This document shows, piece by piece, positions 1-11,134 of a stretch of 11,134 nucleotides of DNA (positions are counted from its first letter, which is position 1; every line of letters begins with the position of its first letter). The stretch is taken from UHGV virus genome UHGV-1789692. One strand, given 5' to 3'. This DNA is from a virus. The notes beneath the pieces are model-generated. The model was given only the letters and a program-made list of their open reading frames with translations, made no database searches and was not told the origin of the DNA. Both the position numbers and the translations under genes were made by a program.

Positions 1-34
1 GTCTCGTGGGCTCGGAGATGTGTATAAGAGACAG
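1..34. other. Illumina Nextera transposase adapter (read-2 type, GTCTCGTGGGCTCGGAGATGTGTATAAGAGACAG); technical artefact, not biology
   Basis: Exact 34-nt match to the Nextera adapter including the 19-nt mosaic end AGATGTGTATAAGAGACAG; its reverse complement is at the other contig end. Confidence 0.95.
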
Positions 35-191
35 ATGTTGGATATTGTTCAGGGTCATTAATAATTTTACTTATAGTTGTTTTACCTGCACCATTAGCTC
101 CATATAAATAGTTAAATTTAGAAAGCCCATGTAAAAGCTGAGTAGGGCCATTATATGAGCCTACTTTGTCAATAACTACCTCTTCAATCAT
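35..191 (-). CDS. Partial CDS (N-terminal 52 codons; rest lost at contig edge): P-loop NTPase with Walker A motif, candidate defence-type ATPase
   Basis: ATG at 191 (minus strand) preceded by GAGGAT; translation MIEEVVIDKVGSYNGPTQLLHGLSKFNYLYGANGAGKTTISKIINDPEQYPT contains a canonical Walker A (GANGAGKTT). The gene is AT-rich relative to the neighbouring prophage genes and runs into the adapter. Confidence 0.6.
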
Positions 192-384
192 CCTCTAATC
201 CTCAAAAAACAGATTAATCCTATCAAATCAATGATAATAGAAGACATTACTTACCTAATTACAAGGTGATCATTTATACAGCTGTGAATAAATCAGGCTA
301 ATCATCTATTTGTCATAACGCGCGCTCGTATCCCCGCCACGCCTGCCCGCTTTATGTAGTGGTTTTCATGCACCTGCATGATCT

Positions 385-412
385 ACGCAAAAGCCCGCCA
401 GTTCTGGCGGGC
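385..412 (-). terminator. Rho-independent terminator ending the SOS operon transcript (minus strand)
   Basis: 8-bp perfect stem GCCCGCCA / TGGCGGGC (393-400 / 405-412) with a 4-nt loop; on the minus strand it is followed by TTTT (388-391). On the plus strand it is not followed by a T-run, so it reads as unidirectional. Confidence 0.65.
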
Positions 413-547
413 CTTAGCAAAAACGATCCTCAAACGATCATGCGATCTCATGCGGCATAGACATGCACTACAGAGCTAACGCCTCGCAAGGGCTCGTTGT
501 TCAACCTTGCTGACGCCAGAAGCAAGTTCAGACGCCAGCAACGTTTC

Positions 548-781
548 TTAATGCAGCCAGCTGTCGTCTTCCCACACCTTCTGCATAATTTTCATCACTT
601 GTTTTCTTTCTTCGTCCAGTTGCAGTCCGGTTAGTTCCACACCGTTAGAGCTACCTTTGCGAATGCGAATTACCGTTTTGGGATACAGGGGGCGCAGATT
701 GCGGTAAAGCTCGGATTCAAGGGCGTCCAGGGTAGACTGGCTAATCTTCTGCTCTTTATCGATCATTATTTCAATGCGCAT
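548..781 (-). CDS. dinI: DinI-like SOS damage-inducible protein (77 aa)
   Basis: ATG at 781 with GAGGTG 7 nt upstream. Protein MRIEIMIDKEQKISQSTLDALESELYRNL...KQVMKIMQKVWEDDSWLH aligns along its length with recalled E. coli DinI (MRIEVTIAK...AIDALAGELSRRI...KQRISEILQETWESADDWF). The 101-aa track ORF starting at 853 is an upstream extension. Confidence 0.8.
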   Translation of the reverse strand: MRIEIMIDKEQKISQSTLDALESELYRNLRPLYPKTVIRIRKGSSNGVELTGLQLDEERKQVMKIMQKVWEDDSWLH

Positions 782-791
782 AAAAGTCACC

Positions 792-980
792 TCAGCTGAT
801 GACATCCATTGAGCGGTTGTATTCGTGGGTTCTGATTTTTGCCATGAGTTCATCAGTCAATTCAGAAACCCACTGCAGAGCCAGCCCCTTCTCTTCATCA
901 CTACACTCACTAGCCGCTACAAGCTTAAGAAAAAAATCAATGCGCTGGAGCTTCAAAGACTCCAAAAAATAGTCCTGCAT
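792..980 (-). CDS. Small protein (62 aa), first gene of the LexA-controlled operon; possible Tum-like antirepressor by position only
   Basis: ATG at 980 preceded by a strong AGGAGG RBS at about 5 nt spacing; protein MQDYFLESLKLQRIDFFLKLVAASECSDEEKGLALQWVSELTDELMAKIRTHEYNRSMDVIS. The 96-aa track ORF starting at 1082 would put the LexA box and promoter inside the coding region, so the shorter start is preferred. Function is inferred from operon position, not sequence similarity. Confidence 0.5.
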   Translation of the reverse strand: MQDYFLESLKLQRIDFFLKLVAASECSDEEKGLALQWVSELTDELMAKIRTHEYNRSMDVIS

Positions 981-1021
981 CTTTCCTCCTATGACACCAC
1001 ACGCAATACTGTATGCATAAC

Positions 1022-1041
1022 CACTGTTTATATTTACAGTA
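1022..1041. promoter_or_regulatory. LexA (SOS) box
   Basis: CACTGTTTATATTTACAGTA: perfect CTGT-N8-ACAG with an AT-rich spacer (consensus TACTGTATATATATACAGTA), about 42 nt upstream of the operon ATG at 980 and overlapping the predicted -10. Confidence 0.8.
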
Positions 1042-1064
1042 TATAATAATCTTACTGATGTAAA
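1038..1064 (-). promoter_or_regulatory. Candidate sigma70 promoter of the SOS operon (-35 TTTACA, 15-nt spacer, -10 TATACT)
   Basis: Read on the minus strand: TTTACA (1064-1059), 15-nt spacer, TATACT (1043-1038); the -10 overlaps the LexA box, the classic arrangement for SOS-repressed promoters. Confidence 0.5.
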
Positions 1065-1133
1065 ACGTTTTTTTACGTTCATCAGCCTGATATGCCTGGT
1101 ATTATTAAGAGCACGAATTGTTAACCCGCGTAA

Positions 1134-3548
1134 TTAATACAGGTTCCGCCACTGATCATCTTCCTGCAAACGCTGGTTCCGATAGAAGATACGCAGGCCT
1201 GCTCCTGACGGAATACTGCCTCCGCGAAGGAGTAAATCGACCTCTTTCTCGCTGCCATCAAATCCTCTGGACTTCAGCTCATACACGAGCTGCAGTCGCT
1301 GATGGTCTGTAATTCGCTGTTTGTAGTCTTTACGCCGTTTCGGTTTCACCAGGCGTAACCTTGCTGCCAGTTCCCGGCGCTCTTTTTTGCTCATACTGTG
1401 CAGGTAATCGTGCAACTCCTTGTCATCCATGCTGGTAATGTCCGTTCTGGGGTCCCCATCAGCTGATTTATCTTTCTCCTGTTGGTTCAAATTTTCAGCA
1501 AGGGGACAGTTATTGCCACGAGTCCAAGGGGCGCAAGCGCCCTGGTCGGCTGCCGCCTCCTGAACGTCAACGGCCTTACGAACCATTTTCCACTTCACGG
1601 CATGAGTGCAGATTTTGCCCTCTGCAATGGGTGACCAGATGCCATAAATACGAATGCCGTGATCGCCATAGGCGGTCGGCTCTTCGTTGATTTCATAAGC
1701 GGTTCTGATGAGGTGATATTTGCGGGGGACCAGTACGCCGCCCTGCTTCATGATGTAGGTGGCAAAACAACCAGCATCAGCTGCAGCCAGAATGGCATCA
1801 AGGCGCGGGTTATCCAGTACCGGCGCACCTGCTTTTTTGTCACCCTGTTGCCTTGCCGCCTGACCAGCCAGCAATCGCAGTTCACGGTAAGCCTGACGCC
1901 CCGGAATGCCAAAGAAGCGGAATTGCTGAACACGATGCAGAGACGCCCAGGCATTAACGTATTCAGCGTTATCACGCAGAGATTTACCCGTTTCCTTGCT
2001 GATCTCGCCAGCCAGACCACGCCCGTCAATGTTCTTACTGATGTATTTCGCGATGTAGCTAGTCGGCGTTCCTTTGCGCGGGTTTATCAGCTCAGACTTA
2101 AAGCGTGGCCCCGTGTTATTACCCAGCTCCTCGCGGTCTTCACGAATGGCAAACTTACGCAACAAAGCAGTAATGGTGCGGCGATCTTTTTTGCGCATAA
2201 AACACAACAGGTGCCAGTGAACTGTACCGTCATGATGCGGCTCAGCCACCCGCACGCCATACCAGCGCAATCCGGCTTTGTGCATCGCCTTACGAAATGC
2301 AGCAAACATGCCGACCAGATAATCACTGCTTTGTCTTACCGTCGTATTTGTCCAGGTCGGGTTGGGCCTGCCGTTATTTAGCGTGGAATGGAAACGTGAC
2401 GGACAGGTGATGGTGTAGAAAACGGCGCAGTCACCGCGCATTTCCGCGATAAGCTCCAGACCTTTAACACAGGCCATCATCTCATTGCGGCGATGCGCAG
2501 GGTTGCTGCAGCTGGCGTTTACCACATCCTCCATGTCCAGCGTGTCGCCGTCTTCGTTCACCAGTTCATGAGAACGGAAAAACTCCAGCGACTTACGGCG
2601 CTGCTCACGTTTATGCATCACGGCTTCATAGCTGACATAGGGAGATGCTTTTTTGCTGACCAGGCAAACAGCACGCAACTGCTCTTCCCGCCATTCGCAA
2701 CGCATCTTCCATAATTTCCGGTACCACCAATCGGCGCACAACATACGCGCCAGCGAACCCGGAATGAGTTCATAGGGCACGGGTTTACGGCGGTTTCTTT
2801 TCCGGCGGAGTTGCTCAAACGCAGGCGGTATGACATCCAGTCGCAGGGTTTCTGCTGCCACCTTTTCCCATGTCTTGCGGATTTCTTCTGGCTTAACGTC
2901 ATCGGTGGCATACAAATCGCCACAAGCTGCATCAAGGCACATGCTCATATGCGCAGCAACAAGGGTGGACAGGCGTTTCACCTGATCCTGACTCATTTCA
3001 GGCAGAATCAGCAGGCCGTCCAGCCCTTCATGGCTTGCCATAAAGCGAAAAGAAGTGGATAGCTGACTGTCGCGTACATGCTCCAGCCGTTCCAGACATG
3101 GCTTAATCGTCTCACGCAAATAGCGGGAATAAGCCTTTGGCCTGCCAAGGCTGCTGAAGTATTCAATACGTTGCATCAGCGGCCTGCTGATATGGGAAGG
3201 CTGGGCGTTAACGTCTGCCAGAATGACCATGTCCGGGTTAAAACGCTGCTGCTCATGCGCCAACTTTGCCCGGCTAATGAGCTTATCCTGCTCCATTTCG
3301 CGCTGGACAGGATCACGGGATTCATTAAAGAAATAACGCTCCCAAACCTGATCACTCAGTGCCTCGCGGCGCAGTTGTTCCTGCTCGTTATCGGCAGCGT
3401 ACAGAGTGATCAGGTTTGAAAGCGCAGAAACCGGCGCAACTTCCGCCGGGTCCAGATAAGGGTTAATAGCCTTTTTCGGGCTGTTCCATGAGAATGCTGC
3501 GGCGGCCTCGTTAAAGCCGCTGCAGTTGTTCATATCAGCATGGCTCAT
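1134..3548 (-). CDS. Rolling-circle replication initiator of the phage P2 gpA family (804 aa)
   Basis: Large ORF with ATG at 3548; contains an HUH motif ([10 protein letters not shown]) followed by a paired-tyrosine active-site motif ([13 protein letters not shown]-x-x-K-Y as in phiX174/P2 A proteins). Sits downstream of the immunity and early genes as in P2/186. Its start overlaps the Dam stop (ATGA). Confidence 0.85.
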
Positions 3549-4402
3549 GCACGCACTCCGTACACGGCAGAACTATCCACGCCACGCGAAGGATCAAATC
3601 CCACCCAGCAGCGCGCCCCAGAAACAGCGATGATTTCTGTTGCAGATTTACTCTCGCCAGCCGACACGCCGATGCTGCGTTTTGCCTTGATGTAGTGGTG
3701 AGTGAAATTTCGATACAGCGAACGGATCAGGGATGTGTCACTGTTAGAAACAATGACTGGATGACCTTCTGATGATCGATATTCAAGAACAGATGCCAGG
3801 TGATACTGGTCATCTTCAGTGAAGCCGTCAGTGTGATAGCCGGAAAACGTACCGTCATAAGGCGGATCGCAATACACCACATCCCCCACCTGCAGCATCG
3901 CCAGCGTTTCATCAAAGCTGGCGCAGATAAACGTTGCTCGCTGGGCTTTCTCTGCAAATGCGCGAATTTCTTTTTCAGGGAAATACGGATTTTTATAATT
4001 ACCGTATGGAATGTTGAAATGCCCGCTCTTGTTATAACGACATAACCCACGGTAACCATGACGATTGAGATACAGGAAATATACCGCTTTCATGAAATCA
4101 GTAATTTCAGTGGAGTAATTAAACTCCTGCCTTATGTTGTAATAAGCCAACTCCCTGTTTGCTTCCTCAAATAAAGCTCTGGCACGAGATATAAACGCCT
4201 CGCAATCAGCAGCAACCTTTTTATAGAGGTTGATTAAATCAGGATTAATATCCGCAACAAGATAGCTGGGGTAATCCGTCTCCATCATCACAGCACAGGA
4301 ACCCGCGAAAGGTTCAACCAGTCGCGGGCCAGCAGGAAGATGTTTTTTCAGTTCGGACATAATGGCAGTTTTATTACCCGCCCATTTCAGGATGGTACTC
4401 AT
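3545..4402 (-). CDS. dam: Dam-like N6-adenine DNA methyltransferase (probably GATC-specific), 285 aa
   Basis: ATG at 4402 preceded by GGAGGTG; N-terminus [23 protein letters not shown]...[11 protein letters not shown]...[13 protein letters not shown] matches the Dam signature (KWAGGK, VEPF.G.G, ADIN.DLI); catalytic DPPY is present (VYCDPPYDG), as is [15 protein letters not shown] (Dam: LYLNRYGYNGLCRYN). The 309-aa track ORF is an upstream extension. Confidence 0.9.
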
Positions 4403-4701
4403 ACAGCACCTCCTGCAATAACATATCCTAAAGCTTCTAATGGGGTTAATGGGCGAATTGATAGCATCACCCATTGTTCTGAAACTGCCATGACGTCATT
4501 AACCGGAAGCACATGAGAGATAACAGCGGCCCATTCCCTACCCGTAAATACGCCATGCTTCCATTCGCAAAGAGAAAGAACATCACCAACTTTATAGCCA
4601 CGATCGTCTTTACGAAGTTCAGCCGTCTTTTGACCTGCAACCACAGCGTTGAAATACTTAGGTGCAATTTTTAATTGATGGATACGCACTGCCCTTGTCA
4701 T
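4399..4701 (-). CDS. DUF3850 / ASCH-like (PUA-fold) protein, 100 aa
   Basis: ATG at 4701 preceded by GGAGGTG; N-terminal [33 protein letters not shown] resembles the DUF3850 pattern (H.LK..P.YF.AV..G.KT.E.R..DR....GD). Stop overlaps the Dam start (ATGA). Confidence 0.55.
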
Positions 4702-4925
4702 ACAGCACCTCCGTTGTAATGTTTGCCTTTCAGCTCTGCGATTTCCTGGCAGGTAATGCAAAGCTGCACTCCCGGAATGGCGCGGCGTCGTGCTGGCGGA
4801 ATTGGCGCTTCACATTCAATACAAAGCACGCGAGACACGCCCGGTGTTTTGGCACGGGCAGCACGAATATGGCGCTGGCGTTCTTCTTCAACGCGCTGCT
4901 GTACGAGATCCATTGCATCAGCCAT
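4698..4925 (-). CDS. TraR/DksA-family C4 zinc-finger protein (75 aa)
   Basis: ATG at 4925 with AGGAG upstream; [26 protein letters not shown]...KHY is the CxxC-x17-CxxC DksA/TraR finger, very similar to prophage TraR proteins (...CEACGNPIPEARRKIFPGVTLCVECQ...KHYA). Stop overlaps the next gene's start (ATGA). Confidence 0.85.
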
Positions 4926-5158
4926 TAGTGGATCTCCTGCGCTTCGTTCTGGATTGCTTCAGCAGTTACACGCAGCAGTTCTGCCGCTTCGACGTGGTTT
5001 AGCTGGCGGGATGTGATATGACACGCCAGGCTATCAAGGCGAGCTGCCATTGCTTCAGCCCTTGCCCGACGTTCTTCCAGACGAGCCTCTGTCAGTAAAA
5101 TATTAAGCCCTGCGTCATCCGGTCCGGTTTTAGTCGTGAGGATTTCAATATTACGCAT
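4925..5158 (-). CDS. Hypothetical small phage protein (77 aa), possibly DUF2732-like
   Basis: ATG at 5158 with AGGAG 8 nt upstream (the track ORF begins two codons earlier at a TTG). Alanine/arginine-rich helical-looking protein; stop overlaps the TraR start (TAATG). Confidence 0.5.
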   Translation of the reverse strand: MRNIEILTTKTGPDDAGLNILLTEARLEERRARAEAMAARLDSLACHITSRQLNHVEAAELLRVTAEAIQNEAQEIH

Positions 5159-5225
5159 AATCAATTCTCCTGAATTTAGATAAAGGGATGCCCGGCGGGT
5201 TTACGCCATTAATTTCATTAGTTGG

Positions 5226-5567
5226 TTAATTCGGCATGGTTAGCCGTCTGGGAAATAAGCTCACCACTGCACGAAAATGATTCATTGCTTTAATCAGCTC
5301 CCGCTTTTCGTCAGTGGTCAGCTCATTAATGCTGATGCTATGACGTTCAGCTGGAATTTTTGCCATAAAGAATATGGCAGCCAGTGCCCGTTTATTTTGT
5401 TCATTATTGATATCCCGTGGATCACGCATATCTTTAATAAACCGCTCAAGCTCTGACTCAATATTCAGGCCAAATACTTTCGCCCTTAACTCCGCAATGT
5501 GATTAAGTCCATTCAGGCGTTCACCGGGGCTTAATGGAACAGTCGCCGCAGCGCCATTAATTGCCAT
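5226..5567 (-). CDS. Hypothetical early-region protein (113 aa)
   Basis: ATG at 5567 with GGGGA upstream; protein-like composition; occupies the fil/dhr-equivalent position of 186-like early operons. No family recognised. Confidence 0.5.
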   Translation of the reverse strand: MAINGAAATVPLSPGERLNGLNHIAELRAKVFGLNIESELERFIKDMRDPRDINNEQNKRALAAIFFMAKIPAERHSISINELTTDEKRELIKAMNHFRAVVSLFPRRLTMPN

Positions 5568-5589
5568 AATTCATATCCCCAAAACGCAA

Positions 5590-5814
5590 CTATCGTTCTT
5601 TGTTCTTACGGTAACGTTCAAGAGGAGATACATTTTTTCGTATCGCCTCTTTAACCTGCTCTCCCCGTAAAAACGTCCCATCCCTTAGCGTGAAAAAGTA
5701 ACTGCCATCGCCCGACAACGACGGATAACAACAGAGCAAATCATCTTCAGGTACTGAATAACTCTCCCCTCTGTAACGAAACTGATAAACCACTTCACTT
5801 TCCGCTGCATACAT
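5590..5814 (-). CDS. Hypothetical protein (74 aa)
   Basis: ATG at 5814 preceded by GGAGAAAGTCAAA; protein MYAAESEVVYQFRYRGESYSVPEDDLL... has ordinary composition. An in-frame TGA lies at 5845-5847 upstream. Its first 130 nt overlap the 3' part of ORF 5685..5981 in another frame. Confidence 0.5.
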   Translation of the reverse strand: MYAAESEVVYQFRYRGESYSVPEDDLLCCYPSLSGDGSYFFTLRDGTFLRGEQVKEAIRKNVSPLERYRKNKER

Positions 5815-5981
5815 TTTGACTTTCTCCGTTTCCTCGTGGTCAATTCAGACAGCAATTCATATTGTGAATGACATGGATGCCAGCGTTTACCATCCTCACC
5901 CATGATCCAGCCGTGACCGTAGTGCATTGCCGGGCTTTGTTTTACCAGCAGCGATGCAAATGATGGTTCTTTCGTCAGCAT
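5685..5981 (-). CDS. Hypothetical protein (98 aa as drawn); the 3' ~130 nt may be out-of-frame read-through
   Basis: ATG at 5981 with GAGGTG upstream, placed right after the CII-like stop. The N-terminal ~50 aa look protein-like (MLTKEPSFASLLVKQSPAMHYGHGWIMGEDGKRWHPCHSQYELL...); the C-terminal part is R/K/C-rich and overlaps the 74-aa gene. Confidence 0.35.
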   Translation of the reverse strand: MLTKEPSFASLLVKQSPAMHYGHGWIMGEDGKRWHPCHSQYELLSELTTRKRRKSKCMQRKVKWFISFVTEGRVIQYLKMICSVVIRRCRAMAVTFSR

Positions 5982-5988
5982 AAGCACC

Positions 5989-6498
5989 TCACAGCAAACC
6001 GAATGAAGCACCGAGGCCAGTCACGGTATCAACTGCACTCACCATCGCAGGATTAGCCTGTAAACGGGCCTGCAATGAAACAGCCGCCAGCGCCATCAGT
6101 CGTGTTACAGAGTTAATGCTGCTGATAGCATCACGACGACCGGCACTAGTTTTTACATCACCAGATACCGCACCTGCTGCAACACGCCCGATCTCTGCAG
6201 TTGCGCTCATGACGTAATGCGGCAGTTTCTCTTTTGCCACCTCATTAATCGGTACACATGGCAGACAATGAATCTGTGCCAGAAAACCATCTACCAGCGT
6301 TGAATCTTCAGTCAGATCGGTAAGCAGCCAGATTTCTGGTGCGGTTAATAAATGAGGCTGAGCTGGGTTCAGCTTGTTCCGCAGAATCTGCACATTCATG
6401 TCTGCACGTTCTGCCAGTTGCACCAGGTTGTGACGCAGTGCAAAAGCCCTACAGGCTTCATCGAAATGCGGATGTTTGGAAATCTTGTAATCAAACAT
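5989..6498 (-). CDS. cII: Phage 186 CII-like regulatory protein (169 aa)
   Basis: ATG at 6498 with AGGGGG 6 nt upstream; second gene after the Apl/Cox-like gene in the lytic operon; the length matches 186 CII as recalled; N-terminal region is HTH-like. Assignment by position, size and recalled family, not by alignment. Confidence 0.55.
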
Positions 6499-6530
6499 GG
6501 TGCCCCCTTAGAAAGTTCCCATAATTGAAC

Positions 6531-6773
6531 TTACTTACCAACAATGACGCGGAAGTTGGAATGACCGAGGGATTCACGGACCTGATCAGTTTTGTACATC
6601 AGATAACGAAGGCTTACGCGGCCTTTATTTTTTTCTTTCTTGACCATGTACTTAGCAAGTTGACCATGGTGAATTTTTTGGTAAACAGAGCCACGGGAAA
6701 TGCCCTCCCACTCTGCGAACTCTGCAGGCGTAGCCATCTCTTTTGGTACACGAATTGAAATATCAGTACTCAT
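6531..6773 (-). CDS. Apl/Cox-like small HTH excisionase and transcriptional regulator (80 aa)
   Basis: First gene of the leftward lytic operon, divergent from the CI-like gene; small basic protein with an HTH-like segment (ATPAEFAEWEGISRGSVYQKIHHGQLAK). The RBS before the 6773 ATG is weak, so the start is uncertain. Confidence 0.55.
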   Translation of the reverse strand: MSTDISIRVPKEMATPAEFAEWEGISRGSVYQKIHHGQLAKYMVKKEKNKGRVSLRYLMYKTDQVRESLGHSNFRVIVGK

Positions 6774-6852
6774 AGTGCAGTATCTCTTACTTTGTGTGCG
6801 TGTTAGTTCGTTTTAGCTCGTCTCTTTAACTCTCACATCAAGAGACACGAAG

Positions 6853-6881
6853 ACATTACGATCTTGATTCAAGATTGTCAA
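6853..6881 (-). promoter_or_regulatory. Candidate lytic (pR-like) promoter: -35 TTGACA, 17-nt spacer, -10 TAATGT, reading toward the Apl/Cox-like gene
   Basis: On the minus strand: TTGACA (6881-6876), a 17-nt spacer, TAATGT (6858-6853). The spacer contains the operator palindrome listed next. Confidence 0.5.
6861..6875. promoter_or_regulatory. Candidate operator: perfect 15-bp palindrome ATCTTGATTCAAGAT
   Basis: Perfect inverted repeat ATCTTGA-T-TCAAGAT lying exactly in the spacer of the candidate lytic promoter. A second inverted repeat GTCTCTT ... AAGAGAC (6809-6815 / 6840-6846) is nearby. Confidence 0.5.
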
Positions 6882-6894
6882 ATGGAGATTACCA

Positions 6895-7527
6895 ATGTTA
6901 AACATCAGAATGGGTTCCGATACGGGAGGTAAGGCAGCTATTGAGAGGCTGCTTGAGGCTTATGGATTCACAACTAAGCAGGCATTAAGCGAGCACCTGA
7001 ATGTCTCAAAAAGTACTATGGCAAACAGAGTGTTACGTGACAGTTTTCCTGCTGACTGGATAATTCAGTGTGCACTAGAAACCGGTGTTTCGTTACTTTG
7101 GTTAGCCACTGGACAGGGAAGCATGAAAGAAGGATACGAGCCTGAGAAAAGATCTCATAACGAGAACAAACAAGCAATTAAACCGTTATCCAAACTCATA
7201 ACTCCATCTATTCCTAAAGGAACCTTGGAAAATGGACAACTCAGTATTGATGAAGAGATTTTCCTAGACCACAGCATATTACCTGCAGATTATGAAGAAT
7301 CGATGTTCTTAGAAACCCCTACTGATTGTTATCTCATCGATAAATCAGTTAAACAAGTCAGCAATGGATTCTGGCTTATCAATATTGATGGAATGATTAT
7401 TATTGCAAAAATCATGCGGATTCCCGGCAATAAGATTGTAGTAAATCAAGATGAAGCGTCTTTCGAGTGCTCTGCTGATGATGTGGAAGTTATTGGGCGT
7501 GCAGTCAAAGTAATAAAGAGTATCTAA
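6895..7527 (+). CDS. cI: CI-like immunity repressor, phage 186 type (210 aa)
   Basis: ATG at 6895 with GGAGA 7 nt upstream; N-terminal HTH (TTKQALSEHLNVSKSTMANRV) followed by the phage-repressor phrase LLWLATGQG; lies immediately upstream of and co-oriented with int, divergent from the Apl/CII operon, as in 186. Confidence 0.7.
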   Translation: MLNIRMGSDTGGKAAIERLLEAYGFTTKQALSEHLNVSKSTMANRVLRDSFPADWIIQCALETGVSLLWLATGQGSMKEGYEPEKRSHNENKQAIKPLSKLITPSIPKGTLENGQLSIDEEIFLDHSILPADYEESMFLETPTDCYLIDKSVKQVSNGFWLINIDGMIIIAKIMRIPGNKIVVNQDEASFECSADDVEVIGRAVKVIKSI

Positions 7528-7529
7528 AC

Positions 7530-8546
7530 ATGACTGTCAGAAAACAGCCAAACGGTAAATGGTTGTGCGAGTGCTATCCCAATGGACGCAATGGCAAGCG
7601 CGTGCGTAAGCAATTTGCTACGAAAGGCGAAGCCATTGCTTTTGAAAGCTTCACAATGGAAGAAGTGAACAAAAAACCATGGCTGGGGGAAAAGGAAGAT
7701 CGGCGACACCTATCAGAATTAATTGAGCAGTGGTATTCCCTGTATGGTCAAACACTCGCAGACCCCAAGCGCCTCATAGCGAAACTTAGAATTATCTGTA
7801 ATGGTCTAGGCGATCCCATCGCTTCAGAACTGACAGCCGGTGACTTTACGAAATACCGCGAAGCACGGTTAAAAGGTGAAGTACGAAATGAAGATGGCAC
7901 GTTTATGTCGCCCGTTAAGCCCCGCACGGTAAACCTTGAACAGCGCAATCTATCATCTGTTTTTGGTACACTGAAAAAGCTGGGCCACTGGTCAGCCCCC
8001 AACCCGCTTGCTGGGCTGCCAACATTTAAAATTGCTGAGAGTGAATTGGCGTTCCTGACCCCGGAAGAAATTAAACGTCTGCTGGATGCCTGCGCCGATT
8101 CTCAAAGCTCCAGCCTGCTTTTGATTGCAAAAATATGCCTGGCCACCGGCGCACGCTGGAGCGAAGCCGAAAACCTGCAGAGTCATCAGGTATCAAAATA
8201 CCGTATCACTTATACCAAGACCAAAGGCAAGAAAAACCGAACTGTGCCTATTTCTAAGGATTTATATGAAGAACTGCCTAAGAATAGGGGGAAGTTATTC
8301 ACCCCATGCAGAAAAGCCTTTGAGCGTGCAGTAAAGCGGGCTGGTATCGATCTGCCAGAGGGTCAATGTACTCACGTTCTGCGTCATACATTCGCTAGCC
8401 ATTTTATGATGAATGGTGGAAACATATTGGTTTTGCGGGATATCCTAGGACATTCAGATATAAAAATGACCATGGTCTATGCACACTTCGCCCCAGACCA
8501 TTTAGAAGATGCCGTAACTAAAAATCCTTTATTTAATTTGAGGTAA
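7530..8546 (+). CDS. int: P2-type tyrosine integrase (338 aa)
   Basis: N-terminus ...GRNGKRVRKQFATKGEAIAFE parallels recalled P2 Int (...GRNGKRIRRKFDKKSEAVAFE); catalytic region CLATGARWSEAE, HVLRHTFASHFMMNGGNILVLRDILGHSDIKMTMVYAHF contains the R...H-x-x-R...Y tyrosine-recombinase signature. Starts 2 nt after the CI-like stop. Confidence 0.9.
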   Translation: MTVRKQPNGKWLCECYPNGRNGKRVRKQFATKGEAIAFESFTMEEVNKKPWLGEKEDRRHLSELIEQWYSLYGQTLADPKRLIAKLRIICNGLGDPIASELTAGDFTKYREARLKGEVRNEDGTFMSPVKPRTVNLEQRNLSSVFGTLKKLGHWSAPNPLAGLPTFKIAESELAFLTPEEIKRLLDACADSQSSSLLLIAKICLATGARWSEAENLQSHQVSKYRITYTKTKGKKNRTVPISKDLYEELPKNRGKLFTPCRKAFERAVKRAGIDLPEGQCTHVLRHTFASHFMMNGGNILVLRDILGHSDIKMTMVYAHFAPDHLEDAVTKNPLFNLR

Positions 8547-8556
8547 GTAGTAATTT

Positions 8557-9225
8557 ATGAATAGCGAACTAGAGTTACTTATAAAAATATTATTCCCTTC
8601 CCTATCTGCCATTATATCCTTATTAGGGCTTAAAACAGGGTGGACTTATAAAAAAGACAAACTATTCACATCACGTAAAAACATTAGCGAATTTTCATAT
8701 CAAATGTATAAAAGCAGTGAAGATCCGACCTTCAAAAAACTGGCGGAAGATTACGGCATTGCTGCATTAACCAAAGATAACACATTGACAAAAAAACAAA
8801 GATTAATATTACTCAACACAACAAACCCCGTTAGCGATATAGATGATTATTCCAAATGTCAAAGTCTAATTTCCATTACCACCCATAAAGAAATATTCGC
8901 ATGGAATAAAAAAAGATATAAATACAGCATATATCTGTCTCTTATACACATTATAACAACTCTAATTTACTTCATGGGCAGTCTCGTCGTAGCACTTCCT
9001 TTCAGTTATTCTGTTGTAGTAAGTGCTAAGATGATGGAGAAGATAAACCATCTAACTACTTGGCAATACTTTGGTTTAAGCAGCTATTTTGTGGTATCGG
9101 GAGTAGCAATATGCTTTATCTGCCTAGATAAGCTCTCCAAGATTAAGATCGCCGAGAGATTAATCGTTTCAAATAGGCGTTTAGGCGACAAATGCAGTGG
9201 CGGCACTTTGGCGGCAGAAAGTTAA
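8557..9225 (+). CDS. AT-rich cargo gene: 222-aa predicted multi-pass membrane protein of unknown function, between int and the att core
   Basis: ATG 11 nt after the int stop, same strand; visibly much more AT-rich than the flanking prophage genes; hydrophobic segments LIKILFPSLSAIISLLGL (N-terminal), YSIYLSLIHIITTLIYFMGSLVVALPF and YFGLSSYFVVSGVAICFICL separated by charged, K-rich soluble regions. No family recognised. Confidence 0.65.
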   Translation: MNSELELLIKILFPSLSAIISLLGLKTGWTYKKDKLFTSRKNISEFSYQMYKSSEDPTFKKLAEDYGIAALTKDNTLTKKQRLILLNTTNPVSDIDDYSKCQSLISITTHKEIFAWNKKRYKYSIYLSLIHIITTLIYFMGSLVVALPFSYSVVVSAKMMEKINHLTTWQYFGLSSYFVVSGVAICFICLDKLSKIKIAERLIVSNRRLGDKCSGGTLAAES

Positions 9226-9310
9226 AAACCCATAAAACGGACAGACACCGCATAAATCTAACCAACTGAAAATCAAAGCAAATCATTGTTTTTACAGACA
9301 TTGAAATGCT

Positions 9311-9355
9311 ATGTAGGAATTTCGGACGCGGGTTCAACTCCCGCCAGCTCCACCA
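9311..9355 (+). other. ssrA: 3'-terminal ~45 nt of ssrA (tmRNA): prophage attachment-site core, a partial duplicate and not a complete gene
   Basis: ATGTAGGAATTTCGGACGCGGGTTCAACTCCCGCCAGCTCCACCA matches the recalled 3' end of E. coli tmRNA (T-arm GCGGG-TTCAACT-CCCGC, acceptor 3' strand, discriminator A, CCA). Sequence upstream of 9311 does not continue the tmRNA, so only the 3' fragment is present. The exact left boundary is from memory. Confidence 0.75.
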
Positions 9356-9482
9356 ATCATGATTGGACGGTGTAAGGACTACACCAACAAAAACAGGAAG
9401 TTATAAGTCTCAGCAGGACACCGACCAGACGGTGAGGAGACAAAAAAGGATACGCAACGGAGTCGCGACTCCCTATGACATT

Positions 9483-9510
9483 AAAGCCCGCTGATGCGGG
9501 CTTTTTTATT
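9483..9510 (+). terminator. Rho-independent terminator downstream of the ssrA fragment
   Basis: Stem GCCCGC / GCGGGC (9486-9491 / 9496-9501) with loop TGAT, followed by TTTTTTATT. Confidence 0.65.
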
Positions 9511-9938
9511 GGTCCTGACCCGCCCTGAATAGAATTCATCCAATTACAGTCCAGACATATACAGTATCCCTCAGCTCAGTATCAGCTTCTCGACAAATGG
9601 TCACTGTTATTTACCCGTTGCCAGAAAGAGAATAATTTGCCCCCATAGCCAGCCTTCCTGGAATCTGTATATTCATTAATATTGTTATCGATTCCATCAA
9701 GTAACATAGGTTGGATGCGATTGATCTTACTCACATTAGTCGACACGGAACTCAGTAAGTTGAACTCTGAAAAAGCAGTTTAAATAGCATTTAAACAAAT
9801 GCCACCAGTTCGAAAAAGAGTATAAGCACACTTAATATATTGTTTTAATTATTCATTTCCTTTCAACCCAATTCTTATCCCTCACATTATTTGTTATTAA
9901 TTTGTTGTTTTTGATCACAATAAGAAAACAATATGTAA

Positions 9939-11015
<1,077 letters not shown>

Positions 11016-11034
11016 GCGCAAAGGAATTGAGCGG

Positions 11035-11107
11035 ATGTATGATTTTGTGATTATTGGCGGCGGCATCATCGGCATGTCGACCGCCATGCAACTGATTGAT
11101 GTTTATC
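11035..11107 (+). CDS. lhgO: LhgO (YgaF) L-2-hydroxyglutarate oxidase/dehydrogenase, first 24 codons only (cut off by adapter)
   Basis: MYDFVIIGGGIIGMSTAMQLIDVY: FAD-binding GxGxxG N-terminus directly downstream of csiD; the reading frame runs into the adapter at 11108. Confidence 0.75.
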
Positions 11108-11134
11108 CTGTCTCTTATACACATCTCCGAGCCC
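11108..11134. other. Illumina Nextera adapter, reverse complement (CTGTCTCTTATACACATCTCCGAGCCC); technical artefact
   Basis: Exact reverse complement of the mosaic-end adapter at the 5' end of the contig; the track ORF 10927..11124 begins with MCIRDR, the usual translation of this adapter. Confidence 0.95.

Follow-up and report, generated by a model that had tools for sequence, protein, structure and literature searches.

An SOS (tum) operon with a predicted colicin-type LexA operator in a Fels-2/186-type P2-like prophage, and the diverse CI repressors that accompany its TumA

In coliphage 186, the p95-tum operon follows the replication gene A, has a LexA box over a TACTGT -10 hexamer, and encodes Tum, an antirepressor of the 186-type CI repressor. 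By binding CI, the fused 186 Tum keeps the repressor off its operators (Shearwin et al. 1998, as related in PMC3121763 and PMC7708051). It is one 146-aa polypeptide in which internal starts yield DinI-like products and, according to the annotation of 186, the DinI-like part made alone only modulates induction. Fels-2 and PSP3 are described as having tum divided between two genes, the first for the antirepressor and the second a dinI homologue, and the PSP3 antirepressor is given as the upstream gene (both from PMC3121763). The PSP3 annotation itself calls tumA "similar to 5' end 186 tum; UV induction of prophage" and tumB "similar to dinI and 3' end of 186 tum". The Salmonella prophages Gifsy-1/2/3 (dinI-gfoA/gftA) likewise have a LexA-repressed dinI homologue, a small antirepressor and a non-cleavable repressor, although they are lambdoid rather than P2-like, place dinI first, and have antirepressors and repressors unrelated in sequence to those considered here. 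The Gifsy antirepressors are also capable of acting on other prophages in trans, and non-polar dinI deletions leave Gifsy induction unaffected (PMC3121763). In an Escherichia coli HS prophage, an in-frame tum deletion abolishes mitomycin C induction, and lexA(Ind-) likewise abolishes it, as reported in PMC12055606.

We analyzed 11,134 nucleotides of the virus genome UHGV-1789692 (the window), in which positions 548-1064 very probably (roughly 0.9) represent the SOS (tum) operon of a Fels-2/186-type P2-like prophage (Peduoviridae) of E. coli. The anatomy, homologies and conservation of this operon were observed directly. The whole module, comprising the promoter, the LexA box and two open reading frames, lies on the minus strand, and the original prediction of a LexA box over the -10 of a promoter preceding a 62-aa ORF and a DinI homologue was borne out in each of these positions. 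Its placement of the operon next to a replication gene was also correct: the gene for the 804-aa replication initiator A (1134..3548, minus strand) precedes the operon directly, ending at 1134, and matching phage records annotate its product as a replication protein or endonuclease. Its statement that the LexA-repressed operon of 186 encodes Tum together with a DinI-like ORF was right about the operon and wrong about the separate ORF, since in 186 Tum itself has the DinI-like sequence as its C-terminal half. The gene pair STM2728/STM2726.1 of Fels-2 and the tum/dinI-like pair of the HS prophage DuoHS are essentially the operon of the window, sharing the site after gene A, the promoter and the double LexA box, and differing in the partner CI, the candidate operator repeats and the cargo beyond the terminator. 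In the window, this cargo is an AAA_13 ATPase located downstream of the operon terminator. PSP3 resembles the window in its two split genes after gene A, its LexA-boxed promoter and a closely related TumB; it differs in a highly diverged TumA of 60 aa, a single LexA box and a CI with two tandem N-terminal domains. The 186 operon also has a single LexA box, and orf97 follows within it. No Rfam matches and no tRNAs were found across the window.

The 62-aa ORF, hereafter tumA (792..980 including the stop, minus strand; ATG at 980, stop at 794-792), is preceded by a conserved Shine-Dalgarno sequence, AGGAGG (985..990, minus strand), 4 nt before the ATG. This start is also used by RefSeq; a longer, 96-aa reading beginning at ATG 1082 was rejected because that codon lies upstream of the -35 hexamer. 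TumA is 98.4% identical to Fels-2 STM2728 and to WP_001154431 of E. coli HS, the product of the prophage gene named tum. The original prediction proposed that this ORF encodes a candidate antirepressor and suggested aligning it with 186 Tum and the downstream ORF with DinI, and both comparisons returned homology. BLASTP yielded no alignment between TumA and 186 Tum, and the relationship of TumA to the Tum N-terminus emerged from more sensitive comparisons: the Smith-Waterman score was 57, against 21.4 +/- 4.0 for shuffled sequences (z ~9; 0/2000 reached 57), and an HMM built on the diverse TumA family matched 186 Tum residues 6-43 with E = 5.9e-8 in a search of 17,909 ORFs that gave zero false positives. 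Identity to the matching part of 186 Tum is about 20%, and the same HMM fails to detect the PSP3 TumA. Taken with the near-identity to an HS gene required for induction, this homology supports a probable Tum-like antirepressor function. Pfam contains no family for TumA, and a profile search of PDB sequences produced only a chance match (E = 1.3). The AlphaFold2 model is a helical hairpin (pLDDT 89.8), for which Foldseek found no PDB match at E <= 0.001 and only generic helical hairpins. An exhaustive profile search of 1.84 billion representatives identified 87 TumA clusters. Several of these reflect gene calls that are chimeric or cut short, and the intact members are small proteins that stand alone. 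None was fused to a DinI domain, so that a search on this scale did not lead directly to the fused 186 form.

The downstream gene, tumB (548..781 including the stop, minus strand; ATG at 781, stop at 550-548), encodes a 77-aa protein of the DinI family, matching Pfam PF06183 along the entire profile (positions 1-63 of 63) with 81.3 bits, where the cut-off is 24.2 (E = 6.6e-23), and E. coli DinI (1GHH) over residues 1-75 (E = 2.7e-6). TumB is 41% identical to residues 71-145 of 186 Tum, so that the two proteins of the window correspond to the N- and C-terminal parts of the fused polypeptide. Membership of the DinI family suggests that TumB presumably acts on RecA filaments by binding them and thereby tunes SOS signaling. 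Immediately 3' of tumB lies a strong hairpin lacking a U tract (503..545, minus strand), and folding of the RNA from 375-550 on this strand gave -72.8 kcal/mol (z = -4.16). An intrinsic terminator follows at 386..415 (minus strand), formed by GCCCGCCAG-loop-CTGGCGGGC and then TTTT, and is placed like t95a after 186 tum.

In a rival reading, the roles would be reversed, with TumB as the real effector (e.g., via RecA or CI) and the 62-aa ORF as an accessory or leader peptide for tumB expression. TumB is indeed the only product with a recognizable family and is 100% identical among the window, Fels-2 and HS. In addition, the Shine-Dalgarno sequence of tumB, GAGGTG (793-788), overlaps the tumA stop codon within a small hairpin, and deletion of tumA could therefore in principle alter tumB translation. 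The HS tum deletion is described without complementation in the available text of PMC12055606, which leaves some formal room for polarity on tumB. However, the published primers for that deletion (NHR24 and NHR28) match the window exactly at 978-1000 and 772-794, and the resulting deletion joins the ATG of the 62-aa ORF to its TGA, leaving the tumA start and stop and the entire tumB ribosome-binding site in place. The phages ESSI2_ev015 and ESSI-2 have no dinI gene but do have a TumA behind a LexA box, which argues for TumA as the module's core component. The modulating role annotated for the DinI-like part of 186 Tum, the assignment of the PSP3 antirepressor to the upstream gene and the inducibility of Gifsy prophages lacking dinI point in the same direction. 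Taken together, these observations make an effector role for TumB highly improbable, and TumA remains the preferred antirepressor.

The presumed target of TumA is the 186-type immunity repressor encoded by cI (6895..7527, plus strand; 210 aa), which contains the domain pair Phage_CI_repr (E = 1.7e-30) and Phage_CI_C (E = 7.2e-31) and is 33% identical to 186 CI, 59.5% to Fels-2 CI and 45.9% to HS CI. DinI homologues are common SOS-regulated prophage cargo, and the operon could accordingly be viewed as an accessory (moron) module that tunes the host SOS response, with induction itself proceeding through RecA-stimulated, lambda-like cleavage of CI; the bare CTGT-N8-ACAG motif is, moreover, not statistically compelling on its own. 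Against this view, Pfam found no Peptidase_S24 (LexA-like protease) domain in the CI of the window, whose 186-type domain architecture suggests that it would not be cleavable through RecA, as the original prediction had anticipated. The orthologous HS prophage lacking tum is non-inducible according to PMC12055606, and TumA is homologous to precisely the part of 186 Tum that is missing from the non-inducing internal-start products. We therefore consider a purely accessory role even less probable than a TumB-based switch. With a CI that is not expected to cleave itself in the manner of LexA, TumA would be the only link between the SOS response and induction of the prophage.

The promoter of the operon, which resembles p95, consists of the -35 hexamer TTTACA (1059..1064, minus strand), 17 nt upstream of the -10 hexamer TACTGT (1036..1041, minus strand), which lies inside LexA box 1 and is identical to the annotated -10 of 186 p95. 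A consensus sigma-70 scanner called no promoter at this site because TACTGT agrees with TATAAT at only three of six positions; this negative was not accepted as proof that a promoter is absent, since p95 of 186, an annotated promoter, has an equally weak -10 of identical sequence. Box 1, TACTGTAAATATAAACAGTG (1022..1041, minus strand), has its CTG-N10-CAG core at 1039-1024. The original prediction of a LexA box was confirmed here, whereas its description of a single box was not, as it overlooked a second box, CAGTGGTTATGCATACAGTA (1007..1026, minus strand), which overlaps the first and has its core, GTG-N10-CAG, at 1024-1009 in the predicted 5' UTR. The two cores have one base in common. The operator is thus a colicin-type pair of overlapping predicted LexA boxes, not a single box. 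The bare motif CTGT-N8-ACAG occurs once in the window (1024-1039) and is statistically weak, with 0.13 occurrences expected per window and at least one in 26/200 shuffles. The complete 20-mer of box 1 carries three mismatches to the 20-nt LexA consensus, a score equalled in 0/200 shuffles; box 2 carries five. Across 47 distinct promoter variants, the -35 TTTACA was unchanged and box 1 almost unvaried; changes in box 2 gathered at its center and just 3' of it, with GTGG and TACAG kept.

The same arrangement, TT[TC]ACA followed after 17-18 nt by TACTGT as the left half of a LexA box, also precedes the homologous gene of 186, where it coincides with the annotated p95 and LexA site, and those of PSP3, Fels-2, E. 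coli HS, ESSI2_ev015 and ESSI-2. The layout is thus kept in seven phages that represent five divergent TumA lineages. Colicin and bacteriocin genes have a closely similar double SOS operator, with two LexA boxes sharing one base directly after the -10. The operator of a colicin-like bacteriocin gene on pCKO3, TACTGTATATAAAACCAGTGGTTATATGTACAGTA, is near-identical to that of the window, TACTGTAAATATAAACAGTGGTTATGCATACAGTA, with the same two-box architecture, and the Fels-2 double box matches the pCKO3 operator at 92% over 39 nt. Paired sites of the colicin type are described as bound by two LexA dimers, resulting in very tight repression (PMC2994835). The colicin operator drives a lethal toxin/lysis operon, whereas that of the window would, judging from its sequence, drive a prophage antirepressor. 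Although both boxes are predicted and deviate from the consensus, a chance or decayed LexA-like sequence at a promoter that is constitutive or controlled by another factor is the least probable of the alternatives, given the shuffling result for box 1, the conservation of a LexA site over the -10 in five divergent lineages, the near base-for-base match to an operator type that binds two LexA dimers, and the block imposed by lexA(Ind-) on induction of the HS orthologue.

In the mechanism that we favor, host LexA would occupy the two overlapping boxes in a lysogen and keep the promoter shut, with box 1 covering the -10 hexamer and box 2 the first bases of the transcript. Upon DNA damage, activated RecA would promote LexA self-cleavage, and the operon would be transcribed. 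TumA would then bind the 186-type CI stoichiometrically and stop its operator binding, releasing the early lytic promoter; such direct binding and inhibition of CI are proposed by analogy with the biochemistry of 186 Tum. TumB would presumably tune the SOS response via RecA filaments and be dispensable for the switch itself.

A single TumA was accompanied by many types of CI. We compared 70 viral contigs encoding a TumA 100% identical to that of the window; all 70 had the CI gene in the same place, on the opposite strand and 5.0-7.5 kb upstream. These partner CIs fell into at least 19 clusters at 90% identity and were 35-87% identical to one another, and their regulatory regions contained visibly different candidate operator repeats. 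Mean identity across the partner CIs was 70% in the N-terminal domain, 35% in the C-terminal domain and 13% in the linker. Only four positions were invariant within the group yet different in the CIs partnered with other Tum types, and all four (I16, K39, A43 and W55) belong to the N-terminal domain. Two of the TumA-CI pairings are functional, that of HS directly, through the tum deletion, and that of Fels-2 according to the literature account of antirepressor-based regulation. The occurrence of an identical TumA with many CIs whose N-terminal domains are conserved and whose C-terminal domains are not suggests a broad-specificity ("pan-immunity") antirepressor, in which the Fels-2-type TumA may recognize not a surface peculiar to each phage but the DNA-binding domain at the N-terminus of CI, which is conserved. 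We put forward this reading tentatively, at slightly below even odds. The association of one TumA with many CI types has not been reported previously.

The operon itself is already known: its mechanism has been described from 186 and its split form from PSP3 and Fels-2, and the gene has been deleted in E. coli HS. Genetic tests have already been made on a copy with 98% identity, and our identification is correct and not new. Among 5426 complete E. coli genomes, 1125 (about a fifth) contain the module, and the prophage type also occurs in many Klebsiella, Salmonella and Yersinia records. In nearly every record, the 62-aa ORF is labeled "hypothetical protein" or, wrongly, "levan regulatory protein". 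The value for annotation is that this mostly "hypothetical" ORF can be named as the probable induction trigger of a widespread prophage type. If the broad specificity of TumA is true, a single TumA made in the SOS response could induce more than one P2-like prophage per cell even where these are heteroimmune, and immunity modules could be swapped freely with inducibility kept. The trigger itself, through the double LexA operator of the colicin type, would be unusually tight and late-firing. These possibilities bear on cross-induction in polylysogens and on how the immunity region may recombine without breaking SOS inducibility.

The LexA-boxed operon on the minus strand at 548-1064 belongs to a system already described and is nearly identical to the operon of Fels-2 and E. 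coli HS. Its 62-aa product, TumA, shares 98.4% identity with both Fels-2 STM2728 and E. coli HS WP_001154431, and its 77-aa product, TumB, is 100% identical in the window, Fels-2, and HS. In phage 186, tum encodes one 146-aa protein, with an N-terminal part needed for antirepression and a DinI-like C-terminal part that is also made from internal starts and "modulates SOS induction", whereas PSP3 has tumA, annotated as "similar to 5' end 186 tum; UV induction of prophage", and tumB, annotated as "similar to dinI and 3' end of 186 tum". According to Lemire et al. 2011, tum is divided by a stop codon in Fels-2 and PSP3, and the PSP3 antirepressor activity is carried by the upstream gene (PMC3121763). 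The original prediction placed a separate DinI-like ORF in 186, where this part is in fact fused to Tum; the split form is that of PSP3 and Fels-2. In the Phollow study of Ortiz de Ora et al., "tum" was deleted from the HS prophage DuoHS (PMC12055606, PMC11195241), and the deletion primers (GTGGTGTCATAGGAGGAAAGATG-TGA and ATG-TGAGGTGACTTTTATGCGCATTG) match the window exactly at 978-1000 and 772-794; the gene deleted in HS is therefore precisely the 62-aa ORF, from start to stop codon. Neither the deletion mutant nor a lexA(Ind-) mutant lysed or produced viral foci after mitomycin C, and an SOS reporter still fired in the deletion mutant (PMC12055606). The deletion and lexA(Ind-) results mean that the experiments originally proposed have largely been done already on an orthologue. 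Of 5426 complete E. coli genomes, 1125 carry the tum module, and it also occurs in many phage records from Klebsiella, Salmonella, and Yersinia.

All elements of the tum region lie on the minus strand. The -35 (TTTACA, 1064-1059) and -10 (TACTGT, 1041-1036) hexamers, separated by a 17-nt spacer, are followed by a Shine-Dalgarno sequence (AGGAGG, 990-985) and tumA (ATG at 980 to TGA at 794-792), and a second Shine-Dalgarno sequence (GAGGTG, 793-788) precedes tumB (ATG at 781 to TAA at 550-548). A generic sigma-70 scanner reported no promoter at the tum region because TACTGT agrees with TATAAT at only three positions; the same hexamer is the annotated -10 of 186 p95. The perfect CTGT-N8-ACAG box predicted over the -10 occurs once in the window (1024-1039). 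The bare motif departs only mildly from chance expectation (0.13 per window; at least one in 26 of 200 shuffles), and the full 20-mer of box 1 (TACTGTAAATATAAACAGTG, 1041-1022), with at most three mismatches to TACTGTATATATATACAGTA, was equalled in none of 200 shuffles. In 186, whose record annotates p95 with its hexamers and the LexA site, and likewise in PSP3, Fels-2, E. coli HS, ESSI2_ev015, and ESSI-2, the homologous gene is preceded by a TT[TC]ACA -35, a 17-18-nt spacer, and a TACTGT -10 that doubles as the left arm of the box. Because the proteins encoded behind this arrangement are down to 20-49% identical to one another, the operator has outlasted the coding sequence.

The single box originally described proved to be half of the operator. 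After box 1 the sequence runs on as GTGGTTATGCATACAGTA, forming an overlapping box 2 (1026-1007), missed in the original prediction, that has a degenerate CTG-N10-CAG core (GTG...CAG, 1024-1009) and one G in common with box 1. Only one LexA box is found in 186 and PSP3, whereas the group comprising the window and Fels-2 has two. The 40-nt Fels-2 version of the operator has matches of about 92% identity in more than 1000 plasmids, mostly mobilizable; in pCKO3 the match, reading TACTGTATATAAAACCAGTGGTTATATGTACAGTA, lies downstream of a TTGACA -35 and ahead of a colicin-like bacteriocin gene accompanied by its immunity and lysis genes. Related loci supplied 47 distinct promoter variants, in which substitutions concentrate at the central three positions of box 2 and immediately 3' of that box; the -35, box 1, and the box 2 arms GTGG and TACAG are nearly invariant. 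The Fels-2 group, unlike the single-boxed 186 and PSP3, therefore uses a double operator of the colicin type. At one locus (L007, about 110 nt upstream of tumA), the sequence upstream of the box 2 centre is unrelated to that of all other loci, leaving tumA without the -35, -10, and LexA box 1; a rearrangement or a chimeric assembly might account for this.

Immediately 3' of tumB lies a strong 43-nt hairpin (545-503) that lacks a U tract and had no match in an Rfam search; an intrinsic terminator follows at about 415-386. The RNA fold of 375-550 (minus strand) gave -72.8 kcal/mol (z = -4.16), and the loop and 3' flank of the hairpin (GAACTTGCTT...GGTTGAACAAC) can be made out downstream of PSP3 tumB as well. 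A further, small hairpin with a T run behind it (786-803, minus strand) covers both the stop codon of tumA and the Shine-Dalgarno sequence of tumB; coupling of tumB translation to that of tumA, or transcriptional attenuation, are possible roles.

The DinI homologue expected behind the 62-aa ORF is present, as the 77-aa product belongs to the DinI family (Pfam PF06183, 81.3 bits against a cut-off of 24.2), resembles E. coli DinI (1GHH, E = 2.7e-6), and shares 41% identity with 186 Tum residues 71-145. For TumA, searches found no Pfam family and no relative among PDB sequences, and BLASTP yielded no alignment with 186 Tum. Aligned without gaps by Smith-Waterman, TumA residues 6-41 scored 57 against Tum 6-41 (shuffles, 21.4 +/- 4.0; 0 of 2000 reached 57), and an HMM built from diverse TumA family members matched Tum residues 6-43 (E = 5.9e-8; 17,909 background ORFs, 0 false positives). 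Judged from these comparisons, TumA is homologous to the Tum N-terminus, which, together with the loss of induction upon deletion of its HS orthologue, supports the predicted candidacy of the 62-aa ORF as a Tum-like antirepressor. The AlphaFold2 model of TumA is a hairpin of two helices (residues 2-23 and 28-61; mean pLDDT, 89.8), for which structural comparison gave no specific relative. The family is restricted to small stand-alone proteins of Enterobacterales prophages. Its members almost invariably bear the label hypothetical, and gene calls frequently extend to an in-frame start further upstream; many of the database entries P0001-P0120 are over-extended in this way, to 84-109 aa, with a start that lies upstream of the promoter. 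The name "levan regulatory protein", given to TumA by one source, is apparently a misannotation. Many distant members carry a glycine-rich C-terminal tail (...GGxSGGGxxLQ), which is absent from the window's TumA.

The CI of the window contains both 186-CI domains (Phage_CI_repr and Phage_CI_C) and, according to Pfam, no S24 peptidase domain, so RecA-stimulated self-cleavage is not expected, in line with the earlier suggestion. Two sources (PMC3121763, PMC7708051) describe 186 Tum as a protein that binds CI, sequesters it, and keeps it from operator binding; by analogy, we infer that TumA would act in the same way on the window's CI. In a lysogen, two LexA dimers would hold the double operator and keep the promoter shut; upon SOS, LexA would be cleaved and tumA-tumB transcribed, TumA would titrate CI, and the early lytic promoter would open to begin the lytic cycle, with TumB presumably acting on RecA filaments to shape the signal. 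The anatomy, homology, and conservation behind this scheme were computed, and the genetic need for tumA and cleavable LexA is taken from published experiments with the orthologue. The core of the module is TumA, because ESSI2_ev015 (L087, 9001-9213) and ESSI-2 (L088, about 7970-8190) have LexA-boxed homologues of 41-49% identity and lack dinI altogether, and because non-polar dinI deletions leave induction of the Gifsy prophages unaltered (PMC3121763).

The window represents the early/regulatory end of a P2-like (186/Fels-2-type) prophage that adjoins csiD of E. coli. Read from right to left, it carries int (7530-8546, plus strand), cI (6895-7527, plus), an apl-like gene (6531-6773, minus), cII (5989-6498, minus), a run of small early genes, dam (3545-4474, minus), replication gene A (1134-3548, minus), and the tum region, with no tRNA genes. 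A 222-aa ORF with hydrophobic stretches between int and csiD (8557-9225, plus) had no Pfam match and is probably prophage-end cargo. Positions 1-191 (minus) encode the N-terminus of an AAA_13/SMC-like ATPase (Pfam E = 5e-9) interrupted by the contig end; this AT-rich cargo reaches about 319, where likeness to other phages begins, and occupies a variable hotspot of P2-like phages. Its position and orientation downstream of the tum terminator are those of 186 orf97, which blocks 186 infection, and it could be SOS-boosted through terminator read-through. The ends (1-34 and 11108-11134) are Nextera transposase adapter (GTCTCGTGGGCTCGGAGATGTGTATAAGAGACAG and its partner CTGTCTCTTATACACATCTCCGAGCCC), the window being a complete short contig with untrimmed adapters. 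The window's Apl is 100% identical to Fels-2 Apl and the adjacent CI only 59.5% identical to Fels-2 CI; a recombination junction lies inside the genetic switch.

An IMG/VR scan returned 80 loci with a TumA 100% identical to that of the window, and a CI gene was found in 70 of them, always on the opposite strand and 5.0-7.5 kb upstream, as in the window. These partner CIs form 19 clusters at 90% identity (35-87% identity between clusters) and include both HS-type and Fels-2-type CIs, which are 46.7% identical to each other; the HS prophage is Tum-dependent by deletion (PMC12055606), and Fels-2 is described as under the same antirepressor mechanism (PMC3121763). The cI-apl intergenic regions carry visibly different repeats (among them TCTTGA/TCAAGA, GTGAAC/GTTCAC, GTACCCAA, CAATATTTGAT, and CCAAAAG), which we read as candidate operators of different immunity types. 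Mean pairwise identity across partner CIs is 70% in the N-terminal HTH domain, 13% in the linker, and 35% in the C-terminal oligomerisation domain, and 21 of the 25 positions invariant in all partners fall in the N-terminal domain. Four residues (I16, K39, A43, and W55) are invariant in the partners and different in every CI paired with another Tum type, an outgroup of only four CIs (186, PSP3, ev015, and ESSI-2) with shared ancestry uncontrolled. Eight loci with the identical TumA (L011, L023, L028, L043, L047, L070, L075, and L082) have a CI gene 5-7.5 kb upstream of tumA whose product, about 290 aa long, places two N-terminal HTH domains in tandem ahead of the C-terminal domain, as PSP3 CI (286 aa) does. 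The co-occurrence of an identical TumA with these diverse partner CIs suggests, at slightly less than even odds (about 0.45), that Fels-2-type TumA recognises a conserved face of the CI DNA-binding domain and would thus be indifferent to immunity type, a reading that goes beyond the literature that could be consulted.

The observation behind the original prediction is confirmed and its interpretation supported; the broad-specificity reading of TumA and the colicin-type operator are modest leads. If TumA is indeed indifferent to immunity type, co-resident heteroimmune P2-like prophages could be cross-induced, as has been shown for the Gifsy antirepressors, which are unrelated to TumA (PMC3121763), and immunity modules could be exchanged with inducibility kept.

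Follow-up and report, generated by a model that had tools for sequence, protein, structure and literature searches.

A candidate CI operator lies between the −35 and −10 hexamers of the predicted lytic promoter in a 186/Fels-2-type prophage switch

The 121-bp intergenic region at positions 6774–6894 of an 11,134-nucleotide stretch of the virus genome UHGV-1789692 (this whole stretch is hereafter the window) is, judged by the homology of the genes around it, the lysis–lysogeny switch of a 186/Fels-2-type prophage. Inside it, a perfect 15-bp palindrome lies in the spacer of the promoter that corresponds in position to the lytic promoter pR of phage 186. We put at roughly 80% the probability that the CI repressor binds this palindrome, occludes pR, and thereby indirectly sustains transcription of cI and int from a facing promoter, pL. 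Binding of CI at the palindrome is the best explanation of the arrangement because of the homology to 186 and because the format of the site recurs.

The region had been read in the earlier note as the immunity switch of a prophage, and the homology of CI, Apl, CII, and the integrase (Int) bears this out and places the prophage in the 186/Fels-2 type. An apl-like open reading frame on the minus strand borders the region on one side and cI, on the plus strand, on the other; cII lies downstream of the apl-like gene and an integrase gene downstream of cI, giving the order int-cI / apl-cII seen in 186. The three genes next to the switch are as follows.

5989–6498, minus strand: cII-like gene, CP76-type (Pfam PF06892, 1.8e-41)
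6531–6773, minus strand: apl/cox-like gene, the first in the lytic operon, 80 aa
6895–7527, plus strand: cI repressor gene of the 186 CI family, 210 aa

The CI protein consists of a Phage_CI_repr domain (PF07022, 1.7e-30) and a Phage_CI_C domain (PF16452, 7.2e-31), and the Pfam search found no Peptidase_S24 domain in it. It aligns over residues 15–207, spanning both domains, with full-length 186 CI (PDB 2FJR, E 4.9e-27) and also matches 2FKD (1.3e-12). Full-length alignment of the Apl-like protein with 186 Apl gives 30% identity, and the protein matches the PHROG annotated as Cox-like excisionase and repressor (5e-28).

The window is a Felsduovirus prophage of the RE-2010/ELPhiS/Cartapus immunity group, integrated at ssrA. 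Several E. coli chromosomes carry prophages with the identical DNA (100%), and the identity to Escherichia phage Cartapus and Salmonella phage RE-2010/ELPhiS, both Felsduovirus, is 97%; of the 5426 complete E. coli genomes in the set searched, 61 match this group at a query coverage of at least 80%, and Salmonella Enteritidis phage records match as well. From 9311 onward the sequence is that of the 3′ end of ssrA followed by host DNA, which gives the attachment site; ssrA is the integration site of Fels-2 and ELPhiS as well (PMC4454671). A perfect LexA box (1024–1039) stands upstream of a small open reading frame and a DinI-like gene, and induction probably proceeds through a LexA-controlled, Tum-like antirepressor encoded at 548–1082.

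The predicted lytic promoter and the palindrome within it comprise the following elements.

6881..6876, minus strand: −35 hexamer of the pR homologue, TTGACA, invariant in 35 group-A sequences
6858..6853, minus strand: −10 hexamer of the pR homologue, TAATGT, invariant in the same 35 sequences
6861–6875: perfect 15-bp palindrome ATCTTGATTCAAGAT (7+1+7), candidate primary CI operator

A TTGACA-17-TAATGT promoter reading toward the lytic (apl-cII) operon had been proposed from the letters alone, and its place and direction hold up, as it corresponds in position to the pR of 186, which is annotated from experiment. Both hexamers and the 17-bp spacer (6859–6875) are present as described, but TAATGT agrees with the TATAAT consensus at only three of six positions (T1, A2, and T6), which is why a consensus promoter/terminator scan missed pR. 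The scan called a weaker overlapping candidate, TTAACA-16-GACAAT (6901..6874), which we set aside, as it has no counterpart in the other CI groups or in the annotated 186 pR. Among 80 loci recovered by scanning IMG/VR with the CI protein (CI identity 46–100%), TTGAC(A/G)-17-TAnnnT occurs at the same position beside the start of cI in all CI groups examined despite differing spacer sequences, and thus forms a phylogenetic footprint for pR. Within group A, frequent polymorphisms fall at 6818, 6827, 6848, 6852, and 6890 and spare both hexamers, although this invariance is weak evidence of constraint because diversity in the group is low. Transcription from pR would start near 6846.

The palindrome ATCTTGATTCAAGAT was correctly placed in the pR spacer by the earlier note: it takes up 15 of the 17 spacer bases, abutting the −35 hexamer and stopping 2 bp short of the −10 hexamer, and it extends to a 21-bp near-palindrome (6858–6878) whose arms pair at 9 of 10 positions. 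Taken alone, it is only mildly unusual statistically: when the 121-bp region is shuffled with its dinucleotides preserved, 3.75% of the shuffles contain a perfect inverted repeat (arms of at least 7, loop of 0–3), and the six repeats of this kind in the whole window compare with an expectation of 3.3 ± 2.3. What gives the palindrome weight is its position, together with the comparisons. It is unchanged in 32 of the 35 group-A sequences and altered in three singletons (L016, L028, and L036), and natural variants keep its format, namely ATCTTGAGTCGAGAT and ATCACGATTCGAGAT, the latter with a symmetric T to C change at half-site position 5. In the sister groups represented by Fels-2/L037, L050, L065, and group E, the pR spacer contains no more than a half-site, so the full spacer palindrome is not a constant of the family.

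Comparison of operators among related prophages, which the earlier note had suggested as a check, gave a common format, ATCTY-N5-RAGAT (15 bp, scored out of 10, and partly derived post hoc), that recurs both family-wide and at a position equivalent to the distal operator FL of 186. With positions given as the centre of a site relative to the first base of the pR −35 hexamer, ATCTTGATTCAAGAT lies at +13 and scores 10/10. An unbiased count of 4-mers followed at a fixed distance by their reverse complement ranked TCTC-N5-GAGA first, in 8 of 12 representative switches, a count inflated by the kinship of the loci. The shorter core TCT-N7-AGA has only three matches in the 11 kb (6831–6843, 6862–6874, and 7153–7165), all within 335 bp of the switch. 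The first and last of these fall in two further sites of the same format.

6830–6844: weak operator-like site CTCTCACATCAAGAG, 8/10, at +44, its centre 31 bp from that of the palindrome
7152–7166: FL-like distal site ATCTCATAACGAGAA, 9/10, at −278, inside the codons of the cI linker

The nearer site covers about +3 to +17 of the predicted pR transcript (positional shuffle p ~0.03, post hoc), and the distal one lies 291 bp from the centre of the palindrome (positional shuffle p ~0.02, likewise post hoc). Equivalents of the distal site are found in L028, L036, and L065 at −277/−278 (in L065 at −277, 9/10). The best site of group E, which has only a half-site in its spacer, is at +46 and scores 9–10/10 (e.g., ATCTCGTTATGAGAT in L067). 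The two sites in the window are probably auxiliary CI sites that would add cooperativity or looping. Across the window as a whole the format is not enriched, with 3 sites scoring at least 9/10 against 1.5 expected and 16 scoring at least 8/10 against 16.7 expected; the third of the sites scoring at least 9/10, at 10015, falls in host DNA upstream of csiD. A search for flanking operators at ±21 bp, in the manner of 186, recognized none, the weak sites (8/10) being 14 bp and 31 bp away; this is a weak negative, as the flanking operators of 186 may belong to a sequence class that such a search would not recognize.

We therefore retain the palindrome as the likely operator, as first proposed: on sequence grounds it is the element most likely to bind CI, its format recurs, and 186 offers a parallel in the same place. 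The 186 record (NC_001317) places pR, TTTACT-17-TATATT, beside the start of cI and inside a 57-bp CI-binding region, and also annotates seven Apl sites between pR and pL, FL in cI, FR in the apl–cII interval, and the CII site at the beginning of cII. The 17-bp spacer of the 186 pR is ATCTCTCAATTGGGAGA, which together with the first T of the −10 hexamer forms the inverted repeat ATCTCTCAATTGGGAGAT.

In the mechanism that we propose, pR would drive apl, cII, and the replication genes, and a CI dimer on the 15-bp palindrome would cover the interval between −35 and −10 and keep RNA polymerase off pR. By homology to 186 CI, this dimer would probably belong to a larger oligomer assembled through the C-terminal domain. 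A weaker candidate promoter, pL, would transcribe cI and int through the same region, facing pR, so that silencing pR should relieve interference on pL and sustain cI expression. Such an effect is on record for 186, in which repression of the strong pR relieves interference on the convergent pL (PMC3675496).

The candidate pL and the remaining elements around the apl-like gene are as follows.

6755–6783, plus strand: candidate lysogenic promoter pL, TTGAAA-17-CAGTAT, facing pR
6790–6830, minus strand: candidate Apl (Cox-like) repeats, yTAAAAC-like, with a 10–11 bp period
6513–6532: FR-like inverted repeat AAGTTC-N8-GAACTT, lying after the apl stop and before the cII start, tentative
6472–6498: ATGTTTG-N13-CAAACAT, as at the 186 CII site/pE, in the first 27 bp of cII

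The −35 hexamer of the candidate pL lies 13 nt inside apl and its −10 hexamer 5 bp upstream of the apl ATG. The consensus promoter scanner did not call it; TTGAAA-17-CA(G/A)TAT is retained in groups A, C, and E. The −10 hexamers of pR and the candidate pL are 69 bp apart, and transcripts starting near 6846 (pR) and 6790 (pL), as predicted, would overlap by ~57 bp. As this layout matches pR/pL of 186, the switch is probably one of face-to-face promoters and not a simple divergent one: the cI and apl-like genes do diverge, as had been noted, but the promoter candidates converge. In P2-like phages, face-to-face promoters typically lie 40–60 bp apart with Apl/Cox sites in between (PMC7498355).

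The remainder of the spacer region appears, tentatively, to consist mostly of Apl-type direct repeats. On the minus strand, the stretch bounded by the two predicted starts contains GTTAAAG-(11)-CTAAAAC-(10)-CTAACAC-(10)-CACAAAG, a counterpart of the seven Apl direct repeats that 186 has between its two promoters (PMC7498355), and L037 (Fels-2 type) and L050, which have the same Apl and otherwise diverged DNA here, carry ATAAAAC/TTAAAC repeats with the same 10-bp period. ATAAAAC-like repeats are also found at 9222–9258, 50–90 bp from the att core. The assignment is tentative because the CTAAAAC-like motif is not enriched in the window (31 matches against 32 expected). The FR-like repeat ends 14 nt before the cII ATG. 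It travels with apl and cII rather than with cI and does not fit the 15-bp ATCTY-N5-RAGAT format, and we could not link it to CI.

The inverted repeat GTCTCTT-N13-AAGAGAC, also pointed out at the outset, is present and would span +1 to +27 of the predicted pR RNA, but is not significant by itself (shuffle test, p ~0.12).

6820–6826/6840–6846: second inverted repeat GTCTCTT-N13-AAGAGAC

It overlaps the weak operator-like site at 6830–6844. The pR RNA may fold here into a 5′ hairpin, the arms may be two ATCTC-like half-sites (GTCTC...GAGAC), both may hold, or the repeat may have arisen by chance. Differing inverted repeats occupy the same place in L037 (TGGTTTG-N11-CAAACCA) and L050 (AACTTCTAA-N9-TTAGAAGTT), with z −2.5 to −5.0 for the folded 40-nt 5′ ends in these groups. 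In the predicted pR RNA of the window, the first 40 nt fold as a hairpin from +1 (z −2.7), and L036, L037, L050, and L067 have hairpins of different sequence in the same place (first-40-nt z −2.2 to −5.0). A hairpin at pR +1 that diverges in sequence and is conserved in structure is a possible functional RNA element of the switch.

Three other explanations of the palindrome were weighed against binding by CI. One holds that it is a chance feature and that the true CI operators lie elsewhere, for example at 6820–6846 as in group E, or in a second sequence class. The shuffle frequency of 3.75%, the sister groups that lack a full spacer palindrome and have their best site at +46, and the recognition by 186 CI of two distinct operator classes (according to the title of a work cited in PMC3675496) all accord with it. 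We consider it improbable in view of the 10/10 match to a format that recurs family-wide and at the FL-equivalent position, the inverted repeat that 186 has in the same spacer within its mapped CI-binding region, and the retention of the palindrome through nearly all of group A, with format-preserving variants in the rest. That the inverted repeats serve as RNA structures, either in a cI leader transcribed from pL or as a 5′ hairpin stabilizing the pR transcript, strikes us as quite improbable. The minimum free energy fold of the pL leader does pair the palindrome, which as RNA would form a stem of 6 bp and a loop of 3 nt, the same-place hairpins at the start of the predicted pR RNA point the same way, and in group E the outer arms change compensatorily while the helix-turn-helix of CI is unchanged. 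Whole leaders, however, fold no better than shuffles (z −1.19 and +0.30), Rfam gave no family match at the gathering threshold or at E ≤ 1, and the start sites are only predicted. Placement of the palindrome between −35 and −10 has no rationale at the RNA level, and a hairpin role for the second repeat would be compatible with an operator role for the palindrome.

The palindrome might also be bound by a protein other than CI, either the Apl/Cox-like protein or a host factor such as IHF, which we regard as highly unlikely. Apl of 186 also represses pR, and its annotated sites start just past the −10 hexamer. The minus strand, AATCAAGATCGTA, partially matches, by eye, the IHF-like consensus WATCAANNNNTTR, but the match is incomplete. 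The window, L037, and L050 share the same Apl and differ in spacer sequence, so the palindrome goes with cI and not with apl. Apl and other recombination directionality factors, moreover, use direct repeats one helical turn apart (PMC7498355), whereas the spacer element is an inverted repeat.

The further claim that the palindrome defines the immunity specificity of the prophage was too strong. The recognition helix SKSTMANR(V/Y/M)LRD is nearly identical across CI groups that are only 47–60% identical overall, and the half-site ATCTC is common to these groups; 186 also has ATCTC...GAGAT, with 3 bp more between the half-sites. A single base separates the FL-like site of the window, TTCTCGTTATGAGAT, from ATCTCGTTATGAGAT, the leading operator candidate in group E. 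Since half-site and recognition helix are both shared, the palindrome alone probably does not set specificity, and operator architecture, together with the divergent linker and C-terminal domain, may be as important. A bolder version, which we hold to be possible but doubtful, is that specificity among Fels-2-like CI groups comes mainly from operator architecture (a full spacer palindrome in group A, a start-site operator in group E, and distal FL sites) and from the linker/C-terminal oligomerization domain, and not from base-specific recognition; if so, some "heteroimmune" prophages would cross-repress.

The switch reveals no new principle. For the RE-2010/ELPhiS/Cartapus immunity group, it is now possible to draw a map of promoters and operators that is open to experimental test and would aid the prediction of superinfection immunity and prophage inducibility; the analysis also describes a natural variant of the 186 "wheel" repressor, with different half-site spacing and an apparently different operator layout, that may be of use in comparative work and synthetic biology.

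Two other types of switch do not fit the locus. A P2-type C/Cox switch is ruled out by the 210-aa CI with 186-type domains, the inverted-repeat operator candidate, and the presence of cII; in P2 itself (PMC1904268 and PMC3448106), C is a small repressor of unrelated type with directly repeated operators, and there is no cII. A lambda-type CI/Cro switch, in which PR and PRM stand back to back over shared tripartite operators, CI carries an S24 autocleavage domain, and cro leads the lytic operon, is rejected on the grounds that CI carries Phage_CI_C and not S24, that the first lytic gene is of Cox/Apl type, and that the promoter candidates are convergent.

Close relatives are RE-2010 (ELPhiS) and Cartapus, which share 97% DNA identity with the window over cII-apl-switch-cI-int and have the same palindrome and promoter; the few bases that differ lie outside promoter and operator, and these phages belong to the same immunity group. 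The public records examined for this group carry no promoter or operator annotation of the switch. The literature searched, with the ELPhiS and primary 186 operator papers outside its scope, gave no description of operators of Fels-2-type CI, and the ELPhiS paper may already describe the operator. Fels-2 and SopEPhi have nearly the same apl, cII, pL region, and layout, an almost identical CI recognition helix, and a pR (TTGACG-17-TAATAT) in the same place. Their CI, however, is only ~60% identical, GTGAT is the sole half-site in a spacer that lacks the ATCT palindrome, TGGTTTG-N11-CAAACCA stands at the pR start, and they form a different immunity group.

The characterized switch of this type is that of phage 186 itself. 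Its CI has operators over pR, with FL and FR ~300 bp away assisting repression, and is modelled as a 14-mer wheel; an atomic force microscopy study notes that dimers on the wheel may bind segments more than two turns apart (PMC3675496). Induction in the 186 type runs through a LexA-controlled Tum antirepressor and not through autocleavage of CI; the C-terminal domain homology, the lack of Peptidase_S24 in CI, and the LexA box hint that wheel and induction may be alike in the window. The two switches differ in several respects. Outside the family-wide resemblance, the CI proteins are only slightly similar (helix-turn-helix SKSTMANRVLRD here and SSSLSNRYTRG in 186), and the operator is ATCTT-N5-AAGAT (15 bp) here as opposed to ATCTC-N8-GAGAT (18 bp) in 186. 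Where 186 has a trio of operators spaced by two helical turns, the window has one strong candidate and a weak site at 31 bp (~three turns). The Apl repeat motif is yTAAAAC here and TTGGCAA-like in 186, and the prophage sits at ssrA, whereas 186 uses tRNA-Ile.

The likenesses are as follows. CI, Apl, CII, and Int are homologous and in the same order; pR adjoins the start of cI and has, at the level of sequence, an inverted repeat in its 17-bp spacer; and the candidate pL is placed like that of 186, with the −35 hexamer 13 nt inside apl and 5 bp separating the −10 hexamer from the apl ATG; the −10 hexamers of the two promoters are 69 bp apart here and 76 bp apart in 186. The FL-like candidate site in the cI linker is 291 bp from the palindrome, and FL of 186 is ~306 bp from the pR operator. 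The annotated FR of 186 ends 14 nt before the cII ATG (13 nt with its flanking bases counted), and the FR-like repeat here also ends at 14 nt but differs in sequence, and the same ATGTTTG-N13-CAAACAT repeat is found at the start of cII. Both phages also have a LexA-box-controlled module with a DinI-like gene. On this combined evidence of homology and layout, the prophage is a newly mapped member of the well-studied 186-type switch.

A group of three features has a LexA box at its head:

1024–1039, perfect LexA box CTGTTTATATTTACAG, just upstream of the small ORF
792–980/1082, minus strand, small ORF, phrog_698 (function unknown)
548–781/853, minus strand, DinI-like gene, coming after the small phrog_698 ORF

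A split Tum-type SOS antirepressor module has been described for Fels-2 and PSP3 phages, and the box, small ORF, and DinI-like gene resemble it sufficiently to look like a module of the same type. If this reading of 548–1082 is true, an antirepressor rather than cleavage of CI would flip the switch.

Two candidate CI operators, the 15-bp palindrome in the spacer of pR and the FL-like site inside cI, are each overlapped by a GATC (Dam) site, and the window also contains a Dam-like gene:

6860–6863, GATC site, overlapping the −10-proximal edge of the palindrome
7151–7154, GATC site, overlapping the FL-like site
3545–4474, minus strand, Dam-like gene, whose counterpart in the matching E. coli record carries the annotation DNA adenine methylase

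Comparison of related loci placed a GATC directly upstream of the pR −10 in CI immunity groups A (that of the window), B, and C. It is conceivable that CI binding or pR activity is sensitive to methylation. In group E (L067, L068, L069, and L073), an extended palindrome of ~34 bp, such as CCACAAAAGATCTC-N5-GAGATCTTTTGTGG, lies on the minus strand ~40–75 nt upstream of cI and directly after the pR −10. Its outer arms show compensatory changes between loci (CACAAAA/TTTTGTG vs. CACGAA/TTCGTG) with the CI HTH unchanged, which hints at a structural (hairpin) constraint on top of the inner ATCTC-N5-GAGAT core.

Compared with genomes without the prophage, the window from 9311 on matches ssrA and downstream host DNA, the prophage/host boundary being occupied by a copy of the ssrA (tmRNA) 3′ end (9311–9355), which was called by neither ARAGORN nor Rfam because the 3′ part alone is present. 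Around this boundary, we noted the following:

8557–9225, plus strand, 222-aa ORF between int and the att site
9222–9258, ATAAAAC-like direct repeats (TTAAAAAC, ATAAAAC, ATAAATC) in 10-bp phase, between this ORF and the att core
9353–9366, perfect 14-bp palindrome CCAATCATGATTGG, in host DNA immediately beyond the ssrA copy
9459–9472, perfect 14-bp palindrome GGAGTCGCGACTCC, likewise
9486–9508, terminator-like hairpin GCCCGCTGATGCGGGC with a T-run after it, likewise

The ORF had no Pfam match but matches phrog_21256 (function unknown) over its full length; it probably represents a cargo gene (moron) of the prophage. The repeats agree with those lying between pR and pL, the candidate lysogenic promoter, and are possible Apl/excisionase sites. 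Further into the host DNA, ATCTCATAAGAGGAT (10015–10029) scores 9/10 against the operator format and is most likely a chance match; it lies near the prophage end, within the translation-initiation region of the host gene csiD (glaH), the start codon of which comes 9 bp downstream.

Two further inverted repeats lie around apl and cII:

6513–6532, FR-like AAGTTC-N8-GAACTT, between the apl stop and cII start
6472–6498, ATGTTTG-N13-CAAACAT, at the cII start

The latter has the same form as the CII binding site/pE region of 186 phage.

What the first reader, a model, noticed from the sequence alone, without database searches (positions are those of the whole stretch)
8557..9225. AT-rich membrane-protein cargo gene between integrase and att core, apparently co-transcribed with cI-int
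A 222-aa ORF with three predicted hydrophobic helices and no family I can recognise sits 11 nt after the integrase stop, on the same strand, just inside the attachment-site core. It is visibly far more AT-rich than the prophage backbone, which suggests separate horizontal acquisition. Being downstream of cI and int, it would be expressed in the lysogen from the lysogenic transcript. That is the expression pattern expected for lysogenic-conversion, superinfection-exclusion or abortive-infection genes, and int-att junctions are known insertion points for such cargo. This is the strongest candidate in the window for an uncharacterised single-gene anti-phage or membrane-targeting system.
Basis: partly seen in the sequence, partly recalled or inferred. 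Interest (0 to 1): 0.8.

Follow-up and report, generated by a model that had tools for sequence, protein, structure and literature searches.

The report
Unknown membrane cargo gene in prophage hotspot
A real, conserved but uncharacterised inner-membrane protein gene sits in a swap-in/swap-out cargo slot between the integrase and the attachment site of a P2/186-type prophage, a slot that in sister phages carries known anti-phage genes, so it is a reasonable but untested candidate for a new phage-defence gene.

Summary
Window 8557-9225 (+) is a 222-aa ORF with three hydrophobic helices and GC 0.35. It starts 10 nt (not 11) after the integrase stop and ends 85 nt before a 46-nt ssrA core (9311-9356).

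It is a real gene: about 70 family representatives share its architecture, dN/dS is 0.10-0.18, and AlphaFold gives pLDDT 92. It matches nothing in Pfam, NCBIfam, PADLOC, the PDB or BFVD; only phrog_21256 (unknown function) matches.

The int-att interval is a cassette slot. Of 46 related prophages with the core in view, 15 are empty (146 nt) and 31 carry one of at least 8 unrelated AT-rich cargos, mostly directly after int on the same strand. One cargo is a known dCTP-deaminase defence gene, which shares the slot with a homologue in Siccibacter. A 2026 paper already names this interval a minor P2 defence hotspot.

The conserved, positively charged domain faces the cytoplasm. This argues against classical periplasm-facing exclusion and for a cytoplasm-facing role. 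Homologues persist in decayed remnants and as a lone Klebsiella islet.

Anti-phage function is plausible (about 0.4) but untested.

Caveat: the contig has untrimmed Nextera adapters, and an adapter-derived patch (8935-8951) corrupts residues 127-131.

The parts
6895..7527 (+). 186-type CI repressor, first gene of the lysogenic operon
   Evidence: Pfam Phage_CI_repr 1.7e-30 and Phage_CI_C 7.2e-31
7530..8546 (+). Tyrosine integrase (Fels-2/186 type, ssrA-specific)
   Evidence: Pfam Int_N 1.1e-28 and Phage_integrase 1.4e-25; 84-92% nt identity to the integrases of Felsduovirus RE2010, Elveevirus Cartapus and Klebsiella phages
8528..9197 (+). Cargo cassette: replaces the last ~6 int codons and everything up to the conserved backbone arm
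   Evidence: Alignment with empty-slot relatives: similarity is lost after ...AAAAATCC (~8527) and resumes at TGGCGGCAC... (~9198)
8557..9225 (+). 222-aa cargo ORF (the finding); GAGG 13 nt upstream of the ATG lies inside the int 3' end
   Evidence: phrog_21256 at 7.9e-151; family; dN/dS
8578..8634 (+). TM1 (residues 8-26); short acidic N-terminus predicted periplasmic
   Evidence: Hydropathy; family charge profile, N-terminus net -1.1; helix 3-54 in the model
8635..8925 (+). Conserved, basic cytoplasmic domain (residues 27-123): four helices plus a beta-hairpin; motif S.FA..A.ELGYAAL.GD..L...QR..LL and W116
   Evidence: Alignments A2/A4; most conserved segment (0.44), net charge +5.3; pLDDT 93-98
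8935..8951 (+). Nextera/Tn5 mosaic-end adapter-derived patch (17 of 17 nt) replacing native AGAAAATTAATAAAA; turns RKLIK into LSLIH (residues 127-131), including R127, which is 89% conserved
   Evidence: this exact protein is found on this contig only
8950..9126 (+). TM2 (residues 132-152), short poorly conserved periplasmic loop (153-170), TM3 (171-190)
   Evidence: loop column identity 0.20, net charge about 0
9127..9222 (+). Basic C-terminal cytoplasmic helix (conserved AE.LI, A199); the last ~9 residues SGGTLAAES are encoded by phage backbone
   Evidence: relatives of 207-209 aa lack this tail
9198..9217 (+). Conserved backbone element TGGCGGCACTTTGGCGGCAG (tandem TGGCGGCA), present in empty and filled slots; candidate integrase arm-type site (inference)
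9311..9356 (+). att core: 46 nt identical to the 3' end of ssrA (tmRNA); prophage/host boundary at ...CCACCA
   Evidence: annotated ssrA in all E. coli genomes; divergence of L010 after CCACCA
9483..9504 (+). First terminator-like hairpin downstream of the lysogenic operon, in host DNA

Best explanation
The ORF is an accessory ('moron') cassette in the integrase-attachment-site hotspot of a Fels-2/186-type P2-family prophage integrated in ssrA. It encodes a three-pass inner-membrane protein with the N-terminus out and the C-terminus in. Its conserved, positively charged ~95-residue domain and its C-terminal helix face the cytoplasm. It is most likely transcribed with cI and int in the lysogen (inferred). 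It works as a single gene with no partner (shown by context). My committed mechanism is that it protects the lysogen against other phages from the cytoplasmic face of the membrane. The cytoplasmic domain would recognise a phage or phage-perturbed host component. The three transmembrane helices, probably as an oligomer, would then compromise the membrane or block a membrane-associated step of infection; that is, a sensor-effector fusion of the abortive-infection type. Shown: the gene is real, its topology, the cassette nature, slot variability and autonomy. Inferred: expression pattern, anti-phage role and mechanism.
For: Real, selected gene: 14 close clusters and 71 representatives, nearly all 200-230 aa. 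dN/dS is 0.10 (L016 vs L017) and 0.18 (L007 vs L010). The AlphaFold model from 56 sequences has pLDDT 92.3 and pTM 0.81. Hotspot: of 46 int-related IMG/VR loci with the ssrA core in view, 15 are empty (146 nt) and 31 carry AT-rich cargo (GC 0.31-0.38) from at least 8 unrelated families, mostly 2-18 nt after int on the same strand. One cargo is PADLOC dCTPase at 2.2e-146; others are a SMEK-domain protein and a DCD/dUTPase-TM + ThyX pair. Cartapus carries a 'putative RES protein' between int and attP. In Siccibacter the homologue and a dCTP deaminase share one slot. PMC13586616 lists int-att as a P2 defence hotspot and found 6 of 8 random unknown P4 hotspot loci protective. Autonomy and host benefit: the gene is a lone AT-rich islet with its own upstream region in K. 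quasipneumoniae. It is also retained, under purifying selection, in decayed remnants outside resident prophages. Cytoplasm-facing: family-wide charge and conservation profile. Operon architecture.
Against: There is no phenotype and no expression data. No similarity to any defence or exclusion family or fold was found. Guilt by location is weak: in PMC13586616 only 3% of P2 systems lie here, and machine learning flagged only 15-32% of unknown P2 proteins. A copy seen on at least 1000 Klebsiella contigs at a metabolic locus is atypical for fast-turnover defence genes. The transmembrane helices carry almost no conserved polar residues (only Y138 and P148), so a pore or channel is not indicated. 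No sequenced phage isolate or plasmid carries it.
Confidence: 0.4

Rival explanations
1. A lysogenic-conversion or host-fitness gene unrelated to phage defence: a membrane protein that alters envelope physiology, stress tolerance, or immunity to a bacteriocin or contact-dependent toxin, and that the prophage merely carries.
For: It is fixed as a single-gene islet among metabolic genes in K. quasipneumoniae, on at least 1000 contigs. Distant members are lone chromosomal genes in non-phage contexts. It is retained under purifying selection after prophage decay. No defence-family match was found.
Against: In Enterobacteriaceae most contexts are the int-att slot, alongside conflict-type cargos. 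No neighbouring toxin or bacteriocin gene is seen in any context. There are no plasmid copies, for example next to colicin operons.
Confidence: 0.3
2. A gene that serves the phage itself: for example it modulates integration or excision, or lysis timing at the membrane, or counters host defences or ssrA-integrating satellites and competitors.
For: It sits in the lysogeny module next to int and the attP arm, and the ORF overlaps the conserved arm-like repeat. The slot is carried in packaged phage genomes.
Against: The slot is empty in a third of relatives, so it holds no essential phage function. Homologues persist and stay under selection with no phage around them.
Confidence: 0.12
3. Classical superinfection exclusion from the outer face of the inner membrane, blocking DNA entry of incoming phages as T4 Imm, HK97 gp15 or P22 SieA do.
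For: It is a small prophage-encoded inner-membrane protein in the repressor operon. An analogous arrangement is known for Ltp of S. thermophilus phages (PMC3952083, listed, not read).
Against: Only ~7 N-terminal residues and an ~18-residue loop are predicted to be periplasmic, and that loop is the least conserved part of the family (column identity 0.20, against 0.44 for the cytoplasmic domain). No PHROG exclusion family matches.
Confidence: 0.08
4. A membrane toxin or addiction element that stabilises the prophage, with no role in phage resistance.
For: It is an AT-rich single gene with three transmembrane helices. The commonest alternative cargo is annotated as a RES-type NAD+ toxin domain.
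Against: No antitoxin-sized partner or antisense feature is conserved next to it. It is probably constitutively expressed in lysogens and is stably kept as a lone gene in Klebsiella.
Confidence: 0.07
5. A spurious ORF in AT-rich non-coding cargo DNA.
For: AT-rich DNA often contains long chance ORFs; there is no annotation beyond 'hypothetical protein'.
Against: pN is far below pS in all pairs and dN/dS is 0.10-0.18. Seventy-one length-matched relatives were found down to ~20% identity. The co-evolution-driven AlphaFold model has pLDDT 92.
Confidence: 0.01

Closest known systems
Integrase-att defence hotspot of P2-like prophages (PMC13586616, NAR 2026); main P2/P4 hotspots of Rousset et al. 2022 (PMC9122126)
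   Same: Same location (between int and att of a P2-family prophage). Same behaviour: alternative, unrelated, AT-rich cargos exchanged between conserved flanks. Known defence genes (dCTP deaminase) are among the alternatives.
   Different: This particular cargo matches no DefenseFinder/PADLOC-type model available here and has no reported phenotype. The paper gives the interval only 3% of P2 systems and does not describe this gene in its main text; its supplementary files are not held.
Prophage superinfection-exclusion membrane proteins (T4 Imm, P22 SieA/SieB, HK97 gp15, S. thermophilus Ltp)
   Same: Small prophage-borne envelope proteins expressed in the lysogen, often from the lysogeny module (own knowledge; PMC3952083 for Ltp).
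   Different: There is no sequence relationship (PHROGs). The bulk of this protein and its conserved surface are cytoplasmic, not periplasmic or surface-exposed.
Single-polypeptide or two-part abortive-infection membrane effectors (lambda RexB with RexA, CBASS/Pycsar transmembrane effectors; own knowledge)
   Same: The proposed logic: a cytoplasmic sensing part coupled to a few transmembrane helices. It also shares prophage or hotspot location and AT-rich single-gene cargo.
   Different: No homology was found: PADLOC gave only a single member hitting a '4TM effector' model at E 0.0064, which is noise. No partner sensor or cyclase gene is present. Membrane disruption is not shown.
ExbB/TolQ/MotA stator subunits
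   Same: Same gross topology: N-out, TM1, ~100-residue helical cytoplasmic domain, TM2-TM3 hairpin, cytoplasmic tail, about 220-240 aa. ExbB and TolQ appear in the Foldseek list.
   Different: The matches are not significant (E about 1-1.5, TM 0.22-0.30). There are no conserved polar transmembrane residues. No ExbD/TolR/MotB-like partner appears in any context. No Pfam MotA_ExbB hit.
phrog_21256
   Same: Full-length match at E 7.9e-151: this is the same protein family as catalogued from prophages.
   Different: The PHROG carries no function. No deposited phage genome in INPHARED encodes it.

Membership tests
Cargo of the P2-like int-att hotspot (PMC13586616) | Lies between the integrase gene and the att site, inside a P2-family prophage | tested here: met
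   int 7530-8546, ORF 8557-9225, ssrA core 9311-9356; P2-family backbone genes gpA, CII, Fil-region, DUF2732 and DUF5347
Cargo of the P2-like int-att hotspot (PMC13586616) | Content of the interval varies among closely related prophages, including an empty state | tested here: met
   15 empty and 31 filled of 46 loci; 23 ORF clusters, at least 8 clearly distinct cargo families; MS7163 sibling with a 407-aa cargo
Cargo of the P2-like int-att hotspot (PMC13586616) | Known defence systems occur among the alternative cargos | tested here: met
   PADLOC dCTPase at 2.2e-146 for the 585-aa cargo; it co-resides with a homologue in Siccibacter
Anti-phage defence system (any) | Reduces phage infection when expressed | not testable with these tools
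   Needs plaque and liquid infection assays
Known defence families (PADLOC-DB v2.0.0) | Significant HMM match to a catalogued defence protein | tested here: not met
   0 families for the protein; across 56 family members only two single-member hits at E>0.004
Known superinfection-exclusion protein families (in PHROGs) | Sequence membership in an annotated exclusion family | tested here: not met
   Only phrog_21256 (unknown function); other hits have E>=0.06
Known superinfection-exclusion protein families | Functional surface exposed outside the cytoplasmic membrane | tested here: not met
   Positive-inside analysis of 56 members puts the conserved domain in the cytoplasm; the periplasmic loop is short and the least conserved segment. 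This is a prediction, not an experiment
Lysogen-expressed moron (co-transcribed with cI-int) | Transcribed from the lysogenic promoter in the prophage state | tested here: inconclusive
   10-nt gap, same strand, no + strand terminator-like site before 9483 and no promoter-like site between int and the ORF; 186 int is on the leftward lysogenic transcript. No transcript data
ExbB/TolQ/MotA stators | Fold similarity, conserved polar transmembrane residues, adjacent ExbD/TolR/MotB-type partner | tested here: not met
   Foldseek E about 1, TM<=0.30; no Pfam hit; no partner in any context; transmembrane conservation limited to Y138 and P148
Class I holins | Three transmembrane helices N-out/C-in, about 90-130 aa, encoded in the lysis cassette | tested here: not met
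   The topology matches, but the protein is 222 aa with a 95-residue cytoplasmic domain and lies in the lysogeny module
Any Pfam / NCBIfam family or solved fold | Significant profile or structure match | tested here: not met

The most novel reading that the evidence does not exclude
The protein founds a new family of single-gene, membrane-anchored anti-phage proteins. A conserved cytoplasmic helical/beta-hairpin domain of previously undescribed fold would sense infection, and three transmembrane helices would execute the response. The family circulates as a cassette in the int-att slot of P2-family prophages and has been domesticated as a chromosomal gene in Klebsiella and other Proteobacteria.
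Probability: 0.35. Interest if true: 0.6.

Novelty: new member of a known kind. Interest (0 to 1): 0.45.

Why it matters
If it is protective, this would add a compact (about 0.65 kb) single-gene membrane defence with no relative among catalogued systems. It would also show that the little-studied int-att slot of P2-family prophages is as productive a source of new immunity genes as the main hotspots. In this survey, four of the five commonest cargo families in the slot have no known function. The defined cassette junctions (int 3' codons on the left, TGGCGGCA repeat on the right) give a simple recipe for harvesting all cargos of this slot from genome collections. If it is not protective, its retention as a selected, lone gene in Klebsiella points to an unrecognised envelope function. 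Either way the gene is cheap to test.

Tried and rejected
1. Family libraries for the protein and for 56 relatives (Pfam, NCBIfam, PADLOC): no real hit. The soluble domain alone against Pfam and the PDB gave noise or compositional matches to designed repeat proteins.

3. The first AlphaFold run with 13 close sequences was poor (pLDDT 54) and was discarded in favour of the 56-sequence run.

4. Other searches: tblastn against 50,697 phage records and 72,556 plasmids found no copies. Rfam and tRNA scans of the window found nothing. Locus search with the diverse alignment failed for lack of conserved blocks. The second large protein search with the profile added almost nothing.

5. I first read L017, L019 and L020 as 'two-gene slots' or 'a different integrase carrying the same cargo'. 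I rejected this after finding the ssrA core upstream of the homologue: those copies are remnants outside the resident element.

6. Literature searches on accessions and the PHROG id found nothing. The supplements of PMC13586616 are not held.

Full report

Yes. The window has an ATG-initiated ORF at 8557-9225 on the + strand, 222 aa. A 19-residue hydropathy scan finds three hydrophobic stretches, at about residues 5-26, 124-157 and 171-193. GC is 0.353, against 0.464 for the integrase, 0.40 for cI, 0.53 for the replication gene and 0.55 for host glaH.

Directly upstream on the same strand are a 186-type CI repressor (6895-7527) and a tyrosine integrase (7530-8546). The integrase stop is at 8544-8546, so the gap to the ATG is 10 nt, not 11. 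A GAGG lies inside the end of int, 13 nt before the ATG.

The att core is 9311-9356. These 46 nt are 100% identical to the 3' end of the annotated ssrA gene in all 5426 complete E. coli genomes. The window holds no complete tmRNA, so this is the partial copy at the int-proximal prophage end. Host DNA follows: glaH/csiD at 10038-11015. The prophage is a P2-family element with a 186-type switch. Fels-2 and SopEPhi, which have this kind of integrase, are known to use ssrA (PMC3448106).

**2. A data-quality caveat**

The window is an untrimmed Nextera contig. Bases 1-34 are the full read-2 transposase adapter. Bases 11108-11134 are the mosaic end followed by CCGAGCCC.

A third copy of the mosaic end (17 of 17 nt, CTGTCTCTTATACACAT) lies inside the ORF at 8935-8951. 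It replaces, base for base, the AGAAAATTAATAAAA found in all sibling copies. This changes residues 127-131 from RKLIK to LSLIH and removes R127, which is conserved in 89% of the family. That exact protein occurs on this one contig only, among about 15 billion sequences, while the normal E. coli form is seen on 928 contigs. I treat the patch as an assembly artefact. The biological protein is the RKLIK form.

**3. Is it a real gene?**

Yes.
- The word-indexed search of 5.8 billion proteins finds only 14 clusters, from E. coli, Salmonella, Siccibacter and Klebsiella.
- An exhaustive HMMER profile search of 1.84 billion representatives finds 71 relatives. Nearly all are 200-230 aa and align end to end.
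- Codon comparisons show purifying selection. dN/dS is 0.10 for L016 vs L017 (dS 0.61) and 0.18 between E. coli copies. In distant pairs pN is 0.2-0.37 against saturated pS of 0.75-0.98.
- With the 56-sequence alignment, AlphaFold2 gives pLDDT 92.3 and pTM 0.81. With 13 close sequences it gave only 53.9.

**4. What the protein looks like**

The model has these elements:
- a long helix (3-54) containing TM1;
- three further helices (57-72, 79-86, 91-100);
- a beta-hairpin (105-107 and 114-116);
- TM2 (124-154), a short helix (157-164), and TM3 continuing into a C-terminal helix (168-215).

Across 56 members the segments behave as follows:

| Segment | Net charge | Column identity |
|---|---|---|
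| N-terminus | -1.1 | 0.38 |
| Domain between TM1 and TM2 | +5.3 (+4.9 in the 15 residues before TM2) | 0.44 (highest) |
| TM2-TM3 loop | about 0 | 0.20 (lowest) |
| C-terminal tail | +1.1 | 0.34 |

By the positive-inside rule the protein is N-out and C-in, with its conserved surface in the cytoplasm. The best-conserved positions are R82 (in a QR motif), W116, Y138, P148, A199 and L202, plus the motif ELGYAAL.GD.

**5. What it resembles**

Nothing known.
- Pfam, NCBIfam and PADLOC give no hit for the protein or for any of 56 relatives. PHROGs gives only phrog_21256, of unknown function.
- PDB sequence profiles give only compositional matches to designed repeat proteins.
- Foldseek against the PDB gives at best E 0.028 with TM about 0.25 (BAR domains). 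ExbB and TolQ share the topology but appear only at E about 1 and TM 0.30 or less.
- BFVD gives nothing, and AFDB was unavailable.
- No paper mentions its accessions.

**6. The slot**

I fetched 80 IMG/VR loci encoding integrases about 80-98% identical at the nucleotide level and measured the interval from the int stop to the ssrA core. The core was in view in 46 loci.
- In 15 the interval is 146 nt and has no ORF.
- In 31 it is 0.8-2.8 kb of AT-rich DNA (GC 0.31-0.38; one IS-containing locus 0.44). It usually holds one gene that starts 2-18 nt after int on the same strand.

Clustering gives at least 8 unrelated cargo families:

| Cargo | Size | Copies | Annotation |
|---|---|---|---|
| Cluster 1 | 312-414 aa | 22 | No Pfam/PADLOC hit for its representative. 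The sibling E. coli prophage in MS7163 (407-aa hypothetical) and phages RE2010 and Cartapus (401 aa; 'putative RES protein' in Cartapus) carry similar-sized genes in the slot; I did not test whether they belong to cluster 1 |
| Cluster 2 | 251-375 aa | 19 | Membrane protein, unknown function |
| Cluster 3 | 506-509 aa | 8 | Unknown function |
| Cluster 4 (this family) | 218-222 aa | 2 loci plus the window | Unknown function |
| Cluster 5 | 577-585 aa, opposite strand | 3 | PADLOC dCTPase at 2.2e-146 |
| Clusters 6 and 7 | 261 + 255 aa | 2 each | dCTP-deaminase-like/dUTPase protein with a membrane anchor, plus ThyX |
| Single locus L095 | 330 aa | 1 | SMEK-domain protein |

In Cartapus the slot gene lies between int and the ogr/tail genes, so slot cargo is packaged with the phage. 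PMC13586616 independently lists the int-att interval as a minor P2 defence hotspot, with 3% of P2 systems. Among complete E. coli genomes, only 29 of 5426 carry this int + ORF arrangement.

**7. Cassette anatomy**

I aligned the window with empty-slot relatives.
- Similarity ends inside the last ~6 codons of int, after AAAAATCC (about 8527).
- It resumes at TGGCGGCACTTTGGCGGCAG (9198-9217), a tandem repeat kept in both empty and filled slots. This may be an integrase arm site, which is my inference.

So each cargo brings its own int C-terminus. The ORF here also runs into backbone DNA, which supplies its last ~9 codons. This explains the C-terminal extension that the 207-209-aa relatives lack. 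Conserved flanks on both sides suggest exchange by homologous recombination (inference).

**8. Other contexts of the family**

- The same slot in Siccibacter (66% identity), where a dCTP deaminase shares it.
- The same slot for P0015 (49%) and L016 (50%).
- In L017, L018, L019 and L020 the homologue lies beyond the ssrA core of the resident element. It is preceded by a truncated P4-type integrase fragment fused to the last ~45 nt of a 186-type int. This is a decayed remnant that kept the cargo and is still under purifying selection.
- In K. quasipneumoniae it is a lone gene (GC 0.45 in a 0.62 background) with its own 200-nt upstream region, between metabolic genes, on at least 1000 contigs.
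- Distant members are lone chromosomal genes with no recurrent neighbour.

So the gene acts alone, and hosts keep it without the phage.

**9. Expression**

No promoter-like site lies between int and the ORF. No terminator-like site lies on the + strand from 6626 to the host hairpin at 9483-9504. In phage 186 an int::lacZ fusion reports leftward lysogenic transcription (PMC7708051). Co-transcription with cI-int is therefore the simplest reading, but it is inferred.

**10. Interpretation**

- **Firm:** this is a genuine, horizontally exchanged, single-gene cargo encoding a three-pass inner-membrane protein with a conserved cytoplasmic domain of unknown fold family, sitting in a known hotspot.
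- **Likely (about 0.4):** it protects the lysogen from other phages. Because the conserved surface is cytoplasmic, I favour a sensor-effector mechanism of the abortive-infection type over classical exclusion at the periplasmic face.
- **Main rival (about 0.3):** a non-defence envelope or fitness function, favoured by the fixed Klebsiella copy.

Its score of 0.8 is too high for one of many unknown hotspot cargos in an already described slot.

Noticed in passing
window 1-34 and 11108-11134: Both contig ends are untrimmed Nextera adapter: GTCTCGTGGGCTCGGAGATGTGTATAAGAGACAG at the left, CTGTCTCTTATACACATCTCCGAGCCC at the right. The window is a whole 11,134-bp ENA metagenome-assembly contig.
   Followed up: yes
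window 8935-8951: A 17-nt copy of the synthetic Tn5 mosaic end inside the ORF replaces native sequence base for base. It alters residues 127-131 (RKLIK to LSLIH), including the conserved R127. This is almost certainly an assembly artefact; the variant exists on this contig only.
   Followed up: yes
window 36-191 (-): AT-rich N-terminal fragment (52 aa, Walker A GANGAGKT) of an AAA_13/SMC-type ATPase, cut by the contig end, downstream of gpA and DinI. This is the main GpA-GpQ hotspot of P2-like phages. The sibling prophage in E. coli AF5 has a LA2681-family HEPN protein there instead (L001 284-1861), so the window touches a second variable defence slot.
   Followed up: partly
window 9198-9217; L001 10799-10818; L003 8594-8613: A conserved tandem repeat TGGCGGCA-YTT-TGGCGGCA marks the right edge of every cargo and is present in empty slots. 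It may be an integrase arm-type site. The cargo ORF reads through it and borrows its last ~9 codons from it.
   Followed up: partly
L017 7421-7980; also L019, L020: Downstream of the ssrA core of a resident element lies a chimeric remnant: the N-terminal part of a P4/CP4-57-type integrase fused to the last ~45 nt of a 186-type int, followed by an intact homologue of the cargo gene. This shows tandem occupation and decay at ssrA with selective retention of the cargo.
   Followed up: partly
L041 7024-8247, L031 7023-8054, L045 7027-8547 (representatives): Three unknown cargo families are more frequent in the same slot than the one under study: 312-414 aa (22 copies), a 251-375-aa membrane protein (19 copies) and 506-509 aa (8 copies). 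None hits Pfam or PADLOC. A similar-sized slot gene in phage Cartapus is annotated 'putative RES protein'; I did not test whether it belongs to the first family.
   Followed up: partly
L038 7041-8596; L096 likewise: A two-gene cargo in the same slot: a dCTP-deaminase-like/dUTPase protein with a C-terminal membrane anchor, followed by a ThyX thymidylate synthase. This is a nucleotide-pool pair that PADLOC does not recognise.
   Followed up: no
L004 6001-6624: In Klebsiella quasipneumoniae a 49%-identical homologue is a single-gene AT-rich islet (GC 0.45 vs 0.62) between a FAD monooxygenase gene and a LysR regulator gene. It is seen on at least 1000 contigs, so it appears fixed in that lineage.
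   Followed up: partly
L006 8001-8471: The Buttiauxella MAG copy aligns only over residues 28-184, and the longest ORF starts at residue ~77. It may be a pseudogene or an assembly problem.
   Followed up: no
L030 7017-9383: One slot (2365 nt, GC 0.44) contains a 317-aa ORF that looks like an IS5-type transposase (judged from memory, not tested), upstream of a cluster-2 cargo gene.
   Followed up: no

Follow-up and report, generated by a model that had tools for sequence, protein, structure and literature searches.

The segment at positions 9190–9356 of the DNA analysed here is identified with high confidence as attR, the right end of a P2-like, 186/Fels-2-type prophage occupying the 3' end of ssrA in an Escherichia coli with a B2-type ssrA-glaH region. 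This DNA (hereafter the window, 11,134 nt) is the entire contig NODE_674_length_11134_cov_6.24533 of the ENA assembly ERZ652173, which derives from a metagenome and has 6.2x coverage. About 9.3 kb of a possibly incomplete prophage is present, and the contig contains a single junction, composed of the following elements.

9190–9310, plus strand: P arm of attR, phage-derived, conserved among phages using this core and aligning with the P arm of the attP of Escherichia phage Cartapus
9198–9205 and 9209–9216, plus strand: two direct arm-type repeats (TGGCGGCA), 11 bp apart from start to start, putatively integrase-binding
9311–9356, plus strand: att core, comprising the 45-nt ssrA 3' end (T arm, acceptor 3' strand and CCA) and one further base, as defined by a four-way alignment, the Rfam alignment and annotated ssrA
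9357–10037, plus strand: B' arm, the native ssrA-glaH intergenic region, identical to the DNA directly after intact ssrA in E. coli Nissle 1917

The att core

Positions 9311–9355 (ATGTAGGAATTTCGGACGCGGGTTCAACTCCCGCCAGCTCCACCA) match the final 45 nt of the annotated ssrA of E. coli strains 22AR0750 and Nissle 1917 at 45 of 45 nt. The direct repeat shared with attL is 46 nt long, since A9356 is common to both prophage ends. Only one copy of the core is found in the window. A 28-nt part of it, searched with up to three mismatches, gave this one match in the window and none in 200 shuffles, by which chance similarity is ruled out. ARAGORN, applied to the whole window, predicted no tmRNA or tRNA gene, and the Rfam tmRNA model scored 30 bits against a gathering score of 47, with high posterior values confined to the T arm, the acceptor strand and the CCA; the tmRNA body is thus truly absent. 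A complete ssrA at the junction was also considered and rejected, as the 3' end stands alone, lacking the 5' acceptor strand, the tag reading frame and the pseudoknots. The first-pass annotation, made from the sequence of the window, had described a 45-nt copy of the tmRNA 3' end whose upstream body is replaced by prophage DNA, and this description is borne out: aligned to reference ssrA, the segment is identical to the 3' end, no complete ssrA spans the position, and the sequence to the left of 9311 belongs to the phage.

It is extremely improbable that the fragment forms part of a functional RNA gene, such as a truncated, two-piece or permuted tmRNA or a tRNA-like element. The Rfam model tmRNA_permuted does give a weak match at 9296–9494 (20.7 bits, E = 0.68), and read-through transcription of the fragment is possible, as no plus-strand terminator is found from orf222 to 9483. 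However, 20.7 bits is far under the gathering score of 47, ARAGORN returns nothing, the 45-nt piece folds no better than its shuffles (z = −0.22), the parts listed above are missing from the fragment, and relatives retain an intact ssrA at attL. Enterobacteria use a one-piece tmRNA, which also counts against such a gene.

As an att core, the fragment beside host DNA is the original host gene end, at least in its 3' part, while the end of the intact gene in the lysogen is phage-supplied. The 45 nt represent the block of identity between attP and attB, inside which the crossover would take place; candidate positions are the T stem-loop, which is symmetric (GCGGG-TTCAACT-CCCGC), and the 5' portion of the 45 nt. 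The search for the core used the exact string and the copies compared do not differ, so that polymorphism offers no means of mapping the crossover. The sole core variant seen is that of H22 (NZ_CP120563), the nearest prophage relative (99.4% identity), whose attR core has a 5-nt deletion (CTCCA). The two att cores of H22 are therefore no longer identical, which might hamper its excision.

The four att sites in complete genomes

The predicted unoccupied site was built by joining the last 200 nt of ssrA to window positions 9356–9655 (500 nt). This construct is present at 100% identity over 500 nt in Nissle 1917, ATCC 25922, ABU 83972, NRG 857C and many other strains, each with a single copy of the ssrA end, and at least 80% of it is covered in 710 of 5426 complete E. 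coli genomes. The gene order in Nissle 1917 is smpB, ssrA, a 683-bp spacer and glaH. To the right of the core, the host flank of the window (from 9356 up to glaH) does not differ from the sequence directly after the intact ssrA of Nissle 1917; the phage side matches Peduoviridae genomes.

The same junction as in the window is found in 79 complete E. coli genomes. Window positions 9200–9560 are reproduced at 100% identity in one of them (NZ_CP195454, strain 22AR0750) and at 98.6–99.7% in two more. The prophage of 22AR0750 shares 95–96% identity with the early region of the window and is arranged in the order intact ssrA, tail, lysis, head and replication genes, cI, int, orf222 and ssrA fragment. 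Its two cores lie 32.5 kb apart, and the intact ssrA is joined to a P' arm, which in this joint (attL) includes …CCACCAAATAAATCAAGGGGTTACGTGAAAGCGTAGCCCC…. In the free phage Cartapus, the core is flanked by both arms (attP); int and a cargo gene lie to one side of it, ogr and a small gene to the other, and the end of the record of Salmonella phage RE-2010 shows the same structure. In the four-way alignment, attB is B-O-B', attP is P-O-P', attL is B-O-P' and attR, represented by the window, is P-O-B', where O is the 46-nt core. The earlier reading of the locus as an att core at a phage/host boundary in ssrA is supported by this comparison. The two counterparts that it called for also exist, namely a prophage-free attB in relatives, recovered by genome comparison at 100% identity in Nissle 1917, ATCC 25922, ABU 83972 and others, and an intact ssrA with the same 3' end at the far prophage end, seen in the complete relative NZ_CP195454. 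In the source of the contig, the intact ssrA and the second junction would lie past the left end of the window, as predicted in the first-pass annotation. Related phage sequence was found in 1350 of the 5426 complete E. coli genomes.

Adapter-derived bases

Adapter sequence occurs at positions 1–34, 8935–8951 and 11108–11134 of the window. The first of these reads GTCTCGTGGGCTCGGAGATGTGTATAAGAGACAG and the last is the start of its reverse complement; both are taken here to be the Nextera transposase adapter. The contig ends thus mark the start of untrimmed adapter and are not a biological boundary. The internal block at 8935–8951 is a 17-nt sequence (CTGTCTCTTATACACAT) the same as the Tn5 mosaic-end adapter, in place of which H22 and 22AR0750 have AGAAAATTAATAAAAAT of equal length. 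All 10 mismatches to H22, the best of the 29 genomes matching orf222, fall in this block, and the orf222 product of the window reads …YLSLIHI… instead of …YRKLIKI…, the former version being on record for this contig only. On these grounds, the block is almost certainly an adapter-derived consensus error at about 6x coverage that corrupts the orf222 translation.

Such adapter bases at both ends and within a metagenomic contig of 6.2x coverage could also suggest that the junction is an assembly chimera of phage and host contigs. This is very unlikely, as positions 9200–9560 recur without a difference in a complete RefSeq chromosome and nearly so in the two other genomes given above, and an adapter-free zone of at least 350 nt surrounds the att core.

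P arm, arm repeats and integrase clades

The motif TGGCGRCA has exactly two matches in the window, which are the two repeats of the P arm. For comparison, 121 exact-core occurrences were taken from IMG/VR and their upstream sequences were compared. They include 52 distinct upstream sequences that are not ssrA, and the TGGCGRCA pair is located at exactly −113/−102 in 42 of these. Mean pairwise identity among 43 distinct P arms is 0.70–0.75 from −120 to −1 and 0.35 upstream of −121, a drop that places the boundary of the P arm near window position 9190. Seven further distinct arms carry another motif pair, GATCCACA/TGTCCAC, at the equivalent position.

The type of repeat varies with the integrase. 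Identity to the integrase of the window is 90–99% at all 38 TGGCGRCA loci, where this clade always adjoins the 45-nt core, and 68–72% at all eight GATCCACA/TGTCCAC loci. The latter (IMG/VR L013, L023, L030, L045, L048, L066, L098 and L108) represent a second integrase clade with the same 45-nt core and P2-type repeats; the two clades, with different repeats beside the same core, thus exhibit two arm-site specificities for one core. Two types of arm repeat, tgTGGaCa (P2 type) and tgccGCCActt (186 type), have been described in P2-like phages (Nilsson and Haggård-Ljungquist, PMC3448106). The reverse complements of 9196–9205 and 9207–9216 (TGCCGCCACT and TGCCGCCAAA, respectively) fit the 186-type consensus, while the minority motif GATCCACA/TGTCCAC fits the P2-type consensus. 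Considering their conservation, their co-variation with the integrase clade and the published consensus, the TGGCGRCA repeats are very probably arm-type integrase-binding sites. Cartapus likewise contains the pair 94 nt upstream of its core, the intervening sequence having diverged, and the P' arm, which lies outside the window and was found in the attL of the relative and in attP, contains a further pair with equal spacing and an inverted copy. A strict IHF consensus (WATCAANNNNTTR) has no match in the window, and no IHF site is therefore proposed.

The ssrA fragment might also be regarded as the scar of an older element, with the true end of the P2-like prophage elsewhere. The gene is used repeatedly: up to five copies of the ssrA end occur in some genomes, and some P2-like attR cores in IMG/VR are followed by the left end of another element (e.g. 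AAATTCTCCATCGGTGATTACC...). Against this, the left flank of the core in the window shows the P arm that is conserved in this integrase clade, its repeats lying at the canonical distance, the sequence to the right is the exact native flank of the unoccupied site, and the window has a single copy of the core. A scar is accordingly a most improbable explanation.

Genes of the prophage

1134–3548, minus strand: gpA, replication endonuclease
6531–6773, minus strand: Cox/Apl-like excisionase and switch repressor, 80 aa; matches phrog_6912 'excisionase' (E = 4e-39) and phrog_575 'Cox-like excisionase and repressor' (E = 5e-28)
6895–7527, plus strand: CI-type immunity repressor, 210 aa; matches Pfam Phage_CI_repr (E = 2e-30) and Phage_CI_C (E = 7e-31), and is CI in relatives
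7530–8546, plus strand, directed toward the junction: tyrosine integrase of the 186/Fels-2 type, 338 aa; matches Pfam Int_N (E = 1e-28) and Phage_integrase (E = 1e-25)
8557–9225, plus strand: orf222, cargo gene in the int-att slot, 222 aa; full-length match to phrog_21256, a family without assigned function

The minus-strand genes between gpA and the excisionase gene encode a Dam methylase, DUF3850, TraR/DksA, DUF2732 and DUF5347 proteins and CII. The product of 6531–6773, whose Cartapus homologue carries the same annotation, is likely the directionality factor for excision, judging from these matches. The cI gene opens a transcription unit of cI, int and cargo gene. The integrase shares 92–96% identity with the integrases of Salmonella SEN8 and Klebsiella Kp4865-2, and 40% with P2 Int.

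The cargo gene orf222 has a low GC content (~33%), and its product contains hydrophobic stretches at the N terminus and toward the C terminus. Its last codons overlap the P arm and the arm repeats. Searches of orf222 against Pfam and PADLOC yielded no match, and only 29 of the 5426 complete E. coli genomes have the gene. In other phages of this integrase clade, the same slot contains no gene or a different one, such as that for a RES-domain protein in Cartapus. A recent survey counts the int-att interval among the minor defence hotspots in P2-like phages (PMC13586616).

At the other end of the window, beyond DinI (548–853), positions 36–191 (minus strand) encode the N-terminal 52 aa of a P-loop ATPase with the Walker A motif GANGAGKT, truncated where the contig stops. 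The fragment is similar to the N-terminal part of PDC-S06, which PADLOC lists as a candidate defence family (E = 3e-16). In relatives, the stretch from gpA/DinI to the portal gene contains variable genes: at the position of the ATPase, H22 encodes a P-loop NTPase, NZ_OZ547033 a HEPN protein and RE-2010 an AIPR protein.

The host side

9483–9510, plus strand: host intrinsic terminator, located by terminator scan and fold, natively 128 nt downstream of ssrA and now severed from it
10038–11015, plus strand: csiD/glaH, host gene for glutarate dioxygenase, 325 aa; collinear with annotated glaH in RefSeq genomes, with Pfam CsiD recorded for the product
11035–11107, plus strand: 5' end of the host gene lhgO, truncated where the contig stops; lhgO has the collinear position in 22AR0750 and Nissle 1917

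Both downstream features named in the first-pass annotation, a terminator at 9483–9510 and csiD about 680 bp downstream, are present. The terminator has a 9-bp stem (9483–9504) with a run of T after it and a folding energy of −17.5 kcal/mol (z = −4.0), and csiD starts at 10038, 683 bp past the CCA end. The terminator is kept beside attR in strains whose DNA beyond it differs. In many genomes that are not of the B2 type, the match to the window ends just past the terminator (~9506–9507), and in E. coli 2012EL-2448, the one such genome examined, ypjA-type autotransporter remnants, an IS3 element, ypjC and tRNA-Ile replace the short glaH spacer. The ~150 bp from ssrA to the terminator are thus conserved host DNA, and the region beyond is variable. 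Judged by this flank, the host of the contig is an E. coli with a short, B2-type ssrA-glaH region.

Proposed integration and exchange of terminators

In the proposed mechanism, attP carries the exact last 45 nt of ssrA (46 nt common to both) between the int-side P arm and the P' arm. The tyrosine integrase (7530–8546), probably bound at the paired TGGCGRCA repeats on both arms, would recombine attP with the identical stretch of ssrA, yielding attL and attR. In attL, the ssrA body would be followed by the core and the P' arm, leaving ssrA at full length with a phage terminator 8 nt past the CCA, and in attR, as the window shows, the core stands between the P arm and the native host flank. The displaced gene end and the native terminator (9483–9510) are then stranded upstream of csiD/glaH. 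Excision would be the reversal of this reaction by Int together with the Cox/Apl-like protein (6531–6773). At the level of sequence, the anatomy of the junction and the relations among attB, attP, attL and attR are established, with recombination in the shared 46 nt accounting for attL and attR; we infer the catalysis by Int through arm and core sites and the direction of excision by Cox/Apl. In the examined lysogenic relative 22AR0750, ssrA is of full length, and the phage terminator located 8 nt past the CCA in attL has a 12-bp stem (z = −4.8).

On the plus strand, a consensus scan from the stop codon of orf222 (9225) to 9483 revealed no terminator-like site, and the cI-int-orf222 transcript of the lysogen could therefore read through the att core. 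Integration would by this route exchange terminators between ssrA and the lysogeny operon, the lysogeny transcript ending at the former ssrA terminator and that of the free phage at the terminator which later serves ssrA. On this reading, which we consider unlikely, the displaced ssrA end is not inert, and the 3' end, stability or expression of the int/cargo mRNA and of tmRNA could, speculatively, vary with the integration state.

Relation to known phages and ssrA elements

Salmonella phage RE-2010 (Felsduovirus) shares 95.6% nucleotide identity over 82% of the phage part of the window, together with the 45-nt core and the order cI-int-cargo-att. It differs in its cargo gene, which encodes a 401-aa protein in place of orf222, in the sequence from the repeats to the core, which has diverged, and in its host, which is E. 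coli for the window. Cartapus (Peduoviridae, Elveevirus), a free phage, shares 94.5% identity over 81% of the phage part; its attP has an identical core and a P' arm with a terminator as at the attL of lysogens, but it carries the RES-domain cargo instead of orf222 and another hotspot gene between gpA and the portal gene.

In E. coli K-12, the cryptic prophage CP4-57 uses the 3' end of ssrA as well. It is a different type of element with a different integrase, and its int adjoins the intact ssrA, whereas int in the clade of the window is located at the end far from the intact gene. In IMG/VR, many P2-like attR cores (e.g. L037, L043, L051, L058 and L060) are followed by AAATTCTCCATCGGTGATTACCAGAGTCATCCGATGAAGT, not by the native flank. 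This sequence may be where the CP4-57-type element of K-12 begins on its left; if so, two elements would occupy ssrA in tandem at these loci.

The target gene ssrA is shared with the Salmonella phages Fels-2, SopEPhi and ELPhiS/RE-2010 (Felsduovirus). That SopEPhi and Fels-2 integrate into ssrA is established (Pelludat et al. 2003, cited through PMC3448106), and reports of the same exist for two further phages, ELPhiS of S. Enteritidis LK5 and PhiDub5 of S. Dublin (PMC4454671). Coliphage 186 resembles the phage of the window in its CI/Apl-type switch, its RNA-gene target, its long identity block that restores the gene and its tgccGCCActt arm repeats (PMC3448106), but its targets are tRNA-Ile genes instead of ssrA.

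Implications

The junction is an ordinary, textbook attR, and the integration of P2-like phages into ssrA has already been published. Its value is one of bookkeeping alone, and it raises no fresh question on integration or tmRNA biology. It sets the right boundary of the prophage at 9311–9356 and places the phage among the 186/Fels-2-type members of the P2-like family (Peduoviridae), and by this assignment orf222 is marked as phage cargo in the int-att slot.
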